NCBI GenBank assembly: GCA_002269645.1 | Contig: NIVC01004114.1 | Location: 49,548-113,547, forward strand | Direction of reading: 5' to 3' | DNA: 64,000 bases | DNA from: Macrostomum lignano | Taxonomy: Eukaryota | Shown: positions 1-64,000 of the stretch, in pieces | How the letters are laid out: each line of letters starts with the position of its first letter | Numbering within the stretch: position 1 is the stretch's first letter | Notes under the pieces: generated by a model | Told to the model about the DNA's origin: nothing | The model's input: the letters and a program-made list of their open reading frames with translations, nothing else | Databases searched by the model: none | Program-made: the position numbers and the translations under genes

Positions 1-473
1 AAGGATCAGCCTGAGCAAGGATCAGCCTGAGCAAGGATCAGACTGAGCAAGGATCAGCCTGAGCAAGGATCAGACTGAGCAAGGATCAGACTGAGCAAGG
101 ATCAGCCTGAGCAAGGATCAGACTGAGCAAGGATCAGACTGAGCGAGGATCAACCTGAGCAAGGATCAGACTAAGCAAGGATCAGCCTGAGCAAGGATCA
201 GCCTGAGCAAGGATCAGCCTGAGCAAGGATCAGACTAAGCAAGGATCAGCCTGAGCAAGGATCAGACTGAGCGAGGATCAGCCTGAGCGAGGATCAGCCT
301 GAGCAAGGATCAGCCTGAGCAAGGATCAGCCTGAGCAAGGATCAGCCTGAGCAAGGATCAGCCTGAGCGAGGATCAGCCTGAGCAAGGATCAGCCTGAGC
401 AAGGATCAGCCTGAGCAAGGATCAGCCTGAGCAAGGACCAGCCTGAGCGAGGATCAGCCTGAGCAAGGATCAG
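1..473. repeat. 16-bp minisatellite (AAGGATCAGCCTGAGC)n, running off the window start
   Basis: Direct tandem repeat visible in the sequence; lies just beyond the CCDC51 stop codon. Confidence 0.97.
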
Positions 474-503
474 TCTAATGCAGCATCAACATAGCAAAGC
501 AAA

Positions 504-2270
504 TCAGGACAATGAGCCGAATAATTTAACAGTCAAGTAGGCTGCAAAACAGCCCAAAGCGGCGGCACTGGCCGCTAGAACTGCTGTTCTTTTCATTCCA
601 ATATCGATTAACCGTTCCAGTTCCAGCTGCTTTGCTGCCTCATCAACAGTAGGACTATCTAATAGCGATGCCTCAGTACTGTTGCTATCTGTCCTAGCAA
701 CAGTAGAATTAGCATTTGCAGCGGTTGCTAACGACGCCAACAGGTTGTTAAGCTGATCGGCTTGTCCTCGCAACGCCTCTGCTAGTTTCTGATTTTCTTT
801 TGCTTCGCGGAGTCGCAGCCAGCGATGCAGAGAAGCTGCACCAACCCCTAGCAACGTCCCGGCAACCGAGCCGATCAGTGTCCAGTACTTGGTCCGGTCG
901 CTGTGGGCTCGCTCCTGCTCGTGGCTGGCGCGGAATGCAGCTGACAGCTGGCTAAACTTCTTGCGCTCCTCGTGCTCGGCAGCCTGTCGGGCGTTGAAGT
1001 GCATGAGGTTAGCAGCTAAAGTACGTGAGGTTAGCAGCTAAAGTACATGAGGTTAGCAGCTAAAGTACATGAGGTTAGCAGCTAAAGTACATGAGGTTAG
1101 CAGCTAAAGTACATGAGGTTAGCAGCTAAAGTACATGAGGTTAGCAGCTAAAGTACATGAGGTTAGCAGCTAAAGTACGAGGTTAGCAGCTAAAGTACAT
1201 GAGGTTAGCAGCTAAAGTACGAGGTTAGCAGCTAAAGTGCATGAGATTAGCAGCTAAAGTACGAGGTTAGCAGCTAAAGTACATGAGGTTAGCAGCCAAA
1301 GTACTGGAGTCTAGCAGCTAAAGTAAATGAGTCTGGCAGCCAAAGTACTGAGTCTTGCAGCCAAAGTAGAGTCTAGCAGCTAAAGTACACGAGGTTAGCA
1401 GCTAAAGTACATGAAATTAGTAGCTAAAGTACATAAGGAAATCCAATAAAGTACAAGTCTAGCAGCCAAAGTACATGAGATTAGCAGTTAAAGTACACGA
1501 GGTTAGCAGCTTAAGTACTGAGTCTAGCAGCTAAAGTACATGAGTATAGCAGTTAAAATGCACGAGTCTAGCAGCTAAAGTACATGAAATTATTAGCTAA
1601 AGTACATGAGGTTATCAACTAAAGTACAAGTCTTGCAGCTAAAGTACGAGGCTAGCAGTAGCAGCTAAAGTACACGAGTCTAACAGACAAAGTATACGAG
1701 TCTAACAGCTAGAGTAAAAAATATATGAACCACAAAATAGTATATATAAATCAAACAATTAAAGCTAGCAAATACCTGAACTCGCTGAGTTAGACTCTGC
1801 TCAGATTTAATTAAATCGTGCTCTCGCAAAATCAATTGCAAATATTTATCTTCTCCTTTCTGATATTTGTCCATCTCTAATTCAAGCCTGTCGCGTTCCA
1901 TGCTTAGCGCCTGCTGTTGCTGTTGCAGGGTCCGCCTGTGCTGTTGAGAGTCTAAGAATTTCTCCTCGGCATTGAGCACAGCTTGTTGAGCTCTACGAAC
2001 ATCGTCTAAACCAATTAGTGATTCGTACCAGCTAGCCAGGGAATTGAAGTATCTCAGCAGGGCGGAAGAAATGACATTAGTTTGTTGCTGCTGCTTAACT
2101 GGCTCCTTCTGCTGCTGCGTTTCTATGGAACTTGCCGATGAAGAATAGTAAGTCACGTGATGGCGCCGATAATAACAGTAATGATTATCAAGTCTGCCGA
2201 ATTTTAACAGACCTCGATTCAATCGAACTGATTGAATAGCACAGACAGAAGAAAGACTGTAGGGTGCCAT
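504..2270 (-). CDS. CCDC51: CCDC51 / MITOK (mitochondrial coiled-coil K+ channel subunit) homolog; exons 2270-1776 and 983-504, about 324 aa
   Basis: Translation WYESLIGLDDVRRAQ...KYLQLILREH...|AAEHEERKKFSQLSAAFRASHEQERAHSDRTKYWTLIGSVAGTLLGV closely parallels the human CCDC51 core ([56 protein letters not shown]). Donor CAG|GTATTT at 1776/1775 and acceptor CCGACAG|GCT at 984/983 join in frame (phase 0). N-terminus is basic and presequence-like; C-terminus is hydrophobic. Confidence 0.9.
1003..1680. repeat. 22-bp minisatellite (GAGGTTAGCAGCTAAAGTACAT)n filling the CCDC51 intron
   Basis: Tandem units, homogeneous near the acceptor and more degenerate toward the donor. Confidence 0.95.
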
Positions 2271-2417
2271 TAAAAATAAATATTAATATAATGAAGTAAT
2301 ACGCCACAGCACTACTGCCAGTAGAAAGTAGAAGAGTCAAAAAATCTATATAAAACACATAATCATACAAATGATAGCACATACAGACGGCCTCTGACAG
2401 ACTCAGGTGTCCTCAAG

Positions 2418-2752
2418 CACACTGGGGTGTTTTCTATCACACTGGAGTCTCTAATATCCCACTGGGGTATCTTCTATCACACTAAGCTGTCCTCTATCAC
2501 ACTGGGGTGTCTTCTGGGCTGTCCACTATCCCACTGGGGTGTCCTCTGGTCTGTCCACTATCCCACTGGGCCCACTGGGGTGTCTTCTGGGCTGTCCACT
2601 CTCTCTATCACACTGGGGTGTCCTCTATCATACTGGGGTGTCTTCTGGGCTGTCCACTATCTCATTGAGATGTCCTCTATCACACTGGGGTGTCTACTAT
2701 CACACTGGGGTGTCCACTATCACACTGAGGTGTCCACTATCACACTGGGTGT
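2418..2752. repeat. Compound minisatellite built on CACTGGGGTGTC(C/T)
   Basis: Recurring CACTGGGGTGT / CTATCACACTG modules; the ORFs called here are repeat artefacts. Confidence 0.9.
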
Positions 2753-3602
2753 CCTTTAACATAGGGGGTGTTTTTAATACACTATAGTTTTCTTTATTTC
2801 AAAGGGATAGTTAAAAAGCGTAAATAACAGAGACAAATATATTTAACACAAAACAAAGACAGAAGAAAAAATTTGGGTAGATTTTATTTGAAAAGATACT
2901 ACTAAATGCCACCACTAAACGCGCAAACCATTTCACTTCTGGCGGTACAACAGCAAAAAAACCATGGTGCGAAAAAAATTTATGTATTATAAGAATGTTT
3001 TCATATTAAAAAAAGAAGCACAAACGGACAAAAAATTCTATTTGGAAGACAAAACAACTGTCAGAACAATGGCAAAAGAAAGAAATTTAGAATTTTTGTT
3101 AAAAATTTAAAGCAGCAATGATATGGTTAATAGAATGGAAAAACTGGAGCTTGAATGAAGGCAAAATGAAGACAATCAGCGCACGATTCTGCTTTTTTTC
3201 AAAAACAAAAATAAGTTTAAATAACAAAAATTGTGTTTGTACTTATTAAAGCGCTATAAATACTACTTATAGCATTCAGATAAACTTGAATGCGCTACGC
3301 TTTTAATGCAATAAGGCAAGTATAGATATTATTCAAGTGTAGAAAGTTCAAAACTTTAGAATGTAGTGCTATTAATAAAAAAGATTCTTCAAAATGCACT
3401 TTTAAACCTGTTATGCATGATTAAATCAACAATAAATCGACTACAATATTATTACAGATTACTATAAAACTAGCAACAGAAAGTTTCCTTATGGAGTCCT
3501 TGGTCAAGGGCTGAATTAGCACGCGTATGTACGTGTATTTTTTGATAATTTTGCAAATCTGCACAGTGACTTAAGCGCTTAGGCAATTTTTTTAACTCCT
3601 TA

Positions 3603-3825
3603 TTGCACGCTTGTGTCAGTGTGTATCAATCAAACTTGCACGCTTGTGTCAGTGTGTATCAATCAAACTTGCACGCTTGTGTCAGTGTGTATCAATCAAA
3701 CTTGCACGCTTGTGTCAGTGTGTATAAATCAAACTTGCACGCTTGTGTCAGTGTGTATAAATCAAACTTGCACGCTTGTGTCAGTGTGTGCCAATCAAAC
3801 TTGCACGCTTGTGTTGTGCCAGTGT
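3603..3825. repeat. 33-bp minisatellite (TTGCACGCTTGTGTCAGTGTGTATCAATCAAAC)n, about 7 copies
   Basis: Direct tandem repeat. Confidence 0.95.
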
Positions 3826-3948
3826 GTATCAAAAGTACTGACAATAGATTTTAAATTTTTATGAGCATATGTCGTGCGCGCTTTATAAGGCATCCCGTTA
3901 TTGACATGTTTGTAACCCAATCCGACTTCATTGCCAGTTGATCATAGA

Positions 3949-5325
3949 TTATAAATCGGCTAATTCAAAACTGGCGCCAGCGGAGAGGCCGAAGAATTGC
4001 GATTTATCACCACCAATGTTATTATTATTATCGAAAAAGGAGTCGCCCAAAATAGCTGGCACACTGCCAAGAGAGGAGGCACCAGCTGAAGAGTTTAAAT
4101 TATCGTATTCGCTGCTCGGTTGGCAGACGCTCAATTCGACTAAGGAAAAGTCTGCCGCCTCACCCTGCTGGCAGGTGGGATACTGCGGCTCAATCTCGGC
4201 TGAAGGTTGAATAATTGTTTCAGCATTAGTTAGTTGCTGATTCGGCAACCACACCTGTCGCCTATCAGCCTGTTGTTCCCCAGTCAAAAACATTGACTGT
4301 TCGTTAAAGAATACTTGCTGCTGGCTCAACTGTTCAGATCCATAGTAGCCAGCCACTAAACTAGAACTTTGACTGGTGCCGTAACCCGAATCGAGGCGGG
4401 CATCTATCTGGCATTGTTTCAGGTACTGCTGAGCCTGCTCCTCCTGCTGCTGCTGAGACGGCTGTGGCGATGGCTTAACCAGTAGTATTTCAGACGATCG
4501 ATTAGCGTTAGTATTGAAATCTGGTTTCCAATCGTCTGTGCAAACAAAATTAGATTGCTGATGAGGATGATGACGGCCCGGCTGACTAGCAGCGCCAGAA
4601 TTATAGCTAGGCTGCTGATAAGTCACCGACTGCAGATTCAGCATTGAACAACTGGAGGACTGTTCGTTAGTAGTTAAGAATCCTGCCTGCTCGCAAGATA
4701 CCAACAGTACGGGAAATTGTCCAATGATGTAATACTCCTGCTGTTGAAGTGGTGCGCAGCTGCTCTCTGCAGCAGTTTCTTTAACTAATTGGCAATCCGG
4801 ACTAATAGCAGCGCTACACAATTCTTGATCGGCACTGTCGGTTAAATCAATCACTGATTGGTTCAAGTCAATATTGGCACAGTCTTCGTCAACATGCTCA
4901 GCCTCGCCTTCAGCTGAATTAAAAGCGATATTGCCGCCTAGCTCTGATCGCCAAGTTCCTGAACTATAATTAACAAAATGCAACCGACGCCCACGACCTC
5001 TGCCGGAACTTTTGGTGAACCAGTAGCTACCATTGACACCACTATTAGCTGATTGCTCCGGTGACTCAAACTCTAAACGTGACGTCAGGGCGCTGTACAC
5101 AACAGGCGAAGGTGACGGTGTTGACAAAGCTGCACTATAATTCAAGCTTCTAGGGGTGACAGTGGAAGTTTTACTACCGCGACCTCCACGATGGCCACCT
5201 CGAGTGCTGCTGCCTTTGCTGGCAGGACTAGCTAGCATCATTTCTAGCCTAGGCAATGGTGCTGCATTGAACTGACTATCAATGGAAGATGCCCAGCTAT
5301 AGTCTAGCTCCATTTCAGAAAACAT
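3949..5325 (-). CDS. Intronless 458-aa S/Q-rich, probably disordered protein of unknown family
   Basis: Long uninterrupted ORF with higher GC than its AT-rich flanks. Contains DSGYGTS, RRLHF/SRLEF and S/T-P motifs. No recognised domain. Confidence 0.65.
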   Translation of the reverse strand: MFSEMELDYSWASSIDSQFNAAPLPRLEMMLASPASKGSSTRGGHRGGRGSKTSTVTPRSLNYSAALSTPSPSPVVYSALTSRLEFESPEQSANSGVNGSYWFTKSSGRGRGRRLHFVNYSSGTWRSELGGNIAFNSAEGEAEHVDEDCANIDLNQSVIDLTDSADQELCSAAISPDCQLVKETAAESSCAPLQQQEYYIIGQFPVLLVSCEQAGFLTTNEQSSSCSMLNLQSVTYQQPSYNSGAASQPGRHHPHQQSNFVCTDDWKPDFNTNANRSSEILLVKPSPQPSQQQQEEQAQQYLKQCQIDARLDSGYGTSQSSSLVAGYYGSEQLSQQQVFFNEQSMFLTGEQQADRRQVWLPNQQLTNAETIIQPSAEIEPQYPTCQQGEAADFSLVELSVCQPSSEYDNLNSSAGASSLGSVPAILGDSFFDNNNNIGGDKSQFFGLSAGASFELADL

Positions 5326-5399
5326 ACTGCCGCGTATGCCTCTAATTAAGTGTCAGATAGACAGACAAGGCATGAAATGATGTAACATAACAAGTTTTT

Positions 5400-5478
5400 A
5401 AAGCTTTTTTGAATAGATTTGCATGAATAATTTTTGCTCCTTGCTTATTGGGCGCCCCGAAGGGGGAACTAGATTGCA
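5400..5478. mobile_element. Terminal fragment of a dispersed (Helitron-like?) repeat family also at 26291-27098 and 34470-35363
   Basis: TTTGCATGAATAATTTTTGC...TTGGGCGCCCCGAAGGGGG..AGATTGC is the reverse complement of 34470-34540. Confidence 0.6.
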
Positions 5479-7829
5479 GGTTAGCTACTATACTTAAAAT
5501 GAGTAAAATCAGCAATATTGTAAATTAAAATAGCCAACACAAATGCATAATTTTAGCAACACATAGGGCCTATACATCTTACACTATTGTTACTATAACT
5601 TTTTAAAAGTACTTTATACTAGTTATTAAATTTATCGCAAGCTTGAAATAAATATGATAGTTCGCAGTGTTTCCTATAGCCAGCATTAGCAACCTAGCAA
5701 CTAGAGTATGGTATATTAATCACTTGTTTTAGGCTTTTGAGAACCACATTTAGCTCTTCTTTAGCAAGCCAGACAGAAAATGGCAGGCTTAAACTGCCAT
5801 TGTCTATTAACACTTTTTTTTGCTGCCATGCTTTCCACCAATAGCTTTTGTTTCATATTCCAACTACAATTGTTAGTGCTGATAGACTATTTTGTGATTG
5901 ACTTGCAAATGCTAGATCTTAGCCCCAGACCACAGCCACCTGCCCCTCCTCTCTAGTTTGTGAGTGTCTATGTATAAGAGCTCATTAGCTTTTGCATGTT
6001 TATCTCGAATTGTTCATCCTATGGCCAGATTGTCTAGCATTGCCCATTGGAAATCTACTTGAACTTGGTGCTATATTTTAATTTGCCTTGGCTTACTATA
6101 ATCATTTGTCTCCATTTTGTGTACTACTTACTATTTTCGTCTCCATCGCTATCATTCTAGCTTTTTCTGCCCATTATGTTATTTGTGCCTGCAACTTTTT
6201 CCTATATATTATTGCCCTTTTGTTCTACTTCCTAGCCTAGTACAATTCTCTGCTCTTATTGATTTAATTTGTATGAGTAACTTAAGTTATTATGTTACTT
6301 AGTACTCTTGTTACCTAAGTAGTAAAAGTAGGCTTTTTGCAATTAGAGTTTGATGATTTTCTCAATTTGAAGATTTTAAACAGGTCAAAGAATGTTGGCA
6401 AGCATTTTCTCATTTATACAAGATACCATCTGTATAGACTCCCATTTTTCTCAAAATAACATAAGATCCTACTTAAAATAATATATAAAAACCTCAATTC
6501 ATATTGGTTGGGTCTGCAATGTTTGCTTATGTTTGCCAGCTAACATTTGCTAGTTGATGTTTTCTAGCCAGACATTTGCCAGTTGGACATTTTCAAGTGG
6601 CAATTAGTTACAGAATTATGCCCTCTCTAGGCTTATATGTACTTGCCTTTGACAACTGCAGACATAACACCAATCTAATACCACATTCTCTCTACTATTG
6701 CTAATAAATTAAAATATACAGGTTGCTAGCAAACTAATACTTACTAGAATGCTCTTTGTCTTCTTGATATTTTGGGTATATTTTAGTAATAGGTACCAAA
6801 GCAACTATTATAACCAAAACTGTCTAAACTAGTAATAACAAAAGATAGTAAGGTTTGCTAGCTAACAAAAAGTCAATCAGTGAAAAATTTTGATACTGAA
6901 ATATTTGCAATTTAGTGGTTTGAAAAAAAAACTATTTTAGTCTACCTTTGATGGTTTATGATGCATAAAAGTTCTAAAACAAAATTTAGATAAATTATGC
7001 AGTCAACTAGTCTAACATCTAGCATCTAGTTTAACAAAGATTTCTTTGAATGATAAAATATTACAAAGTTTACTTCTGACAGTTTTGTATGGCTTTTCCC
7101 AGTTTAAGCGCAAAAGAAGATATACCAATTACAAGGGAAATCTCTAGCAAGCCAAGTTTTGAAGCAAATAAAAGAGCTTGCTAAATGGTAATCTTGGCTT
7201 ATAGATCAATATTTCTTAGTTCATTAGGAAATCCAAAAGTACATAAATAATTATAATGCAGCTTGTCAAGTGCATGCTATCATGCTATCATGGCCAAACT
7301 TCATTAAGCAGAGTTTAAAACTGAACAAATTTTCAAAATAGCTTTTAGACACTTTAGATAAGTAAACATTACAAGTTATCTGATTGGTTGTTATTTTTGT
7401 CTTTTGATTAAAAAGGCTTGATTTTGGCGTAAGTGTATGTACTAGCCTGTACTCATTGTTTAGTGTACATAATATTTGCCTATTTCTGTATGCATAATAA
7501 TATTGATAAATAATTTTGTATAGTTCTTACTATGATTTACATGCAAAAAATAGTTAAATAGTAGCCACATTAAACTTGTGCAAAAATAAGAAACCATTTT
7601 ATTTTTGTTTTACTATATAAAACATTGGCAATAATTACTTTTTGTTATAAATGCATCCCTAGGACCCTATATATATAAGCAAATTTCACCCCAAATAAAT
7701 CATTTTTTTATTCTTACCCACAAACTTGCATTCACATTCTTAGACCTTTAAAAATCTTTGGAAAGGAGTTATCGAGTTAGTTATTCAGTTATAATTTCAA
7801 AGTGCTAAGAAATGTACTTAAGACATATA

Positions 7830-9100
7830 AGCATCCCCTGTGACAAATTGGTGGCATAACAGTAGAATTTATAAAGACAAAGGAAAACACCCCATTACAA
7901 CTTGGTGTCAACAATGGGAATTTTAATAGAGAAGTTACCCCTGCAACATAAGAAGATGTTATATACCTTTACAAACATGCAAGCTAAGGCTGCTTCAACC
8001 TAGCATTTACTAGCAAATATCATTGCAGATCATGTTAGCTAAGCTGCCTAAAGCTGCTAGGGTTGCACTGCAAAAAAGGCATCAATGAAAATGATCCAAA
8101 ATGTAAAAAAAACTACTTCGAAAGTGCCTGTTTAGCTAAACAATCTAATAGACCCAGTGATTCCACCTGAATTTCATGAGCACATGGGTCAATCATTTTT
8201 ATTCTTTGACTCTAAGCTAGGTATTAATTGAATTCTAGTATTTAGATACCAAGAAAATTTGTAGGCTCTACTAGAGGCAATCAACTTCTACTTAGATGGC
8301 ACCTTTGATGCTTTGCTAACACTTTTTGCACAATTGCTAGCTATACATGTGGAGCATCATAGGTTTGTTTAGCCACTTATCTTTCCTTGCTCCCTGGCAA
8401 AACCTAAGACAGTTCCTACCATTTCTTGAGGTCCCACATCAACTAGCACCAAACATTCAGCATTTTTATACGAGATTTTGATTTGAAAAAGTCCAGATAA
8501 CTGCCATTTGGTAGATTTTCAACCTGGAACCAACAAGTTGTCTAATTTCATTTGGGCCAATACATCTATTACAAGGCCATGTCTAGTAGTCTTAAACAAA
8601 AATTAGAACAGGTTGATAGTTTTAACTGTCCTTGTGGCTACACAGCCTGATTGCTTTAGCATTTTTACTTATTGGAGCAATCATAGCCTCATTTGAGACA
8701 TTTGTTGCACTTCCTTATTTTTTTACTTAGTTACAACTAATTCCTTTTTTTGAAAACATTTAGATTGGCAAAATACTTTAAGATGGAAATAAGTGGCTAC
8801 CAATTTTCTCATTTCTATCTAGAATATATGGCAGAGGACTCTAGATAGCCAACACTGAGCCAATAACTCAGTTGAGGCTTAGTACCAACATTTTCAATCA
8901 GTTGCTACAATGCTTAAATCCAAATATTTTTTTTAATTGCTTCTGTGTCTGATGGAGTAAGATTACCAAAACTGGCAAATCCAACTTAATATCAATTACA
9001 AGTACTATGCAACTTTTGTGCCATTGCAAATTCCAACTAACTAGTTGTGAAATATATTATTGTTTTCATATTGACTTGATTTCATGAGATACTTTGGGTA
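7830..9100 (+). pseudogene. Decayed Mutator-like (MULE) DDE transposase
   Basis: Manual translation: IPPEF..GQSFLFFDS..*ILVF..ENL*ALLEAINFYLDGTFDAL.TLFAQLLAIH, then LLPGKT, FHLGQ.IY, NNSVEA*YQHF. These are canonical MULE motifs (DGTF, QL..IH, FH..Q, TNN.VE.WH) with many stops and frameshifts. Confidence 0.8.
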
Positions 9101-12100
9101 TTAATTTAAATAGTTTTGATTACATGATAACAACAAAGGGATCACAATGACAGGGATCCCAATCTAATCAATCAGTTTCAATTTTAATCAATCTATTTCA
9201 ATAAAAAAAATTAATTAATTAATTATTTATACAAAAAATTCAAATGTTATTGTTTTTTATTTTGTTTACAAACAAAATAAGTATATTTTACTTCTATATA
9301 CTTTGTTATACTATATATGAATTGGGCCCTATATGAGCTATACAACTATAATAAACTTGTTAACACAGTTGACAAATAAAAAGTTAACTAGTTTACCCAG
9401 ATCTACTACCAAAGTGTCTAATTGCTATAACTGCCAATTGCAATAATTGCTAATGTCTTGTTACCAAAGTGAATAATAGTAATAGCTATATAGAAATAGA
9501 GGTATCTACACTTTTTGGTCCCTATGCTTTTTGGTGCCTAAATTATATAAATTAGAATTGAACACAAAAATATAGAAATTGAACCCTAATTTAACAATAA
9601 GTGCTATGTCTTGGCAATACTTGTTAACTTTAAAAAATTAAGTTTATTATTCAGTTTGTTAAGCTGAACTAGTTTTTAAATAAAAAAATGGTTTAGTTTC
9701 ATTTAATTTTTTATCTTGATTTGATTTTTCAAGAAATAAAAAACTAAGATTATGTGATTCAAGAAATCAATACAAAAATAGACTAGTCATATAGATTTCA
9801 ATCAAAACTGATATATAGCATTGACAAGCATTTCGCTACCCATTAACACGCACGCGGGATGCGTGCTATTGTCCATAGAAAAAAAACATTAGTTTAACGA
9901 GTTTTTAGATGACCCAAAATTAATTATTAGATGATTAATTTTTTATTTATACGGTTTATAATTGTAAATTATAGACAACAACTACTTATAGCATGAAAAT
10001 GAGGGGGAAATGTCTAAAGCCATAGTTTCTCTCGAAGAATTAGTATTTTTGATAGATACGCCCTACTCAAACACAGTGTTAATAAAATTGTTGTTGCCGT
10101 CAATGCAAACACGCATATTCTTGGTCGGACGTACAGGCCTCGATATGAACTGGCCGAGGAACCGGCTCGTCAATTGATTGTGGGGTGGCATTGCAACTGG
10201 TGATCCGTCATCACTTGCGTGCAGACAGTAGAACTGATAGAGCCGCTCGCATTAGCAGAGAAAGACGCCTCATTGGACGGCATTGTGCTTGTGCTTGGAA
10301 TATGCCGGCTTAGTGCACAGTTCACTGCCTTGGAACTCCTGAACAGACTGTTGGTCCCGGCACCTGGTTAAATTACTTTTGACCGTCTTCTCACATTTCT
10401 GACCGGTAATAAGCATTATGTCTTGCAGCGAATGGCCAGCGGCGTCTAGATCGCACACTCTAGTGACTCTGTGGGAGAATCAAAGGAAAGTAATTTTACA
10501 TGAACTAGTTAAAACTATTATTTATAAATATACTATTTATATACTATTTATATACCATATCGGAAAACGAAATTTACTTACCTAATACAGTGATTATTGT
10601 AGACCTTGCTTAGACCGCCCTCGCACTAAGTTTCTTCATAAATTCTTGAAGGAATCGATATCCTCGAGTGGTCTTCTCGGAGAAACGGTACGGTTTTAAA
10701 GANNNNNNNNNNNNNNNNNNNNNNNNNNNNNNNNNNNNNNNNNNNNNNNNNNNNNNNNNNNNNNNNNNNNNNNNNNNNNNNNNNNNNNNNNNNNNNNNNN
10801 NNNNNNNNNNNNNNNNNNNNNNNNNNNNNNNNNNNNNNNNNNNNNNNNNNNNNNNNNNNNNNNNNNNNNNNNNNNNNNNNNNNNNNNNNNNNNNNNNNNN
10901 NNNNNNNNNNNNNNNNNNNNNNNNNNNNNNNNNNNNNNNNNNNNNNNNNNNNNNNNNNNNNNNNNNNNNNNNNNNNNNNNNNNNNNNNNNNNNNNNTCTA
11001 CTAGAGGCAACAACTTCTACTTAGATGGCACCTTTGATGCTTTGCTAACACTTTTTGCACAATTGCTAGCTATACATGTGGAGCATCATAGGTTTGTTTA
11101 GCCACTTATCTTTCCTTGCTCCCTGGCAAAACCTAAGACAGTTCCTACCATTTCTTGAGGTCCCACATCAACTAGCACCAAACATTCAGCATTTTTATAC
11201 GAGATTTTGATTTGAAAAAGTCCAGATAACTGCCATTTGGTAGATTTTCAACCTGGAACCAACAAGTTGTCTAATTTCATTTGGCCAATACATCTATTAC
11301 AAGGCCATGTCTAGTAGTCTTAAACAAAAATTAGAACAGGTTGATAGTTTTAACTGTCCTTGTGGCTACACAGCCTGATTGCTTTAGCATTTTTACTTAT
11401 TGGAGCAATCATAGCCTCATTTGAGACATTTGTTGCACTTCCTTATTTTTTACTTAGTTACAACTAATTCCTTTTTTTGAAAACATTTAGATTGGCAAAA
11501 TACTTTAAGATGGAAATAAGTGGCTACCAATTTTCTCATTTCTATCTAGAATATATGGCAGAGGACTCTAGATAGCCAACACTGAGCCAATAACTCAGTT
11601 GAGGCTTAGTACCAACATTTTCAATCAGTTGCTACAATGCTTAAATCCAAATATTTTTTTTAATTGCTTCTGTGTCTGATGGAGTAAGATTACCAAAACT
11701 GGCAAATCCAACTTAATATCAATTACAAGTACTATGCAACTTTTGTGCCATTGCAAATTAATACCCAACTAACTAGTTGTGAAATATATTATTGTTTTCA
11801 TATTGACTTGATTTCATGAGATACTTTGGGTATTAATTTAAATAGTTTTGATTACATGATAACAACAAAGGGATCACAATGACAGGGATCCCAATCTAAT
11901 CAATCAGTTTCAATTTTAATCAATCTATTTCAATAAAAAAAATTAATTAATTAATTATTTATACAAAAAATTCAAATGTTATTGTTTTTATATTTTGTTT
12001 ACAAACAAAATAAGTATATTTTACTTCTATATACTTTGTTATACTATATATGAATTGGGCCCTATATGAGCTATACAACTATAATAAACTTGTTAACACA

Positions 12101-13435
12101 GTTGACAAATAAAAAGTTAACTAGTTTACCCAGATCTACTACCAAAGTGTCTAATTGCTATAACTGCCAATTGCAATAATTGCTAATGTCTTGTTACCAA
12201 AGTGAATAATAGTAATAGCTATATAGAAATAGAGGTATCTACACTTTTTGGTCCCTATGCTTTTTGGTGCCTAAATTATATAAATTAGAATTGAACACAA
12301 AAATATAGAAATTGAACCCTAATTTAACAATAAGTGCTATGTCTTGGCAATACTTGTTAACTTTAAAAAATTAAGTTTATTATTCAGTTTGTTAAGCTGA
12401 ACTAGTTTTTAAATAAAAAAATGGTTTAGTTTCATTTAATTTTTTATCTTGATTTGATTTTTCAAGAAATAAAAAACTAAGATTATGTGATTCAAGAAAT
12501 CAATACAAAAATAGACTAGTCATATAGATTTCAATCAAAACTGATATATAGCATTGACAAGCATTTCGCTACCCATTAACACGCACGCGGGATGCGTGCT
12601 ATTGTCCATAGAAAAAAAACATTAGTTTAACGAGTTTTTAGATGACCCAAAAATTAATTATTAGATGATTAATTTTTATTTATACGGTTTATAATTGTAA
12701 ATTATAGACAACAACTACTTATAGCATGAAAATGAGGGGGAAATGTCTAAAGCCATAGTTTCTCTCGAAGAATTAGTATTTTTGATAGATACGCCCTACT
12801 CAAACACAGTGTTAATAAAATTGTTGTTGCCGTCAATGCAAACACGCATATTCTTGGTCGGACGTACAGGCCTCGATATGAACTGGCCGAGGAACCGGCT
12901 CGTCAATTGATTGTGGGGTGGCATTGCAACTGGTGATCCGTCATCACTTGCGTGCAGACAGTAGAACTGATAGAGCCGCTCGCATTAGCAGAGAAAGACG
13001 CCTCATTGGACGGCATTGTGCTTGTGCTTGGAATATGCCGGCTTAGTGCACAGTTCACTGCCTTGGAACTCCTGAACAGACTGTGGTCCCGGCACCTGGT
13101 TAAATACCTTTTGACCGTCTTCTCACATTTCTGACCGGTAATAAGCATTATGTCTTGCAGCGAATGGCCAGCGGCGTCTAGATCGCACACTCTAGTGACT
13201 CTGTGGGAGAATCAAAGGAAAGTAATTTTACATGAACTAGTTAAAACTATTATTTATAAATATACTATTTATATACTATTTATATACCATATCGGAAAAC
13301 GAAATTTACTTACCTAATACAGTGATTATTGTAGACCTTGCTTAGACCGGCCCTCGCACTAAGTTTCTTCATAAATTCTTGAAGGAATCGATATCCTCGA
13401 GTGGTCTTCTCGGAGAAACGGTACGGTTTTAAAGA
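8267..13435. repeat. Near-identical 2.4-kb direct duplication (8267-10702 and 10997-13435) flanking the gap; probably an unmerged contig overlap
   Basis: Both copies abut the N gap exactly and differ mainly by small indels. Confidence 0.85.
10703..10996. other. Assembly gap (N run)
   Basis: Run of n characters. Confidence 1.
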
Positions 13436-13520
13436 TTGGCCTTGGAGAGGCTTCGGAAAAAAACGATAGCGAAGCACAGGGCCTAAACGGGTATATTTAT
13501 TCAAATATACTGGAGGGGGT
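12903..13520 (-). mobile_element. Crypton-type tyrosine recombinase C-terminal fragment, two exons (about 13520-13314 and 13200-12903); partial second copy at 10173-10702
   Basis: Spliced translation FMKKLSARAGLSKVYNNHCIR|VTRVCDLDAAGHSLQDIMLITGQKCEKTVKRY matches the Crypton/DUF3504 YR motif (NHxxR...GH...Y). 113-bp GT-AG intron (AG|GTAAGT ... CCCACAG|A). Confidence 0.8.
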
Positions 13521-13712
13521 GTAAGATAAGACAGGGGGTGGGGTGGAGTCCGCAACCAAGGAAAGAGGCGAGAACTGAGAGCCAATCAGAAGGCAGCGAG
13601 GGAGAGAGATAAATGACATAACAAAATTGAACTAGACAGATTCTACTGAGACTGCATTGTCTTTCTCGATCATAAACAACTAGCCTATTTGGAAACACTA
13701 GTCAATGCACTT

Positions 13713-13805
13713 TTCTGCAGTCGGGATGCATGATATTGGAATAACACGACTTGCGCCTACTGGCGCTCGCGTGTTATACCGATATCATGCATCCCGACTG
13801 CAGAA
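13713..13805. mobile_element. 93-bp near-perfect hairpin (foldback mini-element or element terminus)
   Basis: TTCTGCAGTCGGGATGCATGATAT(T/C)GG(A/T)ATAACACG arms are inverted around a short GC-rich loop; no TSD seen. Confidence 0.75.
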
Positions 13806-14366
13806 GAATATACCAATATTGACAGATTATAATCTTTACATAACTAAGTTTTTATAATTTATAGTATACCTTGCTTGGTATAGCCTTCTATTTGTATATA
13901 TAAGACATGGCAAATGCATGCAATTAAATTGATCAAATTTTTCAAAATTTAAAAAATATGCTAGTTTAACAAAATGAATACTGCTTTTATCAGGAAATTT
14001 AAACATTTTGTAAATTATTAATTATATTTATTGTAGGATTACTTTTTTATTATTATTTTGGCATCACTAACTTTGAGGCAATAATGCAATTGAGGCAAGA
14101 AGCAGAAGAAAGCAGTTTGAGGCACTGAAATCCTGGGCACCAAAAAGCATAGAAACCTAAATAGATAATATAGTATCTTACTATTTATTAAGGCCATAGA
14201 TAAGCTATAGGCCTACCTATTTATGTTAGCCTAGCCTAGGTAATATAAAAATAGTGATTAAAATAGGCCTAAGCATAAAAATCCATGGGCAAAACATATA
14301 ACAATAGTATAGGCCTAGTTCTTCAGTGAGGGTCTTTTGACTTGCTAAGATAGGCGGCCTACATAG

Positions 14367-15258
14367 TGTAGAAGGGCCTATGTTTAAATTAGTATTTTCC
14401 CACAAAATCAAATTCCCACCAAATAACAAATACCGTATAATTTGTTTTAATTCACAAAATTTGTTTTATTGAATAATTTTTGTTTTAGCGAAGTGAATAA
14501 ATTTGTTTTAATGTTGTAGCACAAACCAATAAAGAAAGACTTTGACTAGTATAAATATAAGGTATACTAAGGTATACTAAATAATAATATAAGGTATACT
14601 ATAAATATATTAACAGGAAATTAAGATTTGGTTCTTCTGATTAGTCCTCTGAAGCAGTATTGCAGACTAAGTTACAGTGTTGGATAGCAAAGAGCATTTT
14701 GCCAGTACAGTGATGAGCAAGGATTGCCAGTAAAGAGGGTGGAATACCCAATGTAAAGGATGGAATACCCAGTGTAGAAGGGTGGAATACCCAGTGTAGA
14801 AGGGTGGAATACCCAGTGTGAAGGTTGGATTACCCAGGAAGGGAGAATTTTCAGGTTGCTCAGATTAGCGTGATGCAGTTCTAAGTTGTGAGAGACAGTA
14901 ATAAAAGAAGCTGGAAACCTCTTGGTCTGTAGTAAACGCCGTGTTTGGACTATAGAGTAGGAATTTAGCAGTAGTCAGCAGTGTTTTACCTCTTGGGCAC
15001 TGAAGCTACCTAGGGTAATTTGTAGCAACAATAGCCTATAACATAAAAAGTACATGTAAGTTTAGAAATAAGATTCTAGGAAATAGCAAATTTAGTGCAT
15101 ATTAGTACAGCTAAGTAGGATTAAATAGGCAGAAATAGATATAAACCTGCAACAACTTGGTGACTAATTGGTGGGATCTCAGTAGGCAGCGATTAGGCCT
15201 ATAACAACTTTGTGGCATTAGTGGGATTCTGAGAGATAGAGGAAACAGGCCTGCTACA
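14367..15258 (+). repeat. 5' LTR
   Basis: Aligns by eye with 22929-23808; terminal inverted TGTAG(A/C)AGG..CCT. Confidence 0.95.
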
Positions 15259-15261
15259 ACT

Positions 15262-15280
15262 TGGTGGCAGCGGTGGGATT
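15262..15280 (+). promoter_or_regulatory. Primer-binding site complementary to tRNA-Leu 3' end
   Basis: TGGTGGCAGCGGTGGGATT is the reverse complement of ...AAUCCCACCGCUGCCA-CCA (tRNA-Leu AAG/CAG type), 3 nt after the LTR end. Confidence 0.9.
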
Positions 15281-15351
15281 GAGGAACCGGCAAAAATCTA
15301 GTATAGTGTTTTAAGTAATTAAAAGTACATTTTAAAAGTACATTAGTTAGG

Positions 15352-16700
15352 ATGGCTACAGGAATTAATGATGCAATTGCACTTTTAGCTGAGGAGATTA
15401 GGAACAAATTAGAATTAGGACCATTAAGGCATGTGAAGATACAGAAGTTTACACCTAGCCAGGATATTAGGATTTGGCTCACTGCTTTCGACCAGAGGTG
15501 TGAAGCAGAAGGAATAGAAGTAGAGCATAGGAAGACTAAGCTATTAGCTAACCTAGATCTAGCAACAGCATTTGCTGCATTGCAAAGGCTGAATTTGCCT
15601 GATGAGCTACCCTATGAGGAGATTAAGGAACGCCTAGTAGAGAGGTTCAGTAGAATAGGTAGTGCATCAGAATTTTGAGAGGAATTTTGTGGGAGAATGC
15701 AGGGTAGGAATGAGACTGCGGAAGCCTATGCCGATGCATTGATTGAGTTGTCCACAAGGGCTTTTCCTAATATGAACGCTGAACAGCGCGAGGAGGAAGT
15801 AGTTGAACAGTTTATTAAGGGATAAGAATCCCAACAGACACTAGGGAGAAGCTAATTTTTGCGCAGCCAGCTAATCTGCAGGAGGCTAGGAGAATGTTGC
15901 GTAGCATATGTCACACAAAGGAGGTGTGAAGATGGTGAAGGAGGGAGAGGATGAGCAGCAGAAGCTACAGGAGCTGGTGAGACAGCAGAAGGATGGGCTG
16001 GAATAGCAGAGGAAGAGAATTGAAGAGCTCATGGCGTATAAGCCACTGTACAAGCCAGGGCCTCAGCCATGTCCAGCTCAGATGCCGCGTCAAGCATTCT
16101 AGCAGCAGCCGCATTTCAGCCACAATTTCAAATATGTATCGGCCCAGGCCAAGGAATGAGTTCGTAGGCAAATCATTTTGTGCTGCAGCCAGGAAAGTGT
16201 GCAGTCTGCCAGAATCCGGGACCGATAAGGCCTGGTTTTGACCATCAGTGCCGCCTGTTCCGCAATCGAGGTAATCAGGGAAACTAAAGTTTGAAGGTTG
16301 AGAGACAAGGCCACGTCCCTCCAGAAAATTTAATTGCAAAATGAAGGCCTCTAAGTGTGATTCTCAAGGTTGGCAAACTGTCCCCATTCGAAAGAGACAT
16401 GCGTGATACAACTGTAAATAATGCGTTTAATGCACCTGCATCTGCACCATCTGTATTTTCTGCATCTGCATCTGCCGCATCGCGATATGTTGTCCCTGCA
16501 TCTGCTGTTGATGAGTCAGCATCAGCCGATGAGTCCCGAGAAGAAGAAGAAGAACCCGCACTTGAAGCAAGCCAACCAAAGCCGAAAAAGGTAAGCAAGT
16601 GTAAAGTTTTTGTCAAATCTAAGGTAGAACTAGTGAATCATAAAAGTTACGAGGCAATAGTAGTAGGCAATATAGAAAAACAGGACTTTTATTAGATACG
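15352..16700 (+). pseudogene. gag: Gypsy gag (stops and frameshifts)
   Basis: KFTPSQDIRIWLTAF...YEEIKERLVERF...QGRNETAEAYADAL capsid-like motifs. Confidence 0.8.
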
Positions 16701-19700
16701 GGTGCCAGAAACAATTTCTTAAGTCAATCAGTGTGGTCAAAACTATTCGAACAAGATCAAATTAGGGAGACGAATAAGAGAGTTTCCACATTCGATGGAA
16801 CGAGAGTTCAGTTAGATGGCGAAGTACATACTGCAGTGAAATTTAGAGACTTTGAAATCGAAATTGATTTCCTACTATGTAGCCATGAGTGTGATAACAT
16901 ACTCGGAATGGAGTTTTTCCTAGAGCAGTGTGAGAGCATTCATCAAACAAAAGGCATGCTTATCTTGAAAGAGGGAATGTGTATTCCTATGCAGTACACC
17001 CACCTTCTGGTAAAGGTTTGCCGAGTATATATGCAGGAGAAGGCAGTCATTCCACCAAATAGTGCATTGCGAATCCGTATGCCTAGCAAAAAATTCTGAA
17101 TCTAATTATGGAGCTCCAATGACAATTGAGACAATTGGAAATGGTGTGAGAGCAAGAGAAGAGACTCTGGAGATGAATCCAACTCTAGTGACTAGCGTGA
17201 AGGAGTAGCTATAGTGGAAGTCGTGAACTCGAGTCTAGTAGAAGTTAACTTGCCAAAATCATCGCTAGTAGGTTTAGCCAAGCCAATGAGAGCTAGAGAA
17301 CTTACCTATCTAACTAGTGAGAAAAATCAATCAGAGCCAGTTACTGAGCGAGTCGATCAGGCGCAATCTAATGACAAGTCTTGGATTAGTGAAATTAATA
17401 TTAGCGAGAACTTAACAAAAGAGAAAAAGGAGAAAGTGATTCAGCACAGTGAAGCCTTTTCGCAAAATGAATTGGATATGGGTCTAACTCAGCTAGTGAC
17501 ACATGAAATTTCATTAAAAGATGAGACGCCTGTGAGGATCCCAACTAGAAGGATTCCCCCTCATCTTTAGAAGCAGGTAGACACTCAGTTAGATGACATG
17601 CTAGCTAAGAACTTAATTTGACCATGCTACTCTACGTACTCAACACCCTTAGTGATTGTACCCAAGAAGGATAATACTATTTGCACTGTGAGTGATTTCA
17701 GAGTACTAAATTCTAGGGTAAATTATTTCCCATATCTGTTGCCTAATATTCAGGAAACTTTCTTGCATTTGATGGGCAGTCAGTACTTTAGTAGTCTTGA
17801 CCTAAATTCTGGTTATTGGCAGGTTCCAATTAAGGAAGAGCACAAACACATGACTGCATTTTCAACTTTAACTAGAGGGCAATTTGAGTATTAGGTGATG
17901 GCGCAAGGCCTATCTAATGCACCAGGCATTTTTCAAAGGCTTATGAATCTTGTATTGGCGGGCATTCAGCACAAATATGCCATGTCATACATAGATGACA
18001 TTGTGACTTATTCGAAATGATTTGAAGAGCATTTAGAGCATTTGAAGGAAGTTTTCCAAAGACTTATTAATGCAGGACTAAAGTTGATAGCTAAGAAATG
18101 TAATTTATTCCATAGTGAGCTAAAATATTTAGGCCATGTGATTGGGAGAGAAGGAATTAAGACCAACAAGATGAAAATAGAAGCTATTAAGAGTTGGCCG
18201 AAGCCAAAGGAGGTGAAGGAATTACGAAGCTTATTAGGATTATGTAACTACTATAGTCGCTTTGTCAAAAATTATGCCAAAGCCGTGTATCCCTTGTTTC
18301 AATTGACTCGGAAGGGAGTGCAAAATTTTCAAGCAAAATGGACTAAGGCTCATGATTAGGCATTTGAAGAATTAAAAAATAGAATGATGTCAACAGAAGT
18401 TTTAGCTTATCTGGAGTTTGTAGACGATGAAAATGTTAAATGGTTTTAGACACTGATGCTAGTGATGGACGCATAGGAGCCTGTTTAGGTCAAATCCAGT
18501 CAGGTGGCATCAAGAGGCCTATAGCATATTTCAGTCGTGCTATGAAGGAATTGGAGAAACGGTATCTTTTTACTAGAAAGGAACTATTAGCTTTAGTAGA
18601 CGTGATGAAGCATTTTAGGTTTTTTTTAATATGGAAGTGATTCCTAGCGCGCACTGATCATAAAGTAATTCTGTGGTTATAAAAGCAGACAGAAGCTCAA
18701 GGAATTCTAGGTCAATGGATAGAATGATTAAATGAGTTCCAGTTTGATATAGAACATAAAAGTGGGGCAAAACATTCTAACACAGACAGTTTGTCCAGAA
18801 GACCGGCAGAAGAAGGCATGAGTGTCAGGAAAGAAGGTGTGAAAGCCAGTAAATTTATGAATGAAGAAGGCATGAGTGCCACGAGATAAGGCGTGAAAGC
18901 CAGTGAATCTGTGAATGAAGATGGTGTGAGTGCCATGAAAGAAGGTGTGAGAGCTGTGGAAAACTGTAGTGAAGGAGAGATGCAGACTCTGCATCCCACT
19001 GATTCAGAATCTAGGATTGAGTCATTAATCTCAAGAGAGAAAGGTGTGAAAGAAACTGATGTGTCAGCACTAAGTTCAAGCAATATGCAATTGAACCGAG
19101 ACACTGATCCTGAACACATGAAGAATGATATGCCTAAAGTTAAAAAATTATTGACTGATTATTTGCCAGTACCCTTGAAAAAGGAACAGATTGTAAAAGC
19201 TCAGAGAGAGGACGCAGCAATTTGCACATTAGTTAAATGGAAGCAAGATAAGCTGTCAGTTCCCCCATCTCAAGAGAGCAACTCAGCTGAGTTAAAGCAG
19301 TTAAGCAAGCATTATGAGAATATGAAGCTAGAAAAGGAAATGCTCATTATTGAAGAAGATCAGAAATGGAAAGTCGTCTTGCCTAGATCCTTGGATAAGC
19401 TAGTTCTTAGCAATCTACATGATAGCCTACTAGCCGGACATTTAGGCAGGGACAAGACAATCCAGTGTGTCAAGGAGAGATTTTGGAGGCCAGGTTTAGT
19501 CACCGCAGTAGAGAAATATGTGGCGGAGTGTATTCCGTGCCTAGAGAGCAAAAGAGGTCATAAGATCCAGGCGCCAGTACTGTCATTTCCAATCAGTGAA
19601 CCATTTCATAGATTGCATATAGACATGATTGGGCCAATCTTGAAAGTAAGCAAAAGAGGGCACCAGTATGTTCTAACTATAGTGGATAGTAACACGCGAT

Positions 19701-20992
19701 ACCCATTTGCATTCCCAATGCGTAATCAGAAAGCAGACATGATTATCAAATTATTACAAGAGAGAGTGTTCAGTGAGTATGGCCAGTGCCATTGGATTCA
19801 CACGGACAATGGTAAAGCATTTACTAGCAAGCAGTTTAATTTGTTTTGCGATTTGTATAATGTTAAGCATATATGCACGACCCCATACCATGCCCAAAGT
19901 AATGGTTTGGTGGAGCGATTTAATAAACAAATTAAATCAATTATTACTTGCTTAATAGAGAAAGACCACAGTGATTGGGATCTGCTAATCCCAGCAGCAT
20001 TAGTAGTAGTCAGAACCAGTGTGAACCAGACCACCAGATATTCACCTCATTTTCTATTAATTGGAAGAGAAGCAGTTTTGCCTATGGATAGTGAGCTCAG
20101 GGAGTCAAATAATTACGCTAATTATCCAACGTATGCTGCCGAACACACAAAGAGGCTAGAGAGTGCAAGAAAACTTGTGAGAGAGAAGTACAAGAAGGTG
20201 CATAGCCATAGACAGGAAAATGCAGAAAATCAGAAAAAGCCCAAAAATATCGCACTAGGAAGTCTAGTACTAATAAATAATCTGCAATTAGAGAATGAGG
20301 AGTCAAATAAGTTTTATAGGAAAAAGAGAGCAGCTTACAAAGTGCTAAAGCAGATTTCGGAGGTTGTCTTCAAGATCCAGAAGGAAGAAAACAGAGAATT
20401 AACAGGCAATAAACTAATAGTGCATAGAGACATGACATTAGTACCGAACTCAACCAGAGAGCCAATAGATAAGGGAGGCCAGCCCAGTATGCCAACTGCA
20501 GAGCTTCAAGATAAGGGAAGCCAGGCGGCAGAGGCAATTTGCAAGGGAAGCCAGTCCAAGAAGAAGACAAGAGCTAGACCAACTAAGAAGCTATGTGAAC
20601 AAGAAGAAGAGTCATCATCAGATGAAGAAGACCAAATCAATTGGCAGTGCAAACTCCGTGATGGAAATGAATCTGTAAGAGGAAGCGATTTAGAGATAGG
20701 AGCAGAAGTAGAAGTTAGGGAGGAAAGAAGCGAAGGAGAGAGTACACAGCGTGAAAGCTTAGGGAGAAAGGGAGAAGAATCAGAGCTTGAGTACAAGGGA
20801 GAGAGAGAAAGTGAGGAGGAGGTTGCACATGAGCACAGTGAGTCAAAGGAGGAGATATCACATGCCGAGCAGAGTGAGAGACAGGATGACGCAATACTAG
20901 CTAAAAGGTATAACACGCGCAGTCAGATTAAGCCCCCAAACAGATGTCAGTGCTATCTGAAAAGGCTAATCTCTGTGTGGAGCCTATTATAG
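16690..20992 (+). pseudogene. pol: Gypsy pol: protease, RT, RNase H, integrase with long acidic C-terminal tail
   Basis: LLDTGA (PR); LDLNSGYWQV and YIDDIV (RT); VLDTDAS (RH); H-H-CC, HIDMIGP, IHTDNG, NGLVERFN (INT). Several premature stops; INT frame 18893-20992 is still open. Confidence 0.95.
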
Positions 20993-21018
20993 GGACTAAA
21001 ATTTTGAGTCAGGGGAGA

Positions 21019-21243
21019 ATTGGCAGCGAGGGTAAGGCACAGAGCAAACAAACAAGTGGGATTTCATTGGGTAAGGGAATGAAATCAGAGCAGCCAATTA
21101 AAAGCCAGCTATTGGGAAGGCCAGGAGTGGTCAACTGGGAAATCGGGGCAATCAGCCAATGAAAATTCAGCTTTTGATTAAATGAATTGATGGGCAAATT
21201 AAAACAAACAACGCCTAGAGTGGGGTGCCACGCCTATATAAAC
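21019..21243 (+). promoter_or_regulatory. Internal promoter-like cluster: five CCAAT/ATTGG boxes plus TATATAAA
   Basis: ATTGG at 21019, 21066, 21111; CCAAT at 21094, 21156; TATATAAA at 21235. Confidence 0.55.
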
Positions 21244-21316
21244 AAACACCCAGAGGTGAGAGGAAGTCAATTATAGTTGTGTTGACAGCTAGTAACCGTT
21301 TTGGTATTGATTGACC

Positions 21317-22424
21317 ATGTTGGATTGCAATAGTTCCGTAATGGAAGATACAATTGATATAATGGCGGAAGACGATATCTTAGACAAGATTTTAGCTGAC
21401 ATTGAGATAGGAAGTGTAGAGGAAATTGAAGTAAGTGTGAGTGCAAAGACATCAGGAGACAACGCCGTGATGGTAGCGGAACTGGCAAAGATGTCAGGTG
21501 ACAACGCCGTGATGGCAGCAACGACGAAGTCATCAGGAGATGACACCGTGACGATAGCAGCAGTGGCAATGACGCCCAACAACAGCGCCGTGGTGGTGGA
21601 GGATGAAGAGGATCGCCCAACCAAGCAGCTGAAGTTGGTGATTATCAAGAGGACATCTACTGAGACAGAAGGTGCGCAGTCAGCTAAGCGGCCTGCCCTG
21701 GGGAACCAGCCATTGGTTCCACACGACCCAAAGGCCCGAGCGCAGCTGCTTAGCAACCAAGCCAACAGGCCGGTGCCTGTCATTCTGGCCATCATGAAGT
21801 GGTAGCCACAAGGCATTTGTCTTGCCAGTCAATTCCGGCCGATTCAGCCGAGGCTGCCGGCAGCAGTTGGTGGGCGAGGACGACAAATAGCAGCAGCAGC
21901 AAGCTGCTGAGGGCCATCAGCCGCAGCGGCAGCAGCAGCAATCGGCGGGCAGCCTGCACCAAAATTGATGGCAGCTCTGACACCAGCGCCGTCTACGGTT
22001 CCGAAGCGGCCACAGGATGCGGCAGCTTGTGGGTCAGCCAGCGCTGCAGACTAGCCTAGGCTCTGACTTCCCGGCCATGCTCGACAGGATCCCAAGAGCT
22101 CAACATGACCAATTGAAATGCTTTATCAAGATGTTGAAAGGGCACCTGATGCGCATGGTGTATCTACGCACAGATCGGCCAACTCTATGTCGGTGCATGC
22201 AGGCCAAACCAGTGCTGCGTCTACTGGTGCAGCAATTCGATCTGGAGTCCAGAATCGCAGCATGGCGCCAAGCAATCCAATACGTGCTGCTTAATCTAAC
22301 ACAGGTTGGGCAAACTTTCCATTGACTGCTTCTACAAATTGAGATCCGCTAGATGGTGGATCAGCTCGGCTGCCTTACCACGATCAGCTGCCTGAGGAAT
22401 TCAAACTCGAGCGTAATTAAGTAA
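21317..22424 (+). pseudogene. Accessory ORF3 of the Gypsy element (not env-like; unknown function)
   Basis: GC-rich coding-like region after pol; open segments 21317-21805 and 22017-22325 linked by stops and a frameshift; no signal peptide or TM segment seen. Confidence 0.55.
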
Positions 22425-22928
22425 ATGAACTTTTGCAATTGTGAACTTACGTTTATTTGCATAAATTTCTATGCTAGTGCTATTTTTCTTTGTGAATTGC
22501 TTTTAATTACGTGAATACTATTTTTTTGCGCGAATTACTAGTGCTAGTGCTAATTTTTCAGTGAATCTGTTTTATTTAGTGTGAATTTTAAGACAATGCT
22601 ATTTTTTTTTGCATGAATTTATGTTTTTGCTCTTATTTGGTTGAAGTTTCTGTACTTGTTTTTTGTGAAGTAGTCTTTAGAAATTTCTTATTTTCTGCAT
22701 GCACAATTTTTATTTTATGCTTATTTTTCTTTGGTGAAAAATTGCTTGATGACTTAGTGCTTTTCAAATGTTTATTAGCAACTATATTGTCTTGTATTTG
22801 TGCCATTAATACATTGCTCAGTTTTTTATGAATATGTATTGTTGTTGTTTTCCATTTATTACTTATATTAGTAGGCCTATCATTTTGTTCACTTAAAAAT
22901 TTGCTAAATAATATTCAGGGAAGCCAAC

Positions 22929-23808
22929 TGTAGAAGGGCCTATGTTTAAATTAGTATTTTCCCACGAAATCAAATTCCTGCCAAAATTTACAAGTACCGT
23001 ATAATTTGTTTTAATTCACAAATTTGTTTTATCGAATAATTTTTGTTTTAGCGAAGTGAATAAATTTGTTTTAATGTTGTAGCGCAAACCAATAAGGAAA
23101 GACTTTGACTAGTATAAATATAAGGTGAAGCTAGAACATTTTCTTTAACCTCGACCTTTTGGGTTCCTAACTCAGTTAATAGGAAATTAAGATTTCTTGG
23201 TTCTTCTGAATTAGTCCTTTGAAGCAGTATTGCAGACTAAGTTACCGTGTTGGATAGCAAAAAGTGTTTTGCCAGTATAGTGATAAGCAGGGATTGCCAG
23301 TAAAGAGGATGGAATACCCAGTGTAGAAAGGTGAAATACCAAGTGTAGAAGGGTAGAATACCCAGTGTGAAGGTTGGATTACCCAGGGAGAATTTTCAGG
23401 TTGCTTAGATTAGCGTAATGCAGTTCTAAGTTGTGAGAGACAGTAATAAAAGAAGCTGGAAACCCATTGGTCTATGGTAACGCCGTGTTTGGACTATAGA
23501 GTAGGAATTTAGCAGTAATCAGCAGTGTTTTACCGCTTGGGCACTGAAGCTACCTAGGGTAATTCGTAGCGACAATAGCCCATAACATAAAAAGTACATG
23601 TAAGTTTAGAAATAAGATTCTAGGAAATAGGCCTAGCAAATTTAGTGCATATTAGTACAGCTGAGTAGGATTAAATAGGCAGAAATAGATATAAACCTAT
23701 AGCAACTTGGTAACTAATGGGTGGGATCTCAGTAAGTAGCGATTAGGCCTGTAACAACTTTGTGGCATTAGTGGGATTCTGAGAGATAGAGGAAACAAGC
23801 CTACTACA
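22929..23808 (+). repeat. 3' LTR
   Basis: Homologous to 14367-15258; followed by TSD ATAG. Confidence 0.95.
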
Positions 23809-24121
23809 ATAGTCTTAAAAAATCAAATTTGAATAAAAAAGCATTTTTGCAAAGAATTGGCTAACTTTGCTTTGCAATACAATTATAAATAAAGTAAAAC
23901 AAAAAGTTCTAAGTTTTTGAAGCCCTCTAAGTTTTTATAAAATGAAGTATTTAAAGTTAAAGTAGGCCCCTATATATATTATTACTAAATATTATACAAT
24001 TTATAGCATTGTAGCATAACTTTAACTTGGGTTGCTCTATATCAGTTAATACATTAGCTTTTTTAAATCTCGACTCTGCACCCATGACTTAACTTCCAGA
24101 AATTCTATAGGCACTAGGGCC

Positions 24122-24740
24122 CCATAGTCAGGAAGGTGTCCAGTGTACGCCGGAATGAAAATTAAGAAAAAATGTTGTGTACGCCAAAATTGAAAAGCCC
24201 TAAAAAAGCGCTTTTTGACGTACGCCAAAATTTGAATAGCCCAAAAAAGCGTACGCCAAAATTTGCAACTTAAATCTTAACTTACCTGTATGTCATCTGT
24301 TGTAACGTGAAGAAATCTAAAATACTAAAGTAATTATTGTACAGAATTAGTTAATAAGTTAAAATAAATAACTGACTTACACAAAACTTTAGTAAAGTTT
24401 TGTTAACAATAAATCAGATTTAAAATTTACGTAATTTCAGCGTTTTAAAGATGAAAATAGATTTACCAATTCACTAAAATTGAACGATATACAATACTTT
24501 GTCGAAGTAATTGGGTTGTTTGCAGGTTTTTTAAACGTTTGTTCGTACGCCAATCACATGCAAATATTGTAGGCCGATTTTTGGACAGATTTTTGCATGC
24601 GAAAACTGTGTTGTGTACGCCAAGAACTCTGTACGCCATTTTTCGGACCGCGTGTACGCGAAACTGTACGCCATTTTTTTTGGGGGGGGGGCTGATGTAC
24701 GCCGGAAAATTCCGGCGTACGGACACCTTCCTGACTATGG
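24122..24740. mobile_element. Non-autonomous TIR element (MITE), 8-bp TSD (hAT or P superfamily)
   Basis: TIR CCATAGTCAGGAAGGTGTCC..GTACGCCGGAA at both ends; TSD CTAGGGCC at 24114-24121 and 24741-24748; subterminal GTACGCCA repeats. Confidence 0.9.
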
Positions 24741-25481
24741 CTAGGGCCTAGTCTTATCTTTACAAACTGCAAGAAATTTCTGTCTTACCTAATATCTAGG
24801 CCTAGCAAATATCAACTAGAAAAAAATTTCTTTTTTATACTTTTTATAGAGATAAATAGACCTGGGAATAGGATAGGGCAGGGCGGCTAGGCCTAGCTAT
24901 AGCCTAGGCCTATATAGATTTTATTAGGCCTAGGCCTAAAAAGAAGGTAGAGCACACTGTTGGTCGGAGTGCTATATTCTAAATCTCAAATATTATAGGC
25001 CTAAAGATATTTATTAGATCTACACATTGCCCGGCGCCGGCGTTCAAGAAATTGGCAGCCAAATTCAGACATACAATCAATAATCGCATCGCGCGTCGAG
25101 GTACACGCGCTTGAACGTAAACAATTTTATATAATTTAATACTTGCCTGCGATCCTAACTTATGTAGCTTATTTTGAAAAGTTTTATTATACTTTAAAAT
25201 AAATTCATAGTAATTTTTAACTTACCACTGTAACTTTAGCTTACATCTTATCGTTTTAAGAGCCATATTAAAAATTATTTGTTTGACTTAAGGCATGACT
25301 CGGGACGTAGTTTAATTTTAGAAGTGCCAGATGAAATTGTGCAATACACTCCTTCACTTCACTTTATGTTATTTAATTATCAACAGTAAAGCAACCGGCC
25401 GTTTTTGTTTACGTATTTAATATCAAATTAAAGTTTCTGACAGCCTTATTTTTAACTGCTTTTGACTGATTGTTAGTAACG

Positions 25482-28400
25482 ATGCCGAAGAATAAAGGTA
25501 TGATATGAATCTATTAATCCCATTTTCTACTCAAACTTTTATTAGGCCCCTAGGCAATCATTATCAATTACACTATCATTTTTTAATTCTAAATTTTGTC
25601 GGTCGGTAGTCATTCACTATTAATTTATTAGGTATTTGATTTTATCTCTTTGTTGTAAGTAATTTATGTTAAAATCGTTTTCCATTATTTATAATGTAGA
25701 ATGAAGTCTGGTTGTTTCGCCCCTAGCCTGTTTTAGCCATATTCTGTTTGCCCATAAACCAGTTTGTCTATAGGCGTTTTGGTCAAAATGGTGTTTATGC
25801 CATAGTCCAGAAGGTGGCCTTTACACCAGAAAATTCAGGCATATTTTTGCCATCACTGACAATCTTGGCATACTGCTGCATACACTTGGTGTATAGAATT
25901 TTCAGGTTCAGCATGAGGTGTACACAGTTGGCATACAAAAGATAAGCCAAGTTCAGGGCTAATGTAATTGTGTAGTTAAATATCAACTAAGAAAAAGTGT
26001 GTTTACAAAAATTGGGAACTAAAAAAACAAAAATATTAATGCAATTTACAAAAAGTAAAGATTAAAACAAAGCCAAATGATATTAGGCTTAGATTTTAGC
26101 AAAAAATACTCCTTGTAACATTTAGTACAATTGTTATGTTTTTTTAAAATATGTTCTTTAAAAAAATTGGCATATAAACAACTTTGAGCTTGGCGTAAAA
26201 ATTTTTTAGAGCCTAATTTTGTCAGTGTAAAATTAAAAAACCATAAATTTTTATATTGGCATATGCCTGCCATGATTCAGACTATAGTACTAGCAATCTT
26301 TGCCCCCCCCCATTGGGGGACATCTGTATAGAATCTCTATTCTCTACAAGTAACAGAAAAATAGCGAAGTAAAGCCTTCACAAAGAAAACAGACAAAATA
26401 CTCAAATGAAGTGCAATGCAAAAATAAATCATCCAAAGATAGCAAGCACCCCCTAGATAGCAAGCATCCCCCAGATTGCAAGCATCCCCCAGATAGCAAG
26501 CATCCCCCAGATAGCAAGCATCCCCCAGATAGCAAGCATCCCCCAGATAGCAAGCATCCCCCAGATAGCAAGCATCCCCAAGATAGATAGCATCCCCAAA
26601 TAGCAAGCATCCACCAGACGATCAGTAGCTAGTGCGACAATTTCCTTAGCATTATAGCGGCTCCTTTAAAATTTGCTTACTTTTACGTTTGAAATTGTGT
26701 ATCTTTTATGTTTAACAGGGTGGCTCTTTTATATTCTACATTGTGGCTCTTTTTTGTTCTACATGGTAACTCTTATGTTTGATATGGTGGCTTTTCAATG
26801 TCTGACATGGTGGCTCTTCTATGTTTGACAAAGTGGCTTTTTAATGTTTGACATGGTGGCTCTTTTATGTTCAACATGGTAGCTCATTTATGTTTGATAT
26901 AGTGGCTCTTTTATGTTCAACATGGTGGCTCTTTTATGTTCAATATTGCGCTTCTTTTATGTTTAGCAATTTTGTGTGCTTTTAAGGTGTTTTAATAAAA
27001 AAAATTTTGCACTAATAAGATTTGAACTTAGGTTGCTACATTAGCATTCCAGTCTGTTCACAGCTGGGCTATCTCTTTTTAATTGGAGAACATGAATTAT
27101 GGCCCTTATAATTCAATTCTTACAGCAAGTTGGTTAGAGTAAAAAGTTATGACATAATCAATTTCTCAGTCAGCCAGTATCAGTCCCAATTTAAGTTAGC
27201 AATATGGTTACGCAATTTTAATCAAGTCGGGTGTGCATTTCTTCGACACTGTTTTCAACTTGTTGTGATGCAATCTTTATCACAATTGGAATTCAGCCAG
27301 TCAGTTTTTTCTCTAGCATTCTTACAATGCATTTTAGGTTGAAAGTTCTGCTTGACCTTTGCAAAAAAGCATGTTTTTCAAATATTTAATGCCTTTAGCA
27401 TTGAGCAATTTCTTAGCCAAGATGCATGTACTGTCCCAGGAAAATTTCTGATCAAATGGTGCAAGTTTGAAGAAAATCAGTTGAGTTGTTTTTTCGGAAA
27501 TCTATCTTAAGTGCATGCCCATATATGCATAACCTTGGGAATCACTTGGCCATTTCTATTGGCAACACACATGTAAGTTGCTATTGGCTGAGAGTAGTCA
27601 CGTGACTACTATTCCATCTAATAGCAATTTACATATGTATGTTGCTAATAGAAACAGCTGGGTAAATCCTTAGGTTGCACCCAAATATGTGCATACCCAT
27701 TCTAAAATTCAAATATATTCCTTATTTGTATTGCAACAATAAATGACCTTTTTGAATTGCATCAAGGAACCTTTTGGCTAATAATATGGTTAATTTTTTG
27801 CTTTTTGTCAGTACTATTTATAGCAAAAAATGAAAACATGCAAATATTTGGTTAAATGCCTTGTTATAGTTTTTTAAATTATAAAACTTCGAATTTATAC
27901 TTTAAATGATCTTTTTTTCTATTTAACACAAACTTTTCTGCATGATTCTATAATATAAAGTGCATGCCAAATGTGTATGCATACTATTTTCTTAGAAGTG
28001 ATTCATGCCAACTATGCATAGTACTTTTGGCATGCAAAGCAAAACAATAAACATATAAAGTGCACATATATTTCTAGTAAACATAATAATTCACTTTAGT
28101 AAAGATTCTAATCACTTTGTCAATTGCCAACTTGTCAACTTGGCTATCTAAAAGGGTGTTATTCTGGCAGCCAAAGTGTATGCAACAGGCAGCACCAGTG
28201 CAGCCACACTGAAAACCCCCAACCTCTGTCTAGCTGAGGTGGGGTAGGTGCATACTAACCAAAAATTGTGTAATTTAGAATCTCTGAGTTAGCAACTAGA
28301 AATTATAGCATCTATTTTTTATCCATGCAAAGTTCATAGCACTTGTCCTAGATTATATAATTAAGTAGCTTTTTAATTCTAGTTGAAATTGCCACTGGCA

Positions 28401-30921
28401 TAGGATATTCTTGTTTGCTTGAAACAATGAAAAATTTCAAATTTAATTTAATTTAGCAAATTTATAAGGTGCAACTTGAAGGATTGGAAAGCCTCTAGCT
28501 AAAAGTTAAAGCTAATATCAATATGATACTTGTACTAGGATTTTTGTAGGCTGTCAATGACCTTGTAAAGCCCTAGAAATAAAATTAAATAGCTTGTATA
28601 AATCAGTCTAAAAACCAGAGTCATGACTAACAAAACAAGATTTATGCTCACTGGTTCAAGTTATATTCTACAAAATTATTATTATTACTTAAATAGTTGT
28701 ATATTTATGTATCACTTTGTAACAGTTGTAAAAATCATGAAACTAGTTTTTGTTAAATCTCTGCTACACCCAACTTCAAGGCAATAAAAATAAAACCCGA
28801 AAAATGGCCAGAAATAACCCAGTAAAAATTGGGCATAGAACCTTTGCTTCCAGGTGCTTATCTTATTTGCAGTTGTAGTTATAATAGAACAGTAATTACT
28901 ATACATGATTTTGAACTTATAATTGTGTAATTTAATCCTAATTAATCCCAGGAAAGGGAGGCAAGAATCGCCGGCGAGGTAAGAATGAAAACGAGTCGAT
29001 GAAGCGCGAACTGGTGTACAAGGAGGATGGTCAGGAGTATGGCAAAGTTGAGAAGATGCTCGGCAACGGCCGCTTAGAGGCCTATTGTTTCGATGGCGTG
29101 AAACGGCTGTGTCATATTCGCGGCAAACTGCGGAAGAAGGTATGGATTAATCAGGGCGATATTATCTTGGTGGGCCTGCGCGATTATCAGGACACCAAGG
29201 CCGATGTTATCATGAAGTACAACCCTGACGAGGTCCGGAATCTGAAGACCTATGGAGAGATTCCCGAGTCTGGTAAGTTGCTTAAATTTGTCACAATCAG
29301 TGCCACGTCAATGCCATGGTGCCGTAATGTCTCCGCTTTCAGTGCCACAATCTGTCACTTTCAGTTCAAATCTGTCACTTTCAGTGTCACAATCTGTCAC
29401 TTTCAGTGTCACAATCTGTCACTTCCACATTGAGTGCCACAATCTGTCACTTTCACAATCAGTGCCACAATCTGTCACTTTCACATTCAGTGCCACAATC
29501 TGTCACTTTCACATTCAGTGCCACAATCTGTCACTTTCACAATCAGTGCCACAATCTGTCACTTTCACATTCAGTGCCACAATCTGTCACTTTCACATTC
29601 AGTGCCACAATCTGTCACTTTCACAATCAGTGTCACAATCTGTCACTTTCACAATCTGCCACAATCTGTCACTTTCACAATCAGTGCCACAATCTGTCAC
29701 TTTCACATTCAGTGCCACAATCTGTCACTTTCACAATCAGTGCCACAATCTGTCACTTTCAGTTCAGTGCCACAATCTGTCACTTTCACAATCAGTGCCA
29801 CAATCTGTCACTTTCACATTCAGTGCCACAATCTGTCACTTTCACATTCAGTACCACAATCTGTCACTTTCACAGTCAGTGCCACAATCTGTCACTTTCA
29901 CATTCAGTGCCACAATCTGTCACTTTCACATTCAGTGCCACAATCTGTCACTTTCACAGTCAGTGCCAAAATCTGTCACTTTCACAATCAGTGCCACAAT
30001 CTGTCACTTTCACAGTCAGTGCCACAATCTGTCACTTTCACATTCAGTGCCACAATCTGTCACTTTCACAATCAGTGCCACAATCTGTCACTTTCACATT
30101 CAGTGTCACAATCTGTCACTTTCACAATCTGCCACAATCTGTCACTTTCACAATCAGTGCCACAATCTGTCACTTTCACAATCAGTGTCACAATCTGTCA
30201 CTTTCACAATCAGTGCCACAATCTGTCACTTTCACATTCAGTGTCACAATCTGTCACTTTCACAGTCAGTGCCACAATCTGTCACTTTCACATTCAGTGT
30301 CACAATCTGTCAGTTTCACAATCAGTGCCACAATCTGTCACTTTCACAATCAGTGCCACAATCTTTCACAATCAGTGCCACAATCTGTCACTTTCACAAT
30401 CAGTGCCACAATCTGTCACTTACACAATCAGTGTCACAATCTGTCACTTTCACAATCAGTGTCACAATCTGTCACTTTCACAATCAGTGCCACAATCTGT
30501 CACTTTCACAATCAGTGTCACAATCTGTCACTTTCACAATCAGTGTCACAATCTGTCACTTTCACAATCGGTGTCACAATCTGTCACTTTCACATTCAGT
30601 GCCACAATCTGTCACTTTCACAATCGGTGTCACAATATGTCAAAGAACTACAATAAAATTTGGTGGCCTTCTCAGCCAGGCAGGCTTTATTATTATTGCT
30701 TTGTTCTACATTTACTAAAATTTCCATAGCTTTCTACTATCAGTAGACTGGCGCTCATCAATTCCAATTAAACCTCCCATCCTGCGCCAGTGAAAATCGA
30801 GGAGGACGCGGACATTGCATTCGATCACACTGCCGTCTTCCCTGACGACGCCGGCGACTCAGCAGAATCGGACAGTGAAACTGACAAATCCGAGAGCGAA
30901 GAGGATATTGACGACATTTGA
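25482..30921 (+). CDS. eIF1A: Eukaryotic translation initiation factor 1A; exons 25482-25497, 28952-29272, 30791-30921 (155 aa)
   Basis: MPKNK|[82 protein letters not shown], then an acidic tail ending EEDIDDI*. All splice sites are GT-AG and in frame. Confidence 0.97.
25799..26288. mobile_element. Older, CpG-eroded relative of the 24122-24740 MITE in eIF1A intron 1
   Basis: Ends CCATAGTCCAGAAGGTGGCC and ...CAGACTATAG; GGCGTAC motifs of the young copy appear here as GGCATAC. Confidence 0.6.
26291..27098. mobile_element. Dispersed minisatellite-bearing element (Helitron-like?) with internal 18-bp (CCAGATAGCAAGCATCCC)n and about 23-bp arrays
   Basis: Shares both ends and the GATAGCAAGCATCC array with 34470-35363. 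Confidence 0.65.
27510..27700. repeat. Long imperfect palindrome centred on GTAGTCACGTGACTAC (centre of an old MITE)
   Basis: Arms TTTCTATT(G/A)GCAACA...CATGTAA(G/A)TTGCTATT are inverted about 27600. Confidence 0.6.
29290..30640. repeat. 28-bp minisatellite (TCAGTGCCACAATCTGTCACTTTCACAA)n filling eIF1A intron 2
   Basis: Tandem repeat; the 416-488 aa ORFs here are artefacts of a stop-free unit. Confidence 0.97.
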
Positions 30922-31674
30922 AAGTAACAGCCGAAGTCAACGTTTAAGGCTTGTTTAAGCTTGTCGCGCGGAATTCTGAATCCACATTTTGCAGTGCGGC
31001 TCTGAGCGTCTGTCCTCTGTGGAGAACTTGTTGTTCTGTTCTTGCTGCTTAAATTAAATATTATTATTATAAATATTACAGACTCTAAAGGTAAAAGTTT
31101 AGATTTGAAGGACGTATTCTATCTACTTACTGATAGTAGGGCAATGAGGATGAGTAGTGTATAATTTACTACTGAAATCTGCATTGTATATATAGTGCAG
31201 TGAAGCGAAATTTTTATTCCGATTCAGCTTTCCTGATATGAGAGACAGTCTAGAAGTGCGCTTGTACCAACAAAGGGTTTAAACAGGTATTATTACTAGC
31301 TGTTATAAGCAGTGCATTGCGTCTGAATATTTTCTGTTTTTTTGCCACTAACTGTAATTTAAATGCGAGCATAAATAAAATATACAGAAACGAAAACGAA
31401 AAGGCCGAAATGAGTGAAATAAAAAAATTTTGCGATTCTCTGCGTAGCTCTGTGTAGTGCGCGATGAAAATCCAGTTTGTTGTTGCTGTTTTTTGTTCAT
31501 TTAGCACAGGCGTCGCCAAACTTGTCCTTTCCCTCATCTCTTCTCTCTTCGCTCTCCCCGATCTGTTTTCTTCTCTCACATCCCAACTCTCGCATCTCGC
31601 AAACAATTTTTGCAGTCGCAGAACTGCAAAAATGACCTGCGGTAGAGGGTAGCACTTTTTACTGTTGTTGAGTG

Positions 31675-32135
31675 CAAATGCTGGGCCAGCCTCCCAGATC
31701 CTCAGTTGCTGGGCCAGCCTCCCAGATCATCAGTTGCTGGGCCAGCCTCCCAGATCCTCAGTTGCTGGGCCAGCCTCCCAGATCATCAGTTGCTGGGCCA
31801 GCCTCCCAGATCCTCAGTTGCTGGGCCCGCCTCCCAGATCATCAGTTGCTGGGCCAGCCTCCCAGATCCTCAGTTGCCGGGCCAGCCTCCCAGATCATCA
31901 GTTGCTGGGCCAGCCTCCCAGATCCTCAGTTGCTGGGCCAGCCTCCCAGATCCCCAGTTGCTGGGCCAGCCTCCCAGATCCCCAGTTGCTGGGCCAGCCT
32001 CCCAGATCCTCAGTTGCTGGGCCAGCATCCCAGATCCTCAGTTGCTGGGCCAGCATCCCAGATCCCCAGTTGCTGGGCCAGCATCCCAGATCCCCAGTTG
32101 CTGGGCCAGCCCCTCAGATCCCCAGTTGCTGGGCC
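31675..32135. repeat. 28-bp minisatellite (GTTGCTGGGCCAGCCTCCCAGATCCTCA)n
   Basis: Direct tandem repeat. Confidence 0.96.
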
Positions 32136-32330
32136 TCCAAGATCAGCAGAAAAAATTGAATGCTAGCATTTCCATAGATTTAATTATACATTAACATGTA
32201 TATGAAGTGTTTTTATTTCTCGAAGAGTCGGCTCATTAATTCTAATATAATAGCGGCCCACAAAGGGCAACTTAAAGCCCAGAACCGATTCCTTGACGAG
32301 TTTCACTTCGTGTTGTGCCATTTCAATTCA

Positions 32331-35300
32331 TCAATTGCTTTGGATGGTCATCTCTTCGATTTTTCGGATGCGATCGCGCGCACGCTCTACAGGCAGCCTT
32401 CGATGGCCTCCAGCATGGCTGAAATGACGGGTGTTGGATTTGAAAATTTTTTTCAGGACTTTTCCCACAGCGGGCCTCCTATCCGCTAACACGCTCGTAT
32501 TGTCTACAGGCATCGAATGGAGCATATTACATGTACATGTAGATATCGGGTGGGTCAAATTACATGTAGGTGTCCAATTGGGTCAAATTAAGTATCAGAT
32601 GGGTCAAATTAGAAGTCAGATGAGGCAATTAGGTGTCGGATGGGCAAATTAGGTGTTGGATGGGTTGAAAATTAGGTGTCGGATGGGTTGAAATTAGGTG
32701 TCGGATGGGTTGAAATTAGGTGTCGGATGGGTCAATTTAGGTGTCGGATGGGTCAAATTAGGTGGCGGATGGGTCAAATTAGATGTCAGATGTGTCAAAT
32801 TGGGTGTCCGATGTGTCAAATTAGGTGTCAGATGAGGCAAATTAGGTGTCAGATGGGTCAAATTAGGTGTCGGATGGGTCAAATTAGGTGGCGGATGGGT
32901 CAAATTAGATGTCAGATGTGTCAAATTGGGTGTCAGATGTGTCAAATTAGGTGTCAGATGAGGCAAATTAGGTGTCAGATGGGTCAAATTAGGTGTCGGA
33001 TGGGTCAAACTAGGTTTCTAATAGGTCAAACTATAGGTGTCAGATGGGTCAAATTAGGTGTCGGATGGGTCAAATTAGGTGTCGGGTGGGTTGCAAATTA
33101 GGGTGTCGGATGGGTCAAATTAGGTGTCGATAACTGCACTATCAAGACTGCCGACTGACCATCCAGTCCAGCCGGTTGGTACTGGCGCCGCCTCAGCTCT
33201 TCAATCCGCTGTTTCCCTGACTCATCGTCCTTGGCCAGCCGGGCTGCAATGGTCTCAGCCGCTTTGCGGCACAGCACCTGGTCTAGGAGGGGTTTGCCAC
33301 CGTCCTCCTCTGCTGACGATGTCGACTTGTCGCCGTCTTGGTCATCAGTGTCTGGCAGTCGGCTCACCCGCGGCTCGCCCAGCGATGGAGCTTCGTCGTT
33401 GACATTGCCGTTCGAGGAAGAAGTCGAGTCTTCGCCTTTGCCTTTGGCGTTAGGGAATTCTACGTTGAAGCGAACCTGGAGAGGTGTACATAGGGATGGG
33501 TGTGATGGGAGATGGGATGATGGAAGATGGGGTGATGGGAGATGGGGTGATGGGAGATGGGGTGATGGGAGATGGGGTTATGGGAGATGGGGTGATGGGA
33601 GATGAAGTGATGAGAGATGGGGTGATGGGAGATGGGGTGATGGGAGATGGGGTTATGGGAGATGGGGTGATGGGAGATGAAGTGATGGGAGATGAGGTGA
33701 TGGGAGATGGGTGATGGGAGATGGGGTGATGGGAGATAGGGTGATGGGAGATGGGGTGATGGGAGATGAAGTGATGGGAGATGGGGTGGTGGGAGATGGG
33801 GTGATGGGAGATGAGGTGAATGGGGCGACGGGCGATAGAGTGATGGGATTTGGGTGTTAGTAAAAATCGGATTCTCGATTGTGGCAGAGCAATCAGATTG
33901 ATAGAAAACGTAACAGATAAAGGATCAAGGATATAATATTCGAATTCTCACCTTCCGTCCCTCGAGCTCCAACATCCGGTCGAGCACTGCATCCAGGTAT
34001 TCCCTGATCGGTCCCCCAGAACCCAGTTTCTCGCCGTATGCCTTCAACCGATCAGTGAGGCTGTCAGTGTCTTTCGATTTTCCTTCGCTCTCAGATAGAA
34101 AACTGTTTAACTCTTTTAGGGCATCGGTAATGAGCTGTGCGGCTTTACTGTTGGAATAATCGAACTCGGCCTCATCATGTTGACCTGTGAGGGTTGGCAG
34201 GACCAGCTCTTTTGCTGGGCCTTTCAACAGACGGGCAGCCAGTCTGAGTGCGGAATTTTGATTCAGCTTTCGCTTGCTCAGCTCGGCCAGTATGCGGGAC
34301 AGAGTGTCCAGGTCTGCCAGCTGCTCCCTGATGTACATCTCAATGGGAGCGGAGGCCTCTGTTAGAACTGCCTGCACGTGCTCCAGGTACTCCTGCGGCG
34401 AATCGGGTGTTTAAGGAAAAATATTTTGGAAGGGCATTTGAGGAGCAACTTGAAGATGAATTTTAGAGCTAGCAATCTAATGCCCCCCCCCTTTCGGGGC
34501 GCCCAATATGCAAAAATTATTCACGCAAATCCATTTAAAAGCACATTTTCTTAAGAACCGATGCCTTCTTCACTTTTATAAATCATCTATTTCGAGTAAA
34601 ATTGTCATGGACAAAGATGTTTGCTATGAATCTCTTTTTTATAAAAGTCACAGAAGTACACAATAAAATTAGCCTTCACAAAAATAGAAGGCATTCCCCC
34701 AGATAGCAAGCATCCACCCAGATAGCAAGCATCCACCCAGATAGCAAGCATTCATCCAAATAGCAAGCATCCCCCAGATAGCAAGCATCCACCCAGATAG
34801 CAAGCATTCATCCAAATAGCAAGCATCCACCCAGATAGCAAGCATTCATCCAGATAGCAAGCATTATCCAGGTAGCAAACATCATCTAGATAGCAAGCAT
34901 CACCCAGATAGCAAGCATCCATCCAGATAGCAAGCATCCACCCAGATAGCAAGCATCCATCCAGATAGCAAGCATCCACCAAGATAGCAAGCATCCATCC
35001 AGATAGCAAGCATCCATCCAGATAGCAAGCATCCACCAAGATAGCAAGCATCCACCAAGATAGCAAGCATCCACCAAGATAGCAAGCATCCACCAAGATA
35101 GCAAGCATCCATCCAGATAGCAAGCATCCACCAAGATAGCAAGCATCATCCAGATAGCAAGCATCCACCAAGATAGCAAGCATCCCTGGATAGAAAGAAT
35201 CCGTAGATAGCTAGCAACCCCCTCTCAGATAGCAAGTACCTTCCACCCCCTCCCAAGAGCAAGCATCCCCAGACAGCAAGTAGCTAGTGCAAAAATTGCA

Positions 35301-35837
35301 GGTTGCATCTAGTCCAGTCTGTTCGCATCTAGGCTATCTCTTGTCTATTGGAGAACATGAATTGGAAATCAGAGGAGACAATCGGAGGGAATCAGAGGAG
35401 ACAATCGGAGGGAATCAGAGGAGACAATCGCAGGGAATCAGAGGAGACAATCGGAGGGAATCAGACGGGGGAATTGGTTGAAGATGTTCACTTGCAATTA
35501 ACGAGTGTGAGAGAGTGGTCAGAGTGGATGCATGCAGATGAATATTCTTTAAACTACAAGCGGCAGTGCCAGTGCAACAGCTCCGATTCACCTGAGCAGC
35601 CTCCGCATAGCCATCTTGACTGGTGCCGCCAGCTCCGAGCCCGTCGCCGCTTCTCAGCGCGCTGGCGATGGCGTCTCTGATGACATTGGCGTCCAGCTTG
35701 AACCCCGCGTCCTCGGCTGCACCGCCGCTGCCGTCAGCTGCCGCGTCGAATGAACAATAACAACAGTTCCGGTGTCCGAGGAGAGCTACTGTTAGTAGCA
35801 TTGGAAACAGATTTGCCGACAATTTTATCCAGTACAT
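32331..35837 (-). CDS. Four-exon putative secreted protein (about 391 aa); exons 35837-35592, 34392-33952, 33475-33160, 32503-32331
   Basis: GC-rich open exons bounded by GT-AG sites (CAG|GTGAAT, GCCGCAG|GAG, AAG|GTGAGA, CTCCAG|GTT, G|GTCAGT, CTGTAG|AC) with matching phases 0,0,1. Hydrophobic N-terminus [21 protein letters not shown]. No domain recognised. Confidence 0.7.
32545..33128. repeat. 21-bp minisatellite (GGTCAAATTAGGTGTCGGATG)n, intronic
   Basis: Tandem repeat. Confidence 0.95.
33495..33815. repeat. 15-bp minisatellite (GATGGGGTGATGGGA)n, intronic
   Basis: Tandem repeat. Confidence 0.95.
34470..35363. mobile_element. Second copy of the minisatellite-bearing dispersed element, with an expanded (AGATAGCAAGCATCCACC)n array
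   Basis: Terminal homology to 26291-27098 and 5400-5478. Confidence 0.65.
35365..35465. repeat. 23-bp minisatellite (GGAATCAGAGGAGACAATCGGAG) x about 4
   Basis: Tandem repeat. Confidence 0.9.
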
Positions 35838-35914
35838 GTTGATTCCAGATTTGCTGATGCAGCTGCGTTCCGATGGGTAAAAATAGCGACAGTACGATTG
35901 ATTGACAATACGAA

Positions 35915-36470
<556 letters not shown>

Positions 36471-37144
36471 AAAAAGACAAACTACGGAAGACACTTTCAC
36501 GCCATGACAAAGCCGTACTACGAGTACGTCAGTTTGAAGAGATCAGTCAGGCAAAGAAACATACACACCTACAGTCAGGAGTCTGCACGGCTGACATAGA
36601 AATTACGGTTAATTACGTTTTTTAGCGCCTGACAGATGACAGATCCAGCTGTATAAGTCTGCAGTCCTAACACAGTCAACTACAATACATGTACACTGGC
36701 GAGGTCCTCAGTAGTTATGGCCTGATCGTGTGTGTGAGGCCAGCACTGTCCACTGCTGCAGAACACGCGTGATATATTTAACGTTCAGACCCACAGTATA
36801 CTCCAAATCCACGTGTAGCCTGTAAAAACATACAGGTGACGATGTTCCCACAGCTCCAAGTCGTATTTTTAATATAGGCTTTGTGAGGTTTAAAAATTTC
36901 ACAAAATGTTAGCTATTCTTGGAGCTTATTAGGCTAATTTACAGCCGGAGTCATAATAATGGTTACTTTAACAATAAAATGGCCGATCGCCTACGTACCG
37001 AGCTTCTTTCAGGTGCAGCTCCGGATCTATATGCTTGAGTTGGGTACTTTTACTTTTACACTGCAACATTAAGCCGACTTTGACTGGTAAAATTTGTCAT
37101 CTTCAAGCCAATGCACTTTTCATTGTTGTGTAAGCCGCATCTCA

Positions 37145-37465
37145 GAGTTGTTGTATCTGTGAGCTGGTGTGCTGTATCTGTGAGCTGGTGTGCTGTATCT
37201 GTGAGCTGGTGTGCTGTATCTGTGAGCTGGTGTGCTGCATCTGTGAGCTGGTGTGCTGCATCTGTGAGCTGGTGTGCTGCATCTGTGAGCTGGTGCGCTG
37301 CATCTGTGAGCTGGTGTGCTGCATCTGTCATCTGTTGTGCTGTATCTGTGAGCGAGTCATCTGTTGTGCTGTATCTGTGAGCAAGTCATCTGTTGTGCTG
37401 TATCTGTGAGCGAGTCATCTGTTGTGCTGTATCTGTGAGCGAGTCATCTGTTGTGCTGTATCTGT
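37145..37465. repeat. 21-bp/27-bp minisatellite (GAGCTGGTGTGCTGCATCTGT)n
   Basis: Tandem repeat. Confidence 0.93.
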
Positions 37466-38002
37466 GAACGTCATTTTAGGTGTTTGCCAACCTGGGACTG
37501 GGACGCTTGAATGATCGCGTTTGGTTTTTAACTCTACTGTACGTAAATTTCACTCTTGCAATGCAGGAACAGTTTGGAGCCGGTTTCTCCAGGCAGTTTC
37601 CCATGTTAGTAATTCATAGAGGCTTCCTTCTTCATCAGTAGTCGCAGATCCAGCTTCCTGGGCTTAATTTTTGGCTTTTAAAGTCGCTCAAACGAAGCAT
37701 CAATCATTTTCTCCATAAGTTGTTATCAAGTCAAAGCTTTGAGGCGTTAAAGACTTCTTTAAGAGTTGAGAGCTTCCTTCAAATTAGTTGCCAACGGTGA
37801 TAATAACAACAAATCTTTCTGTCATCGTCAATCTTCAGTCTCAATAAAAGCATTTTTACCAAGGCGCATTAATAATTTATTGGCTCAGTAATCGCCTTCA
37901 GGGCAGTAAAGGTCGATTTAATGCGCAGTTGGGATTTCCCATGTCAAATTGAACCCTAAATAGATCTTACCTGACTGAGTCTGACAGGCAACATCACTAG
38001 CC

Positions 38003-39631
38003 ATGCTCCCCTTGCTGCTCTGCCTGAGTTTGACAGTCGCTGCCTCCGCCTCCAAGCTGACGTTCGAGAAGACCCGACGCTGCCCCACCGCAGACGCCTC
38101 TCCGCTGCCGCACCGCCTGGCCAGCAAGCTGCAGTGCGCTGCCGCCTGCTCCCGACTGCCCACCTGCAACGCATTCCACTTCGACATCACCACCCGCCTG
38201 TGTTACCATGGAGACGCGTGTTCCCAACTCGAGCAATGGACTGACGGCGACTGCGACTCTTACAAGTACACCGATGTGCTGTGCGGAGACTGCAGTGAGC
38301 GGCTGCAGGCGGTGTGACTCGAATTAACCTGTTTTTCTGTCACACGCTAATCTGAGCACTCGCCAAAATTGCTTTTCAGATAAGGCAAAGCCTTTGCTTA
38401 CTGAGCTCAAACTGAAGCTTTTCTACAAGTTCTCAAGGAGCGGTCTCAAGAATGAGGTCAACCCGAGACTGTTCTGCCTCAAGGCTCGAGCTGTGGCCAT
38501 TGACGAAGATGGTGCTCACTTTAAAGGCCACTCTGGCTCCTACCTGAGGACTGAGACTCCCGGATTCTGGAAGTTTTTTCAGTTCGGTGCCGAATACTCG
38601 GTCTTTGTCCGAGCCAGACACCAATTTGATAGCGGGTAAGAGCAACCTTAGGTCTTACTGCATCTCAAACAATGCATGCCTAAAATAGTACCTGACATCA
38701 GGTTTAGTGCATAACCTTGTTGATTTGATGAGTTAGGTGTGCATCAATCACGAGAAGTTCGAAAACCCCACTGATGACTGCACGTTTACATGTTAGTGCC
38801 TATTTAAGCGCCCCAAGCTACATGTTGGCGCCTATTTAGCGCGGCAAGCATCACTTTTTACCACGGAACATGACCGCCCATTTACACTAGGGAGGGGACA
38901 GTCCCCCTTGATGACCTCCCTTGAATGACTTCCCATTGCAGGGAAGCGATAAGCTCAAGTAGTGTCCCGGTTTTAGTTGGTGGAGGAGGACATGTAGGGG
39001 AGGGAAGTTGCCCCGTATGTCCCCCTTTTGTTCCTCTGTCCATTGTAAGCAAGCAGATTAAGCTTGAAAATTTCATGCATAGTAGCCAGAATATCCTTAC
39101 TGGATCGTTACATGTACAGAGTGTACAAGTACTGTATTTAGCACTGGATGGAGCAATACGTTCGTAAACCAAATATTCTCCATCAAATATTGCAGGTACA
39201 AATACTATCACAAATTTGATCAATGCGGCTCTAACTTTGGCAGCTCTTTTATTCAGTATGACGGATACATTTATAATGTGGTAAAAATGAACCGGTTGAG
39301 AGATAGTAAAGGCTCTGCAGAAGCCTCTCGTCTCCTCTCCGCCGCACCATCCACTCTGCCAACGGACGGATTTTATGGACAACTGTCTGCTGGATTTGTC
39401 TTTAACGGGACCGGACATCAAAACTACTACCTGAACGGCACTTTTACTTCCATTGCATTGGTTGTCACAAACTCAATCGCCTATTCCCCAAGCGTGTTTG
39501 ACTGCCTAACCCTTGGACAGTCGACTGTTGATGCCAAATGTCTTAGCGGCACCATGTACTGCTATGGATTGAGTACAAAAGCACTTAGCCTGAGCGAGTT
39601 TCTGCAACTGGAACAACTCTGCAACCAATGA
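38003..39631 (+). CDS. Secreted PAN/apple-domain + concanavalin A/LamG-like protein; exons 38003-38294, 38380-38635, 39196-39631 (about 327 aa)
   Basis: Signal peptide MLPLLLCLSLTVAASA; PAN pattern QCAAACSRLPTCNAFHF....LC; LamG-like FKGHSGSYL...YYLNG...LTLG...LSGTMYCYGLSTKALS.SEFLQL. Splice sites A|GTGAGC, TTTTCAG|, GG|GTAAG, TTGCAG| have consistent phases. Confidence 0.75.
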
Positions 39632-40293
39632 TCGAGTGACTGAGTGATCGAGTTTCTGCAAGTGGATTACCAGAATTAACACTTAACAGACGTCGAGTTG
39701 GTCGCGTTTAATAAATTTTCACAGAAAAATGGCATTAGCTATCCGTTCAAACATTGTGTTGGCTGATGATTTTTGCCAAAGTGTAGCGATGTCCTTCCTA
39801 GTCCAGAAGTCTTTGATTTCATCATGTGACTGCTTTCGCGTTCATAACTATCCATGCCACCTTATCTTTGCATCAGTCAGCGTGAATGAATAAGTGTGGA
39901 ATGAATAATTGTCGATTGACGCTTTTATGTAGATATGAAATTTGTACCACCAGACCGTAAATTTGGGTAAGTTTATGGTTCTTATCTTTTCGATTTCACA
40001 TTGCGGGGTCAAGAGGGTCATTATCAATTTACGAGTTAATCATTTAGTCTGTTTTTTATTTTATAGCTTTATCAAATAATTTCTCTGTGCCCAGAGTTTC
40101 CATCAATTCAGTTGAATTATCGATTGATTTCTTATCTGCTCTTATTTCTCGAATTTTCCAATAGCTAGTTATCAAACCATGATTGTTATCAGCAATCCTT
40201 GCCTATTACTCAATCCCAATTATTTAAATTACCGTTGCTCAAAAAAGTCATTCCTGCACTCAAAAACTGCACGCCCAGTCAATCGCTAATGAT

Positions 40294-40752
40294 TTCTCAG
40301 CATTCGCCGATTCTCGTTTCGCCGATTCTCGTTTCGCCGAATCTCATTTCGCCGATTCTCGTTTCGCCGACATCTCATTTCGCCGATTCTCGTTTCGCCG
40401 ACATTCTCATTTCGCCGATTCTCGTTTCGCCGAAATTAATTTCATAACCATCTGGACATTAGATCATCGACCTCCTATCATACATATATACCACTGGCTA
40501 TAGACTTTTTACTATAGACTATGCAGAAGGAGGAATTCTTAATTTTAACTTAATTTTTCAAGCCATAGACATCTAAATCACATTTGCATTAGTGTAGTTG
40601 TCTATGGTCTAATGTCCAGATGGTTATGAAATTAATTTCGGCGAAACGAGAATCGGCAAAATGAGAATGTCGGCGAAACGAGAATCGGCGAAATGAGAAT
40701 GTCGGCGAAATGAGAATCGGCGAAACGAGAATCGGCGAAATGAGAGGTACCC
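40294..40752. mobile_element. Internally deleted foldback/MULE derivative (left terminus missing)
   Basis: Inverted arrays of TTCTC(G/A)TTTCGCCGA; right end GAGAGGTACCC identical to the 41188-42487 element. Confidence 0.8.
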
Positions 40753-40959
40753 AATTTTAAGAGAATTGGTTGAACTGTCTTTATAAAAATCAACCACACA
40801 AGTGCACACACACACCCAGATGAAGTGCTAGATTAGTATAGATATTGACGGTTGGAACTTGGATGGAACCGTGACAAACTGTTTTTTTATGAACTGTCGC
40901 GACTTTCTTTAGTCATTTCTTCAGTTCAGCTGCACTTGTCTCTGTTTACTCTGTTTTCT

Positions 40960-41110
40960 CTCCCTGTGTCTAATTTAATCTTGTTATTTCTTATCTCTCT
41001 CCCTCGCTGCCTTCTGATTGGCTCTTCAATCTCGCCTCTTTCCTTATCGAGCACTCCACCCACCCCTCTTTTTCTTGCTTGCACTCAACCAATAACCACC
41101 CCGTCTATCA
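40960..41110. repeat. Dispersed CCAAT-containing repeat, reverse complement of 13530-13640
   Basis: GAGCCAATCAGAAGGCAGCGAGGGAGAGAGATAA is shared between the two loci. Confidence 0.7.
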
Positions 41111-41187
41111 TTTAGACGGGTGTCGCATTTAAAGACTGTATTAAGGGAGAACAAAGCAATAAGCTTGAGAAAGAAAACAGACCACAA

Positions 41188-42487
41188 GGGTACCTCTCAT
41201 TTCGCCGATTCTCGTTTCGCCGATTCTCGTTTCGCCGAATCTCATTTCACCAATTCTCGGTTCGCCGACATTCTTATTTCGCCGATTCTCATTTCGCCGA
41301 CATTCTCATTTCGCCGATTCTCATTTCGCCGACATTCTCATTTCGCCGATTCTCGTTTCGCCGACATTCTCATTTCGCCGATTCTCGGTTCGCCGAAATT
41401 AGTTTCATAACCATCTGGACATTAGACAATAGACAACTACGCTCGTACACTAATGCAAGTGTGATTTAGATGTCTATGGCTTGAAAAATAAAGTATTGTA
41501 TTGGTAATATAGCTTTTTGCAGCCCATTTGGGCTTACGGGCATTTAATTTAATCCAAGATACGTTTGCCAATGTAACGGAGCTTTTGTCTATGGTAGCAA
41601 GGCTGGCACAGCAGCATTCAATTTGGTCCAACAAGCATCAATTTGGTCCAAACGCTCGTGAGCCATTCGGCAAACTCCTGTCTTCTCGCAACCGTCTGCG
41701 GGTTGTTGCGTACCGCTGGAATGTCAGAGTCTCTACCGACAATTTTCTGTCGCTTTTCCAGAGCTCTGCTGATAGCCGAACTCTGATAATATCCCATAAT
41801 GTGAAGCAGCTGCCCTCCACGCGAACTTGGGACAAAAGTAGCTAATTGTAGTGCTGCTTGAGCCATGGTGCGTTTGCATGAAAGTTGGATGTTATTCCTC
41901 AACCTCCTTGTCCTCCTACCATACATATATACCACTGGCTATAGACTTTTTACCATAGACTATGCAGAAGGATTACCATAGACTATACAGAAGGAAGAAT
42001 TCCTAATTTTAACTTTATTTTTCAAGCCATAGAGATCTAAATCACACTTGCATTAGTGTAGTTGTCTATGGTCTATTGTCCAGATGGTTATGAAACTAAT
42101 TTCGGCGAACCGAGAATCGGCGAAATGAGAATGTCGGCGAAATGAGAATCGGCGAAATGATAATGTTGGCGAAATGAGAATCGGCGAAATGAGAATGTCG
42201 GCGAACCGAGAATCGGTACAATGAGAATGTCGGCGAACCGAGAACCGGCGAAATGAGAATGTCGGCGAAACGAGAATCGGCGAAACGAGAATCGGCGAAA
42301 TGAGAATGTCGGCGAAATGAGAATCGGCGAAATGATAATGTTGGCGAAATGAGAATCGGCGAAATGAGAATGTCGGCGAACCGAGAATCGGTACAATGAG
42401 AATGTCGGCGAACCGAGAACCGGCGAAATGAGAATGTCGGCGAAACGAGAATCGGCGAAACGAGAATCGGCGAAATGAGAGGTACCC
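41188..42487. mobile_element. Foldback-type non-autonomous MULE with long modular TIRs
   Basis: Termini GGGTACCTCTC...GAGAGGTACCC; 9-bp TSD AGACCACAA (41179-41187, 42488-42496); internal minus-strand FLYWCH-like start FVPSSRGGQLLHIMGY. Confidence 0.9.
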
Positions 42488-44519
42488 AGACCACAACTGA
42501 ACTGACAACAGATAATAAAGAAGATTAGCAGAAGCGGGTCAGTGAAATGAAGCGCCTTGTCTACGCCTTCAAATTGTTGACCGAGTTGAGCAGCTCCTAG
42601 ATGAACAGAACACCTGGAATAGGTATGGTAAGCCAGGCCAAGATCCGGTGAAACGTGGATTACTCGTATTTTCATCAGTGTAGCGCAAATGACATTCCGG
42701 GGTCAAATCAGTCAGCACTGGGCGAATTCCTGCCCCCGTGCTATGTTCTCTGGCAAGTTCCGAACCGCCGGCATGTCCGCATATCTTCCCAGGCACTTCA
42801 AAGTGATTAACTGCTTGTCTAGGCTTTTGCTTATTGCTCACTAGATAGAAATCATTTTCATATATCAATCCTACGCAGTCCCAAATATTATCAATGTTCT
42901 GATTCTGAACTACCGTATAATACATTGAATGGATAGAGTAATTAGATCTAAAAAAGAGAAAACACAAGCATAGAAGTTGCCTAGCTAATTACGACAACGA
43001 GTAACTTCATGGTATAAGCTCAAGCCAAGGTCCTCATCAAAAAAGGTCCTCACCGCCCCGGCCCTCAGTTTGATCAGTAATGCGCCCCTCTAGTGTAAAT
43101 GATGGCGCCCCTCTATAGTGTACGAGCTATATATGACAGCGCACCTCTATGTTAAGTATGGCGTTTCTCTCTTACGGTTAAAATCCGCCATCCCTCATTT
43201 TATATTTCTAAATCCGCCTCTGAACTGAAGTAGTCAAGCTAGACGATAAAGAGACCTTCTGTCTTAATTCCAATTGCCAAATTGCTGCAGAGTTTGCCAA
43301 CACAGAGGGAAGGGCAGTGGTTAGAATTTCTCACTAAACTGTTATGGCTAAATGTAGCCTCTCCACTCTCGGGGTGCAGAGAAGGCTATAAAAAAAGTTA
43401 TTCCAAAACACTGTACATTTGCTATTTCCATTCGGCCCTTATCGCCTGACCCTTGGTCTGGTTTCTGGGGAATGAGTGAGTGGCACAAACAACAGAAAAA
43501 GCAGACAAACTTCACATGCTTACAGTTTCTGTTCTGATTGGGTTACAGAGTTGAAACTTTACATTTTGACAGAGAATGAGTCAATAAAGAATTGTGTCAA
43601 GTTTGAAGTCAATCGCTTTACGTGGAGCAAACTTATGGCAGCTGAAAGTTAGTCAATTTTGAAACCCTTTTACACATCTGGGCCCAGATCGGGAGAGAGG
43701 CAGGCGAGCGGAGGTTGGGGTGGCTGCCTTGCTGAAAAAAAACAGCAGCCATTTGCGCGGACTAGTTATTAGTTGTTGTCTTAAAGAAGCCACACACGAT
43801 GATTGTAGCGATGGTATGCGAGTCTGGCTCGTCTTAAATATGATCAGCTCTGATCTTTCTCGTTTTATTATCCCCAAGCTCATCGACTTGGATTGCTTCA
43901 CGACCTGTAGCCATAGCTTTTTATTAGTCTATGGCTCGACGTGGCTATTCGTACGTAGCAATAATAATAAATAAAACTCTGCCTTTATACTTAAGGCTAG
44001 TATGCAGCATTAGTCTTAGTTTTTGATACATGTATTTACTCGTAAAAAAATGCACTAAACACATTGAGACTGCTTGGAGAAGCTGATCTGGTGTATGAGT
44101 TCGCTGATTTTATTGGTTTCAACTATGTGCATATCGAATACAAATAGTGGTTATAGTGCAAGCTGGTAAGCTGGGTGCTTTTACATATGTTGCTCGCTTG
44201 AAGTTTAGTTCGACTGAAGAAAGAGCGATTCGCTAAGCTACAATATCGAATATATAATAAAAAATAATGCAACTGCTTGGGAACTCTTACTTAGTAGCTA
44301 AAGGTAAGAAACGCAAAAAGATTGGCTTGCTTCCTAAAATGCATCGATGCTTAAAAGCACAATGCTACAATATGAATTTGAAATCCTGTGCCGAGTTAAA
44401 TTCTATTAAATTAACTACACTTGCTAACCAAATTAAAGAACTAAAGTACTGTCACGCTGCTGTGGATCATTTGTCGACTTCTGAGCAGCATCTGTGGAGT
44501 TCCTTAACTAAACGCAGGA

Positions 44520-47500
44520 TCAAGCTGTTGATCTCAGGCGGAAGTACGCTATTTCAGATGCTCCACCGCAAAATTCTATGTGATTTCCTGGGCATCGGAG
44601 CGAGCAACTTGTATTGGCCACCAATTTTAATGAACCTCCTGGTACTCTCTTTTCAGGCAAGTCCTCAGCACACATGCATTTGTTACCATTACCGATGGCG
44701 AAGTATTTCAATTTGCTGTAGAGATCACGCCTTATACACTCGGTAGCGCAAATCAGGTGTGAGCCGTGCGACATCTCTTTGATGGCTATCGATTCGTACT
44801 CGGCCTCATAAAAGTCACTATATGCCATGTAGCATGCCTCCATAGAACCTGAAGCATTAATTAACACCAAGTGAGCAGATATACACAAACTAATGGTCAT
44901 ATTTTCAATAAAATCATGCAGAAATATCCAACAGATCATGCATCAAAATGAACTCAAATAGTTACTCACTTGGAAGAACTGGATAGACCTTCGCTCCCTG
45001 CTTGAATTTATCTAAATGGGAAAATTGTTGGGGTTGGAATCGGTAGAGAGCATTTTACATCAGCTTGAGCAGATGTCCAGATTAAATGGAGATAAAATGA
45101 GGGAGGAGAGCAGCTCAACTGGAAGCATTGCAAGACTCGTGAGAAGAATTGAAGTCTCATTGGAGAATCGTATACAATGGTAAGATGTGAACAAAGGCAA
45201 ATTTCCAAAAATGAATACTCGCCTGTTTTCGGAGGAGTAAGTGTTGAACTAAGGCGAAAATATGCCAGATTATATAGACCACCGCACGATTCCCTGTGAT
45301 TTCCTGGGCATCGGAGCGAGCAACTTGTATTGGCCACCAATTTTAATGAACCTCCTGGTACTCTCTTTTCAGGCAGTCCTCAGCACACATGCATTTGTTA
45401 CCATTACCGATGGCGAAGTATTTCAATTTGCTGTAGAGATCACGCCTTATACACTCGGTAGCGCAAATCAGGTGTGAGCCGTGCGACATCTCTTTGATGG
45501 CTATCGATTCGTACTCGGCCTCATAAAAGTCACTATATGCCATGTAGCATGCCTCCATAGAACCTGAAGCATTAATTAACACCAAGTGAGCAGATATACA
45601 CAAACTAATGGTCATATTTTCAATAAAATCATGCAGAAATATCCAACAGATCATGCATCAAAATGAACTCAAATAGTTACTCACTTGGAAGAACTGGATA
45701 GACCTTCGCTCCCTGCTTGAATTTATCTAAATGGGAAAATTGTTGGGGTTGGAATCGGTAGAGAGCATTTTACATCAGCTTGAGCAGATGTCCAGATTAA
45801 ATGGAGATAAAATGAGGGAGGAGAGCAGCTCAACTGGAAGCATTGCAAGACTCGTGAGAAGAATTGAAGTCTCATTGGAGAATCGTATACAATGGTAAGA
45901 TGTGAACAAAGGCAAATTTCCAAAAATGAATACTCGCCTGTTTTCGGAGGAGTAAGTGTTGAACTAAGGCGAAAATATGCCAGATTATATAGACCACCGC
46001 ACGATTCCCTGTGATTTCCTGGGCATCGGAGCGAGCAACTTGTATTGGCCACCAATTTTAATGAACCTCCTGGTACTCTCTTTTCAGGCAGTCCTCAGCA
46101 CACATGCATTTGTTACCATTACCGATGGCGAAGTATTTCAATTTGCTGTAGAGATCACGCCTTATACACTCGGTAGCGCAAATCAGGTGTGAGCCGTGCG
46201 ACATCTCTTTGATGGCTATCGATTCGTACTCGGCCTCATAAAAGTCACTATATGCCATGTAGCATGCCTCCATAGAACCTGAAGCATTAATTAACACCAA
46301 GTGAGCAGATATACACAAACTAATGGTCATATTTTCAATAAAATCATGCAGAAATATCCAACAGATCATGCATCAAAATGAACTCAAATAGTTACTCACT
46401 TGGAAGAACTGGATAGACCTTCGCTCCCTGCTTGAATTTATCTAAATGGGAAAATTGTTGGGGTTGGAATCGGTAGAGAGCATTTTACATCAGCTTGAGC
46501 AGATGTCCAGATTAAATGGAGATAAAATGAGGGAGGAGAGCAGCTCAACTGGAAGCATTGCAAGACTCGTGAGAAGAATTGAAGTCTCATTGGAGAATCG
46601 TATACAATGGTAAGATGTGAACAAAGGCAAATTTCCAAAAATGAATACTCGCCTGTTTTCGGAGGAGTAAGTGTTGAACTAAGGCGAAAATATGCCAGAT
46701 TATATAGACCACCGCACGATTCCCTGTGATTTCCTGGGCATCGGAGCGAGCAACTTGTATTGGCCACCAATTTTAATGAACCTCCTGGTACTCTCTTTTC
46801 AGGCAGTCCTCAGCACACATGCATTTGTTACCATTACCGATGGCGAAGTATTTCAATTTGCTGTAGAGATCACGCCTTATACACTCGGTAGCGCAAATCA
46901 GGTGTGAGCCGTGCGACATCTCTTTGATGGCTATCGATTCGTACTCGGCCTCATAAAAGTCACTATATGCCATGTAGCATGCCTCCATAGAACCTGAAGC
47001 ATTAATTAACACCAAGTGAGCAGATATACACAAACTAATGGTCATATTTTCAATAAAATCATGCAGAAATATCCAACAGATCATGCATCAAAATGAACTC
47101 AAATAGTTACTCACTTGGAAGAACTGGATAGACCTTCGCTCCCTGCTTGAATTTATCTAAATGGGAAAATTGTTGGGGTTGGAATCGGTAGAGAGCATTT
47201 TACATCAGCTTGAGCAGATGTCCAGATTAAATGGAGATAAAATGAGGGAGGAGAGCAGCTCAACTGGAAGCATTGCAAGACTCGTGAGAAGAATTGAAGT
47301 CTCATTGGAGAATCGTATACAATGGTAAGATGTGAACAAAGGCAAATTTCCAAAAATGAATACTCGCCTGTTTTCGGAGGAGTAAGTGTTGAACTAAGGC
47401 GAAAATATGCCAGATTATATAGACCACCGCACGATTCCCTGTGATTTCCTGGGCATCGGAGCGAGCAACTTGTATTGGCCACCAATTTTAATGAACCTCC

Positions 47501-49256
47501 TGGTACTCTCTTTTCAGGCAGTCCTCAGCACACATGCATTTGTTACCATTACCGATGGCGAAGTATTTCAATTTGCTGTAGAGATCACGCCTTATACACT
47601 CGGTAGCGCAAATCAGGTGTGAGCCGTGCGACATCTCTTTGATGGCTATCGATTCGTACTCGGCCTCATAAAAGTCACTATATGCCATGTAGCATGCCTC
47701 CATAGAACCTGAAGCATTAATTAACACCAAGTGAGCAGATATACACAAACTAATGGTCATATTTTCAATAAAATCATGCAGAAATATCCAACAGATCATG
47801 CATCAAAATGAACTCAAATAGTTACTCACTTGGAAGAACTGGATAGACCTTCGCTCCCTGCTTGAATTTATCTAAATGGGAAAATTGTTGGGGTTGGAAT
47901 CGGTAGAGAGCATTTTACATCAGCTTGAGCAGATGTCCAGATTAAATGGAGATAAAATGAGGGAGGAAAGCAGCTCAACTGGAAGCTTAGAGGAATCGCA
48001 TGTGGACTTCAGTTTGCGAATCTGGGATTCCAACCTGTTTAGTAGTAAAGCGTGTGTGTTTCTGTACCCATTTTCACCTCAGTCAGAACCGGCTCATTTC
48101 ACTGAATAGGTCGTACCTGCCTGATTTCTGAGAAAAGTGTTTTCTTTAGGCTGAAATACACTGTCCCATCCTGTGACCCGCAGTCATGCGCTGAGTTCTC
48201 TATCTGGCTTTCAAGGTAGAAGTGTTTTCCGGTCGCTGGCTTAAAGGTACAAGCTGATCGGGCATGGAGAGGGGGCTTACAGTATGTAGGGATATCGCTA
48301 TTGGAAAATCAACTTTAAAGCCGAAGTCTCCTCACCTGGATTTCTCAAAGCGTTGTGCTCTTTCGGATCCTTCTGCGTTTCCGGAAGTGCAACAAGCTTA
48401 GCTGAAAGGCGGCAGTATTATCGTGAATGCAGCTCAGCATGAGCACAAGCTAAACCGTTTGTCAAAGGCAAGAAAAGCTATTGAGAAACAAAAATGAAAA
48501 CAAAAAAATGCCAAACAAAATGAGGCCTCTCGATCCGGCCAAGAGGTCCTTTGGAACCTCACAATAGCAATTTGGCACGCTCAGAATTTGTGTCTTCCGA
48601 ACTCTCTACAGATAGTCGAATCGAATTTCCCTCTCTCTGCTCTCTCCTCTCTTTTCTCCTGCTTTTCTCTCTTCTCCTCTCTCCTATCTTCTTCTCTCCT
48701 TTTCTACTTTCTTTTTTCCATTTCCTCTCTCGCCTTTCTGCTCTCTCCTCTCTCTTCTTCTGCTTTTCTTCCTTTTCCCGTCTCCTCTCTCCTCTTCTCT
48801 CTTCTCACTTATTTCCTCGTTTCTTCTCTCCTGTCTCTCTTCTCTTTTCCCGCTCCTTTGTCCCCTCCTGTGACCCGCAGTCATGCGCTGAGTTCTCTAT
48901 CTGGCTTTTCAGGTAAAAAAGCTTTGGGTCCCTGGCTTAAAGGGTACAAGCTGATCGGGCATATAGAGGGGGGCTTACAGTATGTAGGGATATCGCTATT
49001 GGAAAATCAACTATAAAGCCGAAGTCTCCTCACCTGGATTTCTCAAAGCGTTGTGCTCTTTCGGATCCTTCTGCGTTTCCGGAAGTGCAACAAGCTTAGC
49101 TGAAAGGCGGCAGTATTATCGTGAATGCAGCTCAGCATGAGTACAAGCTAAAGCGCAGGAGAATAACCTATACTCACATTTCTTTGAGGAAGGGCAGCTC
49201 AAAGATCCGTAGATGGCTGCGCTCATGCAGAACAGAAGCAGAACCGCTCGGATCAT
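44520..49256 (-). CDS. Secreted WSC-domain gene with an amplified exon pair; signal exon 49256-49178, 42-bp exon + WSC exon repeated five times at 715-bp period, terminal WSC exon 44848-44520
   Basis: Signal MIRAVLLLFCMSAAIYG; WSC pattern CATEC...YFAIGNGNKCMC...CSLRCPGN..E.CGG...AYF; all junctions phase 1. The four internal WSC exons are 341 bp (1-bp deletion). Confidence 0.7.
44700..47990. repeat. 715-bp tandem array (about 4.5 copies)
   Basis: ORF track repeats at 45008/45723/46438/47153 with identical translations. Confidence 0.97.
48162..49152. repeat. About 290-bp direct repeats (48162-48454, 48859-49152) flanking a CT-rich tract, in WSC-gene intron 1
   Basis: CCTGTGACCCGCAGTCATGCG...GCAGCTCAGCATGAG occurs twice. 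Confidence 0.85.
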
Positions 49257-50075
49257 ATTTGAGTCGAGGCGAGTAATTAGATGAACTGATCCGCACAACC
49301 TTTTGTTGAACTTGTTAAGAACTGGTTTAGGTTTCTTCTTGTTTTTTCTAGTGCCGTCTGGCGAAACTTCGTGAAAAGTGCAATGAGGCGAAAAGTAGAC
49401 ATTCTGAGAGAGTCGCCACAGAAGCAACTGTACAATCCCAGTCAGTGGAGCTTTGGCCATAGACAGTTTGGATGTTCGAGAACTCGATGAGGCAGATTTT
49501 CATTTCTGCCTTACTTTGCACACTGCGCTGTGAATGGTTTACTACTGCGAAAGTATGAAGAAATCCGAAATTGAATTCTTTTGTCACTCGTAGAAAATGC
49601 TTGTTCCATTTCATAAAGTTTTGCCGTCTAGCTAAAAGATAAAATATAGACTATCGGAAAGTGGAAAGCTGGCAGGAAGCTTTTTACGCTCTGTCATGGA
49701 ATTCGATAGACAACACTACATCGACAAAAGAACCTTCAATCTCTTTAAGAATAGTTAAATTTCCCGCTATTTTCTCGACAGAACATTTTTTGGCTGTACA
49801 GTTCCGATAGTAGACTCTGAGCAACAAGTGGAGTAGAATCGTATTATTTTCTATTTTCACTGTGTATTTTTTGCGTATGTTGGCCCCCAGTTTTAATGTT
49901 GTGAGTGCTCTGTGTAGTAGAACTTTCACTACACAGAATTTAGATAATATTTGCACGATCGATAAATTAGGCCTTTCCGTGTGCGTGGCGCGCGAAGAGG
50001 ACCAGTTTATTACTTTCCTTAATATGCAGCATGTCCATCGCCTAGGTTTAACTCTCCCTCTCACTCTCTCTTATC

Positions 50076-50535
50076 TAGGGATTGCAAAATCCCGGATTTG
50101 GCCAATCCAGGGATTGAATCCCGGGATCAGAAAAATACAGATTTTCGAGCTTCTAGGTTGAAATTTTAAGGCAAAAAATATGCGCTAAACGCTTTTTTGC
50201 TCACTTTTTTATTGTTATAGAGAAAATGATCTATTTGTAGATGAAAAACAGCATTATCTTGTGACCTATTGAAGTAAGTAGTATAAATGTACTAATTAGT
50301 AGTAATTAAGAAGCAAATCATATCAAAATTTAAATTGGAATTAATTTCACATTTAAATCTGTGGTGCGGGGTTTAAAAAGGTGTCACACGACGTGAGGCA
50401 ATTAACGGAAATTAGCGCAGTATAATAAACTAGTTGTGGGCCTAATTATGTTCATATTACAGCACTTTTTAAAAAAATACGAGTATTAACAAAAATTAGT
50501 CCCGGGATTTCGGGATCCCGGGATTGCAATCCCTA
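50076..50535. mobile_element. hAT-type MITE
   Basis: TIR TAGGGATTGCA..ATCCCGG; 8-bp TSD CTCTTATC (50068-50075, 50536-50543). Confidence 0.9.
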
Positions 50536-50642
50536 CTCTTATCTCTCTCGGCTTTTACGACCGCCTGTTGCTAAATTTAGCTTTTTACAAAGTGTTGGTT
50601 TATTTTAGGGAAGGTTGTGAACTGAATTTATGTGCTAGAAAA

Positions 50643-50918
50643 GGGTCGCTTTCATAAGACCGAAATTTCACAACGCCGAAAACTACTGCACGATCCTTCA
50701 CAAGACCGAAACTTCATAAGACCGAAATTTCACAACGCCGAAAACTCAAAATACAGGGCCTTTCACAAGACCAAAATTTCACATCGTAGAAAACTTAATA
50801 CAATAAGGAGCATGCAGAATTTTCGGCGTTGTGAAATTTCGGTCTTAATGAAGTTTTGGTCTTGTGAAGTATGGTGTTTCGGCGTTGTGAAATTTCGGTC
50901 TTAAAATCCCCCCCCCCC
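50643..50918. mobile_element. Small foldback MITE with modular TIRs
   Basis: TAAGACCGAAATTTCACAACGCCGAAA modules are inverted; GGG...CCC ends; TSD CTAGAAAA(GG), 8-10 bp. Confidence 0.8.
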
Positions 50919-52591
50919 CTAGAAAAGGCCTAATCTACATGCGCTAAGGCAGCAAAGAGGGGTGAAAATACTTTTCTATTTGTCCAACTAGCGATTGGAC
51001 ACTGCATGGCTACAGCCCTGCCACCATGCGGACTACTATAGCCGTCAGTAAAGCAGAGCTTCGCTTCGGGACAGCGCCTTAATGGCAGGGCTAATGCATC
51101 TGGCAGCCTCCGGTGGTGTGCAGTCCCCAATCCGGAAGAAGCTCGCGGTGCTGCCGCAGCTAGGCAAGAACTACTCAGGTAAAGAAGAACGGGAAGCGAT
51201 GTTTCTTGGAAAATTTTGAAGCAGGTTTCACCCGAAAAATAGCTCGTACGGGTGTTTTTTCATCTCCATAAGAATTAAGATCAAGGACCACTAGGAACAC
51301 TTTGTTATTGATTAAGATTTTTGATGGGTTTCGACCTTTCAGGCCCCTTGTGAGGAAGCCTTCGGGCCTCAGGCTCAGAAACGAATCACTAAGAGACCTG
51401 GCCCCCACTCCTGTCAGATGGTCAGCCCCATGGTAGCTTGATCGTGTGGCGAGCAGTCTAGGTCCTATAGCTAAGAGAGGGACAGCGAGAGACGAGCAGG
51501 GAGAATTTCGAAGGTAGAAATTAGCTAATCCGCAGATCAACTAACTCGCTGCCACCAGCCCGTGCGCCCTGGCTCACCACACCGGGGCTCTCGAAATCGG
51601 GCTTCCGACTAGAAGGGCTTTGCACTTACCTGCCAACTAGTGTCTTTTTGCTGTCAATCTCGAAGTCATAGCCGATGATAAGGGACACTGCTGGGACTAG
51701 ATCGCATTGGCCATGCAGGTACAGAGGGGACTTGTGCAGGGGATTCTTGCAGTGGCGAGACTATGGGGTAGCTACATGTACTATTACATTGCTAAATACG
51801 AAGAATTGTTCTTTTGGCCCTCAACGCGCCAACTAGCCTCTCATAGCGCTGATGATAGACTAACTCGAACTTCAGAGACCGCATGATTCATTACCCGAGC
51901 CGCTTGGCTAACCTGGAGTGCACAAAGTACATCTCTGGCGCCGATTCTGCACTTCTGGCAGTTTTGCTCACTGATTTGATTGATTGATCGACTGAGAACC
52001 GCCTTGCCATTGGTCCACTGTGACCGGCGCCTACTAGCTTAGCTACTCATCTGAGCCATCGGTGAACAAAGAAATAAAACCGATAAAAATAACTGTCAGA
52101 TTTAACCTTCTCCTTAGATCACTTCACACTTCAGATTGAATTGGAGCTTCAGACTACTAGCAGTATTATTGAATGATTTCTGCCTCAGCAACAGCACTAC
52201 TGAACAAAATGAGCAAAAGTGTGCGCCTAATTCAGCTACTGCAACAGGGGACAGATAAGGGATCACCCAATCAAGCAAGTCTAGATAGCCTCTCACCCAA
52301 CCAATCAGAAACTCAACAGCCGGTGACCAGGTAATCCACAGTGACCGAATCGGCTTGATGCCCTGCAGCTGTAGACTCGGGATGATGCTGTCACAGTCTT
52401 CGCTGTTAGCTAGCAGGTGATGCTCTTCTCTTGATGTTCGCTGCTGATGACCGGGGGACTCGTCCTTGATGATGATGGGGGGAGTCGCAATCCGGGGATC
52501 AAGAAACGACGGTCAGGCCGGGGAAAGAGTTCCTGGCCGAGAGCAAGCGAAAAGTTACGAAGTTGCAATCCGAGCGGGCCAAAAACTCCGG

Positions 52592-52723
52592 TTTAAATAG
52601 CCGCCAACTGGACCGCAGTTTTTTATAATGGAACACGTCGATTCTGATTGGCTGAGCCGTTTTGTTAAAATGAGCGCCGAATTTTCTGATTGGCTAAGCT
52701 TGTTGCCACCCAGAATCACGTGA
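52592..52723 (-). promoter_or_regulatory. Promoter-like cassette: E-box, two AGCCAATCAG boxes, TATTTAAA
   Basis: Minus strand: TCACGTGA 52723-52716, AGCCAATCAG 52695-52686 and 52653-52644, TATTTAAA 52599-52592. Confidence 0.4.
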
Positions 52724-53929
52724 CCGAGAGATCCTATCAGTTCCCACAGGGTCGTAAAAAGATGACAGGTGCGGCCATAAATCACTCAAAATCGCAACAA
52801 AATGATTTATGACTTTTCGCGTAGGATTGACAGAAATTATTGAAAAAATATACATTAGAAAGCTCTTATTAAATAGAAAGTGAAGATAATGAAGAGAAAT
52901 TGCTAATCGCTAATCCCAAAGTACTTTAAGGGGTAAAACGCATAGCTGTCAAAGCTGTCACACGCTTGAGTGAACCCGAACAATAGGCTCTGACCTCATA
53001 AATCTTGATGGCCTGTCAAAATGATGAGAAAAAAGCTACCGCCCGCATCCTCTCAGACCATCTGGCGCCCGTCTCAACACTGAGTGAGGCGCAGGTGGCT
53101 GTCAGACCAGCTTCGAAAGCGATGATTTATGACCCAAAAAGCAACGCCTATGTTATTATGACTACTAGTATGGCCAGACATTATATCTAGTATAGATTTT
53201 ATGACTATTCGCAGAAAAAGGATAAAAATGCCCATCGCCCACTGTTAGTAGGCTAGTAAGTTTAGAGCCCATGTGCTGGCGCGGGATTTGGGAAAAAGTG
53301 CGTCCTCATCATTTTACTCTTAGATAGGATACTGCCATTTAACTGCGAAGATTTCAGTTAGGGCTTAGTTAGCAGCGGTTATCCGGCATACTCGCATTGT
53401 CCAGTGAAACTAAACTCAAGTGAAGTTCAGTAGGTTGAAAAATTGTACCCTACTTAGTTTTGTGGTGAATTTTTTAAAGTGAAATAAATTAATTTCCTGC
53501 GCAATAAATAAAACAAATGCAACAAGTACTACCATATTGCTGATAAGTAGTAAGTCTCAGATCGTGGCGCAAAAAATACGGTCACTGTTGATGATTTTAA
53601 TTAAAACAAAAAACATATAATAGTACATGATGCAACTAAATTCAACTGATGGTAATAAAATATTGTACTACAGGAAAAAATAGTAAATCAGCTGCATTCG
53701 AAATTTGAGAATTTGATTTCTTGTGAAGATTTTAACAATAATGAAATAAACTGTTTATAATTACTATTAAAATAAGTTCCAACACCCAATAAGCTTCAAG
53801 CAAAGGCAAAGGCAAGCGATAAATAATAAAAAAAACAAAAAACCAAACGTGCAGACTGGGACAACGCATTTGTTTAAAATTGAAAATTGTTTTTTTTCAA
53901 CAAAAAAGCCCTACATAAGTTGATTACGC

Positions 53930-54350
53930 TACATATCGGCAAAAATCACTCCGAACTTTTCTAGACCACACAATGCATAATCTAATCTAACCCTAACCCT
54001 AACCCTAACCCTAATCTAATATCTAAAATTAGTAGGTATCTAAAATTAGTAAGGTCTAAAATTTAGTAGAAGCAAAAAAAGCTCATTACGATACATATCG
54101 GCAAAAATAGTTACAAACCTTCAGGCTGGTAAAAATGTTTTCGATACATATCGGCAAAAAAACTTTACAAACCTTCGGGCTAAAACTATTTCCGCTACAG
54201 ATCGGTAAATAACAAACTTACGGGCTAATAAAATTATTTTCGATACATATCGGCAAAAAACCCTACAAACCTTCAGGCTAAAACTATTTCCGCTACATAT
54301 CGGTAATACGTGCTAATAAAACTATTTTCGATACATATCGGCAAAGAAAA
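53930..54350. repeat. Array of (C)GATACATATCGG modules with an embedded (TAACCC)4 telomere-type tract near 53987-54012
   Basis: About seven motif copies plus CTAACC CTAACC CTAACC CTAACC. Confidence 0.75.
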
Positions 54351-54444
54351 AAGTTTATAAAAGCGCTACATGCTAAGCTACAGACAGCTTTAGCAATCGG
54401 TTATTGTTGCTGTCGGTTGCTTGTTGAGAATTTAATCCTCCGAC

Positions 54445-55863
54445 TCAAGCCTCCGAAGTGGAGCCTCTCCTGTCCTGCTGCTGAGATCGCTTGGCAGCCA
54501 GCAGGCGCTGCTGCAAGCCAGCGGCGAATCTCTTCGCTCCCGGGCCCGTGAGCGACTGCGTCGCCGACACTCCCGGCAGAGCCGACGACGACGACGGAGC
54601 GCCGACGGCAGCGGCACCGACGCCGGTCTCAATAGCATTCTCGTGCTCGCTCTCCGACATGCGACGTCGAATGAGAGGCCGACGCGGCCTGAGCAGCATG
54701 CCTTCGAGTAGACGCATTGTGTCGGACTCGGACGCCGAACCGGCGCTCGAAGTTCGACGCCGATTGGCACCAGGATGCTGCGGCTGAAGAAGAGATGAGA
54801 ATAGCGAGGCTCTTTAGTCTTTATGTCGCGCTATGTAGCATGGTCTCTAAAGGTCAGAGTCTTAAAGAGGCCCCACAACAGCTCATTTAGGTCCCGTGAT
54901 TATTTATTTATAGGCTTTACAAAGACACATTTAGGTCGAAAGAGGATTCCTATAAGTCCCGTGAGGACACATTTAGATAGGTCTTGTGAGGACTCATTTA
55001 TAGGATTCGTGAGCAGTCATTTAGATACCGTGAGGAGTCATTTAGATCCCGTGAGGAGTCATTTAGATCCCGTGAGGAGTCATTTAGTTCCCGTGAGGAC
55101 TTTTTTATAGGCTTCGTGAGGACTCATTTAGGTCCCGTGAAGAGTAATTTAGGTCTTGTGAGAGCTCATTTATATGATTAATGAGGAGTCATTTAAATCC
55201 CGTGAGGAGTCATTTAGGTCCCGTGATGACACATTTAGATGGCGTGAGGACTCATTTATAGGCTTCATGAAGAGTCATTTAGGTCCCGTGAGGACTCATT
55301 TAGATCCCGTGAGGACTCATTTAGGTCCAGTAAGGACTCATTTAGGTCCAGTAAGGACTCATTTATAGGCTTCGTAAGGACTCATTCAGGTCTCATAAGA
55401 TGTGACTGCGTTCACCCGTGTGGGTCTCAGCTCTTACCTGCTGACCATGATCGGCCGGCGCTTTGATCAGTTCGCACTGCACACCGGCATCGGACATTGT
55501 GGAGACTGTCATTGCGGCAGCGGCGGCGGCGGCGGCAGCGGCCTGGCCGTTGGCCGGAGTAGCAGCGGCGCCAGTGGCCTTCTCGATGTCGACAGCGCCA
55601 CTGTCTGCGCCAGCGGCGGTGCCGTCAGCTTCAAGATGACCGGCGCCGCCAGGGCCGCTTAAAATTTTATGACGCTTAGCGCGTCGCAAGCCGGGATCGT
55701 CAATATACAGCAGCAGAGCCTGTACCAAGGCGAACACCAGAGTGCCTAGTAAGGGGGCGGTGATGTTTACCCACAGGGGCCAGTAGGCCAGGTCCTGCGG
55801 CCTCGGAGGCGTCTGAGTAGTTGTCCAGGCAACGCTCGGCGAGTTTGGAGCTTCGGTAGCCAT
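54445..55863 (-). CDS. Single-pass membrane protein, paralog A; exons 55863-55438 and 54783-54445 (about 254 aa)
   Basis: TM segment YWPLWVNITAPLLGTLVFALVQALLLYIDDP; donor CAG|GTAAGA and acceptor CTTCTTCAG|CCG in phase 0; GC-rich exons. Confidence 0.72.
54880..55392. repeat. 21-bp minisatellite (TTAGGTCCCGTGAGGACTCAT)n filling the paralog A intron
   Basis: Tandem repeat with variants. Confidence 0.92.
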
Positions 55864-55911
55864 ACGGTTTGTTAGGGTAGACTAGCATGAAATGCAGGTA
55901 TCAAAATAGTG

Positions 55912-56240
55912 TTTTCGATACATATCGGTAGCCAGTTTGGGGATCATATGATTCAACTAGCTAGGACGAGTGTAAACATAGTTTTCGATACATATCGGTA
56001 CCCATTTTAGGGATCACATGATCCAATTAGCTAGGACGAGTGTAAATATAGTCTTCGATACATATCGGTAGCCATTTAGGGATCACATGATTCAATTAGA
56101 TAGAACGAGTGTAAATATAGTCTTCGATACATATCGGTAGCCTTTTAGGGATCACATGATTCAATTAGATAGAACGAGTGTAAATATAGTCTTCGATACA
56201 TATCGGTAGCCTTTTAGGGATGGTATGGTTCAACTAGCTA
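55912..56240. repeat. 69-70-bp tandem repeat containing TTCGATACATATCGGTA, about 5 copies
   Basis: Motif recurs at 55914, 55984, 56054, 56123, 56192. Confidence 0.92.
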
Positions 56241-56666
56241 GGAAAAGTTTAAACATAAACAATAAACAAACTAGCTAGGACTGGTTTAAATATATATTTT
56301 AATGTATACCGTAGGCATTAAAGTACTGATGGTAACTCTTACAGATAAGGCATTTAGTAATAAATAGATGAAAATGCAAGTTATCACAGCCAAAAGCTAA
56401 GAATACATTATAAGCACAGTGATTTTTCGATACTAAGTAAAACAAAACGGAATGTAATTTTAAATCACTGCTTTCAATTTATAATAATACACTAATTCGT
56501 CTTATCAGGCATGATTGAATCAATTTATCATAGGTATAGATAAGACTAAGATATTGGGAAAAAACATACACAATTAGAACTCAGATGCAATTAAAACTGT
56601 CATGAAGCGAAAGATTGGATTAGTGAAAACTGAAAATGGTTGCTAGGATCTTTAAATAGGCTTAAA

Positions 56667-57554
56667 CTAATTAAATAGGCGGTGCCTAAACAGCGGATTC
56701 ACAATTAGAGACAATGGGCTTGTTGGTAGCGATTGCACTACAAGATCTGGGCTTAGGACGAGGAGGACGAATGTACACTGGGGCTGGGGAGAGCCGGAGG
56801 GGTCTGGCTGGGGACGAGTGTACACTGGGGCTGGGTGAGAGCCGGAGGGGTCGGGCTGGGGACGAGTGTACACTGGGGCTGGGTGAGAGCCGGAGGGGTC
56901 TGGCTGGGGACGAGTGTACACTGGGGCTGGGTGAGAGCCGGAGGGGTCGGGCTGGGGACGAGTGTACACTGGGGCTGGGTGAGAGCCGGAGGGGTCGGGC
57001 TGGGGACGAGTGTACACTGGGGCTGGGTGAGAGCCGGAGGGGTCTGGCTGGGGACGAGTGTACACTGGGGCTGGGTGAGAGCCGGAGGGGTCGGGCTGGG
57101 GACGAGTGTACACTGGGGCTGGGTGAGAGCCGGAGGGGTCTGGCTGGGGACGAGTGTACACTGGGGCTGGGTGACGCATGCCGCTGGAACGCGAATAGTA
57201 CACTGGGCGTAGATGAGGATTAGTTGACGATCTTTGCACTCGCCGTCGAGAAGGCAAGTGAGCTCGGTGAGCCCCAGAGCGAATGCCATTCGACTGCTTT
57301 CTAACACCATTTCTGCCGGCTTTTAAAGTGCCTAGTTTGCTATCGCGAATTTTACGTTTGACAGAAGTTTTTCGTTGCTGCTTAATTCGCCTGAGCCCGG
57401 GATCGTCAATGTATAGCAGGAGCAATTGGACAAGTACAAAGGCCAGAGTGCCCAGCAACGGGGCGGCAACGTTTACCCACAGAGGCCAATAAGCCGCTTC
57501 TTGGGGTCTGGGCGTCTTTGAAGTTGTCCAAGTCTCCGCTGCTTCCGTAAGCAT
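56667..57554 (-). CDS. Single-pass membrane protein, paralog B (3' end uncertain; frame runs through a 48-bp minisatellite)
   Basis: MLTEAAETWTT..PRPQEAAYWPLWVNVAAPLLGTLAFVLVQLLLLYIDDPGLRR aligns with paralog A. Confidence 0.6.
   Translation of the reverse strand: MLTEAAETWTTSKTPRPQEAAYWPLWVNVAAPLLGTLAFVLVQLLLLYIDDPGLRRIKQQRKTSVKRKIRDSKLGTLKAGRNGVRKQSNGIRSGAHRAHLPSRRRVQRSSTNPHLRPVYYSRSSGMRHPAPVYTRPQPDPSGSHPAPVYTRPQPDPSGSHPAPVYTRPQPDPSGSHPAPVYTRPQPDPSGSHPAPVYTRPQPDPSGSHPAPVYTRPQPDPSGSHPAPVYTRPQPDPSGSHPAPVYTRPQPDPSGSPQPQCTFVLLVLSPDLVVQSLPTSPLSLIVNPLFRHRLFN
56768..57175. repeat. 48-bp minisatellite (GAGTGTACACTGGGGCTGGGTGAGAGCCGGAGGGGTC(T/G)GGCTGGGGAC)n
   Basis: About 8 tandem copies. Confidence 0.96.
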
Positions 57555-57664
57555 ATTTATTATTAAATTCATAAACATCAGCCGATGTTAGCTGAAAACA
57601 AATAAAAGAGAATTTCTGAACTATTTTAGGATAAATATATAGACTACGATATTATACAGTATTA

Positions 57665-58025
57665 TTAGTCACCCAACCTCATCAGGAGCCACCCCATCTC
57701 GTAAGGAGTCACCCGACCTCATCAGGAGCCACCCCATCTCGTAAAAAGTCACCCAACCTCATCAGGAGCCACCCCATCTCGTCAGGGGTTACCTAACCTC
57801 ATCAGGAGCCACCCCATCTCGTCAGGGGTCATTAACCTCATCAGGAGCCACCCCATCTCGTCAGGGGTTACCTAACCTCATCAGGAGCCACCCCATCTCG
57901 TCAGGGGTCATTAACCTCATCAGGAGCCACCCCATCTCGTCAGGGGTCATTAACCTCATCAGGAGCCACCCCATCTCGTCAGGGGTCATTAACCTCATCA
58001 GGAGTCACCCCACCTCGCCAGGAGC
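57665..58025. repeat. 39-40-bp minisatellite (ACCTCATCAGGAGCCACCCCATCTCGTCAGGGG...)n
   Basis: Tandem repeat. Confidence 0.95.
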
Positions 58026-58599
58026 CATCTGTTTCTGAATACTTGGTTGGTTATTATAAAATATGCTTAATTACTTATTATACAAAATAAACAGACGAGC
58101 AGACACAACAATGTACTTTTTACTTCTAACACAAAAAATCATTTACAACGCAAAATGTTTCGTACATACTACTCGTGAGAACTAATGTTTCCACCAAATT
58201 AAATTTTTTAATTAAATACACATTACTTAGAGAGTCACTATTAATTAATAAAATGTAAATTAGATTACGGACGCAAAACTTATTAGAAGCCAAAATACCC
58301 AAGACTGACATTATAACGGAAAAAAACAGGAGACTTTCTATTTAAAGTTTAGTAATATCGTGAAGAAATTACAAGATTATCAAATCAGTTTCCAAAACAA
58401 ATATTTAATCAAGCAAAACGAGAGTTAAGAGAAATCTAGGTAATAAGACCCTTTGGCAGACAATTAATGTCAGTAAGGAAAATTTAACAAAACCAATCGA
58501 TAAACTAACAGACATAGCTTAACAATTCAATAGCACGTTGACAAACATTAATAAATATGTGATGCTACGGCTCCCACAAGTAGCTAAACTTGAGATAAA

Positions 58600-59596
58600 A
58601 GAGCGAGTGTGCACTGAGGTGGGGCTGGGGTCAGGGACAGTGTACACTGTGAGGTGGTGGGTGGGGTCAGGGAGAGAGGGAGAGAGTGTACACTGCGAGG
58701 TGGGGCCGGGGCTGGGATCAGGGAGAGAGAGTGTACACTGCGAGGTGGGGCCGGGGCTGGGATCAGGGAGAGAGTGTACACTGCGAGGTGGGGCCGGGGC
58801 TGGGATCAGGGAGAGAGTGTACACTGCGAGGTGGGACCGGGGCTGGGATCAGGGAGAGAGAGTGTACACTGCGAGGTGGGGCCGGGATCAGGGAGAGAGT
58901 GTACACTGCGAGGTGGGGCCGGGGCTGGGATCAGGGAGAGAGTGTACACTGTGAGGTGGGGCCGGGGCTGGGATCAGGGAGAGAGTGTACACTGCGAGGT
59001 GGGGCCGGGGCTGGGATCAGGGAGAGAGTGTACATTGCGAGGTGGGGCCGGGGCTGGGATCAGGGAGAGTGTACACTGCGAGGTGGGGCCGGGGCTGGGA
59101 TCAGGGAGAGAGTGTACACTGCGAGGTGGGGCCGGGGCTGGGATCAGGGAGAGAGTGTACACTGCGAGGTGGGGCCGGGGCTGGGATCAGGGAGAGAGTG
59201 TACACTGTGAGGTGGTGGGTGGGGCTGGGATCAGGGAGAGAGTGTACACTGCGAGGTGGGGCCGGGGCTGGGATCAGGGAGAGAGTGTACACTGCGAGGT
59301 GGGGCCGGGGCTGGGATCAGGGAGAGAGTGTACACTGTGAGGTGGGGCCGGGGCTGGGATCAGGGAGAGAGTGTACACTGCGAGGTGGGGCCGGGGCTGG
59401 GATCAGGGAGAGAGTGTACACTGTGAGGTGGGGCCGGGGCTGGGATCAGGGAGAGAGTGTACACTGCGAGGTGGGGCCGGGGCTGGGATCAGGGAGAGAG
59501 TGTACACTGTGAGGTGGTGGGTGGGGCTGGGATCAGGGAGAGAGTGTACACTGTGAGGTGGTGGGTGGGTCAGGGAGAGAGCGTACACTGTGAGGT
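58600..59596. repeat. 43-bp minisatellite (GAGAGTGTACACTGCGAGGTGGGGCCGGGGCTGGGATCAGGGA)n
   Basis: Tandem repeat; ORFs here are artefacts. Confidence 0.97.
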
Positions 59597-60877
59597 GAAA
59601 GCAATTGTGAGCCAAAAGTTTCCGGAATTTTTTCGAATCGAACTTTTAGTGAATTTTTGTCTATGGAAAAGCTTAAAAGCAGCTACCATCTACTATGCTG
59701 TTGGCCAGCCTTATCATCACTCTTTAGCTTAGCATCGATCAGTTTCCCAGACCCTCACATAAGCCAGCAAACGCATTCAATGGAACTGCCAAGAACTGAA
59801 TGGCAAGCAATTCTGCTCAGCCACTTTCATGCGGGACGCAACGCAGCCGAGGCACATCGCGAGTTGTTGCAGCTGATGGGCCCACATGCACCCTCCAAGT
59901 CATCGGTGTACGAGTGGTTCTCTTGCTTTGCTGAGGAGAACTTTGAGTTGCAGGACAAGCCGAGGTCAGGCCGACCCCCTGCTGCTTGCTGATGGCAATG
60001 CCGTTCGCCAAGCCCTTGAGGACACTCCGGACTACAGCGTGCGCAAGCTACCAGCTGCTACTGGGGTGTCCTGTGGCACGGTCCGGCGGAGCCTGCATGC
60101 TGCGGACAAGGTGGCGAAGAAGTCAACTCTGGTGCCCCATGAGCTGACGCCTCAGAAGCTGAGAGCCAGGGTGCATGTGGCGACTTCGAATCTTCGCCAG
60201 GCCGGTTCGCCAAACTTTCTCAAGTCGATAATTGCTCAAGACGAGAAGTGGGTCTGCTATGAGAACCCAAGCACATCAGCCGTCTGGGTCGATGCTTCTG
60301 AAGAACCACCCAGCTGCCCAATGCGGAACCCCACTGCGGCAAGGAGCTTCATTCTTTCTGTATCTGCTCGTCTGGCCCTGTTTTCTGGGAGGTCATCCCG
60401 CGTGGCATGGCTGTGAACGCGGAGGTGATCTGCAGCGAACTGGAGCAGGTCGCCCGTTTGCTGCGATCCGTGCCCGGGGCACCGCGACAAGGTGCTCCTC
60501 TTCGACAATGCGCGGCCTCACAAAGCAAGACTCACCCAGGCCAAGCTGGCAAGCCTGGGCTTCAGTGTTTTGTCCCACCCAACATACTCGCCAGACATCT
60601 CGCCATGCGACTACCGTGTGTTCAGGTCTCTCCAGAGCTTTTGTGATGCACAGCGGTTCGCCAACAAGCAACATGTGGAGCAGGCAGTGCAGAAATGGAT
60701 AGATTCAAGGCCTGCGAGCTTCTGGAGGGAGGGAATCGAGGCATTGCCAGCAAGATGGGAGAGGGTCAGGGCCTTGAATGGCAACTACATCACATCGCTG
60801 TAAACTGTTTGTTCTTGACACTATTTGTTATAGTTTTAAATTGTTCAAATTCCGGAAACTTTTGGCTAATACTTTAA
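59597..60877 (+). mobile_element. Mariner (DD34D) transposon with frameshifted transposase (about 59780-60803)
   Basis: TIR core AGCCAAAAGTTTCCGGAATTT at both ends; HTH ...EWF..F....FELQDKPRSGRP, LVPHELT, DEKWVCYEN, FDNARPH, YSPDISPCDY (34-residue spacing); about three frameshifts. Confidence 0.93.
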
Positions 60878-61519
60878 AGCACTAGAAAGTGAAAAAGCAG
60901 ATCAGAGGCAGAATATTTCAGAAATTAAAATAAATTTAGCTATAATTGTATGATTACATGCGGACAACAGTTTAACTATTGAATACTCGTATTTTAACCC
61001 TTAGAGATTTCATTGAGTTTTCATTTTAAATTCCACAAAAGTCATCAATCAGTTAAATTTGAACACTGCTAAAAGTTTTAAGAAAATAAACAGAAAATTG
61101 ATTTAGAAATAAAACCGGATAAGCTAATAAAATGTTAATAAAATATGGCGTTCTCAACCAAGCTAATAACAAAACGATGCTGATATCTAAGCAGTTTACA
61201 ATGCTATAAACAAGATTAATTTATTAAATAATAACCTAGGAGAACAAAAATATTGAAATCAGAGCATATATCACCAGGCATTTCAATGAATTATGAATCA
61301 AGTTGTTGTTTAAAACAGAATTAATAATAGCACAGTGTTTAAGACTTAAGCAATTAGTTTTGGTTACACCACTAGATCGTGTACTTTATCTGCAAGAAAC
61401 GATCTAAAAGTACATCAGGTTACAAAGAAAATACGGTAGTGATTGATGCTTCTAAAAGTACATATGCACTAAAGACCCAAATATATACAACTCTAAAAGC
61501 ACACAAGACCCGGCACATA

Positions 61520-61790
61520 AGGATCCCCAGATAGAAGACTCTAAAAGTACACAGCACCCTACACTTAAGGATCCAGATAGAAGACTCTTAAAGTACACAA
61601 CACCCTGCACTTAAGGATCCCCAGATAGAAGACTCTTAAAGTACACAACACCCTGCACTTAAGGATCCCCAGATAGAAGACTCTTAAAGTACACAAGACC
61701 CTGCACTTAAGGATCCCCAGATAGAAGACTCTTAAAGTACACAACACCCTGCACCTAAGGACCCAAATAGGTGACTCTAAAAGTACACAA
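61520..61790. repeat. 48-bp minisatellite (AAGGATCCCCAGATAGAAGACTCTTAAAGTACACAACACCCTGCACTT)n
   Basis: Tandem repeat. Confidence 0.93.
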
Positions 61791-62011
61791 GCTAGTATCT
61801 AGGGCAGTTTAGATAGAGACTTCGAATTGGACAAAGTGAGTGAAATTAAGATTGACTACCTCTATGGCAGAATTTGATTCTTTAAGCAAGTTTCTATGGC
61901 AAAAAGCTGACTAATTGCACTCATTTCGTCTAGTTTACCTTTAACAAATCAGAAGATAAAAAGGGAAATAATATGTAGTTACTCGACCAGCTAAGTCGAC
62001 CTCACTTATGT

Positions 62012-62249
62012 TTACTTTCTTCGATTATTAAAGGGTCCACCGCCGCCGCCACCGCCGCGCCAACTACCCCGGTAGTGCTGCCGAGACGGTTGAAAACCAG
62101 CCGATGGCATGGGAGGCCCGCCGCCGCCTCGATAAATAGCAGTAGAAGCCGCGTGCTGCTGCTGCTGCTGCTGTCGCTGAGCCGGCTGAACTCCCACCGT
62201 TCCAATGGGGGTATGGGAGGACCACCGGCTTCGCCTCCTCCGTTGCCGC
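62012..62249 (-). CDS. Probable terminal exon of an unidentified gene (R/Q/G-rich, RGG-like tail)
   Basis: Acceptor TTTTTCTATAG|G then GC-rich RQRRRRSRWSS...QQQQQQ...YRGGGGPP...RGSWRGGGGGGGPFNNRRK*. Reading frame not certain without the upstream exon. Confidence 0.45.
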
Positions 62250-62604
62250 CTATAGAAAAAGTTTGTGACATTATAGAAGACTAATAAAATAAGTCCAAAT
62301 GAAAAACGTTTCAAAAAATGAAACAATACAAATGGCAACAAATTCTGATGCAATATAAACCAATACCGTTGAATCCTCGGTGACCCGACCAGTGAGGACC
62401 TAGCAATCCGATAGATTTATTAAAAATCGCAGATAATTTTTTAATTACTTCATTACTTACAGTTAGACAATTCGAATCATATTTCATATCAAAGTAAAAT
62501 TTCCTTCCACATTAACTATACAATTAATCGTGCACTTGAATAGCCTTAGAAATAGATTCTTTTTAAAGTACATTAGATCCTGAACTTAAAAGTATCTTAA
62601 ACTG

Positions 62605-63340
62605 TCAGGGGAAGGAGGTGGAATGTAGTAGAATGTCAGGGTAGGCAGTTGAGTGTCAGGGTAGGCAGTTGAGTGTCAGGGTAGGCAGTTGAGTGTCAGG
62701 GTAGGCAGTGGAGTGTCAGGGGAGGATTGGAGGAAGTGGAGTGTCAGGGGAGGCAGTGGAGTGTCAGGGGAGGCAGTGGAGTGTCAGGGGAGGCAGTGGA
62801 GTGTCAGAGAAGGTAGTGGAGTGTCAGAGAAGGCAGTGGAGTGTCAGGGGAGGCAGTGGAGTGTCAGGGAGGCAGTAAAGTGTCAGGGAGGCAGTGGAGT
62901 GTCAGGGGAGGCAGTGGAGTGTCAGGGGAGGCAGTAAAGTGTCAGAGGAGGCAGTGGAGTGTCAGGGGAGGCAGTGGAGTGTCAGGGAGGCAGTGGAGTG
63001 TCAGGGGAGGCAGTGGAGTGTCAGGGGAGGCAGTAAAGTGTCAGGGAGGCAGTGGAGTGTCAGGGGAGGCAGTGGAGTGTCAGGGGAGGCAGTAAAGTGT
63101 CAGAGGAGGCAGTAAAGTGTCAGAGGAGGCAGTAAAGTGTCAGAGGAGGCAGTGAAGTGTCAGAGGAGGCAGTGAAGTGTCAGAGGAGGCAGTGGAGTGT
63201 CAGGGGAGGCAGTGGAGTGTCAGGGAGGCAGTGGAGTGTCAGGGAAGCAGTGAGTGTCAGGGGAGGCAGTGGAGTGTCAGGGAAGGCAGTGGAGTGTCAG
63301 GGGAGGCAGTGAAGTGTCAGGGGAGGCAGTGAAGTGTCAG
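62605..63340. repeat. 20-bp minisatellite (GAGGCAGTGGAGTGTCAGGG)n
   Basis: Tandem repeat. Confidence 0.96.
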
Positions 63341-64000
63341 GACTTTTGGATTATTTTGAGTCTGCACTTGCTTAGAATACTTGTCTCAAAGCACTGAATT
63401 TGCGCAGTTAATCTGTCCTTATCGACATTATCACCCCACCGCAGCTCTCGGTAGCCAATCTGCAGCAGTTCAGAGAAGAAGTCAGTCAGTTTTGTTGCAA
63501 AAGCTGATAACAGCACAATAACATAACTGGCATAGAGGCGTCGCCCTTGCTGTTATGGTTACGCCCATGAGCGGCGAAAAACTTTCTTTACTCAGTATCT
63601 TAGTATCCTTGGTCGCATGGCTGCTACAAGGGGGCCGTAGCCAATGCTCTGATGTTCCAGCGGCCCAGGCTCGATTCCAAGTGCAGTCACATTAATTTCG
63701 GGCTAAATTGGAATCTCGGCTTGGCTCTGCTCGTGCAATTAACGGCCTTAAGAGCCAACCCCCAAGGCGCAGTGAAGTGTACATGCCTATTGATAAATAA
63801 AGTTAGGGCCGCTGTGCACTCCTGTGTGAGTGTGTGCCTGTGCGTATGACTGCGTACGTATGCCGCGCGCTGTGTGCCTGCTCAGGGAGTCGGCGAATGG
63901 GCAGCAATGCCTCTCGCCGGTTGTGTGACAATGTCGATTAAAGTGCGCCAGGGTGCACGCAGCCACCCAGCCTCTAACTAACTAAAGAAACCACATTCAC

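Follow-up and report, generated by a model that had tools for sequence, protein, structure and literature searches.

The question raised by this locus is what kind of gene a Ty3/Gypsy element of Macrostomum lignano carries between the stop codon of pol and the 3' LTR, and what that gene could do for the element. In the window, by which we mean the whole stretch of 64,000 nucleotides of contig NIVC01004114.1 that was analysed, a first-pass annotation had proposed from the letters alone that this gene is a non-env accessory gene behind its own internal promoter.

The window element and its broken third gene

The element occupies positions 14367 to 23808, is flanked by a 4-bp target-site duplication (left copy at 14363-14366, right copy at 23809-23812), and has the LTRs, primer-binding site, polypurine tract, target-site duplication and pol order PR-RT-RH-IN of Ty3/Gypsy. 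It is an old, dead copy, since its LTRs are only 87.6% identical and gag, pol and the third gene, hereafter ORF3, are all broken. On the plus strand, the 5' LTR (TG...CA, 14367-15258, with a TATA at 14550) is followed by the primer-binding site (15262-15279), presumably of the tRNA-Leu type, by gag (15352-16288), for which a sibling with an open 317-aa frame was found, and by pol with its acidic tail (16300-20992, the start being approximate). Behind pol lie, on the same strand, a putative internal promoter and 5' UTR (20993-21340), laid out in the same way in open siblings, ORF3 itself (21341-22420), a T-rich 3' untranslated region (22421-22916), the polypurine tract (22917-22928) and the 3' LTR (22929-23808, with a TATA at 23113).

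The pol stop at 20992, the five CCAAT/ATTGG boxes behind it (at 21019, 21066, 21094, 21111 and 21156), TATATAAA at 21235 in the putative promoter and the peptides quoted in the first-pass annotation were all confirmed on the sequence. The ATG at 21317 to which it had pointed is present as well, but it is not the start of the family, being found in three of the nine closest loci (L001-L003) and replaced by GTG in the other six, and the shared start is at 21341. Likewise, the coding-like third ORF of about 1.1 kb is a real gene in the family, but the annotation had omitted that the window copy is pseudogenised: four in-frame stops (21803, 21908, 22323 and 22350) interrupt it, and its frame changes twice, around 22015-22053 and around 22376. 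Intact copies were located, three of the closest (L101-L103) having open frames of 363-368 aa.

Other features of the window and of related LTRs were also observed. Five short direct repeats lie downstream of the TATA in the 5' LTR (14738-14836), and lineage-specific tandem repeats were seen in the LTRs of L053, L056 and L062, the last with about ten 46-bp units. At the LTR ends of many loci there are extra degenerate copies of the LTR end and primer-binding site, up to several per LTR (in the window at 15157-15279 and 23760, including two extra primer-binding-site-like copies in the 5' LTR at 15157 and 15210). A hairpin-like motif in U5 followed by a GCYACCA resembling a tRNA 3' end (14979-15002 and 23523-23546) recurs in different lineages, where it could base-pair with the primer-binding site; covariation was absent from the hairpin fold of three sequences. 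Outside the element, fragments resembling a tyrosine-recombinase gene, which we take to be Crypton-like, were seen on the minus strand at 12903-13585, a 715-bp unit is repeated five times at 44660-47819 with 100% identity over 300 compared bases, and numerous minisatellite arrays lie within 26400-63400. A motif search of the available supplements of PMC12801592 for placement among the Gypsy clades Gmr1/Osvaldo, Mag, CsRN1 and Mdg3 gave no match.

A conserved third gene that is not an envelope

ORF3 is a real, selected, non-envelope third gene after pol. A search of the genome with its C-terminal domain returned at least 150 matches with identities down to 26% (150 scored candidates, 150 matches), two further searches returned at least 150 and 141, and a DNA search returned 22; some of these places are probably redundant assembly copies, to judge from the available text of PMC5730564. 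One hundred matched loci were retrieved, mostly stop-free by choice, so that counts of intact copies among them are biased upward. An upstream pol was present in 53, 28 were Gag-only LTR elements, and 19 were of other or truncated form, of which 17 carry family 3'/LTR sequence downstream. The open frames range from 275 to 535 aa across the family. In the C-terminal domain, pN was lower than pS in 170 of 171 pairs from 19 elements, and the dN/dS of the whole ORF3 was 0.27-0.64 among four siblings; the comparison of copies that had been proposed with the first-pass annotation thus revealed constraint.

All ORF3 types share an acidic N-terminal helix, variable repeats, basic motifs, a central helix and the C-terminal domain. 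In the window, on the plus strand, the amphipathic acidic N-terminal helix, activation-domain-like or NES-like, lies at 21362-21400, the conserved central helix (R..LL..QA..PV motif) follows the basic KRP/KR motifs at 21728-21766, and the conserved five-helix C-terminal domain of about 115-120 aa, here broken, lies at 22053-22417. The SGDNAVM repeats noticed earlier are present, but they are specific to a subfamily, and other lineages have different repeats at the same place. An amphipathic pattern was found in 23 of 24 distinct N-termini (5.7 expected) and the pattern Phi-x-x-Phi-Phi in 18 of them (5.1 expected); of the 35 listed proteins, all are acidic over their first 40 residues and 34 have a basic middle part. 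The C-terminal domain, in which an Asp, a Pro and two Trp are invariant, has only a slightly basic charge (net +1 to +8), and DNA binding is therefore not indicated. AlphaFold2 predicted five helices for this domain (pLDDT 88.6, pTM 0.84), and for the full protein helices at residues 8-20, at 130-142 and at the C-terminus, with disorder between them.

The protein found no match to known families in the searches made. Pfam returned no family for the full ORF3 protein, and among 35 members no family was hit by more than 3 (best E 0.019), the best E in a PDB sequence search was 0.098, the best ESM Atlas score (0.77) was under the threshold for recognition, and Foldseek gave no match at E<=0.001 in PDB and BFVD. 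For the predicted model, the best VIA-align Z scores of 8.1 (rmsd 3.6, 113 aligned) and 7.6 are in the usual range for helical bundles and would establish neither a new fold nor a relative. No Pfam match pointed to an enzyme of the GDSL or DEDDy type, and the AlphaFold2 model is all-helical. Searching the literature for the SSVV motif turned up no relevant work.

That ORF3 might be a degenerate env, or a non-coding GC-rich stretch, is a thought invited by its occupation of the env position and by the broken state of the window copy, but it is hardly credible. None of the 63 open ORF3s has a signal or membrane segment by the criterion of a Kyte-Doolittle 19-mer above 1.6, the maximum being 1.11 (0.75 in the N-terminal part), and both frame and sequence are under purifying selection. 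There is no conserved cysteine framework, with Cys in at most 13 of 35 sequences in any alignment column. ORF3 is not env, given the absence of a membrane-like segment and the unconserved cysteines; the first-pass annotation was right on this point, and the Cys-containing C-terminus that it listed is not a trait of the family.

In a library of 1.84 billion proteins, ORF3 had six matches, namely five named M. lignano proteins and one unnamed cluster, so that its named homologues are M. lignano proteins only. One of the matches is identical to the frame in L097/L110. The GenBank gene models of this species were built from transcripts, according to the available text of PMC5730564, which suggests that some ORF3 copies are transcribed; one homologue's gene model includes sequence 5' of the proposed ORF3 start, and its source may be a full-length RNA. 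The gene identifiers of four named homologues were absent from the available supplementary files of PMC5730564 and PMC12801592. Contigs from sequencing runs guessed to be RNA span both elements tested, although such contigs cannot reveal starts or levels, and neither a GT-AG joint nor a start signal was found in them across these two elements; they were left out of any reading of expression.

Promoter motifs and apparent exchange of the 3' block

A promoter in front of ORF3 is likely, because TATAWAW and CCAAT are enriched there and because the edges of the apparently exchanged cassettes described below cluster there. TATAWAW occurred 24 times in the internal promoters where 5.7 were expected, and 11 of the 14 promoter types had it; for CCAAT the count was 22 (11.6 expected), from 10 of the 14. 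The independent promoter that had been proposed is in this respect probable, but clustered CCAAT boxes are not a general feature: a TATA upstream of ORF3 is found clade-wide, the five-box cluster is confined to the window's branch, and only 3 of the 14 promoter types have three or more boxes. When 20993-21234, a region picked post hoc, was shuffled preserving dinucleotides, 26 of 5000 shuffles reached five boxes (mean 1.2). Several types of one pool combine a decayed TATA with an acceptor-like TTTTTCAG at the same place, and trans-splicing would be possible for these types, since M. lignano trans-splices many genes (PMC5730564, available text). In 100 loci, neither the 600 bases preceding ORF3 nor the 1.5 kb following it contained a canonical heat-shock element.

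The internal promoter shows no enrichment of E2F-like sites (1 against 4.2 expected); in U3 they number 17 against 2.6 expected and occur in 9 of 25 U3s, which are related, so that these counts are non-independent. The cell-cycle reading that had been attached to the CCAAT boxes therefore fits the LTR better; the window's own LTRs have no perfect E2F-like site. TTGTTTWAA is repeated in U3 (28 sites in 20 of 25 elements, 1.5 expected) and is present in the internal promoter of the window's branch, where a reverse copy ends at 21207, though in only 3 of the 14 promoter types. A TTCTWAGAAA palindrome was seen in the U3 of 10 of the 25 elements. We take these U3 motifs to resemble host sites for E2F, Fox/Sox and STAT, and for this reason the LTR may need no element-encoded activator. 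No element-specific motif common to U3 and the internal promoter was found by comparison of 7-mers (sharing of 0.159 within an element vs 0.155 between elements).

Elements whose integrases are 94-99.6% identical carry deeply diverged blocks of ORF3, 3' UTR and U3. The integrase and ORF3 trees agree at depth, and within four pol pools the integrase is nearly uniform and ORF3 is deeply split. For instance, L062 and L148 are 99.6% identical in integrase DNA and 54% identical in the amino acids of the C-terminal domain, and in four pairs pS was 0.09-0.12 for integrase vs 0.58-0.78 for ORF3. In sliding profiles, divergence sets in shortly ahead of the ATG and continues into the 3' LTR, and the sequence on either side of this block is often 90-100% identical; among 325 pairs from 26 elements, identity of at least 85% was found for upstream DNA in 14 pairs, for R in 3, and for the 3' UTR and U3 in 1 each. 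The idea of a TAR-like target in the R repeats was weakened, as R is common to different ORF3 types in several pairs. The window lineage (L101) has no partner of another type within the sample.

The edges of the block were located in several ways. Upstream DNA was similar and the domains were diverged in 39 pairs, of which 36 have their break 13-292 bases ahead of the ATG; the remaining three comprise one artefact and two that imply a crossover inside ORF3. That such crossovers also occur follows from L126, which shares its promoter with L139/L140 and has a different C-terminal domain. Against the nearest-integrase partner, the edge fell within -150 to +110 of the TATA-like box in 17 of 19 elements, out of about 1.3 kb, and for all within-pool pairs 25 of 44 edges fell in this interval and 17 of 44 in -60 to +110, where the pairs are non-independent, the interval of -150 to +110 was chosen post hoc and, for one pool, the position of the TATA anchor is not certain. 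In one pool, the divergence sets in at the TATA or shortly ahead of it rather than 30 bases further on. Contigs from two sequencing runs branch at the cassette edge into other cassette types. As a separate observation on L065 and its related pool, the pol frame of L065 ends soon after the integrase core, about 1 kb short of ORF3, in contrast to the long acidic tail seen in other pools.

The diverged block might be explained if ORF3, 3' UTR and U3 are exchanged together between co-packaged RNAs as these are reverse transcribed, with the switch often falling at the promoter. Each ORF3 type would in this way stay with its own U3, and gag-pol would be shared. Template switching from a subgenomic mRNA may be involved, since the diverged block matches the span that such an mRNA would have. 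Alternatively, the pattern could result from ordinary crossover at the last homologous stretch followed by selection against chimeric proteins.

Proposed function and known systems

We tentatively propose, with a probability of about 0.4 and partly by analogy, that ORF3 is an internally promoted, diffusible nuclear activator of the LTR in the manner of foamy virus Tas, as suggested by the Tas-like layout, the amphipathic acidic helix, the basic motifs, the P/Q-rich linkers and the linkage to U3. A subgenomic mRNA would extend from the internal start as far as the 3' LTR. Its product would enter the nucleus by way of the basic motifs, co-activators would be drawn in by the acidic LxxLL-type helix together with the P/Q-rich linker, and U3, or a host factor bound to it, would be contacted by the helical C-terminal domain, thereby raising transcription from the LTR of the element. 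The nuclear accessory factor of the first-pass annotation is plausible to this extent, judging from the basic motifs.

The same N-terminal helix could serve another purpose. It is possible, if doubtful, that ORF3 is a shuttling adaptor like Rev, Rec or CERV, which would bind an RNA element in the 3' UTR or U3 and use the helix for export by CRM1. A class-1 NES pattern is present in 14 of 24 N-termini (2.2 expected) and a pattern of any class in 16, basic NLS-like motifs and RS/SP-rich linkers are present, the 3' UTR travels with ORF3, and CERV of Cer1 provides a Gypsy precedent (PMC10309623, as far as its available text goes); the weak fold neighbours Gle1 CTD (Z 7.9, rmsd 3.5, 120 aligned) and Pdcd4 (Z 7.3, rmsd 4.4, 99 aligned) would also fit, both at background level. 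However, 10 of the 24 N-termini lack the class-1 pattern and 8 fit no NES class, neither a conserved Cys loop nor an Arg-rich motif was found, and no intron that would call for an export factor was identified in the genomic RNA.

A nuclear activator that diffuses would be expected to act in trans, and the pol-less elements bear on this. These are young elements of 5-6.5 kb, most with LTRs 98.6-100% identical, which lack PR, RT, RH and the integrase core, keep the pol tail, the promoter and the ORF3 slot, and encode a distinct Gag of 191-197 aa. In this mini-Gag (L080, L088, L090, L113, L116, L123, L128 and L140, at about 3750-4970 in oriented coordinates), a Gag-like N-terminus, a hydrophobic stretch and a Cys/His knuckle were seen, and the middle of the normal Gag is missing; about 1.3 kb of largely non-coding DNA common to pol-less elements follows it. 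An unbiased genome search with the mini-Gag gave 50 rows at 46 places. A C-terminal-domain match is near the mini-Gag at 39 of them, with a full open ORF3 at 24 of the 39; at four others there is only a repeat-filled remnant, one of these having LTRs 100% identical, and three are decayed. With 4 of 46 places lacking the C-terminal domain, a strict requirement for ORF3 in cis was rejected. In cis, ORF3 is favoured without being indispensable, which is what a diffusible factor would lead one to expect, and action in trans is supported by the young copies in which ORF3 is lost or frameshifted. Six of these, at different sites, have the same ORF3 frameshift, which lies in a short homopolymer run and is possibly an assembly error. 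Separately, a young Gag-only lineage (L153:4057-4980, L154 and L155, three copies in tandem on one contig) was seen to have no C-terminal domain; its ORF3 slot contains a frame without ATG that is made of GC-rich repeats of 30 bp.

The retention of the mini-Gag and, usually, of the ORF3 slot at 39 of 46 places would also suit a role in the particle or in competition, with ORF3 as a Gag/Pol-binding assembly or nuclear-import helper, or as a restriction factor against other types, comparable to Ty1 p22 from an internal transcript. We consider this very unlikely, given that Gag and pol are common to different ORF3 types with no matching co-variation and that only 24 of those 39 places have a full open ORF3.

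The diversity of ORF3 calls up a further alternative. Mean pN was 0.46 for ORF3 vs 0.11 for integrase, so that ORF3 changes much faster, many deeply diverged types coexist on one pol pool, and the LTRs carry lineage-specific tandem repeats, all of which could be expected if ORF3 were an anti-silencing or chromatin factor, following the logic of VANC, that shields matched copies from piRNA or heterochromatin and lets rare types escape the host. This is quite unlikely in our view, because the LTR repeats lie downstream of the LTR TATA, where identity between different ORF3 types returns, and thus do not travel with ORF3, and because no pairwise excess of amino-acid changes was found (1 of 171 pairs, with very few changes). 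The nuclear activator could also be part of a larger circuit in the style of complex retroviruses, in which a regulator of new fold and its own U3/3' UTR target would be shuffled by template switching from the subgenomic mRNA, and the cassette would be moved onto shared gag-pol backbones and pol-less parasites as interchangeable specificity types; this fuller picture is on present evidence unlikely.

Non-env third genes in animal Gypsy elements (PMC5408684), CERV and Tas are already known, as the available texts indicate. In the literature searched, no published description of ORF3, its promoter or the cassette exchange was found; ORF3 is absent from PMC12801592, the paper on M. lignano LTR elements, as far as its available text and supplement 1 go, figures aside, and from the available text of PMC13524379, and an earlier classification paper (reference 16 of the M. 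lignano LTR literature) may mention extra ORFs. Trans-acting regulators with an internal promoter are a mark of complex retroviruses, and very few accessory proteins of LTR retrotransposons have a known role, CERV being one of them. Since dozens of natural ORF3/U3 types are found on near-identical pol backbones and M. lignano offers transgenesis and a working LTR reporter (PMC12801592, available text), tests of specificity with matched and mismatched pairs would be direct. The cassette pattern also cautions that classification of families by RT hides most of the diversity of the ORF3-bearing clade.

Plant TR-GAG elements are non-autonomous LTR elements with gag and without pol; the mini-elements differ from them in their distinct Gag of 191-197 aa, the pol tail, the internal promoter and the ORF3 that is usually kept. 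Juno and Vesta of bdelloid rotifers resemble the present family in having a non-envelope gene in the ORF3 position of an animal Ty3/Gypsy element, and TelKA2n is a non-autonomous derivative keeping an ORF3, of env type (PMC5408684, available text). However, the bdelloid ORF3s are captured GDSL or DEDDy enzymes or TM proteins made from spliced messages (same source), whereas the M. lignano ORF3 has no match in Pfam and is preceded by promoter motifs. CERV of C. elegans Cer1 is likewise a Gypsy-encoded, lineage-restricted accessory protein with a candidate NLS and NES, and it is nuclear, while the nuclear placement of ORF3 is predicted; CERV comes from a spliced mRNA with exons in common with gag and has H/M/G domains and a Cys loop (PMC10309623, available text), in contrast to ORF3, which stands as a gene of its own behind pol, has a single five-helix domain and lacks a conserved Cys. 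With foamy virus Tas (Bel1), ORF3 has in common the placement as an accessory gene at the 3' end, the sharing of the 3' LTR and, as a likely feature on the side of ORF3, the internal promoter (PMC3185757, available text). No sequence relationship between the two was found in Pfam or by Foldseek in BFVD, and activation of U3 is only proposed for ORF3. ORF3 is also unlike Tas in its env-less Gypsy host, in the placement of the putative promoter between pol and ORF3, and in the coexistence of many allelic types.
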